From NCBI GenBank assembly GCA_038496445.1, contig JALMLS010000061.1, positions 1-64,000 on the forward strand: 64,000 nucleotides of DNA, in the 5' to 3' direction. Shown here in pieces: positions 1 through 64,000 of this stretch (its first letter is position 1; each line of letters opens with the position of its first letter). This DNA is from Trichosphaerium sp. ATCC 40318 (Eukaryota; Protista; Tubulinea). The position numbers and the translations under genes are program-made. The notes beneath the pieces were generated by a model. It did not search any database and was not told where the DNA came from. It saw only the letters and a list, made by a program, of their open reading frames with translations.

Positions 1-703
1 AACCATAAGTGAGTCCATTACGAGCTGTTTATAACGTTTTCAAGTGTATAGAGCCACCAAACCTCTATAGTTCTCGTTAGTAGTAAGAAACCAATCGCGC
101 ATACTCTTTTTGATGCTTGACATCATTTTTGACTACAAGTAAGTAATTATTTACATTGTGGGGTAATGCGACAGTATTGAATATCAGAGAACGCCTACAC
201 TTAGTATTGATCTGTCGCTCAGAACAAGTTGTAAGCGGTAATTAACGATAATAAATTCGGAGAGGTAAGAATGGATAGAGTGCCAACAAGATCATCATCA
301 AAACCGTCAACGCTATCATCTCCTAAAGTGCAGCGCTCTCATAGTGGCAAACGAAAGCCACAAAATGCCACCGCTTTGTCTAATGCCTTACATTCAACCA
401 GAAGGCATAAGTCATATCATATAGGCGAGTTACAGACCTAAGAGAAGTAAACATGCTAATATTATAATATAGGCGAGTCACCGTTAGCAAAACAGCGTGT
501 ACTACACTAAAATAAGTGATTTACAACCTAACGATTAAAAATAATAGGGCGCTTCTAAAACGGTGTATAAAAATGACAACATTGATGCTCTGTATCAACA
601 TATGATGTTTATGGACGCCTATGGGTTGGAAGTAGCTCGTAGACGTAGAGAACAAGTACGTTTCGTTTAACACCCAATTTAGATTCAAACCAAATGTCGC
701 CAT
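1..703 (-). CDS. Multi-exon putative membrane protein (3' end uncertain, may run off the window)
   Basis: ATG at 703 (MATFGLNLNWVLNET) is followed by a GTAC donor. Later short exons include hydrophobic EMIALTVLMMILLALYPFLPLR, and a clean GTATGC..CTAAC..TAG intron lies near 66-105. Confidence 0.4.
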
Positions 704-998
704 GTTGCGGCATGGAATTGTAGTTTTTGTTTGCAGGAGACCGCTATGGTTACGTTTTTGGACTATCGTTAACTTTTTGTTGCAGGAAGTAGCGAGACTC
801 GCTGGCAGGACACATTTGGATGAAGCAGTCAATTGCGTACACGCGTACGCTTTTTTGGTGGATTTTAAATATTTCACAGCAAAAACGGAAAAATACAGAA
901 AACCAAAAACCAAGCGTCTGTCACGCGCAAAAATAGTGAAGAACTGATTTTTAATCGTTTCCCAAAAATTAAAACAGTTTTTATTTGGCGGCCTCACA

Positions 999-2451
999 AT
1001 GTTTCGTTTCGCTCACATATTATGTAGTGGATTTCCTGGTACAATTTGGGCGGGTTTGAGAGGTACGTAGAATTTATTTGATTGTGACTTTGTTTCCCAC
1101 TAAAACGCTTGTAGATGGATCAATACAGGTTGTGCCTATACCAGACCAATCGGTACGTATTTCAACACTTAAGACAAAGTCTTTTAGGCCTCCTGGGCTT
1201 AGAATGCTGGATTTTTTGGTTTTTTAATTTGGCGTATTTATGCTGTTGTAGCATTCCCCAGACGGCCCTGATATGCCTATTATTAAAACTCTGAAAGGAC
1301 ATGATAAACGTGTCTATGCTATGCTTCATATAAAAGATACAATTTGGACTGGTGCCGAGGACTCTAAAATATTATTGTGGAATACTGTATGTTGTTTTGA
1401 AAACACATTTTTCGCGGTTAACTTTAAGATAGAAGCTTGAAGTGTATCAAACAATAACAGAGCATAAAGGTACTTATCGTCTATGTCATGTGATGTGTAG
1501 TTAAGTATGTATTTAGGCCTTATAAAGGCGATTATAAATGCATCTACAAAAGAATCAAGGCTGAGGGTTTTATCTGGTGATACTTCAGGATGTTTATGTA
1601 TATGGGAACCTGAGAAAAAGCCTTCTGCTGATGGCACAACATTTGCTTGTGTTGGTAAAGTTCAGATTATTGATCCTATTTGTAGTTTAGCTATTGACAC
1701 TAGTACGTTGAAGAGGACTTTTGATCTGTTTTATTTCGTTGCTGACATGTGTAAAAAATAGAATCAAAAAAGAATAAGAATCTTGCTTGGGTTGGTACTT
1801 ATATAAGCATATACTTGATAGACATCAAAGACAAGAAGGTTTATGCAAGTTTTAAAGGCCATTCAGGTATGAGGTTTGAGCGCTGTGGCTTAAGTACTGA
1901 TTTCTTTTTTTCAAAGCTATGGTACGCGGTATAGTCTTTATTAATGAGACGGAAGTATGGAGCAGTAGCTCTGATCAAATTGCAGTGTGGAATCCAGTAC
2001 GTTCTCTTGGTCATCTAAAACTATTTTATTCATTTACAGCGATTGTTGTGGATGTTAACATTGTTTTTTTTGTAGAAGAAGATTAAGAAAGGTCTCGATA
2101 AAGAGATTGAGCCGATTACTCGGTTAACACAGCATGAAGGTGCTGTTACATGTCTAGAACTAGTTAAAGTTGGTAATTATGAGCACGTATGGAGTGGTTC
2201 TTTTGATACATCAGTGCGACTTTGGTCTGCGAAGGTACTTTTTTTCTTTGTTTTTTCTCAGTTGGAGGCGTATTTCTGAATTTCTCTAGGATCGTACGGC
2301 GTTTGACAAATTAGATGCCCATCAAGATATGCTTATGGGACTTCACTTTGTGAAGGATAAGTCTGGCACTTTTGTTGTGAGTGCTTCTAGAGATAAGAAG
2401 CTGAATTATTGGCGATACCGTAATATTACAGTTAGTGATAACGAAAAGTGA
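999..2451 (+). CDS. WD40-repeat protein
   Basis: Spliced frame through about 8 GT-AG introns gives LKGHDKRVYAML..IWTGAEDSKILLWN, GHSAMVRGIV..VWSSSSDQIAVWN, HEGAVTCLELV..VWSGSFDTSVRLWS and VVSASRDKKLNYW. TGA at 2449-2451. Confidence 0.88.
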
Positions 2452-2631
2452 ATTTTGTAAATCTTACTTGTACATAAAAAAACCTGAAGACCAACAAGCT
2501 GTTAAACTGACCTTGACTCTTGTTAGACTGCTCTGACCGCGTCTCCTTTGTAGATGCTGAAGGAAACACAGCTAGCTGCCTTAATTGAAATTGTAGTTTC
2601 GTTTGAACACATTACATAGAAAGGGCGTTAT

Positions 2632-3799
2632 ATGAGTTACCCTACGCGTGATGATATTGAACATACAGAGGTAACTTCTTTTAGTAGAATGACAGGCTAA
2701 TGTGTCAAAGCTGGAGCTCAAAGAAGCTCAAGAGGAGGCGTGGGTACTTGTTAATCAGGTAAACGAAAAAGTAGCCAAAATTTGGGAAAAGATGACTGTA
2801 GAGCACCGAGACGTTAAAAAACGCAAGGTACGTAGCGCAGTAGCTATTGCATAATATCTGTTAACGAGTTGATCTCGTATCAGGCAAAACAACTGTTAAC
2901 ACGCGCCAAACATACATACGAGCAAATACAACGTTACCTGGACCAGTCAGAAAGTGTGATTGCTCTTAACACGTTACAGACTGAAAATGATCAACAAACA
3001 GGTACAGCACTTTTGCTATGAGCTAGAGGTTTCTATCGCACCAACCTTGATTAACTGTTTAACTGCTTTTGTGAAGGTCTTGATATCGACGGATTTGAGC
3101 TTATTAATGAGCCAGATGATCCAGTACCTATTAAAACAGTACAGAGATGGTGGCAGCGTTTATTACAAATAATAAGCGAGTTTTTTAAGGAGGTACATCA
3201 AGGGAGTCACTTTTGTTTAAAACTTTTATGTGACTTATTGCTTGATTCAAGGATGTTGCGCTTATGTTTGCTCCTGTTCGTCAATTTTTAACACAATTTG
3301 CGTCGTCACGTGATTCGATAGAGTCAAGGCTTATGGAAAAACAAGATGCTATTGTTGTAGAAGATGCGCTGGTGTCTTGTGAAAAGAGGTTGAAGCGACT
3401 GGAAGATACGATAAAAAGAAAAAATCCAAAACTGGCAAAAAGTGCAAAGTACGCTTGTATTTTTTGTGAGACACTACAGCTTATAATGCCATTAGAGAAC
3501 GATTTGATAAGGAATGGGATAAGTTATCTAGACACACAGATCATCCAGAAGTAGCAAAGTTTTGGTCAAAGGCAGCAATCACTTTGAGTCAATATGAAAG
3601 CGTTTTTTTAGCAAATGCAGAGAATTATGAACAAGAGAGAAGGGCACGCTTGGAAGCAGTTAAGGATAATGTGAGAAAAATGCAGATGGATGTAAGAAAA
3701 GCTAATGCTATTCTTGATGCAAGAATGGAAGCAGAGCTTGAGAAGCTTAAACATGAAGCAAATGAAGTAATCGAAAAAGTCGAGGACGCAAAAAAATGA
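2632..3799 (+). CDS. Coiled-coil hypothetical protein
   Basis: Exons joined by GT-AG introns (MSYPTRDDIEHTE|LELKEAQEEAW...). ORFs 3264-3554 and 3584-3799 are E/K/A-rich and heptad-like. Start is uncertain. Confidence 0.65.
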
Positions 3800-4011
3800 A
3801 AACTTGATTGAAGTCCTTGCTTTGTAAAAATAGCTGTACAAATAAAATTATACGTCGGAGACTAAAAGAAATTGCATCCAATGTTTACTAAGCGAAGAAA
3901 ATAGCAAATGCACTTTAAGTTAGTGCCGTTCGTTTTCAGTGAACTTTGCGACGAAATTAGGCTAACTTCTGTTTTTAACTTCTGTTCTACATAGCAATCT
4001 TGCGATTAGCC

Positions 4012-6582
4012 ATGCTAACAACACCTCTGATACACTATATTCACACATTAAACGAGAATAATCTATGGAAGTTGAGTTCTAAAAATCGTTGGACAAGGAA
4101 AACTTTAAAAGATGCCAACGATGTACCAAACGATGACGTACAGCATCTAGGCGTGGTTTTCAACAAACAACACTGCCAACGTTATGAAGCACAGTACTCT
4201 CGATTTACCTACAATAAAGAAGCACGGAGCATACCAGGGACGAAACTTCAAGCGCTCGAACGTTTTGTAAACCTCGTTTTTCTCGATTTGAGTCATATGT
4301 ACCTCACAAGCGTAGAATGGGACTTATTAAAGGTACGACCAATCTCAAACCTCCTGTCAGATGAATAATAATAATTTATCGCCAAATACCATTTTGAGTA
4401 CAGTAACCGCGTATACAATGATACTAACAGCGTCATAGCCGATGAAATCCCTCAAACGTTTGGATTTAAGCCAAAACAAGTTAACAGAGTTTGTACGTCA
4501 TTCTAGTCGCTATCTCGCTTCTAAATACCTCAAAGGAAGGCGTATGTGCCTTAACATCGCTTCAAGTACTTTGTGTTAATTCGAATAACGTCAAAAAGTG
4601 TCCAACAAGCATTGACAAACTGTTTAACCTCGAACGACTTGATTTACGTCAGAATGCTCTAAAAAGACTACCTTGTAAACTTGCTAGATGTAAGAACATA
4701 AACCAACTTACGTTATCAGATAATCCGTTAGAATTTCCTCCAAACAAGATCGTGCGCAGTGGTAAGTTAGGAGTTTTTCTCATTTTTTTCTAATATTCTT
4801 CTGTGAAACTTTGGCTCATCCTCTTACTAGGTACTTCTGCCGTTTTGGATTTTCTGTCTAGACACATAGCACGTGAGTTTTAATTATTGTTTATTCCCTT
4901 TGTTACACTAACATCCGACCTAAGCATCGGTTGTTATTGATCCCTCAACGCTTTCAAAGGATGTTAAAGCTTTTCAAAGTATGGACAATGAAAATATGGT
5001 AACTTTGAAAGGAAGTGATAGCGACGAGCTTATTAAAACACAAAAGGTTATGTGAAAACTACAATCGTGTTTGCTAAATGAATTACTAGTATTACCTTGA
5101 GGCTGCGTGCCCGATGCTTTTGAAGAACATCATTGGTAACGAAATTATTCTTGATACATCGTGCGATGTATTAAGCCAATATATATCATTCTTGCATGGT
5201 TGTACGTGCACTTTTTAAGTTGTTTAGTAGCAGAAGCTAAAAGTAACACTTAGCTGATTTGAAGCTCTCAAAAGAAAACGCACATGAAAAGCTTCTCTTC
5301 TCAAAAGGTACGCAAGAAAATCATTGGTTTGTTTTTGATTGTTATGTTAGAGTATCTACCTTTTGATGACGAATCCGAGTATCAAAATAAATATGAAGAA
5401 AGAGTGTACAATAGTAAGGTACTTACCTTCTTTGATTTCAAGATGTACATCCTAACTCAATTGTCAAGAAATTAATCAAAGAAACGCTTGAGAATATGCA
5501 CAATATAAACTTGATCATGGAAGGTATGGTACCATCGCCACCGCCTCTTCCCGGTCAACCAAATATGGCCGCAGATGATGCACCTCAACCTCCGCCAGCA
5601 CCACCACTCCCAGGCAATGCACCTCCTCCACCACCGCCACCACCTGGCGTAGCAGTACCTCCACCACCGCCTCCTCCACCTGGCATAGCAGGACCACCAC
5701 CTCCACCGCCACCGCCTCCTATTCTTCCTCATTTGAGAATTGGGCCTTTTATACCTCGTCCAAAACCTTTTCGTTTAGTTCCACCACCTAAACGAACTGT
5801 GAATCAGTCTTCAAAACATATCATCCATGCATCACCATTTGTTTATTGTGCAATGAAGAAATTGTTTATTTGTGATGATGGAAAAGATATTGTATTCACT
5901 TTTCCTGGAACAAATGATACACTAAGAGCACATAAAGCTATCCTCATCATGAGATGTGAGCACTATAAGATACTCTTTGATGGTCCGTTTAAGGACTCTG
6001 GCTCAGAAAGTAAGGAACATCGAAATATCTTCGTGTGTTAATATCTTGTTTAGTTGTTGTTCCTGATATTGCTTTTCCTATCTTCAAGATAATTTTAGAG
6101 TTTTTATACACAGACGAAGCAAAAATAGATCCTGATGATGCCGTTGAAGTTCTTCTTGCTGCGAACCAATTCAGACTTTTAAGGTTCGAATAACACTCAA
6201 TTCTCATTTTTTTCTAACTTGACATCAGACTCCAACAACTAGCCGAAGATGTGATTTCTGAATATATTGATGAAGACAACGCTGCAGGTACTACGAATAA
6301 CAAGATATAATAGTACTTCTTTATTAACATGTTGATAATATAGGGTTATTTGAGTTGACAGATAGATTGTACATTACACAACTTCGAAAACATTGTCAGA
6401 TATTTCTTTATAATAATCTTGAACTTGTAAAGTCTACTGTTGACTTGAAAGATTATTTACCTGAAGAATTGGAAAAAGAAGTAACTGGTCATGATGCATC
6501 AGAGAATATAGAAAACGAGCGTAAAAAATCAATATCAAATGTTAAGGAAAAGTTGCTTGCTATGATAGCCGTAAAACAATAA
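4012..6582 (+). CDS. LRR + polyproline + BTB/BACK protein
   Basis: LRRs (LVFLDLSHMYLT, LQVLCVNSNNVK, LERLDLRQNALKRLP, LTLSDNPLEFPP), a degenerate BTB-like segment near 4990-5200, poly-Pro at 5530-5720, BTB (DIVFTF..LRAHKAILIMRCEHYKILF..FKIILEFLYTD) and BACK-like helices. Confidence 0.85.
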
Positions 6583-6799
6583 GTTTACAAACATAAACCC
6601 TCTGTACATTGTAAATAAAGTAGATAGGTTAGAGTAAACAAAAGAGTCTTCGTGAAGCAGTTGAAAGAATGATAGTAATTGAGCTATTTGTAGAAAAGAA
6701 AGTGTTGCCATGAATGGCATGCTTTCTGAAAGAGAAATTAAGCAGTTTGGGGACTATCCTTTATTGTGTTAATGCGTCTGTCTAGTTCAACATGATTTA

Positions 6800-7894
6800 C
6801 TAATTAAGACAATACAACAATGCCAAAAAGTTGAAAACCATAAAACAAATAGAATTCAAGCTATTCGAAGAAGATGTTGTGGTTGTAGCTACACGTGTAC
6901 TTGGTGGTTGTATTGGTGCCTGTGTCACAACAACTTGAGTGGTTGGTGTGGCTGTGGTTGGTTGTACTGTTGTTAGTGATATTGGAAACGTTGGAACAGA
7001 AGTTGGTGGCAGTGTCGTTGGAAGTAGCGTTGGAGGTTGCGTTGTTGGTTGAGCTGTAGGAGATTGTGTTGTTGGTGGAGTAGTTGGAGTCTGTGTCATC
7101 GGAGGTTGCGTTGTTGGAGGAAGTGTTGTTGGAGGAAGTGTTATTGGAGACAGTGTAGGAGGTAATGTTGTTGGAGGTAGTGATGTAGGTGGAAGAGTTG
7201 TTGAAGGTAATGTTGTTGGAGGTTGCGTTGATGGAATTGGTATCCTGAAAAATGCAAAGTGTGTTTTTACGCCACCAGATTGTGGTGGAACTACGAAACT
7301 AAAATGCCAAAATGGTAGTATAAAATAAAAGCAATTTATGCTCGAACATACGTGAATGAGGTTGAATTGAATGCGAAATTAGTTATAGGGTTTGAAAAAG
7401 CTTGAGAAAATATTGAAAATCCTTGAAGTACAGTTAGCAGTTACACTTTGGTAAATTGTTTTGCTTGTATACCTCCTATAACTGGTTGGTCCATCAAACA
7501 CTCTACTATGAACTCAGGCGTCTGGTCAGTTGTGAAGGTAGCAAAGCTGTGTACCAGCGAACTACTGGAGAAATCAAATGTGTCGCCACTGAGCAAAAGT
7601 AGCAGAATACTCTATTACAGCTGTTGTAGAATTAACAATAAAGTTGGGGTTGTTTGGTTCACTAGAATTAGGTCCTAAAATATCTGGGCCAGATGCAATT
7701 CTTATTGTATATATTCCTGAATCGCCTTCACCTACATGGAGAAGTTAATGAAAAGTTACCAAAACACAGTGTTGCTATGCTGCTCTTCTTCTTTTCAAGC
7801 GTGCCAAAATACAGCTTCTCTATCTATAGCAAGTACGTACTTAGAGAAAGCGCCAAGGTGAATAGAGTACATAAACATAGAAGTGCTTTAACAT
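6800..7894 (-). pseudogene. Frameshifted inverted paralog of the mucin-like surface protein gene at 9305-10528
   Basis: ATGTTAAAGCAC versus ATGATTAAAGCAC in the paralog is a 1-nt loss that puts TAA at the end of exon 1. A second frameshift lies in the T-run near 7595-7598. The mucin exon and hydrophobic tail are intact. Confidence 0.72.
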
Positions 7895-9304
7895 TGTGAG
7901 AAAATAATAATAATAGATAGCTTAACCCGTGATACTTGACAAAAATAGCAATAGGATTAACACTGTGTTTTGTTTTGTGTTTTTTCCGTGTTAAAATAAT
8001 GGAATTAGTTGATCATCGCTAATATGGTTCTCTGATTATGTGACGTCGTTTTCGTTTAGGCGAATGCCAAAATTCGTATTGACTTAACGTTCCCGACTTA
8101 TTGGACTTTTGTGCTTCTCAAAACCGCTTCTTATTTAGCTACACAATACCGTGGTTGCTTATTTTTTACTTTTACCTTTCATTTGTTTTGTTCCCAAGTT
8201 TTGTACTTCTAGACTACTAAACGAAGACAACTGTGAGGAATTTAGTAGCATGGCAAAAGCTAACGTTGCTATGACCAACTGGAGGCAATTCGCGAAATAG
8301 AAGTGGCGTTCGAATTTTGTGTTCGAGAGCGACCGCCTACCGGCTTTGATTAAAACGAACAGGCTTTCTACTCGCTTGCATCTTGTTGAGCCATTTAGCG
8401 TTTCGATGTTCATTTTTTTTTGCAGTTTTCACAAGCTAGATTACGTATGCGTTCCACACACGCTTATCTCTACAAGTAGAAAAAGCTCCATTTAGGTGGG
8501 AGCAGAAGTTATATACATTGTACAGCAGTTAATGGCTGAAAAAACAGTTTGCTCTCTAAAATCGAACAACAATACTCTGTACACCGTTAATTACGCGTAG
8601 AGGGAGTGTGGGTGTGCACAAAACGCCGTTTAAAACAAAAAGGGCCCCTTTTGCTTAAAACTCTACAGCTGGCGCTCTAATTGTTATAGTAGTACTCTAT
8701 GCGCATAGTAGTAGTGCATAAAGTATAGACTCGTTCTCGTTAAACAGGTCATTGTTTCGGTAAGAAGCTTTCAGTAAAACTGTGTTCCCGCTAAATTATG
8801 TCTCCAAATAATCGTGCGACTTTTCACAAGCGCTTACAGACATACAAGATGAAATGATTTGATCACAAAAAACACCAAAAATCATGAAATTTCAGAATAT
8901 ACTTATGCTTTATTGAAGTGGTCCCTCAATGCCATTACATGTCCTAACCAGAGTAGCCGCATTAGAGTACTGTGCTAAGTTAGGCATATTTTGACTTCTA
9001 TAATAGACGTTATTAAGAGTGCACTAATATTTGACACTGGACACATTAGGTGTCACGAGCGTGATATTAAACTGTTGCCAAAAATAGACAAATCTCCAAA
9101 GTTTGGTGCTACCCGAAAAACCAAGAAAGTTCAAAAGTGCAAGTTGTTGTATAGTTGGTGAATGGACTTACAGGATGGAATTATTGCAACAATAGTTAGT
9201 GTATTTATAACTTTTAAGTGTTTTACAAACAAATTAATTTAAAGCCGTTGCTATTTTTGTCAATTGTAACTAACTAAGCTATCTATTATTATCATTTTCT
9301 CACA

Positions 9305-10528
9305 ATGATTAAAGCACTTCTATGTTTATGTACTCTATTCACCTTGGCGCTTTCTTTAAGTACGTACTTGCCATAGATAGAGAAGGTGTATTTTGGCACG
9401 CCTGAAAAAAAGAAGAGCAGCAACACTGTGTTTTGGTAACTTTTCATTAACTTCTCCATGTAGGTGAAGGCGATTCAGGAATATGTACAATAAAAGTTCC
9501 GGATTTTGGTAACTTAGATATTGCAGCTGATTCTAGTGAACCAAACAACCCCAACTTCATTGTTTCTGATGCAGCTACAGAGTATATAGTAGATTATCCG
9601 CAAAATGAGCACAGACTTGATATTAACGCAAATTCGGCTCGATACGACCTTATCGGAAGTGGCCAAACTGTAGCTCTTGTAATAGAGTGTGTAATGGATC
9701 AACCAGTTATAGGAGGTATCAAACTACAAACATCTTATTTTTAGCACTTGTTTAGCCAAAGTATTCTAACATTTCTTTTAGGAATTACTTTAGTTTCACA
9801 TAATTATACAAACGCTCCAAATTCTTTCAATTTCACTGCAACGTCATTCACGTACGTTCGATTAGTAACGTCCTTTAATTTATATTAAGTTTTTGCGTTG
9901 TAGTTTCACAATTGCGGCGCAGTCGCCAGTAACTACCCGCCTGGCTACTGTAAGTTTTCAGATAGCTACTTTGGTTCCAACGACATTGCCTCCACCTCCA
10001 ACAACGCTACCTCCAACAACACTTCCTCCAACGACACTACCTCCAACTACGCTACCTCCAACAACATTACCACCTACAACGCTCCCTCCAACAACACTTC
10101 CTCCAACAACATTACCTCCAACGACATTACCACCAACAACACTACCTCCAACAACATTACCTCCAACAACGCTCCCTCCAACGACATTACCACCTACAAC
10201 ACTTCCTCCAACAACACTTCCTCCAACACTACCGCCTACAACACTATCACCAACAACGTTTCCTCCTAAACCATCTTTGCCAACAACACAACCTCCTACA
10301 ACACTGGCACCAGCTTCTTCTCCAACGTTTCCAATATCAATAATAACAGTACAACCAACAACAGCAACGCCAACAGCAACACCAACAGCTACTCCAACCA
10401 ATCAAGGTGTTATGACACAAGCACCAATAATACAAGCATCACCTGTAGCCTCTTCATCCAATAAGCTAATTTCTATGTATTTTATGGTGTTCAACTTTTT
10501 GGCATTGTTGTGTTGTCTTTATTTGTAA
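9305..10528 (+). CDS. Secreted mucin-like, probably GPI-anchored surface protein
   Basis: Signal peptide MIKALLCLCTLFTLALSL, three GT-AG introns, a globular domain of about 130 aa, a (TLPPT)n stalk, then SSSN and a hydrophobic C-terminus. Confidence 0.85.
9978..10260 (+). repeat. 15-bp coding tandem repeat encoding TLPPT (about 17 units)
   Basis: Units such as ACAACACTTCCTCCA and ACGACATTACCACCA; translation PPTTLPPTTL... Confidence 0.95.
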
Positions 10529-10825
10529 ATCATCTTGTACTAGACACTGTGAAAGAAACGCACTAACACAATAAAGATTATTTACTGCTTTTTTACTATG
10601 GTTTTTATTTCTCATTGTTGCTGCACTAGATCACCTTTTCTGAAACTATGTCAATTTAATCTGTACAAGCATGTGTAAACCAGTGTAAGGTATTAGTATA
10701 GCATAATAGTATTAGAGTATAGGAGACAACTACTGGAACTTTGAGTACGACAACAGAACTGCTAACAATGTACAAAATAAAATAATGGTTAAAACACGTG
10801 TCGCAATAATATGTTGTAGTTTTTA

Positions 10826-10922
10826 ACAGATCTTGCAAGAAATAACAAGATCTTGTAAGAACTAACAGAAGTTTGTCAGATCTGACTAAACTCGAAAAAA
10901 GTTACAAAGTTTTGCAAACTTG
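10826..10922. repeat. Degenerate ~21-bp tandem/palindromic repeat
   Basis: ACAGATCTTGCAAGAAATA, ACAAGATCTTGTAAGAACTA, ACAGAAGTTTGTCAGATCTGA; perfect palindrome GTCAGATCTGAC at 10875-10886. Confidence 0.6.
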
Positions 10923-11028
10923 TATGATACGGACAATAAGGCCTAAGGTGCCGCACTGTTAAACTTTATTAAATTTTCTGTGATACAATAGCAGTGAAGC
11001 TAGTCTTAAACCCCAACTATTTAGTGTT

Positions 11029-13093
11029 TTATCTCCTATCTCTTGTAACAGCATCACCGTTCTGATGCCATTCTTTACATTTAGCTACTTCCATTCCATC
11101 TCTAAACTTGTATTCACGATATAACTGACCATTCTTATACCATTCTTTACATACACCGTCTTCTTGTCCTTCGTTGAAGAAATAGTGAGAGCTTAAACTT
11201 CCATTTTGATACCACTCTTTACTTTCACCTTCTTCTTTACCTTCGTTATAAAAATAGTGGTGATGAATTTGACCATCATTAAACCACTCCTTGTGCTCAC
11301 CTTCGCGTTTACCATCCTTATAAAAACAGTGTATGTACAATAAACCATTATCATGCCACTCTTTTACTTCACCTTCATACTCACCATCCTTGAAAAAACA
11401 TTGAAACTTTAATTCTCCGTTTTGATACCAACCTTTAGCTTCGCCTTCTTTCTTTCCGTTTATGAAACATATCTGGGACTCTACTACTCCATTTTTATGA
11501 AACTCCTTCCATTCACCTTCCATTTTACCACCTTTAAAGTGATGGAGGGACTTTAGTGAGCCGTCGAAATGCCACTGTTTGCATTCACCTTCTTCCTTTC
11601 CATCTTTGAAAACATATTGACTTCGTAGTTCTCCGTTCTCATGCCACTCGTTCATTTCACCTTCTTTCTTACCATCTGTGTAACAACCTTGTTTTCGCAA
11701 CTTTCCATTGTTATACCATTTCTTGAGTTCACCGTCTCTCATGCCATCCTTGTAACAACTCTGTAATTCCAATTGACCATTGTTGTGCCATTTTTTAAAG
11801 TACTCTTTACTGCCATTGAAATACTCTTGTGTATGTAACTGTCCATTATGGTACCACGTTTTAACTTCACCTTCTTTCCTTCCAACCTTTATGAAACTGT
11901 GTAATTTCAACTGACCGTTTTCATACCACTCTTTAATGTCACCTTCTTTCTTACCATCTATGAAACAGTGTTGTAAATGTATCTGTCCATTCTTGTGCCA
12001 TTTTTTAAAGTCACCTTCTTTCTTTCCGCCTTTGAAAGTTCCTTGTGTTTGTAACTGTCCGTTATCGTACCACTTTTTATAATCACCTTCTTTCTTGCCA
12101 TCTTTGTAATGACTTTGAACTCCTAGCTTACCATTCTCATAAAACGTTTTATTTTCACCTTCTAACTTACCACCCTTGTAAAAACTTTGTTTTTCTATTT
12201 GTCCGTTCATGTGCCACTTACTAAACTCGCCTTCTTCCAAACCGTTCTTATAGAATCCCAGAGAATATAGCTGACCACTGTCACTGTCATACCATTTCTT
12301 AGCTTCACCTTCCTTCTTACCATTCTTGAAAAATTCTTTCTTCTCTAATCGCCCACTCTTAAACCACCTCTTTGATTCGCCTTCTTTAATACCATCTTTT
12401 ACATTACCTTGGAATTCAAGCTTACCGTTTGAATACCACCCTCTTACTTCGCCTTGCTTCTTCCTATCTTTAAACCACCACTTGAACTGTAGTTGACCGT
12501 TGGAATGCCATCTTTGAAAAAGATCTTGTCCTTCTTTATTTGCATTCTTGGTAACTCTTGACTTCAACTTTCCTTTCCCATACCACTCTTCTATCTTTTC
12601 TTTCTTTTCTCGCTTCTTTTGCTTCTCTTGCTTCTCTTGCTTCTCTTGCGACTTTTCTCCATTATCAACGAGGCCACCCTTGTTCAGATTTTGAGTATTG
12701 AGCTTGTTGCTGACTTTTTCTGGCTTCTATTGTAATGGTCAATACAAGAATGTTGGAATAGCGTTGTTTTGTGTTGCGTCAAATCGTGTGTACCGTTCTT
12801 ACCTTTACAATTTGTTCAATAGCAGCGTTAGTTGAGAAAAACCTGACAGGTATTTTCAATGCCGTTTTACGCCGATTTTGATGGGAATATTCGCGTTCCG
12901 AGCGAAATAACGCTGTTTTAACAGAATGGTACCTGACATGACGTGTATAATGTATGTTTTGTTGCGCTAGCGCCGTTGTAGCCCTTTTGGGAGCGAAAGA
13001 AGCTGTTTGATGTGCATGGAATCGGGAAACCAACAATACCGCTAAACAGCTTTTATTACAACGAAGTCTGCTTATTGACGCACGGTGGAACAT
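11029..13093 (-). CDS. MORN-variant (YwqK-like) repeat protein with putative mitochondrial presequence
   Basis: About 21 repeats of 24 aa, consensus GxKEGExKxWYxNGQL. The reading frame is open back to an acceptor at 12727-12728. A phase-0 intron (donor 12802 or 12793) joins ORF 12779-13093 (MFHRASISRLR...PVRFFSTN). Confidence 0.85.
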
Positions 13094-13412
13094 CTAAAAG
13101 AGCGTACGACCTGTGTACCGATTATTCGCGTGACTGTTTTAACTTATTCCACCTGCAATTAAGTGGGAACAACACTATTGTCCGCATTTCAGTTGTGTAG
13201 CACGGCACTATATCCATAACTGTTCTTAAAAACAGTTAATATTCGGTCGAGAAGAACGAAACTTGAAAATCACGTGACAGGGCGAGAAGATGACGCAATA
13301 CCTTCATCAAAAATTACTTGATTTCACAGACTATTCACGTGTTGGTTTATTACGCGCAAGATCATAAACTAATTAACCACATACTTAAAGCAACAGCTCT
13401 TCACACATCGTC

Positions 13413-13901
13413 ATGGGAAAAAGAAAACAAACTGTTGAAGTCAAACTCCTCAATCGTCTCAAAAGACAACTTCGAGCTGAAGGCAAAACTGACAAACCAA
13501 AAGAATGTGAAATATCAAAGAGATTTATTGTATACATTAACTACGAGAAGGCAAAGAAACCGCACAAGAGACCAAAAAAGAACACTACTGGTTTCACTTG
13601 TTTGACCATATACGAGCCAAGAAGTACAACAATCTTCGTCATTGCAACCAAGAAGCTTAAAGGTAAAAACAAGCACAAAAAAGCGTTTGAGACTGCTGTG
13701 AACAAAGGTCTTGTGAGAGAAGATACAAAACGTTGGCAAAGGAGTGGATGGGGTATCAAAAAAGACGGAACTTATGATTGGAGATGTGCTGAATATAACC
13801 CAAGTGATGAAACAAACAAAGACCCAAAAAATAAGCATGCTATTTTAACAACGTGGGAGAAACATGTTGTAAATGAATGTTTTGGGGAGAGTTTATGTTA
13901 A
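13413..13901 (+). CDS. Intronless basic (K/R-rich) hypothetical protein, 162 aa
   Basis: Clean ATG-TAA ORF, divergent from the MORN-repeat gene, with AATAAA about 50 nt downstream. No recognised domain. Confidence 0.65.
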   Translation: MGKRKQTVEVKLLNRLKRQLRAEGKTDKPKECEISKRFIVYINYEKAKKPHKRPKKNTTGFTCLTIYEPRSTTIFVIATKKLKGKNKHKKAFETAVNKGLVREDTKRWQRSGWGIKKDGTYDWRCAEYNPSDETNKDPKNKHAILTTWEKHVVNECFGESLC

Positions 13902-14611
13902 CACTAACATACCTCCATCGATAATAATTGCACTATGTACATAGTAACCAATAAATAATTTCTCCGCATAACTGTTACTTATTGTTGAATTAATTTAGTT
14001 TGGTATTGAACTGTAGAAATCCACATGTCGATTATAGTACTTTATAGTTGCATCCACCTTTGCTTCTATAACAAACAACTACTTACTCGTACAATGCCTA
14101 GTTTCGTGATAAATTGAACGGAACTTTAGTGGTGTTTAGGAAATAAACTGCGGTATTCGATCCACCGCTTTTTTTTTGGTAATAGCTTTTATGACGTCAT
14201 AGAGTCATGTTGAATAATCACTTAAAACATTCCCACCCATGTACTCGAGACCATTTATCGTATTATTGCTATGACTAGAACTAATTGAGACCTTACCAAG
14301 TTCAGAAACAAAGAATCTATAAACTACAAAACGTCATGTGTGGCGATACATTCCGGGCTCAAAAGCGTGGTGATACGATTTCCGAATGTCTCCCTTTATT
14401 TTCTCTTCAAAACACGTGATGACTCTTGTATGGCGTAAAACGCGTATTTGATATCTAAGGTTGATGTATCTCGCGTTATAATTAATATTTGTGCTACGTG
14501 GATTAGCGGGTGTATCACGTGAACTTTTTTTTGGGGATAAGGCAAACATTCAACTAAGCTCCAGAAAAAAAGCATGAATCTATCACACATAATTAACAAG
14601 TACATACAACA

Positions 14612-17600
14612 ATGACTGACTCTAATGGTATCACTGCCAGCGGTAATTGGAACACTGATGGGAACGCAGATCTCGTTGTACGCAAAGAACAAAGTGTAAA
14701 GAAAGCCAAAATCTCATTATTATTGTTTAGAACAGAGAAACAGTATCGTATACTGAAGACCCACAAGATCATTTACGTAAGTTATTCTTACGTTATATAA
14801 AACCCAACAAGCCTAGGGATGAGCAAGTTTCTTCGACAGGATAAAAAATCACCGTTGAGTGTTAGACGGTCTAAGAAGTTGCAAGCCTCAAAACGAGCAA
14901 AAGCAAATAAAAACGAGAGTTCGGCGACTAGCAAGTCTCCATTGTCTCCAAGGTAACTCCCATTGCTAAGCTTTTAAATTAATGTGCTGTTAAGAATAAA
15001 AACTACAACTCAAGTCGATAAAGAAATACCACAAGCGTTAGAGATACAAGATGAAGCACGCTCTCTTCTTAATTCGAAAAAAGGCTTAAAAAAATCAAAG
15101 AAGTTACTTAAAAAGTCTGCAAAAAAATCAACTGTATCGGTACGAGACTAGCGTGCAAATTTCGCCCTTGTTCTAAAGCTTAAATAGACAGAAACTAAAA
15201 CAAAAGAACAAGAGATAAAGATGAAATCACCAAAAAGAAGAAAAGTATGACAAACATAACTTGTTGTTTAAGATCACGTGATTCTTATTTTTCCTTAGCC
15301 TCCAATTCCGCCTCCAAGAACAATTTACGATGATCACTCAGAAGAGATGAAGAAGAACAAGCGCAAAAAACCTGATCTACCTTCTGTGCCTCAAAGAACG
15401 TACATTAACAAACCTCAACAGATAGCAGCTCCTGCAATACCTCCAAGAACGTATGCCAACGAAAACCAAACCGTATCCGAAGTACCTCCAGAACCTAACG
15501 TTGATAAAATGAACGGATACTCACAACAATATAAATCCAAGCAAGGCATTACACCAAAGAAAAAGACAAAATTCGCTTCTCAATTAAAACCTAAATTCTT
15601 GGGAGCAAAAACAAGTGCTTGCAGGGTTTTCTGGCATGTTTATATTGCCATGTTACTAACCATACTGTACGCTAAACCATGTTGTGACGTTTTAAGTCTA
15701 ATCCACATACACTAGGGTATCATGTCTCTTGTTTCTCAACAACTTTTCAAACACAGCTGCAGCAACAAAGTTGTATATTAAAAATCAATGCGCAGATCTT
15801 GAAGTCATCTCAACAAACGTTGCAAACATTCACGTGACACTAGCAAAAACATCAAATGCATTCATAGAGGAAGCACTAAAAAGCGGAGCGACAGTTGGTT
15901 TAGACTTATCATTGAAAGGTGTTTTTGTGGCAGTTGACGTACGACAATAACTCGTTAAGATAGTCCTTACCCGTTTCTAGGTTGGTATTTTTATGCTTTC
16001 TTCTAAGCTGAGAGTGCTGCTATGTGGTTACGATGGTATGGTTAGCCTATTTAATCCAATGTACGTATTACTGACATATATACCGATGCAGCTAACCTTG
16101 AAATAGCACTGAGCTTCTGGAGAAAGCACAAGATACATTTAAGAGAACAGGTGCTAAGATTAAAGATGCGCTTGGGTTCAAGCGATCATTGGAACAACTT
16201 AGCGATGCTGACAGAGATGCTATTCTTCAAGAAGTTTCGGATGAGCTAGATACTTCATCAATTGAACTAGAACAACAAGCAAACGCTACAATAAACATCA
16301 CTGGGCTAACAAATATCGGGTTCAATGAGAGCGAACTATCTCTTTCAAACGGAACAGCTGACTCTGTACGCTATTCCGGCACTCTAATCATGCTTACTCT
16401 TATAGGGACTTAATCTTCCTACGGCTGACGTAATACAAGAGGCTTTGAGAGACTTCATAAAAGGATTACTTGACGATCTACTGACAGAAGAAGTAGAAAC
16501 AATAAAGTACGTGAAAAAAAAAAGAACGAAGTCAAAATCTTATTGTTCACCAAGGGAGAATGTAAGAAATGCATCAATAGCCACGTTCCCAATACCCGTA
16601 TACAACGAGATTAAGTTTTGTAATCGGCTAAACTTCAAACCTTATGATGCTGCTGTGACTATTATAAAGCTGATGTCTATTGGCGTAGTAGTATTGATCA
16701 TTGTTGCTATTGGCATTACATGGGTGGGTCTGTACAACGCTCATAAAGTCAAAATTTGGGTAACAAATCTCAAGAGAGTTAAGAAAGTATCTAACCGGCC
16801 ACCGTACGTTCATACCCTTGACTTAGTGCGACGGATTAATGTCTTTCTTTTAGTAAAACACCAGAAGAAGCACCAACTATGTGGCTTCTTGAATTTGTTA
16901 TGTGGAAACCAGCTATTGCTATCATCTTGGTTTCTCTTTTGACAATCATTGTATTCCATGCTTACCTTGCTGGCATCAATGTAGCATCAACCGAAATCAA
17001 TAAGTGGGTTGAAACTGAAGTAAGCGATTTTGGAAGTGGTATTGTGTCTGAAGTGAACTCCCTAATCAACGACACAAATGATATATTTCAAGTGAACTTC
17101 ACAAACGTAAGTCCTTTTTAGTTGCCTCGTAAGTGGTGTATTCTTAATAAGTTTTATAGGCTCTAACACAGAGTAAAGATTCCTTAAATGAAGCTTTTGC
17201 ATCAGCAGACAGGGCGCTGAATAAGCTGGCGGATAGAATCGAAAACTTAAAAGAGTACGTCTTCAATATTCTTGTATTTGAAAGCGCTTACGTTTTTCTC
17301 TATAGAGACCTTGTAGACGAACTTGGGAAATTCATTACAACGTTTATTGCAAATATTCTAACTGAACTTATCTCTTGTCTCCTGTTTCTTGATGACATTG
17401 TTTTTGTGTTGAGGTAATCAAAACAAGTTTCCCAATTTTTTCTTACTTTCTTAAAGAGGAATTGGTCCAATTCTTGCTGCTATTCCTGACTCTATAATAC
17501 CTTCTTCAATAACACTCCCTGAAGTACCTACAATAAGCAACGTGGTTGTTGATAGTTTCGTGGATAGAATACGTATGTTTGCTTTAGTCGAAGATATCAT

Positions 17601-17794
17601 CTCTAACTTCTTCAATAGAACTTTATGTTGATGAATTTGTTGCCAACGAAACAGCATCTGTTACAGCTCAACTGCTTTTTGATTATATAATATTAGTCTA
17701 TGGATTATTCATTATCATTGTTGGCATAGTAGGATGGATTCATTTCAAGCGAAGCTCTAAAACAGTCACAATGATGGGTAGTGATAATGTATAA
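14612..17794 (+). CDS. Prm1-like multi-pass membrane protein with long basic/Pro-rich N-terminal extension
   Basis: Spliced product contains KPKFLGAKTSACRVFW..TM..NQCADLE..NIHVTLAKTSN, LRVLLCGY, LPTADVIQEA, FPIPVYNEIKFC, TM, WLLEFVMWKPAIAIIL, ELISCLL, ITLPEV and a final TM. These blocks follow the order seen in fungal Prm1. Confidence 0.7.
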
Positions 17795-17857
17795 AAAAAG
17801 TAAAAATTGTAAATAAACATTGTTAGTAATTGAAATCACACAATGTTTGGTTGTTTA

Positions 17858-19112
17858 TTAGCTTTGTCCAGTTTGAATTACATTTTCCACGTTTTTTCTT
17901 CTGCTGGCCCAATTGTACGGATAAATACGTTCACGCCATGATGGAATGATCAATGTCAATACCAATATCGCAATCACAAGTAATATAACAAGCACAGTGA
18001 TGACCGCTACAGGTATTATAGGAAAATCAGAACCACCATCTGGTTGAGATGAACAAGATGAAGAAAACAAAATAACTAACTTTCCACGTGTATCTACAGC
18101 AGGTCATTTTAAGGAAAAGCTATAACTTTTGTTTTTCTATCAAGTGTCACTTACTTTCTGTAAAGCATGAGTTGATATTGTCTATAAGCGAGATGTTTTG
18201 TTGGTCAACGACACAATCATCTCTGAAGTTAAACAATGGCAGCATATCGATTTTCTGGAACAGCAACTTAATATTTACAAAACCCAAAGAACTCACGTAC
18301 TTGAACAGCGTTTGTATCAATCGTCACATTCTCGTTGAAAGTAGGACATCCTCCAATTGATATTGAAGACTTTGAATCGACCACAATCACTGTATTCTTT
18401 AGAAACACAACATCTCCTGAGATCAATTAATTAAATTGGTTTGTGAATGTATGTTTTGTACCTGGTGCCGTGTAATTAATCCCTACAACAGAGAACGGGT
18501 TTCTTATGATTATTGGACCAACACAATTAATTAGGGCAGACCTATTACAAGGAAGATCATTGAATCCTAATTCAAATCAATACATTACAACAAACAAAAA
18601 TTAAAATACCATTTTGGCGCATTACAAGACACCTCTCTTGTAAATTAAAAGCTACAAACGTAGGCTCTCCTGTTAGGAAATGCATTTTCAGAAACTGATG
18701 CGAAGTCCCATTGCTGCCAGACATAAATAAATCTGTGTCAAAGAAAGTTTTACCACTACTCTGCCATGTGAGTGATGATAGTGCATCCTCACAAACATTA
18801 CAATCAGTGTCATTTTGTTGACAACTCAAACACAATTTAGGGTTATAATCAGTTGTTTGGTTACGTCGCGCATTAACCCACAGGGTGCCCGTTGAGTTCG
18901 CATTTTGTTTCCAAAATACGTAGTCTTCAACAGTAAGTATTTCCGGGAGTGTTTGGCCACTAAACAAGTATAAGAATAAGAAGGATGCTAATCACGTGCG
19001 TTTGTTCGCAATAATTAGTAGCGTCAGTAAAATTACCAACACTAGACGTATGGACCATAGGTAAGCTTGTATGTACGAGCAAAACAGCCAAATACCAACG
19101 CAAATGAAACAT
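17858..19112 (-). CDS. C-type lectin-domain type I membrane protein
   Basis: Signal peptide MFHLRWYLAVLLV, GNFTDATNYC..LPEI..LWVNA..WQSSG..ERCLVM..FNDLPC..INC, then a C-terminal TM (IIPVAVITVLVILLVIAILVLTLII) and short tail. The first intron needs a GC donor (18999). Confidence 0.75.
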
Positions 19113-19355
19113 GGTTCTACAATGTGCACTTAGTACCACGAACCTCTAGTAGTAAAATTGAAGGTACAATGAGGCGTAAACAAGTAGACTTAATTTTGTA
19201 CAAATTGTTTAGAAACTTCACTTGCTTCCTTAAACAAGTTGTGAATTATCTATGACTTATTCGTGCGAAAAAATTCTTCTTGGATTGTGTTGAAGTTATT
19301 GTACTGCGTTACAGAATATCTATTGTAGGGTATGTAGTATTTAGTAATACACTGT

Positions 19356-19475
19356 TCTTAAAGAGGAGTTGGTCAAATTCTTGCTGACTCTGTAATAATA
19401 CCTTCTTCTATAACACTCCCTGAAGTACCTACAACATTAAACCATAGTTGTTGGTAGTTTTGTGGATAGAATACT
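19356..19475 (+). repeat. Duplicated fragment of a 3' exon of the Prm1-like gene
   Basis: TTCTTAAAGAGGA.TTGGTC.AATTCTTGCTG...ATAACACTCCCTGAAGTACCTACAA...GTGGATAGAATAC matches about 17448-17572, with indels. Confidence 0.85.
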
Positions 19476-19599
19476 TGTTTGATTCATGTCAACTAGCATG
19501 CAAGTAATTGAAGTCACAGTATTATAACTTGTCGGCAGCTATAGCAAACCAGGCTATGAAGTTAATGAAATAGAATTAGTGCGATTTAGAATTGTTTAT

Positions 19600-20700
19600 T
19601 GTTAGCATTGTATGGTTTGAACCATGTTGTTGTGTTATCTTTTGGCCCAATTGTATGGATAAATACGTTCACGCCATGATGGAATGATCAATGTCAATAC
19701 CAATATCATAATCACAAGTAATATAACAAGCACAGTGATGACCGCTACAGGTATTATAGGAAAATCAGAACCACCACCTGGTTGAGATGAACAAGATGAA
19801 GAAAACAAAATAACTAACTTTCCACGTGTATCTACAACAGGTTAGCAAAGAAAGATAATATGAGTTCCTAACAAGTCTTAGTCACTTACTTGGTTGAAAG
19901 CATGAGTTGATGTTGTCTATAAGTGATACGTTTTGTTTGTCAACGACACAATCATCTCTGAAGTTAAACAATGGCAGCGAATTGATTTTCTTGAAGGACA
20001 TTATTAGTTTAACTACAGCTAATGAAAGCAATGCTGCTTACTTGAACAGCATTTGTATCAACCATTACATTCTCGTTGAAAGTAGGACATCCTCCAATTG
20101 ATATCGAAGAGTTTGAATCAACCACAATCACTGTATTCTTTAGAAACACAACATCTCCTGAGATCAATTAATTAAATTGGTTTGTGAATGTGTATGTCTT
20201 TGTACCTGTGCCGTGTAATTAATCCCTACAACAGAGAACGTGTTTTGTAGGATGATTGAACCAACACAATTAATTCGAGAAGACCTGTTACAAGGAAAAT
20301 CATTGAATCCTAATCAAATCAATACATTACAACAAACAAAATTATACTACCATCAGCGCGCATCTCAAGACACCTCTCTTGTAATCCAGAACCCCTAAAT
20401 GAAGGTTCTCCTTTGTTAAAGTACATGTTCAGAAACGTATGCACATTCCCAGTGGCATTAGACAGAAATAAATCTGTTTCTAAGAAAGACTTGCCACTAC
20501 TCTGCCACGTGAATGTTGATAGTGCATCCTCACAAACATCACAATTAGTATCACTTTGTTGACAACGATTACACAAGTCCTGGTCATAATCAGGTGTTTG
20601 GTTACGTCGCGCATTAACCCACACGTTGCCCATTATCGCGGTTGCTTTCCAAAATTCGAAGTCTGCGACATTTAGTATTTCCGGCATTAGTTGGCCACTA
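19600..20700 (-). pseudogene. 5'-truncated, frameshifted tandem copy of the C-type lectin gene
   Basis: Near-identical to 17900-18963. The signal-peptide exon is deleted (sequence jumps from the acceptor at ~20700 to the homolog of ~19220), and there is a 1-nt loss at ~20208 (GCACAG|GT versus GCACCAG|GT). Confidence 0.75.
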
Positions 20701-20762
20701 AACCACTTGCTTCCTTAAGCAAAGTTGTGAATTGCTGGACATTGACTTATTTCTGTAAAATC

Positions 20763-21863
20763 ATGGCACAGCTGCCACCAGAGGTAAAGAAAAAGTCAGC
20801 TGCCGTTGTATACTGCTGCAATTTAACAATTTCTAGCTGTTAGAGCACGTATTTTCCTATTTAGCACAAGATATCTCTGTTTTAAGTCCTATTTCGAATA
20901 CAAGTCGCTACTGGCATGACATTGCAAAGAATATCATAATCAGAAGGCTACAACTAGTGCTTGTATTAATAACCGATTCTGAGTCTCGAATTTATGTTGT
21001 AAACGGCTCTAAAGGTTCATCTGCTATCCAGCTATTGCATACGGTTAACAAGAAACAAAAATGTAAGCAAAAGGGATGGCCTTACTGCTACGGCAGTTCA
21101 AGAGTAAGTTACTAAAGTTAGACAGCGTATTAACGCACAAAGCTGCGTGGTATCCGTATACGAATGGAGAGGAGACACAATTACTTCCTACTCATAACGA
21201 AGATTTACAAAGAAGTTTGTGGCAGGTACGACTGAATACAAAATCACGTGATTTGTTTTTAGTCTGTAAGATGGTCAGCTAATTAAGCTGTTTTAAGATT
21301 TCCAAGTGGTCATGTGGTACCTTTATCAGCTTGCCCAATAGGCTGTGATAATATTGAATCGAGTTTGGATACATCTATTCATTGCAGTATAAATTGTACC
21401 ATTGAATCTTCTTTAGAAGAAGTGCTTACAAAAATATCTGGCAAGTTTTCTTTCTTGCCTGTATTTGAAGAACGCTCCATGCTTTGTGAATACTTTAAGT
21501 ATGTAACTCTTTATTGACATTGGTACTTGTTTAAATGACATGCTTATTTCATTAGGCGAATTGCATATCAACCTGAAACAGTTACTTGTGGAATAAAAGA
21601 AACGGAAGATGCTTTACAACAATGCAAAGTTAAGACTCTTTTAGTTTCATCTCATTTGTTCAAACAAGATCAGAGTTCTACACGTATGTAGGTTCTCCTA
21701 GTACTCTTCTAATATTGTATAATTAGAACCTTGCGAGGCAGGTATTCAGAGATTACTAGCTTATAATAGTGGCAAACATAGACTTGTAACAGTGTCAGAA
21801 TCAACTTGTTCAGGTCGAATGTTTAATCAAGGCTTTGGAGTTGGTGCAATACTGTTTGATTAA
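20763..21863 (+). CDS. F-box fused to degenerate eRF1 middle and C-terminal domains (GGQ absent), 278 aa
   Basis: Exons 20763-20783, 20837-21103, 21143-21225, 21298-21498, 21556-21683 and 21727-21863 total 837 nt in one open frame. F-box QLPPELLEHVFSYL..ISNTSRYWHDIA; eRF1-like RIRMERRHNY, EERSMLCEYFKRIAYQPETVTCGIKETEDALQQCKVKTLLVS and GRMFNQGFGVGAIL. Confidence 0.85.
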
Positions 21864-21999
21864 TCTTCATACTTTTATTTATTGTAATAAATTGCGCATT
21901 CTCACGTACTACAACCAATATCATACTATAGATTAGCGGATATCTGGCCAAGTGTTACTGGAGTATTTCTCTAGCTAGGCATCAATGTACTAACCTGTT

Positions 22000-22200
22000 T
22001 GTTTGTCTATAAGGAGAATGTTATTTCTTAGCATCAGCGGCATCGTGCTTAAATGGACCAGATTTGTAAAAGGATTTGAACGCATGACACCATCAAGAAC
22101 TAATTCTTATTCCTTTTTTTGGCATGTCATCTTCTATCGTAATTGAATCAACACCCTCTAATGCCATAGCACCTTTATATGTCACAGCGGTGTGACCTAA
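22000..22200 (-). pseudogene. Possible relic of the local LxGVHTIxL LRR family
   Basis: Translates TAVTYKGAMALEGVDSITI..KKE*ELVL, resembling TEVTDEGVKALAGVHTITL, with an in-frame TAA. Confidence 0.3.
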
Positions 22201-22382
22201 CAGTATCGTATTAACTCCAGAGTGTCTTAGATTGATAAAATGAGTTACTGAACGGCATGGACATGTCAAGGCAGTGACAGGAGCAGTTGAGGTATTACAA
22301 ATAGAGTAGAATTGTTCGAAAAGGATCTTTTTGATAGCTTTAAATATAAGACTTTTGCTTGTTTGATCGTAACAAATAAATC

Positions 22383-25276
22383 TTAGTAAAGTACAAGTTG
22401 AAGTTTATTATTTTTAGTAAATGACATTTCTAGCAATTTTTCTCTTTTTTGTTTTCTTCTTCAAAGGAGGGTTTTTACGCTTCTTTCCTGTTATTCCAAT
22501 ATCTTCAACAGCATCTATATCAAGCTAAACACAAAGTATTAGAATTCGAATGAAGTTTATAACAGTAGGATGATGTTAAAACTTGGAGGAAAATAAAAAA
22601 AAAACACTTACGTCATCTCGTTCTTTTGCTTCTTGTAACTTTGTCTTTTTAGCCTTTTCTACTAATGAAGCATCGTGTTCAGCTGTACTCTTAAAGAATA
22701 GGAAACATTTATCACATTTTGGGCATGTGAGTTTTGTTTGAGGGTTTCTAAATCGGTTATCAAAAACTGTAATGAGCAAGAAAAATAAGCTTCAAAGAAA
22801 GGTACCTATCACATTTACAAAAATGATTATATCCTTCTTTCTTTGGAATGACCTCTCTACAAACATAGCACATATAAACTCCGCACTGACACGTAATTTT
22901 GTTACATCCTAGCAAAGAAATAAATAAACGTCATAAAAAGGCATTCTAACCATCTGTTTTAAAAAACTTAGAATTACACTTTGGACAGACACGAATCATC
23001 GCTTCTGACATTTCCTCTTCTACAGTTTTTCTGAACTCAGCCTATACACATAAATATTGTAGTACTACATGAAAAAAGCCAAGGAAGTAGTCCAAAACAA
23101 CACGTGTTCAAATAAAAAAATTCTTGTTTTTTTCTTACCTGTCCTTTCTTCTCTACTTCATCACAACGAAGTGGAATATGATTTTCTTCCTGTACATATA
23201 TGAGTTGTCACGTATATACATGATTTATTCTAGAAAAAGGGCGCTTGTTTTATAAGTACCTTACAAAGAATACATGTTTCTTTCAAACATTTTGTATTAC
23301 CACATCTGAAAACCTGTCGAAAAAAAGATTTAATTCAAACATTCTTTGTTCGTTTCATACAACTGAGATAACGTACCTTTTCGTCTTTGTTCTCAATAAT
23401 AGCTCCATATTCACAGCAAATTGGGCACGTGTGATAATTTTCAAGGCCAGCTTTTTGTAGTTCTAAAGTTTGAAGCCTCTTTTCAAGTTTTGAGAATATT
23501 GTCTTTTCCAGTACTCTTCCAATCATTTCCTTCATATTTAGTTAACAAAATAAAACTAAAAATAGACTCTAAATAATCCTTACACGTGGGTATCGCTCCC
23601 TAAACATACATAAGACTCAAAAGGTTTTGTTTGCGAAAAGGGCTTTGAAATTCGGCTACATACTTGCACCCTGATGGATCAAGACAGTGAAGCGTAGTTT
23701 GAGCCTAAACAATACTTTAGGTACTAAAATCACTACATCTAGTGATGCCACTATAAGAACATACTTGGCCAAAAACAGATGTCTCAATGTACTGTTTAAC
23801 ACACTGCTTGCAGATCAAATGTCCTTCATAACACTGAACAAACTAAGATAGATATTAGAGCTTGTCTCCTAGTACCAAAGTAATAACTTTTAACGTACAT
23901 CATCAAAAGGATAATCGCAATAACAGCAACCACACTCTATGAGTTGACCTTGAAAGAAAATAAACACCAAAAAAAATGATCTAACAAATCAGCGTACCAG
24001 CTTGTTCGTATTCTGTTTCATTTAATTCTTTTGCAAATTTCTCATCTTCTACACTTTGCTCTGTTTGTAAATACTCAAGTTCTGCAAAAAATTGATCATT
24101 ACGCTCCTCAGGGAAGTTCCTATAAACAGAAGTCAAAAAACTTTTTGACATGTCAAGTGTCACAATGTGTCAAAATGTGGTTAACTGAACGAATGTTTTC
24201 TTTTTGAAATTATTTAGTTAATTACCTTCGCATACGCTCTTTTTTCATTAAAGTAAATGAAGCGTATTCAACCTTTACTTGTTTAAATGTAGGAACATAT
24301 TTAAAATTATGTTGTGCTAAAAGAAAGGTGTGAACAACAAAAATTGCAAATATTTGAATTAAAAATCTACAATCATGGTAGCAAAAAAAAATCAAATTGG
24401 CGCTCAATTAATCATTGGCGCACTTGCTTACTTGCTATTTTTTTCAGGTCACTGATGCGCATCCTAGGGAAAGTATTTGCCAACTGACACATCCTACGTA
24501 TGACGTTAAATCATAAACTGATATAAACTTCCAAAAAAAGTAGTAGTTTTTCAATAAAAACCAAATGCTGAAGCTTCATTCGTACGTATGCGCTGTATAG
24601 TTTCTATCAGCTTTCTTTGATGTGTCATAAACACTCTCCTTTTTAATCCTTAAATTAGATCTTGAACTCCGTCGAAGAAGAGGCTTCTTTTTCTTTTTTT
24701 TGTCATATCTACGCGAAAATAAGTGAGATTGATGTGCTTTGCTCAGGATTATTAGAACGACGCGCAATGTACGCTCGACGCATTTATAAGCGCCTATTCA
24801 GCGTAGTGACGTTTGTCATACCCAGAATCAAGCATGTGTGCAGAAATATATCCAATTGGGTCGTCTCTGTGTAAATTTTCTGTTAGCATCTTTGCCAGGT
24901 ATTCAGCTATTCGTGTTAGTATGTGTATGACGTATCATTGTCGGTTACGTACTTGCTGCGTCTGTAAAAACAGTTTTCAACGTGTTCATCATGTCATCTA
25001 CGTCTTTTTTAACTTCTTTAACTTCTGTAACTTCTGGAGCCCCTGGCTCGGCCTCTCCCGTTGATTTGGGGTAGTTTCCGTCTAGAGACATTAACGTATT
25101 CACTACAACTGGTAAAGGGTCTCCTGGTTTGTTATCTAAGCGCTGTTGTATAACATTTCGAAGGTATTCCCGCGATATATCTACAATTTATGAGTACGTC
25201 TTATGTAAATGTAATCCATGCCTGGGAAGAGCTCAGCCACCTCATCTGCGTATTCTTCGACTGTTTTAACTTGCAT
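22383..25276 (-). CDS. RBR (RING1-IBR-RING2) E3 ubiquitin ligase, RNF216/TRIAD3-like
   Basis: [31 protein letters not shown]; [30 protein letters not shown]; RING2 [21 protein letters not shown]; N-terminal CUE-like ELFPGMD and TVFTDA repeats. Confidence 0.9.
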
Positions 25277-25515
25277 TGCCGCCAATTCTTGTAATTTATT
25301 TTAAAAACGTTTGATAGGAGTCGAATGGGGCTGTTATACGCTTCAACCAGATTTTTTCGGTGTTGTGTAGGCTTCTTCTTGTACAAAAGGCTTCAATTGA
25401 AATAAAACGCGAACTTGGATTTTTTGGTCGTTTTCACCGAAAGTCAGGATTATTAGTTCGACATGCAAACCAGGACCCGAATAGTCCGCTGTTATCGGTT
25501 GTAAATAAACTCAAG

Positions 25516-26650
25516 ATGGCAGAGACACAAATTACAGGCGATAAAGATACTCTCGCAGTAAACCGTGAAGAAAAACCTCAAACAACAAAGACAGAGCTTC
25601 ATGCGCCTACACCTGAATCATGCGTTACTGAAAATCCTAATGCTACGTTTGAAGTGTTTGTAAGCGGCCAACGGTTCGAATTAAGTACAACGAAGTGTTT
25701 AAACTTGGAAGGCTCTGTACTGGCTAGTCTGGCGTCAGGAAGATGGAATAATACCAACACGGATGATTTTAAAAGAGATGTAGAGTGTTTTAGGCTTATA
25801 GTAGAATTTATAGAAACAGGAGAAATAAGAGTACCAGAAAACGTTAGTAGGCAGCTTATTGATGAAGAACTCGATTTTTGGGGTGTAGAAACAGAACCTG
25901 AACATTTCAAGTGGGCGTCGTTACTACAAGAAGCGCGTTACAAAGCTCAAAAGGCACGTGAGTACCTTCAATGTTCTTTCAATTGAAGGGGTAACCTTTT
26001 TACCAGGGTTTACTTAAACGTACAAAAACGCATCTTGCCGGTATTTTTAAAGAGATTAGAATAGCTGCCGCTGAAGGTGCGTATATGGTGGTTGTATTAT
26101 GGGGTTTTTCAGGAGCTCATGGATAACTATAGGGTACTATGAAGTTAAAATGTTTGTACTTTCAAATAAAGATTGGCAAGATTGTTCGAATACAATGGAA
26201 CAAGAAGGTGTCGAATCATGTTATCCTTGTATAGTTGGCGATTGGTATTATTATTGGTGCGTATTTAATAACGTTTTTTTTTGTATTGCAAGCCTTTATG
26301 GTAGCGTGTTTGGCGCACGTGAACAAGAATTTGAAAGTGCAACTGAAATTTGGTTTTAATTCGATCTTTTGTTTCGTCCTTACCTTGAACCTTACTTTGT
26401 ATGTACTAGTGAGGAGTCACCTATGCTTGATATTGTATCAACTATACTTACACGAAAAGGATTTAAAGTCCAATCAACCATGGTAAAAGAAGCAGCTATT
26501 GATATGTCTATTGTAAATGCACATCAACAAAAAGAAAAGAAACGTGTTGTATATACTGAGAACCCATTACAGATCAAAATACAATGGCATGTTGAAGATA
26601 ATACTCTCAAAGATCATGTTGTAAATGAAATGATGCAAGAGTTCTTGTAA
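25516..26650 (+). CDS. BTB/POZ (KCTD/T1-type) domain protein
   Basis: FEVFVSGQRFELSTTKCLNLEGSVLASLASGRW..RDVECFRLIVEFIETG..EELDFWGV; downstream exons run to TAA at 26650. First intron is GC-AG (25954). Confidence 0.8.
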
Positions 26651-27325
26651 ATAACAGTATAAACCAAATAAGGAACGCAAACTTTTGTATCGTGTATATT
26701 CTTGGAGTCTTCTTGAAATCTGGGCTTGCAAAACAACCCACCGCCTCACACTTTTACTAGTTAACAAACAGAATAAGCTAAGTTCTTTCTTAGTATTTAC
26801 AATAACTCAGTTTTGTCTATTCCTTGTACTTCACTTACGTATGGCTAGTGTGAAGTTTTTCTAGGGTCACAAACAATGCAGTGCACGCTACGCCCGAAGA
26901 TTAAACAGCATCTGAAGCCAATGGAGTTTATCATGTATACACACTGTTCATTGCAACTCACGGCGGTTCTGGTGAACCTGTACCTATGACTGGAAAGACT
27001 TGGGGTACAGATTTAGTATTCTCAATTGTGACAAAAGGTGGCAAAGACAGGTGCACAAAGATTTGGAATGATATATTTGCATGCAAAAAACATCATGAGT
27101 ACACTTGTATTTTAAAAACGTGGTCGTAAACACAACTACCCTGTCATAATAAAGCGTATTTTTTGGAGGATACAAAACCACTTTCCTTTAATTTTCTTAC
27201 TTTCAGGTGCAAGACATTTTTTACGTTCTAACGAATCATCACCTGTACTAAATAAAGCGTGTATGCAACACTTTTTGGAAACCCAGCGCTTCATGTTATT
27301 TGCGTTATTATTCAAAAATGAGGTT

Positions 27326-30300
27326 TTACCAGAGGTCGTCATCGTCATCAAACAAGCTAAAGCTGAATATTTCGTTATCAAATTTGAAAGGACAAGCTTT
27401 TAACTTGTCTTCATATTTTTTCCAAACTACCTCGAGAATAAGCACGACTGCCATTAAGAATAAAAAAGCTTCTCTTTTGTTTGGACAAAGTAGTACCTTT
27501 GAAGGGCTTAATCTCATCTGGTGGATCATCTGCACAGATAAGCTTTAACCTTCCAGGAAACTGAATAATGCTTTCAAAGAAAGCGCTTTTGTAGACTTAA
27601 AAGTTTGTAAGTTGACACGTGATATTAAGGTTGCAAAAGGTATTTTCGTTTGTAGCAAACAATTGTGGCTGTTGTTCATATTTTACGCCCATGGTGTTCA
27701 ATTAATAATATTGTCAACAGAGTACGTACTAGGGTTACCACACAAGTTCACTTGTTGTAAATTTATACTTGTCTTAAGGATCATAGCTATAGCTAGAAAA
27801 ATACAAGTTAGTTTGTTATTAGATATTGCGTTCCTCTTACTTTCTGCTTTTAATCTACAATATTTCAAATTAAGCTTAAACAGGTTCGGTGCACTTGCCA
27901 ATAAGTAGCAAATAATATTATCATCTGCAACCCAATCTAAGTCAAAAACATTAGCTTCAAGGCTATTTTTAGATTAAAACAAAAAGAAGCTTGGTCACAA
28001 CAACCAACTGAGTGTACAAAATAATTTATATGTAAGGCGTTTTATATTCATTAATTTGACTATCAAGAAGATAGTAAAAGACGGAAAGAGATGATTAGGA
28101 GCAAAGAGTACCTGACAAGTCAAGAATGAGTATTTTACTAAAGTCAATTCGCTTCCAATCCATAGGAAGCCATGAAGTCGTAGAACAGTTTCTTAAAGAT
28201 AAGTTTACAAGTCTTGGACACTTATCAATAATACTGCGTAAAGCCAGTGCTGATACATTGCAATTAAGGTGAAGCTCCCTACATACAAAAAAAAGTTAGA
28301 AACCAAAAAAACATCTCCTATCAAAAAAAACAAAGTGAGGCGCCCAAGAGCATAAACCCAATTTGCTTGAGCTAAAAAACCATCTGGCTATACAATCAAA
28401 GTAATTTAGTGTAAACTTAGTGCGTACCTGACACCATAGAAGGTTTCTGTAATAACTCTGAGCAAGGGCGAATCCTGTTGAAAAAAATAGTGTTAACACC
28501 TTTAGCACTTAAAGACTATCATACTTACAATATTAATTGGGGGTTTGTAAGCGGTAAGATTTAGGTTCTTAACTTTGGTTGCAGGATAAAAAGTACGTTT
28601 AGTCTGTAAGGAGAAACAACCAAGTTAGAAATCAATAAAATAATTTGTTTGAACAAAAAACCACAAAATGTTGACGCACCATAATGTCAATATCAGACGT
28701 CGTTTTGAATGTAGTAGTATTAATATTAATATCTTCAAGACAAGATATAATCTTCCTAGAACACAATCTCATAATATCAAAAGTGCCCGTAAAGGCTCTA
28801 AAAAAATGGAAAATAAGTCTGAAAATACTTAAGTACTATGAAACGCTGTCAGCAGTTAATGGATGTCTTACGTTAAGTTTAATGTTTTTAGTGGTATGTG
28901 AGTGTATTGCATAGCACGGTCTACATCTATAGCTGTCTCAGATACATCAATATGAGCAAGTTTTCGACAAGGTGATTTAATAGCCTCAAGTAAAAGTTCA
29001 CTTGAGTTTGTCTTCGCTAGGTTAAGCCTTTCCAAGTTAGGCATGAAATCAAATATGCCTTTAATATTAGATAACCTAAAAGATAGTATAAAGTTATAAA
29101 ACAACAAATACTAGTCAATATAAAAACGAGAAAACTTACACTTTTGGGTCATAGTTATTTCCAGATAAGTCAAGTGATGTTAAGTTGTTCCATTTATTTC
29201 TATCACATCTACCGAAATTAAAAAACATCATTATCATTCTCCACCCATCATATCCACCACCTATAATTGAACAGTTACACTAAATCAAACAAACAAGATG
29301 TTGAAAAAACGGAAGATTTTGATCTTCATACCTTTTCTGAACCTCAACTTTCTTAAGCTTTGACTTGCTGGTATGTTATTGACACGCATATTTTTTGATC
29401 TGTAGTATGGAAAATACTGAGGTTTCTTCTTATTATACAAAGCATCTTTTGGTAATAACGAACAACCTGTCAAGTCTAGCTCTTCTAGAAGTGGATTATC
29501 CAACCAAGGTTGAACATCCTCAAAAACAGGACAACTTGCTTCTAGAGTTAAAAACCTCAGCTTCTTGAAGCATTTAGCTGCTTTTTTCATATCATTAGAA
29601 TCTTCCGCTCTTTGATTAGACACGTGCAGAGATACCAATCTATAAAACTCGATTGTAAGCACATTTCTCTGAAATACAAGAATAAGGTCACCTATGTCCT
29701 AGTATACGCGCAATTTTGAAGAGAGCTTTTGAATCACCGTAAACAGATCGTATATCCAAGTGTACAAGCAGAAGAAATAATAAGAACGAAAGCAAGTATA
29801 AACGGCAAGAAAATACAAAAAAGAAAAAGTTGTTCTCACTTGTTTGCATGATTTGGCTATGCTCTCAAACGGAAAAGCGCTTGGATTTCTCTACAGGTAG
29901 TTAGTATTACTTAGCACACTTGCTTTATAATAAATGTACCAAGTTGCGCAGATTCAGTATCCTTAAACTAGCTGAATTGTCACAAATAGCTCCGATCACT
30001 TCGTGGTTTACATAACCAATTAACTTTGCTTTATGAAAATTCAAGATCTCCTGTATTCTCATTAGTCACGTGATCATAATTTAATAAAAAAATCAGCGTA
30101 CTTGAGCTGGTGATAAGAGATCGTTAATGACACCTACAATCATTAACAAAAGTGTGAGAAAAAGAAGAGTGATACCTGCTGATAGTTGCATTTGCTTAAA
30201 ACTGCTATTTTGTTTTCGAACACAACCACAGATGTAATTCAGGATATCACGCTTAATACCACTCGGAAGACCAACAAGTGATGGTTTAACTGCCTTATTA

Positions 30301-31092
30301 TGCAGATTTCGAGCTATCACACGCAACACACGGTTTTGTAAAGTAGGAAACACCTGTACAACAAATCAGTCACTAATTTTCAGTGAATGTTGTTAGAGTG
30401 CCTTTGGTTTAATCCGTATGCCCATTTCAATTTCGTATTGCTCTTGATCTTCAAAAGGAGCAAGTTTTTCTCTTGGAATAAAAATCGCTGGCCCATTTAC
30501 TGGTACCTGAACGCCCGTTAGAAGCAATAAATAAAAAAATTAATGTCGAATCTTTGGACGTAACTGGAACACGTGTAGGTGCCTGAGCTGCCCTCGCCTC
30601 AGCTGCTAGCCTTCTCTCTTTTGCTTCACGTTCGATACGCTCTTTTTGAGCTGGTAAACTGGTTAGTAAGGGGTTGTAGAAGAACGGTTTTACTTGCCAT
30701 CATGAAATGCTTTAATTAGTGCAACGCATTCAAGTTCATCTTCAGGCTACAGGGATATTATTAATCGCTTACAGTAAAAGTAGGAGCTTCACAGTGCGTT
30801 TAGGTAAAGCATGATAAAAACAGAATTAAGTAGTGCATGACAGCTGTGTCGCTGTTGTCACGCGCAAAAAAGCCGTAGAGTTGATTGGTAGCGTTAAAAC
30901 AACATTTTACCTCCCAAGTTGCTTCTTCTTCAGGATAACCGTCCCATTTAACGAGGTACTCAACTGCGCCCTAAAATAAAATACTGTTACGGTTCTTGAA
31001 GAATAATAAGTGAAATGTATAACCTGTTTCTTGCGTCTCTTCAAAATCCTCTCAGGTACCCAATCATCGTCGTCATCATAGTATTCTGCCAT
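27326..31092 (-). CDS. Chromodomain + BC-box-like motif + cysteine-containing LRR protein
   Basis: WVPERILKRRKKQ|GAVEYLVKWDGYPEEEATWE|PEDEL (chromodomain); PTLQNRVLRVIARNL..LVGLPSGIKRDIL; LRRs LEELDLTGCS, LERLNLAKTN, LAHIDVSETA, LFKLNLKYCR and LQQVNLCGN. Confidence 0.8.
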
Positions 31093-31374
31093 TACCAGCT
31101 TCTAAAGGTAAAAAGAGTTCGTGTTTATGACTTAATGGGTAATTAAGTCTACTGCTGTTTAAACCGTTCAAATCCTTTGTACCGCGTCCTGACACGTGGT
31201 GTACTTTAATCTGGAAGAAACAATCGCATTGTGATCAGCTGTTAAAGCTGATACGCTTGCGACCTTATTTTTAAATGAGTTCTTCAAAGAAAAAGCGTTC
31301 TCGGTTCGGTAGGGTCGTTTAAAGTTTTGAACTTAATTTCTAGAATTGTAGTGAACTGACAATTTTTTTTAGCC

Positions 31375-32863
31375 ATGTACAGGGCTGCCCTACGCGCGTC
31401 GCCATCAGTAAAAGGAAAATCACGAAGTAAATCTAAAGCAGCACCAAAGGTAATCAATCATACTTAAAACGCGAATTTAACGTACCAATCGTTTTATAAC
31501 AGGCATCTAGGCTAAAAAGATAAACCCTAAGACCATTGATTGGCTTAACTTGTACCGTACAGACCAAATCTCCTCCTTGACTGTACCACAGCTAAAAGGT
31601 AATCTATTGATCGACTAAGAACGTCGTTTACCGCTTTTCTACAATTTTTTGTTCAAAAAACGTTTTTTTTTGGCCGTTAACCGTTCTTACACTTATAATT
31701 TAGCGTATATTACTTGGAAAGAATTGAAAGTAAAAGCAGTTTACAAAATGAAAAAGAGTGAACTTGTAAGGTTCATCAAAGAACAGTTAGAAAACGTGCG
31801 TGTTTACAATTACACCTGCCTTTATAAATCAATCAACTATCTTTCCGTTTCCGAAAGGCTGTTAGTTGAACCACAAAAAACTAGTACACAACCCTTACTA
31901 CTTTTCGTACCCACGTGATATTTTGAGTTCCTTGTCAAATTATTTAGAACTAAACTGTGGAAATAACCAAAAACTTGATAAAAATAAATACTTACTCATT
32001 GCTACCACAGGAGTACTTTGACAGTATCAACGAAGAAGCAGAGCGCCAAAAGAAAGAAGACCAAGAGAAGAATGATTTCATGTTGGCCTTAGAATTGAGT
32101 AAAGAGGAAGAATATAAAAAAGAAGTTGAAGAAGCAGATCGTTTATATACGATGGCTTTAATTTCAGATAAAAATGCTGTTTCCCAGTCCAACAACGAAA
32201 CTATGATTGATGATGATCTTGATGACTTTGATCTAAAGTATATTATAGAAGGTGAATCATCACGCGATGGTTTATCAACATCAAAAGACGACTTAAGCGA
32301 AAGCTGGCTTGGTAGTTTTTCCAAAGATTTTTTTGAAAATTCTCCAGATTGGTCAGTTGTTTCTTCTTCTACTCAAGCGGAATGCTCGACTCCTGCTAAA
32401 TCTAGAGGTACCAAAAGAAAAGCAAACGCACTTAGCAGTGATGTGGATAGCAAAGATGAAGACTTGGTATTCGTACCACCTCAATTAGAGTACTTGACAG
32501 CCGAAGAGAAACAAAGCCGTAGAGAAATTATAATGAAAAAAGCTATGGAGAGAAGAAAGCGTGAAGAGACTAGAGGCACGTGCGACTATTTTATTTTTCA
32601 ATCTTCCTTGAGACTACCTATACCCACAAGTGATAGTGGGTATAAAATTCCGTTATTTATATCGTGGTTGTGTTAACAAGGAGTTTGTTTTAGGTGGTAG
32701 TGGAAAGTTAAGTAAAAAACTTAAAAAACTCAAAAGTCAGTCACCGAAAAAGGACACTTCTGAGGTTTCTGGTAAACATACCCTTCGTGTACGCCAACAA
32801 AAATTTATTATCTATGTTACTCCTTATTCTCTAAAATTGTCTTTATAGTGGCGCATGAATTAA
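31375..32863 (+). CDS. SAP-like domain protein with acidic/disordered C-terminus
   Basis: ISSLTVPQLK|AYITWKELKVKAVYKMKKSELVRFIKE, UIM-like DFMLALELSKEE, and a long exon within ORF 31957-32676. Confidence 0.6.
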
Positions 32864-32911
32864 TAGTGTGAGGTTGTTTGCAAAAAAAAGACTATTGTAA
32901 TAAAAGTGCAT

Positions 32912-35900
32912 TTATATGTTGTAAACAAAGGGAGCTACTGGCATCGGTGTAGGAACAGAAGGTGGTATAAAAGAGCTCATACACTTGTCAGGATCATTAA
33001 GGTTCCTCACACTCACTTCGAAAGTATTACCAAATATACCAGAAAATGTATTCATTGAGTTCTAATAAAAAAGTCACGTGTTTGTTTCGGAGATATAAGC
33101 AAAAAAACCCAACGTACAAAGAGAAGACTTGATTCTTCATCAAAGTAAGGTTTGTTAACTATTGCGCCAGGGAAAACTGGAGTAACTACCTCAGGTAGTA
33201 CTGCACCAGTCTTGAGTATAGTATATTGAATATTAACCTGATCTTCCGGAGCTTTCTCATCCCAAATATCTCCAACGCTTAGTGAAACTATAAACTCGGA
33301 ATCTGTTCCTGGTGTTGCCAATGCCGAAACACCACGCCACTTACTTCGTTCAAATCTTACTTCTGAAGTATTAGAATACAACTCTATAGGTTCTGATAAA
33401 GATATGTTCCCAGTTGTACAGTTGACTGTAGCAAAGAAAGCAAGAAGACGATATGTATCCCATAAAGGAGCCAAAACCAGAAGTCTTTCAGTTTCTGTAT
33501 TGTAAGCCATCATCAACGCTGAATTTGGAATTCTCTGTGGTACAGGAGATACAGGAACATCAATTTCGGGAAATTCCTAGATGAAGTTACTACAGAGACT
33601 AGTCGTAAACAATCATCTTACCTCTTGAGAGTTAAATACAGAAAGCTTAAATTTGCCTCTTGCTGACATTGTAACAAAGCATTCTCCATGTACTTGTGCT
33701 GCCGTAGTTGGGTTACGTCCTACCCTTTCTCTAACGATTCTAGTGTCATTATCGTATACGTAGTAGTGGCTAAAAGTATTACGATTGTGAAGAATGATGT
33801 CAGGTGACTCTTAAAAGTTACATGTTAATATGGCTGCAAACAATAAAAGAAAAAAGTACCTGAAACAATGAATGATGTGTGAGCTGGATTATCCACCGAA
33901 TCATAAGCAAGAGATCTACAATCTTCGTTATAAATAATCCCCTAGAAAGAGGTAAGCACAACTTTAAAGCTATAGAAAACCAATTACCGTAGTATCATTA
34001 AGAAGGAACTTTGTTACATCAATATTGTCTCGAACAACCTCTGATATGACATACATGCCATCACTTCCTTGTAATATACCACGTGGTAATCCCATAATTT
34101 CTAGTTTTTGAGAATATTTACCGAAAGCCAGATCTACATTAACTTAATTGAGGCTTGTCATAAAATTATACTACAGTACCTTCAAGCAGGAAAAAATAAA
34201 CAAGCATTTTGGGATTGTCAAAACGAGACTCAGGATCAGGCTCGGATGCCGCAACCACATAGTATTTTTCATCACCCAAAGTAACAACAGATGATAAAGC
34301 GTCTTCAATAGTGAAGTTGCGTAACTCTGGAGCGAACTGTCTGAGATAGTAAAACTTGTTACATTGAAGAAATGTAACAGGATCTTAAAGTACAAGTAAA
34401 CAATATTATAAGTCAGCAATAACGTACCAATAACTTGAGTTTCAGGTGTCACTGGCTTCTCATTAAATTCACATGAATCAATTACTTTGAAGTAGAAAGC
34501 GCCAAATTGTTCTGGTTGAGCAGAAAGCTACAAAGAGATAGTTAGATGTACAAAACACAAATTATTTTTCTCACAATAATAGTGCAATCAAAACCGAATC
34601 CTATGTTTGATACTTCAACAAATCCTTCTCTAAAGTTCACTCCACCTCTTTCAATGCTTCCGTCAGTATTCAATCTTATCACAGGTTGATAATTTTCCCT
34701 TGCATAGGTGATATAAGCAACAACTCCAGGGACTTTATCCTCAGTTGACGCAATATCAATAAATTCGAGTGAATGAAATCTATTAAAAGCTATGTCTTCC
34801 TCCGCAATAAATACTGGATCACTGGCAATAAAAGGATCCATAGTTCCATCTATGACTATCACATAAGCTTCTCTATTTGGTGTCATAAGGTTGTAGGCAA
34901 GAACTAGTTTATATTCAGCTTTGTTGAGTGTGATTCTGAACGACATAGTGTTGTTTATTCTGAGGTTTGATACAACTTCAGTATCCATCTTGCACCGTTA
35001 AGAGCGTACAAAAAGTTTAATTAACTTACCTCTAAGTTAATATGGATCATGGATAGTACTGTATCTTTTGTGTAAGCAAATGCTTGATATCCGCTATTGA
35101 GAGGAACCATTTTAGCTTGTGTTACATTTACCAAATCGTCTGCGAGAAAGAAATGAGAATTTCCAACCATATGCCGTCGTTTACCTTTAAAATACTCATC
35201 CTTTATGGTTTCGCTACCACTTGAAAATGTATAGAATGCAAATCCATTAGAATCATTAGCATATCCACAATAATAAAGACCAGAAACTAAGTACAAAACA
35301 TTAGAAAACAATGTTTGTTGTTTGGTTAAAAATACCTGGTTCGAAAGAAGCCACGCTTTGAAGTGCTGACTCTGATGCTGGCTGACGTAACTCAACATGG
35401 TCTGTAATATAATACTAAAGCGTAACAAGGTTTAGTCTAGTTGAAAGGAAAATACATGAACGCACGTGTGTATCATTACGACGTATGTAACGAACTCCAA
35501 ACTTGTTGTAATATGTAAAATAGAATATAGCTATCTCGTCGGGACCTTCAACAGCTTCTACAAGTCTTCCACGCAACGTAATAAGTTGTTCTAATTTTCC
35601 ATCTTTGACCTCTGTATTTGTAGATATTAGCTATTAGTGTCTCCAAAAACGAGTTCTAGGAAGCGTACCTTGAGCAGTGTTAACATATATGTACAATGCA
35701 TTTTGTATTGATCCTCGTTTATTGTTATTAGCTGTTTCGTCATCATCACTGACAATGACAGCAACAGTCTTTTCTCCACCAACAATAGTGCTCAATATTG
35801 GAGCACGCATCGCATTCTCTTCATTGTAGAGAATATAATCATCAGAAGCAAGACAATCTAATGAGATAAATAAGACAGCGTACGTCATAAACTCGAAACC

Positions 35901-35993
35901 AACACTACAAAAAAAAGTCAAAAACAAACAAGACGTACAACACATTTGAAGTGCGATAGTTACACCAAATATAACGGAGATGCTTTGCATCAT
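32912..35993 (-). CDS. Large secreted beta-rich hypothetical protein
   Basis: Hydrophobic N-terminus MMQSISVIFGVTIALQMC and many same-strand exons (35634-35860, 35030-35290, 34570-34990, 33120-33580) with GT-AG boundaries. TAA at 32912. Confidence 0.7.
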
Positions 35994-36506
35994 TGTTGGA
36001 AATTGTGGTTAATGAAAATTACTCGCTAAATTCCCACTGTTGGCTAATTGTGGATACAGTTTTCTCCGCAAAATGATAGATTGTCATGATCACCTTTTAT
36101 GCAATTAATAATAAAACCAAAAATCGTAAGAAAATTCGGCGATATTATTTCTCCTGAGCTCCGCAGTACACTCTAGGCTCTTAAACTGTATATAAAACGA
36201 TAATACGCAATAGAGAGTGCAGTAAGTACTTATCCTTACCTACAAGTAATGTTCTAAATCGGTACTTAGTAGATTTTTGTATCTTACTACATCGTTACAG
36301 AATCATGCAAAAAAAAAAACATCCACGCCAGACAATCCCGCCAGGCAAAGTTTTACACAAAAACCCAGGAAATTGATCACAAACAAATCCAAAAACACGT
36401 CTGAAAAGATGTATGTACGTTATTCTGCCATCGCGAAAACAGTAAAATGAAAAATGAAAGAACTTACATTTAATCAACTAATCTTGCTTTGTACAATACG
36501 ATTATA

Positions 36507-38319
36507 TTAAAAGGGTGATGGTGGTAGAGGCAGGTTATAAGGGTTACCTGCTCTACATGGAGTATACTCAATACCATTCGAAGAACCTTAGAGAAGTAAG
36601 ATAGACCGAAAAAAAAATCAAAAGAAGTACCTCTAAAGCGATGAATTTCATTGTATTCCTTCACCAAGTACTTATAGCCACCGCTTTCAGTCGGCTCTCC
36701 ATCACTATTAATAAGACCCCACCCGTGCCCAACTTCATGGTAACGAAATACGAAGCCACCGGAGAATACTTCTGACATGTCCATAAGCGCGCCTTGGCCT
36801 ACAGTTTTTGTTAAAAGAACACTGGTACTTGTGAAAAAAAAAAGTTTTGGGAACTGACAAAACGTGTCTTACCAAGAGTACTGTTCACCATTTTCTCACC
36901 GTAAAGATATGGTATTTGGTGGAAATATCTTGGTTTAATTGCATTAGCACCATACTCCGTGAAAACAATAGGAACTGGTGGGTTCATGGCTTTAAAGTCA
37001 TCATGAAGGATTCCATAGGCGTTCATTTGATCTATTAAAATGATATCAGTTCATCAGTTCCTAACATCGTATCTTACCTTCAAGTGTCCCTTGACCCCAT
37101 CTATAACAATTGTAGCCTACTATATCCATACGCTCTTCTGGTGAACCACAAAACATCATTTGAGCTGCGTCTAGTGTAAACTTTGGATCATCTCTTTCAG
37201 CCATCATGATTGGTATTTGCCTTTGAAAAAAAATTATTTCGGCAAAAAGTTTGAGATCAGATAAATAATTTTTTTTACTTCTCAAGCGTAATTTAAAATT
37301 AATGTTATAATAACAGAAGATTTTTGTTTCGGGTAGCCCAACATATTTTTTCTCAAAACCCAAATCAAAAAATTCTTTCAAACTCTTGAATTCCACAACT
37401 TACCTAAATCCTCTCTCTTTCATGTATTTACGTAAATCACGTGCTCCTGCTTTCATAATACTTGGTATAGGGTACTGTAGCGGTGTGGCAGAATCGAGAA
37501 CTTCATTACCAATAGAAAAGGCGAGAACCTACAGAACAAATCGATTAAAATCCGACCAGCTTTTTCGAATCAATTTTCTGAGATAAATAAAAAAGACACA
37601 AAAGATTGGGTACATTATCGTAACGAGCGAATTTATCTGCTACCATTCTTAGTCTCACAGCATAATTAGCACCATAGTAAGGCTAAAAAAAACGTCATTA
37701 GAGAAAAAAAAAACTAAAACAGTTCATTATGTGTACGTTGCTTCTGTCTATGGCGCTATACTGATCAACTGCACCAACAATAACATAGATACCATGTTCA
37801 AGCAAGTAATCCATCACCTACAAACGAAAAAGGTAAGCTTCATTCCATAAACCCAAATGAAAAAATAAACTGAACGGAAAAATAATTACTGCGTACTAAT
37901 CTATGGCTAATCTCTGATGCTACATTCACTTGGTATACGCGTACACTGTTAATACCTAGTATTACAATCAAGATTAGAAAATAAATACTGAAAAGGAGGC
38001 TCACCTAGGTCTCTCCACCTCCCGTGCACTAAATCTCTTACTGTGTCAAAGTTAGCATCTTCTAGTGCGTCTAGTCCATCCTTGATAAAATGTCACGTGA
38101 TTTGGTTGTCTACAAATTAAAAGGATTGTTTCGGGATTAATGGCGTACAGTGGGTTGATAAGCAATGCCTTTAGGACTCCAACGTTGTCCATCTTTTAAA
38201 AAGATGTTCCCGTGTATTGAAATTATGTTTGAGTCTCTTGTGCGGTTAAATCCGTTTAGTGTGGTACATGAAGCGTATGATAGTATGCTTATTGCTATAA
38301 TGAGAAAGATAAGCTGCAT
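36507..38319 (-). CDS. GH72 beta-1,3-glucanosyltransferase (Gas/Gel/Phr-like), secreted
   Basis: Signal peptide; IHGNIF..KGIAYQP, GINSVRVYQV, GIYVIV, FARYDNVLAFSIGNEV, RDLRKYM, FCG..DIVGYNCYRW, PIVFTEYG, MSEVFSGGFVFRY..GWGLI. Both catalytic Glu motifs (GNEV, TEYG) are present. Confidence 0.92.
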
Positions 38320-39055
38320 CTTGTACGTTTGTTTGTTAAATTGGTTAATGTTTGACCACAAAAGGAATGTAGACTTTTCTTGTCAAAGTCCAAACTGCTG
38401 TCAATGTTCGTTCACTAATGACGTTATACGTGGGCCACGGAACGATCTTCTAGGATACAAGTTGTCATCTGACAAAACCAGTCAGAGTTTTAAGCAAGAT
38501 ATGATGCACATTCAGCTTTGTGCGTAAAACTCATTTTCTGAACAAAAACTATTGATGTGCCGTCCGGCAGTAGAAGTTTAAATACAATTGAGGTAGTTGT
38601 GATATTTTTTGATTGATTTAAAAGATTGGTGCGCTAAATCTCAGTGAGGGACTGACATAGAATTATTTGTAGTGAATATAATGCTCATACAAAATCTTTC
38701 AAACTCTATTTTTTTTCCGCTGTACTTGCTACGGTTTTTGTACCAAAATAAAAAGCAAGACGTTTCTGTATAAGGTAAAAAAAAAAAAAGTTGAGAAGCG
38801 ATACCTTCCGATAATGAGCAATGAGTAGTACAATCGCAAACTGACTCCGATAGGTTGTATTGAAGGCCTTCTGGTATTTGTGGAAGAACCAATACCCTTG
38901 GCCTCATCTCGCCTATACTCCTGTGCCTCACAAGAATCGTAACATTAAAAAACCTCGTTGACTTTTGTAATTAATCAAGCCCAATCACATATCATCACAA
39001 AACGATTTTTTATTTACTTCCGTAAAGCAAAAAAAGTTCAGTTTTCTTGTCTAGT

Positions 39056-39493
39056 TTACAACAAAGTACAAGTGTAATTGGTAGTACCCTTCCATTGTAC
39101 ATGCAAGCTCATATCAAGAATATCACCATCAGAAACACCTGAAGCACTCAAAGTGCTCTCAAATTCGACTGGACCTCCTTTAAACATAATTTGCGTAACA
39201 GTAGGCGTTGTCACAAAGTCTACTATTCCTCTTCGTGTTTGTATACCTGTAGTACTCAGCGTTGTACCGATAACTGTCTGTGTAGCTACAGCAGCATCTC
39301 TACACGTGTTTTGTTCAGAAACATACAGCTCTACTGCCTGAGCTGCAAACGTTTAGATAAACACAAAAACGGATAAGAATATTTAGTTTTTACCTTTGAC
39401 AGCGCCACCAGCGTCCATTGTTTGCGCTCCTACTCTCGCGTATGGTCCATTTGGTAAATCTGTAGTTATATGTACTGTAACGGCTGAAGTCAT
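39056..39493 (-). CDS. Small ubiquitin-fold-like protein ending in CaaX (CTLL)
   Basis: Two exons; IMFKGGPVEFESTLSASGVSDGDILDMSL resembles the ubiquitin C-terminal half; ends NYTCTLL*. Confidence 0.65.
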
Positions 39494-39930
39494 TTGAGTA
39501 TTATTAATAGTTGTTCGTGAGCACATAATGTAATTTTGAAAGCTCCTTTGAATTTTGAAAGTATTGTTAAGTGGTGATGGTTTTTCGCACATTCACTATT
39601 TGTCTTGACGTTCTCCCGTACCATTACAAACATCATGCTCTTTTTCATTGTGTTTGGAAGATAACTGCAAATCTAAACGGCAGTGGGGCATAAAAATAGC
39701 CAGACATAAACAGCTATTTCTGGAAGCGCTACCTAAACATTTATATCTTAATCCATATTTGTACTGAGGATCACAGTGATTCTACTGTTATGTGTTGATT
39801 TCATTGGTACTTTATAAGACCAAAATACATGCACTCGACAGACGACAGTCAGATCACTAGTCGCCGACGAGGATTGACCATGTGTGACTTTCCACTTTTT
39901 GTGGTTGCTCGAAATTTACACTTGGTAAAA

Positions 39931-41125
39931 ATGCGTGCTTACGGTATCATTTTTCTAGCGCTGGTTTCCTTTATTACATTGGCGGGTAAGAGCGACGTTA
40001 ATATTACCATCCGAAATTAGTCACGTGACCTAAAAATTTCAAAAAGGCGCAAGGGATGTAAATTACACCATACAAGCGACGAAGATTGCATACATCGATA
40101 CTAGACCAAGAGGCGTCGGTAAGAACGCAAAACTGCTCAAATTAAACAACTAGCGTTAGTTTCGCTTTCAAATACTTAATAATGCTTTATAGCAACTTGT
40201 GCTACGGTAGATCCACCTCCAGGATCCTCCCTATATATTGAATTTGCTAACGTGCGGGTTCCCCCATTCACAAAGGTACAGCAAAGGCGTTTTTTGCGTA
40301 AACATTTTATCAAATAAAAAAAATAGGATTTCCAAAATGACACTCTTTTTACCCTTTTGCTGTTACCATATTCAAAAATCTTCCGACTGTAGGTAGAACG
40401 TGGTTCTTTAGATTTAATAGTAAAATCGGGAGGAATGCCTGAAACAAATTTGGAAGTATTCTACCCGCTTCCAGGATCACCACTTCGTGTTTGTGACAAC
40501 GGAAGCGAATTTACGTTCACGTCTTGGGATTATGAACCTGCGCAAGTTCTAGGTACCTAGAACTTATACGCGCCTTTGTCAATTTCGTATGATTTCTCTT
40601 ACATCCGCAAGGTATTCCTGATCAGGCTATGGTTAATATTGCAGATGGCCAGATATTTTCGGTTGACAGCATGCTTGTACTTCATGAGCGATTTAATAAC
40701 TTTAGTACGTCACATCACGTGATTTTTTGGAAGAAAAAATATCTTTGCACACCCTTTCCTAATAAATTTAGTGTGGGATTATGGTGATACCTTGATTGCT
40801 CTTATAATACCTGAAGTTGATTCAATGATTCAGTGGGATATTGTACGGCAGCTCTAGTCTCTTTTTTTTTTTCCACATTCCAAATGACTTACCTTCCTGT
40901 TATAGAGTACTCTTCCAACTGTCAACCTCAATTATGTATCCTTTAATACACCTACTACTGCAGCACCTACACCTCCTCCTACACAACCCCCTACAATTAC
41001 CCCATCAGGCAGTGGAGTACGTCATTAGTATTTCCTATTTCAAGCGATTAATTGTTCTCGATTAGAACTCTTTGTCTGCTTTCCTCTTTGTCTCCATTAT
41101 CATTGCTGCGCTTTCTATTTTATAG
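39931..41125 (+). CDS. Secreted, probably GPI-anchored protein
   Basis: Signal peptide MRAYGIIFLALVSFITLA, multiple short exons, P/T stalk PTTAAPTPPPTQPPT and tail NSLSAFLFVSIIIAALSIL*. Confidence 0.72.
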
Positions 41126-41594
41126 AATACATGAATACATGAATTAAAGTGTACAGCACTGGCTTGTATTTATTGCATACTTTCACAAGACAACATAAAA
41201 AACGCCAAAAAAAATTAATAAAGTAATTAGACTTTGTGTTTTTCTGCTTGTTGAGCAGCTTCATAAATAATGCATAAATAAACAATCCAAAGTTTTACAC
41301 AATTTAAATAGTTTAAATGAATGAGGAAATATAGAGATGCCGTCAATTACTTGATTTCGATGTAGCTATTGCGAAGCCATCAACTTTGTTTTTTGACGAA
41401 ATTCTGATTTTCAGATTAGGAACTGTATGCTATGGAAGAAAACTACAACTTCACGTAACCCCAATTAAAGTTATTTGTATGCACGGAATGTATATCCCTT
41501 GGTATAGCTAAGATTATCAAAAGTGTAACGTGACGCAAGTCTACTCTAGTAAAACTACCAAAAAAGTCTTTTAAAAATAATTATAGCACACAGA

Positions 41595-42905
41595 ATGCAG
41601 TCGAAGCCGTCAAAGGACGCTATTTACCAAGGACCTGTTCTACGCAGACGTAGGGTTTCATTCGTAAGGCTTTTATTATTACTTTACATACAACACGTGA
41701 TCATAACGTGACTACTAGATGGCAGTGTGGCAAAGGGTTACTTTAATATTAATGAAATCTGATATTTCCCTTTATTCGGGGAGCACAGACGTAAGTAGCA
41801 AAATCAAAACACGTGATTACGGCTTAGATTTTACTATGATAAAAACAGTAAATAATGATGACGTAGATTACGCTCTGTCGTTATTTTTTGCCGGAAATAC
41901 AAAAAGCTTATTTAATCTCTTTAGAAACCAGCGAAATATAAAATACAGCTTAAAGATATCATGAATCTATCGTTATTAGGAAGAACCTCTTCAAAGATTT
42001 TAGAAATATCTACATCAAAGTCAAAGAAGTATCAAATTAAAGCAGGTAAAGAAAACAAACACAGATTGTTGAAAAACCGAAAAAACCCGAACGAGAATTT
42101 CGTGGTTTTTTTTTTTTCTTATTGCGCTTCTACTGTCACGTGTTTTTGCTCACAAAAAATAGCTGACGGGGAGGTCTCTCATATTATGAGTAAAATATTA
42201 CCGCTATGGAAGACAGCAACGCAATGCAAAATCTTGGAGCAGACAACGAAAAAACTTCCAACTGAAAAAATAATGAAAAAACAAAGAGACCCTCAACCTC
42301 CGCGAAGAGCAATGACTGTACCAGCAAGACCAAATGCAGATTGTGACTATGGATCGTTACCTAGAATACCACCCAAGCAAAAGGAGCCAGAAGACTACGG
42401 GTCATTACCTAGGTCACTTACTAACGACCCCAAAGCTTACGGTGTAATGCCTATATCACGTGTCGAAGAACCTGAAGATTACGATGTTCTTCCTTCTCCA
42501 AAAGAACTTAAAAAGAGACGTCCAAAAAAGACAAAGTCTCATCAAGGAAATGGTAGCTTACAACGCAAGAAAAAACAACAATATAATTACTCATCGAGCG
42601 ATGAAGATAATTATACAGAGATTCCTGATATGCTTAATAAGGACGATAATCAACCACCTTCGATAACTGTTTCAGGTGGGAAATCAAATTCAATGACAAT
42701 AGTAAGAAAAGCAGCAACAAAAGCTTTGAATCACAGAGCTCGATCTTATTCAAACTCAAGCGATGTCAGTGTTGATAGTGATAGTGAGAATGATTATGCA
42801 CAGCTACCTCCTTTAGGTGGTAGAATGAACCTAGAAAAATCATACTCTGTTGTACGTAGGGGCGGCAAGAGCGTAATGCAAGAGGAAATCTTCATTACAA
42901 GTTAA
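41595..42905 (+). CDS. PH-like domain adaptor with repeated YxxLP motifs
   Basis: IYQGPVLRRRRVSF|MAVWQRVTLILMKSDISLYS..IQLKDI..LEISTSKSKKYQIKA; the tail carries DYGSLP twice, AYGVMP, DYDVLP, NYTEIP and DYAQLP. Confidence 0.7.
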
Positions 42906-43299
42906 AAAAAAACGAGAAAAAAAAAATTGAAAAAACTTCTTCAACTTGTTGTTGTAGAATTGTAGAATAAAGAAATAGATCAATGTGTTATTTACTTGAA
43001 TACCTTGTGTTTGTCTAAGTAGATTCCAAAATCACGTGATATTTAGCTACCCTTGTAACATCAGAAAATTTAAAACAATTCGCGACTTTTCAGTTTCTAC
43101 AAAACTTGCCTTAAACAACTACAGCAAGTCTCATCAATAAAGAGGCGCCTGTGGAACCACACAATTATTTGTGGGTACTACACGTTGCGTTATGAGCTTC
43201 ATAGCAGTTTTGACAGTTTGAAATGTCGAAACTCAGTAAAGAACCTCATATCATTTAAATTTGGATCTATATAAGCGTCAACAACCACTATTACATTAA

Positions 43300-45553
43300 A
43301 TGCTCGCCAAATCAACGAAATGTGTTATTCGCCAACAATACCGCTTTATTTCTACACTAAAAGAACTCAAGAGTACGTAATCGGCATCAGAAACGCAAAT
43401 AACAAAAAAACAGGCACAACTAAACAAGACGGCCGTTTAACGCCTTCAACAAAAGGCTCATGGGAAGACATCTACAACCAACAATACTATTTTTCAGTTA
43501 AAGTAGCAGAATCTCTGCGCGTACTGTGCCTCGATGATTGGTACTCAGTAACATGGCAACACATTATATTAGTCCCAAGAGCCGGTACAATCGTCAACAG
43601 GTACTTACCAAACCCGTCACTTTACAATCTTTCCGAAAGTCAACAAAAACAAAGACGCAGTTGCCTTGAAGATAATATTCTGGGTTTCTTTTCTATCACG
43701 TGGCTAATTATGATGCAGATATAGTGGCTCGTTAAGCGATACTTTGAGAACATTGTATCCAATGAAACAATGGGATAACGCAAAGTTCAGGTAGCACCTT
43801 TTTTTGGATTTGTTTGAGATATTTTTTTTTACTTTTGAAATTTAAGGCACTTGCCAAGAGGACATTGGGATGAAGTTGAGAACCAAAGACATACCCTAGA
43901 AAATGTAGCATCGAAGATGAGAATAAAGACATTTGATGATTGGTACAACGTTACAAAAGCAGCTGTAGTATCAAAAGAAACAATAGGTATTCTCAACAAG
44001 TACGGTTTTTTTCAGCCAAAAAAAAACAAAACAAAAGCTTAGTCAATACCTGGCACTTAACGTTTTAAAATAGAAATAAGAGTTGTCTTTCTCATACCTT
44101 AAAGACTATATATCCATCATATGATTGGATTCCATGGAAGTTTAGGTACAAGGCGTAAATACTTCAGATACTGGTTTTTGTTCTGACTTGAGGATGTTTT
44201 TAAGTACGACAGCCAGAAAGAGTTGGGACGATGTTGAGAAACGAAGAGAATGGTTTGAGTGTAAAGCTTATGAAATGAATCTAAAGACACTTGATGATAT
44301 GTCAAACCAGTCTTGGGATTCTCTATCACATGCAGGAGGAGCCACAATACAAATTAGGTTAGCTGTAAAAAAAATACTGTTGAAAACAAAAATAATCGCT
44401 AACATATTGCTGTTTAGACAACAATCTTTCTCTGAAGTACTCACCCGTTTGTACCCTTATTTTGAATTCAAAAGACCACGTAATTTCTGGAATACCAAGA
44501 GTAACGTTATACAGTTTCTACAAAGAGCAAAAGGATTACTCAAAGTACATTTACCTCAGCATTGGTACGAAAAAAAAAAAAAAAGTTTCAGACTTTCTTA
44601 TTTTAATGTGCCCTTAGGTACCGAGTATCTACTTCCCAACTTGTTTCACTAGGTGGACAAGGTATACTTCGGCATTTTCCACAAGCACTGTCTGAAATTC
44701 ATCCGTTCTACAAGTGGGATTTATCAAAGTTTGCTCCGATTACAAAAAAAGCAAAACAAAGGTACTCTCTACCAAAACCAACTTTTATTTCTTCTCTTTG
44801 TCAACCTTTTAACAAATTTAGGCTTCTTATTCAGTGTATTAAAGACGTTGTACCTTATGATATAGCTGTTGAAGAAGAACAGTTCATTGGCGTACACAGG
44901 GAAACAGGATCATCTCTTACTGTTGATATTTTTATACCTCGGTATAACCTTGCTATTGAGTATCAAGGAGAGCATCATTATCACGATCACTTAAAATATG
45001 TTGTACCTACAACAGTAATAGAAGCAAGGGATAGTTTAAAACAAGATATTTGTCGTGATCTGGGTACATACAAAGACAAAAACAACTTTCTTTTTTATCA
45101 ACCCTTAAACTTTTTTTGTTGTGTAAAAAACCGTCTTTTGCGCTCTTACTTCGCCCTAAGTGTTCCTCAGCTTTTTGAAGTAATATAAAAACATACTCTT
45201 ATTTGTATTTATTTTAAATCACTATAATTAAGGCACAGCATTGTTGCTCAGAGCATAACAAACACAACTTTTTTTTGTTTCTTTTTTTTTTGTTAAATAC
45301 GTTTAGGTATTTCCCTTGTTTTGATTCCGTACTGGTGGTCAGGCGAACATAAAATACTCTCCAGAAAACTTAAACCATACTGTCCAGTTATTGAAAGTGA
45401 TGAAGCTAATTGTGATACAGTATTAGATGTTAGTGCTTTTATACCAGGTAATTGAAAACAAAGACTTGTCATTTTCTCATTTTCTCTTTAGATAATTTAA
45501 ACAGTGCTCTTATGTCTCCTGAAGCCAGTACACGTGCAGCATCACAGTCATAA
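43300..45553 (+). CDS. Helical-repeat protein with C-terminal PD-(D/E)XK (Vsr/DUF559/RAP-like) domain and putative mitochondrial presequence
   Basis: MLAKSTKCVIRQQYRFISTL; four repeats G.W...NQ....A..L....DDWY.V....L...YP...W...KF; C-terminal LTVDIFIPRYNLAIEYQGEHHY..RDSLKQDICRDLGISLVLIPYWW. Confidence 0.82.
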
Positions 45554-45852
45554 AAATAAATAATGTAAATAAAACAAAACGCACCAACGCATATCTCTCA
45601 AAACACTGTTTTCTTATGGCTCAAATAAAGCCATATTGTGTTGTTTCACCTCTGCCAAGCTATTTTCTTGTATGATTGTTTGAAGCACATTGTAAGTACT
45701 AGCTGCAGAAAAGCACAGCTGTAGTAAGCTTACAAGGTGCTTGTTATCTATTAAACAACAATAAAAATGGCGAAAAAAGGATGGCAGCAACAGAAAAACA
45801 ATAGCCGAAATAGAGACTTTGGAGTGAAACAATTTATTGGCTAATGGTTGTT

Positions 45853-47478
45853 TTAAGTTTTCCAAACAGTTACACCTCTTGATCTTAATGTATCACAGAA
45901 CTGATCAGTAATACCTGTTGAACTAACACTAGTAATAGACAGGTACTTTAAATCTCTAAGCCCATCGTCTGATACAAGAGGACAACCATCAACCCACAAC
46001 CTTGCTACTCTTTTAAGACACTTCACACCCTCATTTGACACCTTATAACAGCTCGAAACATAAACAGAAGTAGCATCACAGAGTGCTGTAAGCCCATCAT
46101 CTGTAATCTCATCACATTTTGAAAGATCAATTGTTTTGACTCCCTTGAGGCATTTAATACCTTCATCAGTAATAAGAGAGCATCCACCAAGATATATAGA
46201 ATTAACACCACTAAGACAAGATAGGGACACATCTGTTATATTCTTACAACCTAGTAACCTTATCGAGTAAACTCCTGATAAAGCAGAAACACCTTCATCA
46301 GTAATTTTATCACAGTTATCAAGATCAATTGTATGAACACCAGCAACAGCTTTAAGTACCTCATCATTAACTTGTTCACATTTAGCTAGATTAATTGTCC
46401 TTATTCCTTTCAACATTGATAGTATATCAATAGAGTAATGAGAGCAATGCTTGAGTGAAACTTCCTCTAACTTTCTTTTTTCTTGACTTTCTAAAACGAT
46501 TTGAAGACTTTCATCTGTGACTTTACTACAGTTAGATAGAACAAGCGTACTTGCTCCAGCAAGAGGAGATACATCAGTAATACCATCACAATACTTAATT
46601 TGAATATACCTAGCACCTGAAATGAAAGGTAAACCAACATCTGTAATGTTACCACAATCAGAAAGACAAATAACTTCAACGCCAGATAACGCCTTTAACC
46701 CAACATCTGTCAGTTTACAACCACTTAACACTATCTCCTTTATACCTGCTAACTCCTTAATACTATCATCAGTAATCATACTACAACCATTCGTAACATA
46801 AAGACCATCAACTCCAGCGTATGTCTTAACAATTTCATCTGTTAAGCGATGACCACTTAATCTTATCTTACTTAACCCTGCCATTGCCCGTAATCCCTTT
46901 TCTCTAACGCTGCCGCATCCTGTTATATTAAGGTCATCAGCTTGAGGTGCTAGGGCTATGATGACATCGTCTGTGACTTGATCGATGTAGCTGACGTCTA
47001 TTACTTTCGCTCCAGCGAGCTGCTTCAATCCTTCGGATGTTACTTTGTCGCACTTGTATAACTCGATTGAGTGAATGCCTTTAAGCGCTTTTAAGCAATC
47101 ATCTGTTACGTTACTACATCTCCAGATAACCGCGGTTCTAATACCCGCTAACGCCATAATATCTTCGTCGGTGGCTCCAGGAAAGTGTTTGATTTGAATT
47201 TCAGTGTTCTTTAGTAAGTTTTCACGTTTAAGCATCGCATCTATAGCATCTCGGTTGTCTAGCCTTATACAACCGTATCCTACATAACGATATATAACCG
47301 AAGCGAAGAAATGGCACGTTTGAGCGACAGAAAACCTTGATTCTTCTAGAAACTCAAATATGAGTATCAATACCTCAACGGGAAGGCTACCAAACGAACT
47401 AAAATAATATTATTAGAATACACAGCCCAAATACCTGTCAACAACTAACCTGTCATAGATATACGTATTCGCTTCCAT
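45853..47478 (-). CDS. F-box/LRR protein (LxGVxxIxLxxCxxITD repeats)
   Basis: Short exon MEANTYIYD, one intron, F-box-like SLPVEVLILIFEFL..VAQTCHFF, then about 19 LRRs in a single 1.5-kb exon. Confidence 0.9.
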
Positions 47479-47790
47479 AGGTGCGTTTCTCGTATTTTAA
47501 ACCGTGATTTGACGCCGTTGGACTTTCAAGGTAATAAAAAGCGTTAACCGACAAAACAGTATTTTTTTTTGGCACAGTACAACTCCATCAGCCGTCGCTT
47601 TCTAAACGCGTCATATAGATAAAAGCAAAACAAGAGCCAGTCACACAAGGTTACGGTCTAGGTAACAAGACTACATAAGGCGTAAACGCATGATTTTATT
47701 ATTTTTGTTTTTTATAATCCTACATCTATTTTATTTACAAGTTGTTAAAAAACACAAAAGCCTTCGTTCAAAAAAAGAAAATTTCAAACC

Positions 47791-48835
47791 CTACAATGAA
47801 TTCAAAGCCAACAAGTCCTCCAACGATAAATCACTCTCAAACGCACTAGTATCGCCAAGGGTAGAAAACGGCATGATAAGATCACCACACCCATCTGTAT
47901 CATCTAAGGGAATACTTGTATTCTGCTCCAATGAGAAGGAGTCGGAGATTTCACGCAAAAAGTGCATATCTCTAGACCTAGAGTTGACTAACTTGCGAAG
48001 TTTTTTTGGTCGCTCGTTCTCGTCAGTGTCAATATACGCATTTAGAAAGTTTGTAAACGCCTCCTCTAGAGTTGGTTTTTCCTTGTTAGTTGTATCTGAA
48101 TCACATATAGTTTGAAGTAGCCTCTGTTGGTTCTTTTGAGCAGTTTTGATCTCTTCTAGAGCTTCTAAGATTTCTACACCACTAGCACGCTTTCTCTTAG
48201 GTAGAGGTACGCCTGGGTGCTCCTGTTGAGCGCGTAGTCGTTTGATTTGATCTCTTTTTGCTACAGATTTAATCGATTCAGACTCTACAGAAATAACAGT
48301 AGGTGGTTCACAAGGAGCCAACCTTTGCGTCACAACAAATTTTAGTCGGAACTGAGCATTTTGTAGTTGCGAAGATAATACCTGAACAGTTCGTTAATAA
48401 AGAGAAACATAGTTGCTATGGAGACGTACCTTTACTCTAACTTGAACAACGGCTTCTGTCATGTTTCTTTTTGGTGACACCTTGTATTCTAGAGGTTTTG
48501 ATATAAAATCAACGACAGCGCCTGTGTGAGCAAGGGTAAGCGACACCGTGACGTTTGTGAGGTGAGAATAAAAGTTTGACTTTGGGCTCTGTAACGTTAC
48601 GGTAAAGGGCACATTCTTGACCTAGTAGTTTAATGGGGTTAACAAGGGGTAATAAAAACAAAAAGAGTCTGTCTCTTCGACCTAAAAAGTTAAATTAGTT
48701 TGTTTTGATCCCGTTTATGTTTGTAAGACGAGCAGGACACGAATTAGTTATGCTTACCACATAGTGCAGGTTATAAGTAGCACCGTTCTTACCAATCAAT
48801 GCGGAATAAGGGCTGGAGACGTTGGTTATCTTCAT
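47791..48835 (-). CDS. CudA-family transcription factor
   Basis: HYVVKNVPFTVTL..VDFISKPLEYKV..VQVRVKVLSSQLQNAQFRLKF..SESIKSVAK..KRKR..LEEAFTNFLNAY..ERPKKLRKLV matches the conserved blocks of Dictyostelium CudA/SpaA-like proteins. Confidence 0.85.
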
Positions 48836-48956
48836 TGTGTTGTGATTTTTTGCTTTTTCTGTGAGATAGACGAAGAAACGCCGCATAAAAAAATACGCAA
48901 AAAAAGAACTTAACATTTGTTGAGGAAAGTTGCAGTTGATCTTTTGTCTTCCTACA

Positions 48957-51331
48957 ATGGCCACCAAGATAGACTTGCTCATTAAAGCGCGCTGGGTTAT
49001 TCCTATTCGTCCTAAGAACACAGTGTTCGACAACTACAGTGTTGCCGTGTCAGGAGGTACGACATACCTTATTTAATTCGCTCACATAGCGTTAGGCAAG
49101 ATTGTAGATGTACTCGACACTAAACAGGTACAGTGGCGTATTTCGCTTACATACTTTGAATTAACGCTGTTTAGGCTACTAAAAAGTATGCTGCCGCTAC
49201 TGTAGTCGACAAAAGCAAACATCACGTTGTAATGCCTGGATTGATTAACAGTCATACCCATGCTGCTATGGTACGCCTTATAGCAATTATTTTACAGTGT
49301 ACTTTTCAAAAAAATTTCCTTATTTACGCACTGCCATATACGCCATTAACAGCATCATAGAACCTTCTAAAAGGATACGCTGATGATACAGCGCTTCATG
49401 AATGGCTTTTCCAGCACATCTTCCCTATTGAAGGACGTGTCATGAGCAAAGAGTTCGTAAGGTAAGCTAAAGACGGTTTGTTCATCAACCGGTGAAAGTT
49501 TTCGAAAACTCTACATTCAGAAAACCACGAGCCACGTCACGTTTCTTGCTTATATGTGTCATAGGGATGGTGTAGAATTAGCCTGCGCAGAGATGATCCG
49601 GTACGTCTAAGAATACGTCAAAACAAAGAAAACAAAGTTGTATTTTTCAATTTGAAGGATCAGTGAGCTTACTTATGTCTAGTTCTGGTACTACGTTGTT
49701 CAATGATATGTATTTCTTCCCAGAAGAAGCTTCAAAAGTTGTTAAAGCTGCTGGTATTCGCGCTGCATGCGGTGCTGTTGTATTGAAGTTCCCATCAGCT
49801 CAAGCAAGCAATCCTGCCGACTATTTCACTCAAGTACGCCTATTTAACAAGTGTAACTGCAATTCAGAAAGTAGTTCAAAACACGAACCAGGTTGCATTG
49901 CTGAAAAAGCTGAACTTTGTGTGAGAGTTATATTAGATGTCTTGTCAAATTTTTTTGAGTTTCGTTCGCTATTTACCTTTCTTGTAGGCCGAGTCTCTCA
50001 TGGAGCTATCAAAGAATGATCCAAACTTTGTTACATGTCCAATTGCCCCTCATGCTCCTTATACAGTAACTGATGAGCAACTCGAGAAAATACGTTCATT
50101 TTCAGAAAAGCATAACGCTGTTCTTCATATCCACTTGCATGAGACAAAACAAGAAGTCGATGATGCAATCAAAGAGAGCAAAGAGCGTCCAATTAACCGC
50201 TTACAGAGGCTAGGTAATATTTTTTGAAAAACACCAGTCTCGTGGGTTTTATCACGTGGCAAGACACGTGGACAAGGTTCTCAAAAATCAAAATTTAACA
50301 CGATTAATATAGGATGTATTACACCGCGATTACTCGCTGTGCACTGTACTCAGCTTGAGGATGCTGATGTAGATTTGTTGGCTGCAAATAGTACGTTTCG
50401 TCTTCTAAAAGTGAAAATAATAATGACTTAATTAGACTCAAGTGTTGCTCACTGTCCTGAATCTAACTGTAAATTGGCTTCTGGATATTGTCCAGTACCT
50501 CAACTTCTCGCTAAAGGTACTTTGGTGTTTAAGTACCGCAATTGACGCTTCATGACCTAGGTGTTAATGTGTGCCTTGGTACCGATGGAGCAGCATCAAA
50601 CAATGATTTGAGCATGTGGACTGAGATGCGTACTGCATCATTTTTGGGTAAAATACCATCACTTTGTTAAGTTGCTAACGAATTTTGACACAGCAAAACT
50701 ACACGCTAAAGACGCCACTGTGCTTGATGCTTTTACTGCATTGGAAATGGCAACTATCAATGGCGCTAAGGTACGTAGCTGTAGACAGTTTATTGGAAGA
50801 CTATTTTCTTGGGTCTTTCTTGCTTTTACTTACTATTATAAAAGGCGCTTGGTGTAGAGTCCTCCCTTGGATCTCTAGAAGCAAATAAACTTGCTGATAT
50901 GATCGCAATAAACTTGGATACTATAGAAACAGTTCCTGTGCATAACCCAATGTCTCATTTGGTTTACACTGCCGGACGCCAAAAGTACGTCTTTGCTTTG
51001 ACGCTTTTTTTATAGGTTAATTTCATATGTTTGTGCTTCTTGAAACATCATATTTTTTTGAAATTGGCGTTTGCTCTTATAAGAGCATAACTTGGTGTTG
51101 TGTTGGAACATGACAGCATCATCATAATCAACGTTTGACCTTGAAAAACTTTTGTTTTTTCGATTGTATTCTTACTTGCTTTCTAGCGTCACTGATGTTT
51201 GGGTTAACGGTCAGGCAGTTATGGAAAATAGAAATGTTAAGACAATTGATATTGATGAACTGAAAGCCAAGACATACGCTTGGTATGATAAAATAATCAA
51301 AATCAAAGAAGAATTGAAGTCCAAACAATAA
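48957..51331 (+). CDS. mtaD: 5'-methylthioadenosine/S-adenosylhomocysteine deaminase-like amidohydrolase
   Basis: MPGLINSHTHAAM, LHEWLFQHIFPIE, EMIRSGTTLFNDMYF, APHAPYTV, HIHLHET, AVHCT, HCPESNCKLASG, LGTDGAASNN and ALEMATINGAKALG, across about 12 canonical introns. Confidence 0.93.
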
Positions 51332-51594
51332 ATAAGCCTCCATTTGTCAAACTTACAATGTGTTCTTCTTCTTTAGTACTACTCATTGGTAGTATGCTTC
51401 CATCTTTTACACATTTAAACAAGTTAATTCACAATTGAGAAAAACAACATTAAGTCAACACGTGACACAAATACAAAGCTGCTGTTGTCAAATAAATATA
51501 CTGTCACTTATCCTAGAGAATAGCGACTGTACTTTTTCTTGGGTTACATTATTACTTACTAAGAACGATTCAGGGTCTGCAGTATTGGTTTAAA

Positions 51595-53899
51595 ATGGCG
51601 CTACAACAAACATTAATAGTCGAATTCGCGCTTGTACTTTGCTTCTGTATACCTAGCGATTGTGTAGAATTAAAATCTTCGTGCGTTTGGAACAACCAGG
51701 TTTACAGGCTGTATAAGTTTACAGATGATACCAAGAACGCATCTTGCCCATCAGGTAAGAGATTGTAAAAGCTAGATCTTTTTTTAGTTGGCATAGACGG
51801 CAATCTTGTGTAACTTCTTCCCAAAAGGATCAACTCCGATGGTTATAAATAGTGCATTAGAGGCTTCTGTAATGTCTTTATTTCCTGTGCGTATTATTTG
51901 AGAACGTACAATTCTCCTTGATTTTCGGTAGCGCTAGTAATCCCAAATGAATCATTTTTCTCCGTCCATATTTAGTCCCTTTTAAGCTAAATTTTAGGGC
52001 TTGGTATCACGTTTGTTCTTATTTTTTAACTCTAGGATCTACGTGTTGAAGGAAATGTTGTTAACGGAGAATGGCTGTGGAGTGATGATTCGCCTGCTCA
52101 CAGAAGTATTACCACACACGAATTTCCTAACAGAGTGTGTGACAACTACGCTGCTTATAAAGATGGGGTACAATTTAATAGCGACTTGCATTTTACCGTT
52201 TCCGTATCACGTGAGATACATAAATAAGCGCAATTTTTTTTGTTTGATTGACTGTGTTTAGGCTTTGGATAATGGATGTGACGCGAATCACTTTGTATGA
52301 TAAGATTACCTGCAATGTAGTACTTATATCTTAATAGGTTTGTGAAGATACGGCTCCATATAACAATCTGAACGTTAGTAAACCGTGCGTTGATGTGGTG
52401 CAAAATGTGCCATGTGTTGACTTTCAAGGCACGAAATACCTGGTGTAAATAGTGTGAATAATCCTTTGTTAACCTTGCTCCTAAGGTCACTGCTATACTT
52501 CAAATATATCTACAGATGCGCTGCCGTTCATTAAGGGCCAAGGTATGATACATTAAAGTGATGCTTTTCACTAGTCAAAAGCGACAAGCGTTTTGTAAAA
52601 ACGCAACTCAACAAGTTTATTTCATAAAGGATTATGTATGAAACACGGAGGATATATGGTGACTGTTAACTCAATGGAGGAATACGTTTTTGTTAATACA
52701 TCAAGACAATCAAAGAATGTTTGGATAGGGCTAACAAGCCTGTTTGACGATAATGTAACACAGTTTTCATGGGTACATTGTTTTTGATTGGAAGTTCAGC
52801 GCTGAAAACTTTTTGTCAAAATAACGTTAGTATGTGTTATTGTTTATTGCCTGGGTGGACTTATCAGGCGCAAATAAGGCCGCTTGGCGTTAGTATGTGT
52901 TTTTTTGCGATAAGTTCACTTATTGGTTAAGCAGCAAAGACAACACAATTACCTCATTTTCTTCGTTTTAAAGTCACAATAATCTTTGACAATATCAACT
53001 TATCTTCAAAACCGACTGATTTACACTATAATATAGGACATAACGGAAGAAGAAATAACGTTTGGTAGTAATTTCAACAATGCACCATGGAAAAAATATC
53101 AACCAGATAATAGGAACGACTTAGAGCATTGTATTGTGTGGTACAGTTTTTGACATGTATACATTGTTGATAAGATTGTTAGGTCTGATATTGGATGGGA
53201 AGATTGGCCCTGTTACTACGATAGAGGAAATGTGCGAGGCAAGTTTGTTCCACTATGTGAGATTGATAGCAAGCTCAGGGTTTACGGTACATCTACATAA
53301 CTATTCCATTTCTCACTAACTTGGACAACAGGTGACTTTACACCTTCATCAAGCACTGTAGAGTTTACTACCATAGTAGTTACTGGTACTACTGTTTGCC
53401 GTCATGTAGCTTCACATGGCTTTTTTATGTCTTAAGCTTCTTATTAACAGATGTTAGGTAATGTTACGCTTTCAAACACAATGCTAGTTCCGCTAAAGAA
53501 TGAGACAAAAATAGTAGTTAGTGGTTGCTTTCAAGGCTCTTTTACTATTGATGCATCTGGACTACCAGCACGTTCAACCAAAATCAAACAACTGATTCTA
53601 ACATGTGGAACATTCAGGAATTCCACTTGCAAATACAGCATGCCAAGAGCTGTGAAGAGATATCAAATCCACGTGTAATGTTATACAAAAATCAGTGCTT
53701 AGAAACCATACGATCCTCTTCAAGTCTAAAAGATGTGTTTAGCTTTGGATCAAGGTCATGTAATAAGAAGAAGAAGAAGAGTAGCTTTCCTTTATGGTAT
53801 ATATGGATCATATTAGCAGCGTTGATGGTGTTTGTTATTGTTGTGGCTGCTATTTATGTGTTGTTCTTTTATCACACTAAACACAAAATAGTTGCTTAA
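51595..53899 (+). CDS. Type I membrane protein with two C-type lectin-like domains
   Basis: Signal peptide; GEWLWSDDSP; CWIGLT..FSW..PWKKYQPDN..EHCIV..WEDWPC..LCE; TM WYIWIILAALMVFVIVVAAIYVLFF. Confidence 0.75.
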
Positions 53900-54562
53900 T
53901 CAAATGTGAGTTGAACATAGCAAGAAGAATGAAAAGACTTCGGGCTGTATTGCAAAAGTAAACCAATAAAGATTTGCCAGAAGCTAGGTTTTTTAATCAA
54001 TCTTAGTTCTTCGCTATCTATCTCATCGTCATGTTTGTTATTGTATTTATGGCGTTCACAGTATAAGAACTAACGAGAGGTTGTATCAAACAACAAGTTG
54101 TACAAAAGAAAAAGTTAAACCTCCTAATGTCGCTTTGGACTTAGGTTCAGACAAAAAAACAAACCCTTACAACAAGGCTATACACTCTGTATGTTATCAC
54201 TTCCTACAACTTTCTTACAAATCCGACATGTTCTAGTTTCAAATCCGTCAACTTCAAAATGTTGTTTGAGATAATCTTGTTCTTAATTTACTACTTTGTA
54301 CACTTCCTAATCAACAGTTGTACCTATCACCGGAAAAAATAAATCCCGATACGACGTAAGTCCTATGGATCTGAACTGAGGAAGGGCAAAGCAGCAGGTG
54401 TGGTTTAAATCCTAGGTACATTCAACCTCCACGTACAAACTTTGAACAAAATGGTTAGAAGCACATGCTCAATGGTTAAAGGTAACTAATTTGTTTTCAT
54501 TTATTCCGTTTGTATACAAATCAATAACAAGTGTACTATGATAAGTCTGGACGGCAGTACTG

Positions 54563-55507
54563 TTATATAATGAAATTTGCGTTTACTATCTGTGCACCGG
54601 CTGCCTGGACACCCTCTTTTGAAGTCAAGGAGCAACCATACAGGGTTATAGTGTGTACACCTGCGAGCGCCTTCACACCTTCATCTGTTACCTTGGTAAA
54701 TGATAAATCTATTTCATGTACACCAGATAGCGCCTTGATGCCCTCATTTGTTATTGATTTACATCCATACAGCTTGATAGTGTGTACACCTTTCAAGGCT
54801 TTCACACCTTCATCTGTTACCTCTGTGTCTTGTAGATCAATCGTATGTACACCAGCCAATGCTTTAATGCCTTCATCTGTTACCTTGGTAAATGATAAAT
54901 CTATTTCATGTACACCAGATAGCGCCTTGATGCCTTCATTTGTTATTGATTTACATCCGTACAGGTTGATAGTGTGGACACCTTTCAAGGCCTTCAAAGC
55001 TTTGTCTGTTACCTCTGTAAATGATAAATCAATGTCATGTACTCCTGCCAATGCCTTGATGCCCTCATGAGTTACATTGCAGTTATGCAAATTGATAGTG
55101 TGTACACCTGCTAACGCCTTCAAACCTTCGTCTGTTACCATAGTTGACGATAAATCAATGTAGTGTACACCAGCCAATGACTTGATGCCTTCATCTGTAA
55201 ATAACCCACAACTATACAAATAGATTGTATGTACTCCTGCTAGTAACCTCAACTGATTGTCGTTTACATCACTATAGTGAAAGAAATGAATGGGTGTATT
55301 CTTCAATAATTGACTGCCAGAAAGCATCATCACCTCGGTACTACTTTCAACACTAATTATACCATATCCCACGTGGTTATGGATAATATCCCGCAAGAAG
55401 CGGCAAGTTTGCGCGGAACGAAGTGTAAAAGTGCCTTGTTTGAGAATATGAACTATTATTTCAACAGGGAGAGCGAGAAGGTTCTGGCTAACCTCTTCTT
55501 CATTCAT
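54563..55507 (-). CDS. Intronless F-box/LRR protein (LAGVHTIDL repeats)
   Basis: LLALPVEIIVHIL..SAQTCRFL..VGYG is shared with the 45853-47478 paralog. About 11 LRRs, with a near-exact 192-bp internal duplication. Confidence 0.9.
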   Translation of the reverse strand: MNEEEVSQNLLALPVEIIVHILKQGTFTLRSAQTCRFLRDIIHNHVGYGIISVESSTEVMMLSGSQLLKNTPIHFFHYSDVNDNQLRLLAGVHTIYLYSCGLFTDEGIKSLAGVHYIDLSSTMVTDEGLKALAGVHTINLHNCNVTHEGIKALAGVHDIDLSFTEVTDKALKALKGVHTINLYGCKSITNEGIKALSGVHEIDLSFTKVTDEGIKALAGVHTIDLQDTEVTDEGVKALKGVHTIKLYGCKSITNEGIKALSGVHEIDLSFTKVTDEGVKALAGVHTITLYGCSLTSKEGVQAAGAQIVNANFII

Positions 55508-56343
55508 TTTGCTTATAAACTCCCGAAACGTGGCTATGTTTGTTATTGTGTTATTGTTTGATGATTGACTTAAAATTGGTTTTTAAGTTTGGAGACAGGC
55601 TGACTTTTAGCAATGTTCTACCTGATCTGACGGATCTGACAAAACTTTTAAATCTCACATATTTAAATATGATCTTCCCCTGTGCTTGTCAAACTGAAAT
55701 TTTTTTGAGAATCCAACCGTTTCAAACCACGTGATGAAACCAGCCCATGCGTAGATGATGCACATGGGTTAACATAATAATCAACTAATATGATATCCAT
55801 ACAACTCAATGTTAACAAGTAATATGATTTCACAACGAAGTATTATAAGAACGCTTCATGACTTTCAGTTTTAGTTTTGTATTTGTTTTGGTTTCTACAC
55901 GTGCTTCATGGTTACTTTTGTAGAACGACGCATGTAATAAAACCATTCCCACTCAATGAGAAATGTATAAAATAGCAAACCGAAAGCATTTGCTAGTTCA
56001 ACTGCAGCAAAAGCTGTTTGTCCATCAATAAATGCATTAACATCTGCCTCTACAGTTCAAATGTTAACAGACAACTTTGAATATGAGATTAAAACATGCG
56101 TTCTGTTCTATACAAATGCGTCCACAGCAGTTGGACTTCAGCAAGACTCTTGATGGTACAATTCTACCACAAGTTCTAACGGTATAACACATGAACTACA
56201 GGTGACTTAGTACAGTTGACACTGTCAATGAAATGGAAATACGACTACATGTCGAAACACAAAAATGGAAAAAAAACTACGATTTACAAGTTCTAAGTTG
56301 GAATTACTCTGCCTTATGTAATAGACACACCTCTAAAACTAAC

Positions 56344-57688
56344 ATGAATAAAGCCTTCTACGTTCTAGATGGAGGTATGGGCCGCGAACTCAAGGTACAG
56401 TAGCGGTATCTTGGACATAACATTCTTTTGTTGTAAAAACCTCGTAACATAAACTAGTTGGCCTAGTTTTCGCTTGTTAAGTTGTTTAGGCTCGTGATCC
56501 AGCACTTTGCGATGATCAAATATGGGCCGCAGCTGCGCTCTTAAAAAACCCTGACGCTGTTGTTAAAGTTCATGAAGATTACATAGCCGCAGGAGGTACA
56601 ATAATAGATACAGTTTTAGATGTTTTTGTTGAACATTACACGTGATTAATTTTTCCCTGAGCCGATATCATAACAACGTCAAATTATGCCGCTACGCCGT
56701 TTTATTTGTCTAGAGTGAAAAAGGAAGATTCTGTTGGTTCTCTCACTGCTCTCGCTTCCTCATGTGCAGTAAAGGCGCGTTTGAACGCAAAGAGCAACGT
56801 GCTCATAGCTGGTACGGAATTCGTTTGGGTTTTTGCGTTTTACCAATTGTACACAATACTGATAATTGCCTCAAGGCAGCCTACCACCATTATCTGCATC
56901 TTACCGTCCTGATAAAATGGTGCCTGTACCAGAGATGAGAGCTACATACGATGTGGTACGTTTTTTTGGAGTTATTTCACCTGTTTATCAAAAATCACGT
57001 GATAATTAGTTTGTACACTTAGCGGTACTTTAATTGACAAAAGAGCTAGATTGCATCTAATTTAGCTAAAGACAGCGACCTATTTATAGTAGAAACAATG
57101 TCTCATAGCACAGAAATACTTGAAGCGCTAAACGCTGGATACAAGCACGCTCAGGGTAAACCAATACTTTTGAGCATAACACTTGACGATGAGGATCCAT
57201 GTATGACAATATATTGATACTCTCTACAGTACTAACAACTTATATTTGTTGCAGCTTTCCTTACACTACAGGGACAAAGTTTGAAAGAGGCATTGACGAA
57301 GATTGAAAACGAGTTTGGTTTCAATAGGATTTCTGGTTTGCTTGTTAATTGTTGTGCCATCAAATCTATAACAAGTGCTGTACCTGTGCTTAAAGAAGCT
57401 ATAAAAGGGAAAACATGTCATATAGGAGCTTATGCGAATGCATTTATGCCACTGAAAGTAGACACAACGTATGCTGGAACAGGATTTAGAGATTTGCAAG
57501 AAATCTCAATTGTGCGTTTTGTTAGACATGTTTTCACTCGGTACTTTTTGTTCATGCTTAAGGTACTTCTCTAGGACGATTACTTTGCTGTTTCAAAGAA
57601 ATGGAAAGAAGAGCAAGGGTTTAGTATTATTGGAGGATGTTGCGGTATTGGTCCTAGCCATATAAAAGAGATTGCAACACTTAAATAA
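56344..57688 (+). CDS. Homocysteine S-methyltransferase family protein
   Basis: VLDGGMGRELK, WAAAALL..VHEDYIAAGADIITTSNY, IAGSLPPL..SYRPD, FIVETMS, LVNCC, GAYANAF and IIGGCCGIGPSHI (Zn ligands). Confidence 0.93.
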
Positions 57689-57949
57689 AAAACAACCGCT
57701 ACATTAAAATAGCTTTGATGGTAAACAGTTATATTGTTATTATCACCCTTGCCACTCAAATTACAGCTACATCCAATTGAAACGGCCTAACCGGTGACTT
57801 ACCAAAACCACTAGAACAAGCCATTAAGTTACTAAGTTTACAAGCTATTGAAATTTGGGTAAGCGAGAAACATGAGCTTACCTTACTAATAGATGATTGA
57901 TATAAAAAAATGTGTTGAGATAACTCTTTTTTATTCATATTTGGTTGGT

Positions 57950-59619
57950 TTACAAGTTTGAATACTCGTCAACAATCTTGCCAGCAGGTTTGATCCAGTA
58001 GATTTCACTTGTTTTAGTACCACCCAACATGCTATGTGGGAAAGGTACCTTGTAGTCAACAACCTTGGACAAACGTTCCATATGGTCTAATCATGGAAAA
58101 TCACGTGTTAGTTACAAACTCTTTTCTCAAAAAGATTAAGAAAGGGTACCTTTAGTGAGTCTGAATTTACTCTCCAAAGCACCAATGTTATCCTTCAAAT
58201 GACGAACTTTTGAAATACCAACAAGAGCAGATGTGATACCACGTTGTTGGAGTACCCAGTTCAATGCAACTTGAGAAGGTGTACATTCGAGTTCTTTTGA
58301 GATTTTAACAAGTTCGTCAGCAATATCGTAGTCCTTCTCGCTCATTTGAACCATCCTTTGACCTTCTCCTGCCTGTATCATAATTTAGTACATGGTTCTC
58401 CGACTATTATAAGGATGTACCTCTTGTCCACGTAAAAATCTTCCAGTATACTTTCCAGCACCAAGTACAGACCAAGGTACACCGCCAAGACCCATTTGAA
58501 GAGACATTGGGATTACGTCAGCTTCAAAATCTCTATTTCCCACATTGTAGAGTCCTTGGTAGGCGATAAACTTACTAAGAAAAAAAATCAAAACGTCAAG
58601 AACATAGAAGCCAGGTAGGAACTGTATAAGAGTGCACGTACGTCCATCCATATTTATCAGCGATGGCTTGAGCATAAGAAACAACCCAAGCTGGTGTATC
58701 AGACACAGCAATGTATCGAACTTTACCAGAACGAACCTACAACGAACATGTTAAATACAAATTCTTCAGCTTTATTTTCCGTCTCGACACCAAAAGGGAT
58801 TACTTACCAAAGTGTCCAAACCACGCATTACTTCTTCGATAGGTGTGGTGTAATCCCATATGTGTACATATAGAACATCCTAAAAGAAGCATTAGCACGT
58901 GAATGTTTCAACAAAAGATGTTGCTTGACGTACAATGTATGATGTTTTAAGTCTCTTCAATGACAAATCTATTGAGTACATCATGTTCTTTAAACCGTTT
59001 CCAGCATGGTTAACATTCACTGGAACACCGAAAACTGGTGCGCTAAACTTGGTGGCAATGACAAGCTACGAATAAGAGAATGAGACCAAGTACATATGAG
59101 AACTTAAAAAAAATTTCTTGTCCAATTCGGTCCACATGTAGCTATGTTCTTTGGCGCCGAAAAGTGCAATGCGGACGATTAAGTGGGTTTTTAGGTTGTC
59201 GAAAGTTTTACGCCAAGATTTTCTCCGTGCGTACCTCTTCGCGGTTACCGGCTTCTTCCATAAATTCGCCCAACCACTCCTCAGATTGTCCGTTTTGGTA
59301 ATTGACTGCGGTATCAAAGAAATTACCACCTTCAGCAATGAAATGGTTAAAAACCTTCTTGGCTTCTTCTTTCTCCATGTGGATACCTACAGATTTGTAT
59401 TAGATAGAGTTTGGCTGAAGATAAGAAAAACGTACCGAATCCTTTCCAATTTTGTCCCCAAGTCATTATACCCAAGCACAGAGGCGATACGCGAAGGCCT
59501 TGAAGTGGAAGTTAAGAAAATGAGCGCACTTCAAGTCGTGTCATACCTGATTTGCCAAGTAGACGGTACTCACTGAGTCCACTCTTACGTTCAGGATGTT
59601 TAAGCATTGCTCCGGCCAT
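57950..59619 (-). CDS. Aldo-keto reductase (aryl-alcohol dehydrogenase-like subfamily)
   Basis: YRLLGKSGLRVSPLCLG, GGNFFDTAVNYQNGQSEEWLG, LVIATKF, SLKRLKTSYIDVLYVHIWD, SGKVRYIAVSDTPAW, PWSVLGAG and SQVALNW. Confidence 0.95.
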
Positions 59620-60270
59620 TTTTGTTGTAGTTGTTGTAACTGTCGGGTGTTTTCAAAATAATGAAAAAACTTTTGGGTGATTGAAAATCACACATGGTTA
59701 AGTTACCTTTGTTGTTGGTAGCACTGTACCCAACAGCAAAAAGCACTATGTCGGGTGTTAATTGGATTAAGTCAGACATCTCAGCACTCTCGGACAAATA
59801 TTTGACCCTTTTTGTCTGGTAGCACTCTATTCCCACATAGCACTAGAAAGTAAGTATCATATGTGTTTGTCTTGTGCACCGGCGTTTATTTTGCCCGCTT
59901 TGACGTATTCGTTTTGCACGATGTGCACAAACGGAAAAAGCTTGCGAAAGTTAGATACATTCATATGTCGCTGAGTCAAAGTTCATCCAGGTTTAGTATA
60001 CAGGGCTGAAATAACACTACAAATGTTCGTACAAGTTACAACTCATGGCTAAAAGCACACATGTACTAATATAGGAATTTAATAAAACAAATTGACTGAA
60101 AATCAGTGTGATTTTTAATCGAGTTGGACTGTCATCTCAGGCTTTCACTCGATTTCGCTCATTTACAAGGCAATTTATTATTCAAAAGTAGACGTACAAC
60201 TAAGAATTTGCCTCGTAACGAAAGAAATGAGTCACTTATCTTTGTTTCTGTTTCGTACTGCCCAATTGTA

Positions 60271-61216
60271 TGGATACTGGACACTATGGTCAAGGCATAT
60301 ATTTCACAGTACGCTAAAAATAGTTGATTGCCATGTGCTCATATTCCCTTTTTTTACCCAAAAGAGGAGTATACAATATGCCTGTTCATACGACACTTCA
60401 GGAAAGGATGGAAAAACACTTATCTTGACCCTTTGTAACTCCTGAGAATGTATATCCTGTAAGTAAACTAGTTGGCTGCACAATAACCATTGCCATAGGT
60501 CAAACAACAAGAAAGCTTAAGAGGAATGCCAATAAAACCAGGCTATCAAAGCCATTACGTATTGGTAGATCGTTTAGGTAGGACTTTGAAAGAAGATAAC
60601 CTCTCAGAGACAAGAAAGTTGCCAATGCAGTCTATGATGAGCTTGTTGTTTCGCAAGGTACTAGCATATAAAATGTCATTACATTAACTGTTTATGATTA
60701 GATACTCAAGCTATCGCACGTTATAAAGTAAAACGGAAAGAGATCAACAGGCAAAAGAAGAAAAAAATTGAACGAAAAGATAAGAAGAAGAAAGGTAACC
60801 AAAAAGAAGATAAAGTCGCAGAAATAGATTCAGATGATGAACTCTCCGGCACAGACGATGACAATTTTATTTCAAATAGGTATTAAATACTGTAATGGCC
60901 TACCTTTAACTTTAAAGCGTCACTGTCTAGAAAACTATGGGGTTCTAATATGGACAACTGACGAACAACGATCACCTAAAAATGTTGAGGTCGAGATAGA
61001 AGTAGAATCACAGGAAGCAATCCATGACATTGAGAAAGTAAATAAGGTCAATGTAAGCTTAGATGAGAATTTAGCTAAACCTAAAACAAAGCAAGAAAAA
61101 CATATTGCCGCCTTAACAGCAGAAATTGCAAAATTGACAGAGAGTGTAGCCAATAGCAGGAGCGCAATGCGTCTCTATTAGCCAGACTAGCTCAAAATGA
61201 AAGTCCAACACAGTAA
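60271..61216 (+). pseudogene. Inverted, 5'-truncated, frameshifted copy of the PARP-domain 3' region of the neighbouring gene
   Basis: 60271-60660 is the reverse complement of about 62383-62005, including one near-identical intron. It starts after the HGT motif, and an extra T in ACCCTTTGTAACTCCTGA gives an early stop. Confidence 0.78.
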
Positions 61217-61465
61217 CCACTATGATAGTAGTGCTCGACAAACTAGATAAATAAAACAAATTGCATTGTAAAATATGTTAATGGACTTGACCTAAATCAC
61301 GTGATGGCTGGGTTTTCTTATTTATACGTAAGGTATTAGTACGATCAAAGTTTTCGCTTAACGTTCGCTGTGGTAGCAAGTATTAATACGCTTTGGGAAT
61401 GGCAGTAAAAAAGAAGAGTGTAAAAAAGATAATCTATTTAAAACAGCAGAGCTCACAAAGCTACT

Positions 61466-64000
61466 TCACTTCTCGTCACATTCAAGGCGGGCAAGTTTAT
61501 CCAATAAGGTAATCAATCTTTCCTTTATGGTGTCGTTGCTTTTTTCTAAGTTTGCAATGCATTGTTGCTGTTTTGCAAATGCTGTCTTTAACCTTTCATT
61601 AGTTTGTTTGAGATTCTCATCTTTTTTGCAAACTTCTTTTTCGATATCGACATCAATGGTTGGTTGTTTGTCAGAAGAGTCCAAATGGGATCCCCACAGT
61701 TTCCTTGTGTAAGTTTAAATGAAAAAGAAAAATTATGATGTATTTACCGGCTACTAATAACGTTGTCGTCATCAGACAATTCATCATCTGAAATGTTATC
61801 ACCTCCACTTCTGGAGGGTTCCTTGTTTGTTTCTTCTTTGGCGATTCTTTTATTGCTATTTTTCTCCTTCCTCATAACTTTAATGATATAGCGAGGGGTA
61901 GCTTGAACATCTGAAGGTATTATTAGCAATAGAATCGTACTTGATAGAAGACGCTGATTAAACCAGAAAAAATATAAATATGATAAAGAAAAATATGTTT
62001 GATTGTACCTTGTGCAACAACAAGTTCATCGTACACTGCTGTTTTTAGTTTATCTTCTTTCAAAGGTTTACCTAAACGATCTACCAATACGTAATGGCTT
62101 TGATAGCCTGGTTTTATTGGCATTCCTCTTAAGTTGTTGTTAACACTTACCTATGTTGGATTAGTTTACATACAAGGAAAGGTGCTGGTTGCGTACAGGA
62201 TATACATTCCCAGGAGTTACAAGGGCCAAGATAAGTGTTTTTTCATCCTTTCCTGAAGTGTCGTATGAACAGGCATATTGCATACTCCTCTTTTGGGTAA
62301 AAAAAGTGAATATGAGCACATGGTAATCAGCTATTTTTAGCGTACTGTGAAATATATGCCTTGACCGTAGTATCCAGCATCCAAAGCACTCACAGTTCCA
62401 AAACCACCCTTTACAATACTGTACGCAGCTTCTTCACTTGTTCCATGTACCATCAATATCACTGGCACCTTAACGAACATGGTTAGAACAGCAAAATACA
62501 CAAATACAATTAGAACAATACTCGTTTTACCTCTTCTAATGACTTGTCAGTGTTTTGCGATATTATTGCATTGTATTTTTTGTAGACACTCTGTTTGTAG
62601 TCCTTGTGAATATCATTTTTCCAATCCTGCTTTTTAAACAAGTGGGGAAGGTCTCTTAATAAGTTCATATTAGACTTTAGAAACGTGTAAATAAAGTGCA
62701 ATAACACGTACTGATGTCTGTGTTTCAGTACATTGTTCGCTGTACCAAAGTTTTCTGTCAAGACATCATTGCATACAAGAGTTGCTTCAACAATATCAAA
62801 ATATTTGTAGCCGTGTAGTTTTGACAGCTTTTCTTTGAGTATGTTTAATTCTCTTACAGCCACTTTGTCATTTGTATCAAGAAGATTCAGTGTCCTGTAA
62901 TGAGTCGGCTCTAAAGTTAGCCCTCTTGTTTTCAGTTAAAAATACATTCTTTAACATCGTAATATAGTACTCACTTGGCTTTAGATCTATCCCACTTGTA
63001 TGCGTAATTCAGTCGTGGGTTTATATCCCATGCGGTTACACTATTTAATCCTTTCTGGCCTTCATTTGTTTCTTCTAGATGCGTGAGTTGATCTTTATTA
63101 CTCCACATGGTGTCTGGCAAGTCATACAAGATTCCTTGCATTAAATCTCCGTCTTGTTCCCAAAAATCCTGGAAACAGGTGTTACTTATCGGATAGACTT
63201 TAAAAACTTGTCAATGGCGTACTGGAGACAATACAATTTTGGGTTCAAATGTACAGATTAACTGACAAATGCCTTTTTCTATTGCCAGTTTAAAATAAGA
63301 GCGAGTTGGCTGTTGGTTGCTTGATTAGTTAAAAATTGTATATTGTTTTGAGATAGCTTACCAAGTGTGGTAACCAACGTAGGATAGATTCTCTGCAACA
63401 TAAATGTTTCCACAACTCATCACAAGGTTGATCACTTGGAATATGTTTTAAGAAAAGTGCAATCAATTCTTCATCGTTGTTATAGTAATCGTGTAAGATA
63501 AGACTTAAAAAGTCTTGCCACAGTCTCTTTTTAGGTGAGATGTGTCCTCCAGTTGCTTTCAATACAATACGAAGCAACTGCCCTTAATAAAAAACATAGT
63601 GAGTAAAGTAATCTGCTGTATTTAAGTACCTAAAGCAACTGAAGTTGAATTTTTGTATTCATCAACAGGATCAAACTTAATATTTGCCTGTGCCTTGATT
63701 AACATCGGAATCAGAAAACAATTACCGTCCTTGACTAATAGCATGTTAGGTAATTAAATAATTCTACTCTTGTGTGATATCACCTGCCACAAATAAAGCT
63801 GTGTCTCCTTTGTTATTAACAATAGCAACATCAATATTGGCTTTGATTACTATTGATACTTTTAAAAAATCACGTTCATATCTATGTTGACACCTACGAG
63901 CTAAGAGTAGTTAATATCTAGCTGATATCAAGCCGAATCAATCATGACTTCACCTGCAATGTGTAAAATTGTGTTTCCATGTTTATCAACAGTGTTAATA
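61466..64000 (-). CDS. Ankyrin-repeat + PARP-like ADP-ribosyltransferase protein (5' part outside window)
   Basis: Ankyrin-like NTVDKHGNTILHIA and IVNNKGDTALFVA; catalytic block MVHGTSEEAAYSIVKGGF..GYYGQGIYFT..YA..ALVTPGNVYP..GYQSHYV..YDELVV..PRYII (H-Y-E); coiled-coil tail. Confidence 0.85.

Follow-up and report, generated by a model that had tools for sequence, protein, structure and literature searches.

The intron-rich gene on the plus strand at 14612-17794 of the window (the whole stretch of 64,000 nucleotides of Trichosphaerium sp. DNA that was analysed) in all likelihood codes for a genuine Prm1-family protein, for which a fusion-helper role like that of the yeast protein is proposed. 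The product is predicted from its sequence to be a glycoprotein of 825 aa that crosses the membrane four times and exposes two large, helical loops on the outside. Sequence comparison supports its assignment to the Prm1 family (Pfam PF27758), of which it is a diverged but true member, and the genome is that of an amoebozoan and not of a fungus.

Gene structure and transcription

The refined gene model consists of 16 exons, and the frame stays open once the 15 GT..AG introns, each 40-54 nt long, are removed. The exons lie at 14612-14677, 14731-14776, 14817-14952, 14995-15139, 15188-15244, 15299-15666, 15716-15938, 15981-16060, 16107-16365, 16406-16506, 16555-16803, 16854-17106, 17160-17254, 17306-17413, 17457-17572 and 17619-17794, all on the plus strand. 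An earlier note on this DNA had described a multi-exon gene at this place, and its outer coordinates proved exact, while the 5′ exons had to be corrected. The correction came from a comparison with P0001 (JGI/IMG source), the product of a spliced transcript of a paralog on contig C78, by which the first-draft model (15 exons, 839 aa) was replaced. An uninterrupted first frame up to 14776 was rejected in favour of an intron at 14678-14730 and an acceptor at 14817, with which the N-terminus matches the transcript-derived paralog residue for residue; the revised start (MTDSNG..NADLV / NRETVSY..) aligns with that of P0001. An automatic gene model with the fewest introns contained several wrong introns and was set aside. 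From the third intron onward, 13 introns are at the same positions as those of P0001 at its own locus, within 1 aa.

The gene is transcribed and spliced, as seen for its 3′ half in RNA of one sample that is shared with a 99 % identical copy (C558). A spliced RNA contig of 702 nt from run X1 begins at the exon start 16854, covers the last exon up to 17745 and contains the junctions 17106/17160, 17254/17306, 17413/17457 and 17572/17619. A second contig of the same run stops at 16802, one base before the exon end at 16803. This locus and the C558 copy are not separable in these contigs.

Protein layout and predicted topology

Four strong hydropathy peaks with values of 2.25-2.85 (TM1-TM4) are present in the predicted protein. 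Hydropathy, sequons and charge predict the same topology as for Prm1, with four spans, two large outer loops and both termini in the cytosol. Nine of the 11 sequons of the spliced protein fall within the two predicted outer loops, six in loop 1 and three in loop 2, and both the N-terminal tail and the loop between TM2 and TM3 are basic and are predicted to be cytosolic. A topology check had been proposed in the earlier note, and four hydropathy peaks with two sequon-bearing outer loops are what the prediction returned. The note had also described loop 2 as helical and rich in N-glycosylation sites: the helical character stood, whereas the richness fits loop 1 better. The AF2 model of paralog P0001 is all-helical with long helices.

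The basic N-terminal tail (aa 1-255, 14612-15613, plus strand) is predicted to be cytosolic from its composition, and no hydrophobic segment lies ahead of TM1. Lysine and arginine made up 24 % of the N-terminal stretch in the first-draft model. A regular expression search of the spliced protein found three PxxPxR motifs (aa 152, 178 and 195; 15302-15448, plus strand), in agreement with the basic N-terminus with PxxPPR-type motifs that had been claimed. Each motif is followed by T and then by I or Y and fits the class II SH3-ligand consensus; among the paralogs the motifs are conserved only in part.

All motif blocks listed in the earlier note occur in the order given there in the spliced 825-aa product, on the plus strand throughout. 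The first, PKFLG..RVFW (aa 248-262), forms with TM1 a segment of aa 248-282 (15590-15743, across the intron 15667-15715; hydropathy 2.25) and aligns with the 'LkP.YLg...ltW' block of the fungal Prm1 HMM. In loop 1 it is followed by NQCADLE..NIH with Cys298 (QCADLE..NIH at aa 297-312; 15783-15833), placed by HMM alignment, and by a hydrophobic domain at 15894-16025, which spans the intron 15939-15980, contains D336 and D347 and ends with Cys362 (LLC, aa 360-362). An LPTAD block lies at aa 464. The block FPIPVYNEIKFC (aa 505-516, with Cys516) and TM2 together cover aa 505-549 (16586-16720; hydropathy 2.85), and the W..KPA block (W..KPAIAIIL, aa 587-602) and TM3 cover aa 587-618 (16882-16977; hydropathy 2.54); both were placed by hhalign. 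Loop 2 carries ISCLL with Cys717 (ISCL at aa 715; 17370-17384), which aligns to the fungal 'likCli' block and whose exon (LISCLL) ranks with those best conserved across the paralogs. ITLPEV (aa 747, 17509-17526), which had been equated with the fungal V.FP block, is present in loop 2 of the spliced product, beyond the stretch aligned to the HMM. TM4 (aa 785-807, 17669-17737; hydropathy 2.62) precedes a C-terminal tail of 18 aa.

Relationship to fungal Prm1

The earlier note had proposed a Prm1 homolog in an amoebozoan, and HMM, profile, hhalign, feature and shape matches all bear this out. An HMM built from 59 fungal Prm1 proteins scored 39.4 bits with the spliced protein, compared to 5.2 bits for the best of 500 shuffled sequences and 7.4 bits for the reversed sequence. 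The match is collinear, with hmm 13-337 corresponding to aa 236-568 and hmm 394-536 matching aa 579-719. The amoeba protein and fungal Prm1 are identical at only about 20 % of positions.

For a profile search the exons 16556-16801 and 16855-17106 were combined with their counterparts in the paralogs (profile A2); a first mixed alignment (A1), in which TM2 was wrongly placed on TM3, had been discarded. Among 1.84 billion proteins A2 gave 15 matches at E ≤ 1e-3. These include fungal Prm1 proteins with E values from 1e-5 to 7e-4, among them P0006 at 1.2e-5 and additional fragments from fungi. Proteins related to P0006 all carry PF27758 and go by the name 'plasma membrane fusion protein PRM1'. P0006 itself is a partial query of 621 aa, compared to 750-1076 aa for many basidiomycete Prm1 proteins. 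Against a fungal Prm1 profile (A3), hhalign placed the exon with the W..KPA block (89 %, E 2.2e-6) and the exon with the TM2 block (E 4.9e-5) at the expected positions, while the exon with NQCADLE..NIH was collinear but weak (E 0.006).

Paralog P0001 gave a stronger signal, with an hhalign match to the fungal Prm1 profile of 98.0 % (E 2.2e-13, 427 columns) and a precomputed hit to PF27758, whose family name is PRM1. By language-model features its first matches were PRM1 clusters (0.93, 0.92 and 0.91, with a lead threshold of 0.9), and PRM1 clusters were also best in a search by shape (TM 0.40 over 369 residues). A Foldseek search of P0001 against the PDB returned no match at E ≤ 0.001. Ten exon translations, P0001 and other hits gave noise only in a scan of a Pfam set that did not contain PF27758, and a feature search with one exon of 84 aa gave no usable match.

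Conserved cysteine residues

Four cysteine residues are invariant across 31 aligned fungal Prm1 proteins, and all four are kept in the amoeba protein. In the HMM alignment Cys298 corresponds to the first of these (C60 of P0006), Cys362 to C124 and Cys717 to C518 of P0006. Yeast Prm1 forms a covalent homodimer via Cys-120 and Cys-545, and a role of a hydrophobic domain in loop 1 has been described (PMC2868043). Cys362 and Cys717 are the equivalents of yeast Cys-120 and Cys-545, respectively. As a further likeness Cys362 is preceded by a hydrophobic stretch (333-361) with the acidic residues D336 and D347. Nevertheless, the distances from these acidic residues to Cys362 are unlike those in yeast (E104/D112/C120), and the HMM alignment needs an insertion of three residues here.

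Proposed function

By analogy with yeast, the protein would form a disulfide-linked homodimer with bonds between Cys362 of one chain and Cys717 of the other. It would act where two plasma membranes are apposed and favour productive merger over lysis, as a helper of membrane merger and not as the fusogen itself. In the multinucleate Trichosphaerium this role would be cell-cell fusion (plasmogamy) alongside HAP2, which is also in the published gene list for this organism (PMC10521059). The PxxPxR motifs of the N-terminal tail may dock cytosolic partners, which is speculative, and the SH3 coupling and the cryptic sex raised in the earlier note are likewise conjectural.

The genome contains six Prm1-like loci and a probable haplotig, the allele-like C558 copy (99 % identical). 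Since these six paralogs are found beside HAP2, the job of some copies may differ from mating fusion. It is thus conceivable, although we regard it as the less probable case, that the protein has Prm1 fold and ancestry but another job, such as self-fusion of plasmodia, fusion compatibility, resealing, or phagocytic or test-related membrane remodelling. Besides the number of loci, the strong divergence of the paralogs (about 40 % identity) speaks for such a job, as does HAP2, which is already there as a candidate gamete fusogen. Furthermore, cell fusion has never been observed in Trichosphaerium cultures, and the published detection of PRM1-a is limited to medium-sized cells and lacks statistical support (PMC10521059). 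Against another job stands that experiments have assigned the family a single role, in membrane merger during mating and between hyphae, and that the dimer cysteines required in this role are kept. A fusion-helper role like that in yeast remains our preferred reading, and the six paralogs may serve as markers for seeking a stage of fusion or sex that has yet to be seen in this marine amoeba.

Paralogs, phylogeny and origin

The Prm1-like family is spread over five contigs, with paralogs on contigs of 147-307 kb. P0001 was 40 % identical to the first-draft protein along its entire length, and when aligned globally to the revised model it has 351 identical residues. Both have the conserved N-terminal start and the full set of motif blocks, and 13 of their introns lie at shared positions; they differ in that P0001 belongs to a separate locus with 17 exons instead of 16 and has a diverged cytosolic tail.

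Amoebozoan matches of the A2 profile search formed two clusters only, from Trichosphaerium and Pyxidicula, and none came from Dictyostelium, Acanthamoeba or Entamoeba. Word-index searches with P0001 and with a non-fungal alignment (A4) returned P0001 only; the low-complexity tail probably took the words, and these searches are uninformative on distribution. The second amoebozoan relative, EP01125_P001297 of Pyxidicula operculata (P0003, EukProt), is from a species which we take to be a testate amoeba of the Arcellinida (Tubulinea). It groups with the Trichosphaerium proteins but differs from them by its length of 1317 aa, two tandem Prm1 modules with eight predicted spans, and very long branches. 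Two relatives from metagenomes, P0004 and P0008, also fall together with the amoebozoan proteins.

In a phylogenetic tree 16 fungal rows were split from six non-fungal rows with an SH-aLRT value of 99, and the amoebozoan rows were not nested among fungi. The fungal rows are nearly all from Basidiomycota, with one Smittium, and the tree has no outgroup and contains long branches. The phylogeny proposed in the earlier note, here a small one, placed the amoebozoan rows outside the sampled fungi without deciding between ancient origin and transfer. A tentative scenario, to which we give less than even weight, is that Prm1 predates the split of Amoebozoa and opisthokonts and was kept by tubulineans, and that the six Trichosphaerium genes act with HAP2 in plasmogamy or set who fuses. 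If true, this would offer a molecular handle on the unobserved fusion or sexual stage of Trichosphaerium and on the mechanism of Prm1.

A relatively recent horizontal transfer from a fungus, instead of descent from an ancestor shared by Amoebozoa and opisthokonts, appears unlikely. It would fit the patchy distribution, with matches in two tubulinean clusters only and none in the well-sequenced Dictyostelium, Acanthamoeba and Entamoeba, and foreign genes in the Trichosphaerium genome were stressed by the 2023 paper (PMC10521059). Nevertheless, the well-supported split between fungal and non-fungal rows, with no amoebozoan row inside fungi, and the low identity to fungal proteins argue against it. 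The same holds for the 15-16 short introns of host type at positions common to the paralogs, for a GC content equal to that found elsewhere in the window (about 37 %) and for the spread of the family over five contigs.

Other protein families and contamination

We consider it very improbable that the gene codes for just any helical protein with several membrane passes, as in the Tweety, prominin or DC-STAMP families, and that the product lacks specific affinity to Prm1. Tweety (TTYH) proteins and prominin likewise pass the membrane several times and have long helical domains on the outside, and P0001 had feature matches of 0.85 to prominin and 0.82 to Tweety. Both values are below the lead threshold, and PRM1 clusters came first by features as well as by shape. 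TTYH2 appeared in the Foldseek list for P0001 with E values of 0.8-1.6, but these entries had TM values of 0.12-0.17, and no such chain was found in the top 50 of an exhaustive structural search or in the shape hits. Pfam hits to Tweety, Prominin or DC_STAMP were absent for P0001 at E ≤ 1 and for the exons at E ≤ 10, and every sequence statistic favours Prm1. The profile and structural comparison with these families that the earlier note had called for accordingly gave Prm1 as the specific best match and the rivals below threshold.

Fungal contamination as the source of the contig, for which nothing speaks beyond the mainly fungal distribution of the family, can practically be dismissed: paralogs with the same intron style lie on large sister contigs of the same assembly, the tree puts the amoebozoan proteins outside fungi, matching spliced transcripts occur in an RNA run labelled with the same organism, and P0001 is itself a spliced transcript product.

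Comparison with known systems

In reviews Prm1 is treated as a fusion helper of yeast and other fungi and is considered a candidate in lineages without HAP2. The statement of the earlier note that Prm1 is usually described as fungal is fair, yet PRM1-a (TRSP15481) was listed in 2023 as a plasmogamy gene of Trichosphaerium sp. in medium-sized cells (Tekle et al. 2023, PMC10521059, Table 2). This entry concerns the same organism and family and consists of one gene ID without sequence analysis. A search for TRSP15481 gave no occurrence that would tie it to one of the six loci, and PRM1-a may or may not be the present gene. With PRM1 already listed for Trichosphaerium and paralog P0001 already caught by the Pfam PRM1 model, the locus is a solid but modest extension of the known family.

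Tweety proteins and prominin, despite their similar layout, match the gene product neither in sequence nor in structure above background. Fungal Prm1, as represented by Prm1p of S. cerevisiae, shares with the amoeba protein the collinear blocks, four spans, two large outer loops, four invariant cysteines and, ahead of the first dimer cysteine, a hydrophobic loop-1 domain that contains acidic residues. In contrast, the basic N-terminal tail of 255 aa with its PxxPxR motifs is without equivalent among the fungal proteins that were aligned; the C-terminal tail comprises only 18 aa, the spacing in the hydrophobic domain is altered, and the gene has 15 introns and belongs to a set of six paralogs per genome. 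What persists at about 20 % identity in this amoebozoan, which has HAP2 as well, is the Prm1 core: four spans, a hydrophobic domain in loop 1 and both dimer cysteines. This argues that the core, and not the fungus-specific parts, carries the function, and that Prm1 and HAP2 do not exclude each other.

Structure and transcription of the gene

The Prm1-like gene (window 14612-17794, plus strand) is intron-rich and of eukaryotic type. The final model comprises 16 exons encoding 825 aa, separated by 15 GT..AG introns of 40-54 nt each. A draft model of 15 exons and 839 aa, in which the first open frame was read through, was dropped after comparison with P0001, the 801-aa transcript-derived product of a paralog on contig C78. 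The intron 14678-14730 together with an acceptor at 14817 gives the N-terminus MTDSNG..NADLV / NRETVSY..HLR / MSKFL, which matches P0001 residue for residue. From the third intron onward, all 13 intron positions lie within one residue of those of P0001, which was mapped exactly onto its own locus.

Transcripts were found among the RNA-derived contigs of the public sequencing run X1. A contig of 702 nt begins exactly at the exon start 16854 and contains the last five exons, spliced at 17106/17160, 17254/17306, 17413/17457 and 17572/17619; it thus also documents the removal of the in-frame intron 17255-17305. A second contig stops at 16802, one base before the exon end 16803. Based on these spliced contigs with exact junctions, the gene is transcribed and the 3′ half of the model is confirmed, while the 5′ half is predicted from conservation.

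Short X1 contigs are also present directly downstream of the gene (17817-17948). An open frame on the minus strand (17858-18070) codes there for a small protein with a single span. One of the short contigs differs by T>A at 17884; the loose end of another, at 17905, may mark a splice site.

Assignment to the Prm1 family

A Pfam scan of the exon translations yielded only noise, the Pfam copy used being one without a Prm1 model. A profile was constructed in two parts, from exons 16556-16801 and 16855-17106 with their counterparts from four paralogs and from the sole paralog having both exons fused. In a search of 1.84 billion representative proteins it matched 15 proteins at E ≤ 1e-3: P0001 (E 1e-49), a protein of 1317 aa from Pyxidicula operculata, a testate amoeba (EukProt), two eukaryotic proteins from metagenomes, P0006 from the basidiomycete Atractiella (E 1.2e-5) and fungal fragments. 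In NCBI and UniRef, the proteins related to P0006 bear the name "plasma membrane fusion protein PRM1", and all of them carry PF27758, the family named PRM1 in the Atlas. PF27758 is also present in P0001, the spliced product of the C78 paralog, which is 40 % identical to the draft model over its full length (BLASTP).

Comparison by hhalign with 31 aligned fungal Prm1 proteins gave a probability of 98.0 % for P0001 (E 2.2e-13, 427 columns), 89 % for exon 16855-17106 (E 2.2e-6) and 68 % for exon 16556-16801 (E 4.9e-5); exon 15717-15938 matched at E 0.006. All three exons matched their collinear position in the fungal alignment. Furthermore, the spliced protein reached 39.4 bits against an HMM of 59 fungal Prm1 proteins, with the match divided into two collinear segments, compared to 5.2 bits for the best of 500 shuffles and 7.4 bits for the reversed sequence. 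The gene is therefore a member of the Prm1 family, as the earlier note had claimed. The conserved blocks on which that claim was built, all held already by the draft model, were reproduced by the fungal HMM alignment.

The protein might instead have belonged to the Tweety, prominin or DC-STAMP families, none of which proved a better match. No Pfam match to any of the three was obtained with the exon translations or P0001. When language-model features of P0001 residues 215-801 were searched, PRM1 clusters led (0.93, 0.92 and 0.91), with prominin (0.85) and Tweety (0.82) both under the lead threshold of the tool. An AlphaFold2 model of the same residues was all-helical (mean pLDDT 70, pTM 0.50) and found a PRM1 cluster as its best match in a shape search of the ESM Atlas (TM 0.40, 369 residues). 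Foldseek against the PDB returned nothing significant for this model, TTYH2 appearing only at E about 1. Fungal contamination is dismissed: the contig is amoebozoan, the GC content of the window being about 37 %, against 37.69 % for the published Trichosphaerium sp. draft genome (PMC10521059).

Predicted topology

Hydropathy analysis revealed four strong transmembrane spans, at aa 260-282, 527-549, about 594-618 and 785-807, and two weaker hydrophobic stretches inside the loops. Nine of the 11 N-x-S/T sequons fall within the long loops TM1-TM2 and TM3-TM4. The N-terminal tail of 255 aa is basic (K+R 24 %, measured on the N-terminal stretch of the draft model), and likewise the TM2-TM3 loop. 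These features fit a topology with both termini in the cytosol and both large loops outside the cell. The SH3-type proline motifs noticed earlier in the tail are present as three PxxPxR motifs (aa 152, 178 and 195), with T and either I or Y as the next two residues in each case, and are only partially retained among the paralogs.

A family of six genes

A search of the whole assembly (70.28 Mb, 642 contigs) with one exon and the profile as queries revealed exactly six Prm1-like loci, apart from a copy on contig C558. Besides the gene described, these are located on the same contig at about 82.5-85.7 kb (about 65 kb downstream), on C54 at ~71.7-74.9 kb (minus strand) and ~100.4-103.6 kb (plus strand), on C78 within 96600-101400 (minus strand) and, in divergent form, on C156 within 92600-97400 (minus strand). 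According to tblastn, four paralogs are collinear over nearly the entire protein and the C156 gene from TM1 onward. Contig C558 (14.7 kb) begins inside the region and aligns in reverse orientation to window positions 18033 to about 8769. Identity is 99.1 % over 6.2 kb, a part that takes in the 3′ two thirds of the Prm1-like gene, and then 94.6 % over another 3.5 kb. It is most likely an uncollapsed second allele and not a true duplicate.

The C54 paralogs, ~30 kb apart, are near-identical, as are their upstream open frames, and lie on opposite strands; the pair is thus a recent inverted segmental duplication. The C156 paralog (1560-2108 and 2400-2963 of locus C156:92600-97400, minus strand) has no intron between the exons equivalent to 16555-16803 and 16854-17106. 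Within its loop 1 is a mucin-like repeat rich in Pro and Thr, built of TTEAP.VP units, which none of the other five has. Exon by exon, P0001 is an exact match to the C78 locus save for a one-base frame jump at aa 631/632 (transcript ..NNIF AKNFTT, genomic frame ..NNILQRTSLP), close to where the exon matching 16854-17106 ends. The jump reflects either an error of one base in the assembly or a difference between strains in that paralog.

Distribution and origin

The maximum-likelihood tree, a quick one without outgroup and with several long branches, comprised 22 rows: 16 fungal rows (nearly all Basidiomycota, plus Smittium), four amoebozoan rows and two of metagenomic eukaryotes. The fungal rows were split from the other six (SH-aLRT 99), and all amoebozoan rows lay to one side of one branch (support 85). 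The earlier note had considered either an origin before the Amoebozoa-Opisthokonta split or a transfer. The placement of the amoebozoan rows outside the sampled fungi speaks against a recent transfer from these; an ancient origin is not established by the tree. With the profile, which spans only 173 positions, no Dictyostelium, Acanthamoeba or Entamoeba protein was matched.

By eye, the Pyxidicula protein (EP01125_Pyxidicula_operculata_P001297) contains a complete Prm1 module twice, in tandem. Both modules have FC before TM2, KPAL/KAAL before TM3 and the Cys blocks, and eight spans are consequently predicted. The metagenomic P0004, P0008 and cluster form two groups from apparently GC-rich eukaryotes; in the small tree these cluster with the amoebozoan proteins and not with the fungal ones. 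P0025, of the P0008 cluster, carries PF27758 and is encoded by a single frame of 522 aa on contig k141_395983 (ENA ERZ27249803).

Comparison with known Prm1 proteins

PRM1 was scored as opisthokont-only by Tekle et al. (2017; PMC5892394), and reviews treat it as a yeast or fungal protein. Later, "PRM1-a, TRSP15481" was included, without sequence analysis, in a list of plasmogamy genes for Trichosphaerium sp., beside HAP2 and with detection in medium-sized cells (Tekle et al. 2023; PMC10521059). TRSP15481 stems from the same organism as our gene and is not equated here with any one of the six loci. New but incremental are the locus and its gene model as checked here, the family of six genes in Trichosphaerium sp., the retention of all four cysteines and the double-module Pyxidicula relative.

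Our data document that the protein belongs to the Prm1 family, has the topology predicted above and conserves the cysteines, and that its gene is transcribed. By analogy to yeast, the amoeba protein would form disulfide-linked dimers, which would act where two plasma membranes meet and favour merger over lysis, thus helping a true fusogen, for example HAP2. More speculatively, the proline-rich basic tail could dock SH3 or other partners, and the six paralogs could have diversified for different fusion contexts or compatibility.

Cys298, Cys362, Cys516 and Cys717 align with the four invariant cysteines of the fungal alignment (HMM). As shown by Engel et al. (2010; PMC2868043), yeast Prm1 functions as a covalent dimer via Cys-120 and Cys-545. 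The former is preceded by a conserved hydrophobic loop-1 domain bearing two acidic residues; the latter is located where loop 2 is most conserved. Cys-120 corresponds to Cys362 of the amoeba protein, before which lies a hydrophobic stretch (333-361) with D336 and D347, although the spacing in this domain is somewhat unlike that of yeast. Cys-545 corresponds to Cys717, in LISCLL.

Follow-up and report, generated by a model that had tools for sequence, protein, structure and literature searches.

A six-exon gene in Trichosphaerium sp. ATCC 40318 joins an F-box to a degenerate eRF1-type M+C module

Gene structure and coding signal

The window we analyzed is a stretch of 64,000 nucleotides from Trichosphaerium sp. 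ATCC 40318 (contig JALMLS010000061.1, positions 1 to 64,000). Between positions 20763 and 21863 of its forward strand lies a gene of six exons, which join into a frame of 837 nt and 278 codons running from ATG to TAA. Exon 1 (20763-20783) contributes 7 codons (MAQLPPE): translation starts here, with A at -3 and G at +4 of the ATG, and the F-box opens with LPPE. It is followed by intron 1 (20784-20836; 53 nt, GTAAAG..TAG), which if retained would bring a stop codon into the frame at 20841-20843. Exon 2 (20837-21103; 89 codons) completes the F-box (residues 8-41) and adds putative strands 1-3 of an M domain and an enlarged, degenerate 'GGQ' loop ending in YGS-S-R. Intron 2 (21104-21142; 39 nt, GTAAGT..AAG) contains an in-frame TAA at 21113, and reading the sequence directly we found its acceptor at 21142 to be the sole choice that keeps the frame without a stop. 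An eRF1-type arginine-rich helix, LRGIRIRMERRHNY, recognized with a local eRF1 HMM, is encoded by exon 3 (21143-21225). Intron 3 (21226-21297; 72 nt, GTACGA..AAG), when read through, reaches a TGA after 3 codons, and exon 4 (21298-21498) encodes a shortened second half of the M domain together with the first helix of the C domain. Reading through intron 4 (21499-21555; 57 nt, GTATGT..TAG) likewise leads to a TGA. The core of the C domain (eRF1_3, or 'Pelota') is located in exon 5 (21556-21683) and, beyond intron 5 (21684-21726; 43 nt, GTATGT..TAG), exon 6 (21727-21863) supplies the end of that domain with the GFGVGAIL strand, after which come F, D and the stop codon; the acidic tail is absent. 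All five introns are of the GT-AG type, and retaining any one of them produces an in-frame stop or a frameshift.

The six-exon model is intact and the only workable one. We thus reproduced the GT-AG frame of 278 residues put forward in the original prediction, and the peptides it had quoted (RIRMERRHNY, the C-domain stretch spanning exons 4 and 5, the C-terminal SGRMFNQGFGVGAIL, and GWPYCYGSS) are all present in the translation. A match to AATAAA, a possible polyadenylation signal, occupies positions 21886-21891 of the same strand, 23 nt 3' of the stop codon. A divergent neighbour gene begins 75 bp upstream, and an FBXL-type gene is present elsewhere in the window.

The composition of the frame is that of coding DNA. 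At the local base composition, the probability of finding no stop in 278 codons is 3e-9, and GC content follows codon position in the gene (0.44/0.40/0.29), compared with 0.33 in the introns. Moreover, contigs from a related strain (95-99% identical), which cover positions 20500-20954 only, show no changes in 139 coding nucleotides vs four in 128 non-coding nucleotides (Fisher p 0.05). Intron 1 occurs in both of these contigs (X1 and X2), differing at a single position, 20833; they are DNA-like, since the intron is still in them. When we looked for RNA data sets holding the gene by run searches, none was listed, and the sole public contigs on the stretch were those containing intron 1.

That listing, together with an intron 2 of only 39 nt, is what could be invoked for the gene model being an artefact, in which F-box exons and eRF1-like exons sit on different transcripts. 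We give this explanation very little credence. The whole unit spans 1.1 kb, bounded by the divergent neighbour on one side and AATAAA on the other; exon 2 holds the F-box and ends within an eRF1-like motif, the alignment to eRF1 crosses the junction, and no other start codon or splice choice leaves the frame open. The gene model is well supported, and its product is an orphan with a predicted function.

The F-box and the eRF1-like module

The F-box comprises residues 2-41 (20766-20938, interrupted by intron 1). When residues 1-48 were scored, two Pfam profiles passed their thresholds, PF12937 (F-box-like) with 38.2 bits against a cut-off of 24.3 and PF00646 with 21.8 bits against 20.5. Exon 2 alone reached 21.5 bits on the F-box-like profile (E 2e-4), and the addition of the 7 residues of exon 1 raised this to 38.2. 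An F-box at the start of the protein had been predicted, in the place of the eRF1 N domain, and both points held: the eRF1-derived module comes directly after it, with the alignment to the M domain beginning at about residue 42, which leaves neither room nor an exon for an N domain. The F-box is canonical, and from its motif we infer that it would dock on Skp1 and assemble into an SCF complex.

The remainder of the protein shows similarity to the M and C domains of eRF1. On a local profile of eRF1, aRF1 and Pelota the M+C module scored 39.7 bits, while the best of 2000 shuffles reached 9.5, and hhalign gave a probability of 96.9% over residues 92-276. A blastp alignment to a giant-virus eRF1 obtained 39.3 bits over residues 93-225, and the similarity is colinear across exons 2-6. 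The stronger half is the C domain (residues 173-278; 21443-21860, including introns 4 and 5), an eRF1-type domain without the minidomain that was delimited by HMM, hhalign and tree. It scored 24.0 bits on the local superfamily HMM, vs at most 8.7 in 2000 shuffles, and exon 5 alone matched Pfam eRF1_3 with an E-value of 7.8e-4; its 20.3 bits fall short of the 25.8 set as cut-off for a whole protein.

The M domain (residues 42-172; 20939-21442, including introns 2 and 3), delimited with the local superfamily HMM and alignments, is degenerate. It scored 9.7 bits on that HMM, vs at most 6.9 in 2000 shuffles, and is weak apart from one helix. Pfam eRF1_2 matched none of the pieces, including a 50-mer spanning the junctions of exons 2, 3 and 4, and NCBIfam returned nothing relevant on the pieces. 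The M-like part of exon 2 alone scored 2.6 bits, which is not significant. For this reason we dropped the F-box/M junction inside exon 2 as a proof of fusion, and argue the fusion from the motif that spans exons 2 and 3. There, the alignment to eRF1 is unbroken across the junction (GSSR followed by LRGIRIRMERRHNY), and 16 of the 17 PDB matches of the junction-spanning 50-mer, which contains the arginine-rich post-loop helix GSSRLRGIRIRMERRHNY, are eRF1 (E 0.09-1.2); the matches correspond to residues 184-205 of 1dt9_A. Taken with the stop-codon probability, the periodicity of GC content, the gain in F-box score on joining exons 1 and 2, and the distance of the HMM scores from those of shuffled sequences, this unbroken alignment places the frame beyond chance.

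Position by position, the module has diverged profoundly. Its identity to eRF1 is about 24%, and of the 84 M+C columns that are invariant in eRF1 it keeps 27. The eRF1-specific residues H200, N201, Y383, F403 and F407 (numbering of P0006) are retained. The site of G183-G184-Q185 in eRF1 is occupied by Y92-G93-S94 (21089-21097), as aligned both by phmmer to human eRF1 chains and by MAFFT, so that the proposed replacement of the GGQ loop by GWPYCYGSS stands; the loop is 7 residues longer than that of eRF1 and the catalytic glutamine has become serine. In the C domain, about 33 columns corresponding to the minidomain insertion are absent, GILRY has lost its end, no acidic tail follows, and the protein finishes in ...GAILFD. 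Seven residues of eRF1 that contact eRF3 have been published (PMC2909394); four of them are kept (R192, F291, I294, and F406), Y301 is replaced by V, and F303 and R203 are lost. An eRF1-type M+C module is thus supported, as predicted, and is placed with the eRF1 clade in trees, but it is far more eroded than the prediction had implied, considering the 27 of 84 columns, the 9.7 bits of the M domain, and the loss of the minidomain and the GILRY end.

Origin of the eRF1-like module

To place the module we compared it with eRF1 and with a set obtained from a looser DNA pattern, consisting of five archaeal Pelota and four aRF1 sequences; a first Pelota DNA pattern, built from a Sulfolobus chain, gave no matches. 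In the tree of the full M+C module, the protein grouped with eRF1 (99/94), and it did so again in the tree of the C domain alone (100/100), while the tree of the M domain alone gave no resolved placement. AU tests returned p values of 0.036 vs Pelota and 0.031 vs aRF1, a marginal rejection, on a branch of 7.5 substitutions per site and in a comparison of eRF1, aRF1 and Pelota in which Pelota was represented by archaeal sequences only. Within these bounds, the phylogeny agrees with the assignment to eRF1 over Pelota and aRF1 (99/94). The C-domain tree moreover recovered the protein as sister to giant-virus-type eRF1 (95/77), which may reflect long-branch attraction.

A Vms1-like release factor as the source of the module, or Pelota/Dom34, in which GGQ is naturally missing, would make 'dead eRF1' a misnomer, and several observations lend themselves to that view. 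Exon 5 alone matches the C domains of Pelota in the PDB (E 0.03-0.2) and not those of eRF1; residues 150-276 align to a Pelota HMM without interruption; the minidomain is missing, as it is in Pelota (PMC2613156); the M-domain tree by itself does not decide; and there is a precedent for an F-box joined to VLRF-1. The trees and the AU test nevertheless disfavour Pelota, as does the long helix of eRF1 type: both this helix and the long loop are absent from Dom34, RMERRHNY matches eRF1 alone among solved structures, and residues specific to eRF1 have been retained. Against VLRF-1 in particular, a Pelota-type C domain is present, and the pieces gave no match to VLRF1 or another such Pfam family at E-values up to 10. 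We consider either source very doubtful, and we disregard Pelota as the origin.

The branch of 7.5 substitutions per site, combined with a frame that has stayed open over 278 codons, indicates that the divergence occurred under long selection for coding. This bears on a different explanation, that the locus is a young orphan or a decaying chimera, in which a duplicated eRF1 fragment became attached to an F-box exon, the product has lost its function or never had one, and the open frame is a leftover. In searches for relatives, phmmer with exon 2 produced 0 matches in 1.84 billion representative proteins, scans of JGI metagenomes and of viral contigs found none, and no paralogue was found inside the window. 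In the Atlas, every cluster returned was either unnamed or a generic F-box cluster below 0.9. One viral contig match (L013) was rejected on reading its ORFs as a chance match of low complexity. The want of an orthologue in these searches fits a decaying chimera, as do the absence of a listed RNA holder, the extreme divergence with loss of the catalytic and several contact residues, and an M domain near noise level. Nevertheless, for a sequence at about 24% identity to have kept its 278 codons open, all five GT-AG pairs intact and its F-box above the threshold of Pfam, selection is needed, and both the codon-position periodicity and the lack of any coding change in the 139 nt available from the related strain speak against decay. 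We therefore regard a decaying chimera as unlikely.

Predicted function and comparison with known systems

On balance, we lean toward a real nuclear gene under long selection, whose product combines a canonical F-box with a degenerated eukaryotic-type eRF1 M+C module and would act as an eRF1 decoy serving an SCF ligase. Judging from its sequence, the protein cannot decode stop codons, because it has neither the N domain nor the minidomain, and it has almost certainly lost peptidyl-tRNA hydrolysis, as GGQ has given way to YGS in a lengthened loop. Three elements are retained, namely the arginine-rich post-loop helix, the GFGxGxIL strand and the hydrophobic helix with which the C domain begins; their counterparts in eRF1 touch eRF3 and rRNA. 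In the decoy mechanism that we favour, the F-box would dock on Skp1 of the SCF ubiquitin ligase, and substrate binding would fall to the dead eRF1 module, an eRF1 decoy capturing a natural partner of eRF1. The leading candidate for this partner would be a GTPase of the eRF3/Hbs1 type, followed by ABCE1, and the captured partner would then be ubiquitylated. Partner binding may itself be gone or changed, since R203, F303, the GILRY end and the acidic tail are lost.

The fuller proposal is a release-factor-mimic E3, in which SCF would be targeted by a pseudo-release factor: through its likeness to eRF1 it would capture ABCE1 or GTPases of the eRF3/Hbs1 type, or else bind to ribosomes that are terminating or stalled, and ubiquitylation would in this way directly tune termination or rescue. 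This is speculative, and we would think it quite unlikely as a whole. Were it true, it would be a type of E3 so far not known from any organism. Should the protein be expressed and bind Skp1, it would be a natural example of a ubiquitin ligase that traps substrates with a borrowed, inactive copy of a core translation factor, and would tie the ubiquitin system directly to the termination of translation or to the rescue of ribosomes.

The target could also be the ribosome itself. Here the dead module, alone or with an eRF3/Hbs1-type GTPase, would enter the A site and bring SCF to terminating or stalled ribosomes, where the ligase would ubiquitylate ribosomal proteins or nascent chains in the manner of a quality-control ligase. 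The best-kept parts of the module are the L7Ae-like C domain and the arginine-rich post-loop helix, both of which are described as contacting rRNA (PMC6514570, PMC2613156), and insertion into the A site has been proposed for relatives in the aeRF-1 superfamily that lack the glutamine (Burroughs and Aravind, PMC6514570). Against this, no N or Sm-like domain is present that could occupy the decoding centre. Where the N domain lies in eRF1, the F-box together with Skp1-Cul1 would stand, and the core of the M domain is strongly eroded. We find a ribosome-directed adaptor, and with it the ubiquitylation of ribosomal proteins or nascent chains, distinctly improbable.

With respect to known systems, the M and C domains of our F-box protein are homologous to and colinear with those of eRF1 (ETF1/Sup45). 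The helix after the GGQ loop reads RMERRHNY where eRF1 has RMEKRHNY. Also retained are a KK ahead of the loop, the YF..I helix and GFGxGxIL. It differs in having an F-box where the N domain of eRF1 (NIKS, YxCxxxF) stands and YGS for GGQ, in missing about 11 residues from the second half of M, and in possessing no minidomain, RY or acidic tail. Dom34/Pelota is comparable as a non-catalytic paralogue of eRF1, without GGQ and without the C minidomain, and with a C domain of similar length. In Pelota, the N domain is Sm-like and the tip of M is truncated (PMC2613156), whereas the protein described here carries an F-box in place of the N domain and keeps the long loop and the helix. Ordinary F-box substrate receptors (FBXL, FBXW and FBXO) likewise place a protein-binding module behind an N-terminal F-box, but in this case the binding module is a pseudo-release factor and not LRR, WD40 or another usual repeat.

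The nearest known case comes from the same aeRF-1 superfamily. Burroughs and Aravind (2019, PMC6514570) describe proteins of Naegleria and of some ciliates that combine an F-box with eVLRF-1 (Vms1-like), and derive the VLRF-1 clade from bacterial bVLRF-1; this is the only published fusion of an F-box to a release-factor fold that we found. The original prediction had held that no protein with such an architecture was described; this remains so for the fusion of an F-box with the eRF1 M+C module, which we did not find described, but not for the superfamily, given the published Vms1-like member (PMC6514570). The two share an F-box N-terminal to an aeRF-1-superfamily domain in a protist, and differ in that our protein groups with eRF1, has a Pelota-type C domain and carries no glutamine at the aligned site. 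It would represent a second, independent F-box fusion within the aeRF-1 superfamily, beside the Vms1-like one.

Gene model, F-box, and genomic surroundings

We rebuilt the gene model by script from the sequence, reading it over window positions 20300-22400. On the forward strand, six exons (20763-20783, 20837-21103, 21143-21225, 21298-21498, 21556-21683, and 21727-21863) join into 837 nt, or 278 codons from ATG to TAA, and are separated by introns of 53 nt (donor GTAAAG, acceptor TAG), 39 nt (GTAAGT, AAG), 72 nt (GTACGA, AAG), 57 nt (GTATGT, TAG), and 43 nt (GTATGT, TAG). Retention of any of the five introns produces a stop or a frameshift, and for intron 2, the shortest, 21142 is the sole acceptor that is stop-free and keeps the frame. 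The start codon is flanked by A at −3 and G at +4, the stop codon is followed 23 nt on by an AATAAA, and GC at codon positions 1, 2, and 3 is 0.44, 0.40, and 0.29 (0.33 in the introns); the probability of 278 codons without a stop at this base composition is 3e-9. The rebuilt model, in which all five introns are GT-AG, bears out the six-exon, open 278-residue frame of the original prediction, and every peptide quoted there is found in the spliced translation, so that the observation on 20763-21863 is confirmed.

An F-box had also been claimed at the N-terminus. Against the Pfam F-box-like model, exon 2 alone reaches 21.5 bits (E 2e-4), covering profile positions 8-40 of 47. Once the seven residues encoded by exon 1 are joined, residues 1-48 score 38.2 bits against this model (cut-off 24.3) and 21.8 bits against PF00646 (cut-off 20.5), placing the F-box above the cut-off of both. 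As the joining completes the domain, intron 1 splits the F-box, which lends internal support to its splice.

Searches of public sequencing runs found no RNA run for the gene. Two runs contain contigs (X1 and X2) that are 95-99% identical to window 20500-20954; both retain intron 1 and are therefore DNA-like. Relative to the window they show 4 differences in 128 non-coding nt and 0 in 139 coding nt (Fisher p 0.05), a weak hint of constraint. Stronger evidence for a living gene is that at about 24% identity it nevertheless has 278 open codons, five splice pairs, and a threshold-passing F-box, which argues that the sequence was coding while it drifted. X1 and X2 have four small differences from the window in common, and X2, from a related strain or species, has 155 extra nt at window 20697-20704, in the spacer between two divergent genes. 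We found no relatives outside the host genome among representative proteins (searched with exon 2), metagenomes, and viral contigs, and the gene is an orphan. The only viral match to exon 4 lies in a giant-virus MAG (L013:2970-3462); it is due to a low-complexity (ILQC/YTTM) repeat and was rejected as a chance match.

A divergent minus-strand ORF (20319-20687, 122 aa) starts 75 bp from the ATG, and given this spacing the two genes may share a bidirectional promoter. This Cys-rich, first-exon-like ORF has a 131-aa paralogue of the same kind at 18572-18967, also on the minus strand; WVNARRNQT..C..CQQ.DT.C.VCEDALS..TWQSSGK is common to both, and neither has a Pfam match. A BTB/POZ domain of the KCTD type (Pfam BTB_2, E 2.6e-8) is encoded by a 208-aa ORF 3.5 kb downstream (25360-25986, forward strand), possibly another cullin-adaptor gene. 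On the minus strand, at 45853-47400, an ORF of 505 codons made up of leucine-rich repeats of the ...C..ITD.GL..L type comes after an F-box motif (LPVEVLILIFEFL...); with this FBXL-type gene, the window also contains a conventional F-box receptor.

An eRF1-like module and its origin

Database searches were run on pieces of the spliced protein and full-length comparisons locally. Exon 5 alone matched Pfam eRF1_3 (E 7.8e-4) and, in the PDB, Pelota C domains (E 0.03-0.2). A 50-residue stretch spanning the exon 2/3/4 junctions gave 17 PDB matches, 16 of them to eRF1; here GSSRLRGIRIRMERRHNY aligned to human eRF1 184-201 across the exon 2/3 junction, which puts Ser in place of the catalytic Gln185. 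The reference set comprised a giant-virus eRF1, fetched via a degenerate DNA pattern for the GGQ region, 120 eRF1 proteins, and five archaeal Pelota and four aRF1 obtained via a second pattern. Blastp against viral eRF1 gave a single colinear alignment (residues 93-225 on 175-317, 39.3 bits), and hhalign a 96.9% probability over residues 92-276. A profile of eRF1, aRF1, and Pelota scored 39.7 bits, against 9.5 for the best of 2000 shuffles, and aligned the M domain over residues 34-119 and the C domain from residue 154 onward. Scored separately, the C domain reached 24.0 bits (shuffles ≤8.7), which makes its identity secure, and the M domain 9.7 bits, against no more than 6.9 in shuffles; taken by itself, the M-like stretch of exon 2 gave a non-significant 2.6 bits. 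Thus, of the dead eRF1 M+C module originally proposed, the C domain stands, whereas the M domain is weak and appears recognisable mainly by its helix.

As had been predicted, the F-box stands in place of the N domain, which is entirely absent, and YGS occupies the GGQ position, within a loop that exceeds its eRF1 counterpart by 7 residues. The second half of the M domain is about 11 residues short, the minidomain specific to a/eRF1 is gone, and so are the acidic tail and the RY of GILRY. Retained are the KK ahead of the loop, an arginine-rich helix that includes RHNY, the YF..I helix opening the C domain, and the motifs G..E/T..AL, L.V, and F..GFG.G..L. The spliced protein is identical at 27 of the 84 columns invariant among 16 diverse eRF1, the corresponding figures for the archaeal majorities being 36 in aRF1 and 26 in Pelota; the residues kept in the spliced protein include several that are eRF1-specific, namely H200, N201, Y383, F403, and F407 (numbering of the eRF1 sequence P0006). 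Among the eRF3-contact residues of eRF1 (R192, R203, F291, I294, Y301, F303, and F406; PMC2909394), the spliced protein retains R192, F291, I294, and F406, has Val for Y301 and Cys for F303, and has lost R203; this count of four out of seven does not significantly exceed background. Twelve of its 278 residues are cysteines. Several of them are grouped with histidines in the eroded part of the M domain, near CKQKGWPYC and CPIGC...HCSINC, where a new metal site is conceivable.

We built the phylogeny with eRF1, Pelota, aRF1, and giant-virus eRF1 that had been proposed. The M+C tree (LG+C20) placed the spliced protein with eRF1 (99/94) and disfavoured both alternatives: a tree constrained to join it to Pelota lost 8.5 log units (AU p 0.036), and the corresponding constraint with aRF1 gave an AU p of 0.031. 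The C-domain tree agreed (100/100), and the M-domain tree gave no resolved placement. The branch measures 7.5 substitutions per site. Its attachment to the shortest-branched group, and not to the long branches of Pelota, speaks against long-branch attraction as a simple cause. In the C-domain tree it adjoins three giant-virus-type eRF1 (P0001, P0002, P0005; L001:1069-2346; 95/77, unstarred), a sisterhood that may itself reflect long-branch attraction. Moreover, Dom34 is without the long loop and helix (PMC2613156), whereas the spliced protein has both. The module is likely of eRF1 origin, with modest statistical force.

Putative role and comparison with known systems

In the predicted protein, an F-box precedes an eRF1-derived module that is neither catalytic nor decoding. 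The F-box would bind Skp1, and in the resulting SCF ligase the module would bind the substrate. Since its best-kept surfaces are those that face eRF3 and rRNA in eRF1, the most likely target would be one of the partners of eRF1, with an eRF3/Hbs1-type GTPase ahead of ABCE1 and ribosome docking ranked after such capture. The gene is consistent with an expansion of F-box receptors specific to this lineage, and a release-factor decoy on an E3 adaptor would surprise a specialist.

Our literature search found no published description of an F-box fused to eRF1 M+C. The nearest published case is that of Burroughs and Aravind 2019 (PMC6514570), who describe, in Naegleria and some ciliates, an F-box on the Vms1-like release factor (eVLRF-1). 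Superfamily and fusion type are in common, but eVLRF-1 probably belongs to a different clade. The original interpretation is therefore partly supported: the architecture holds, the SCF-adaptor function is putative, and the absence of precedent is softened. The spliced protein lacks both the N domain and the GGQ that define a release factor (eRF1), and by their defining tests it falls outside Pelota and, on the comparisons made, outside VLRF-1. The label that suits it best is an eRF1-derived pseudo-release factor attached to an F-box.
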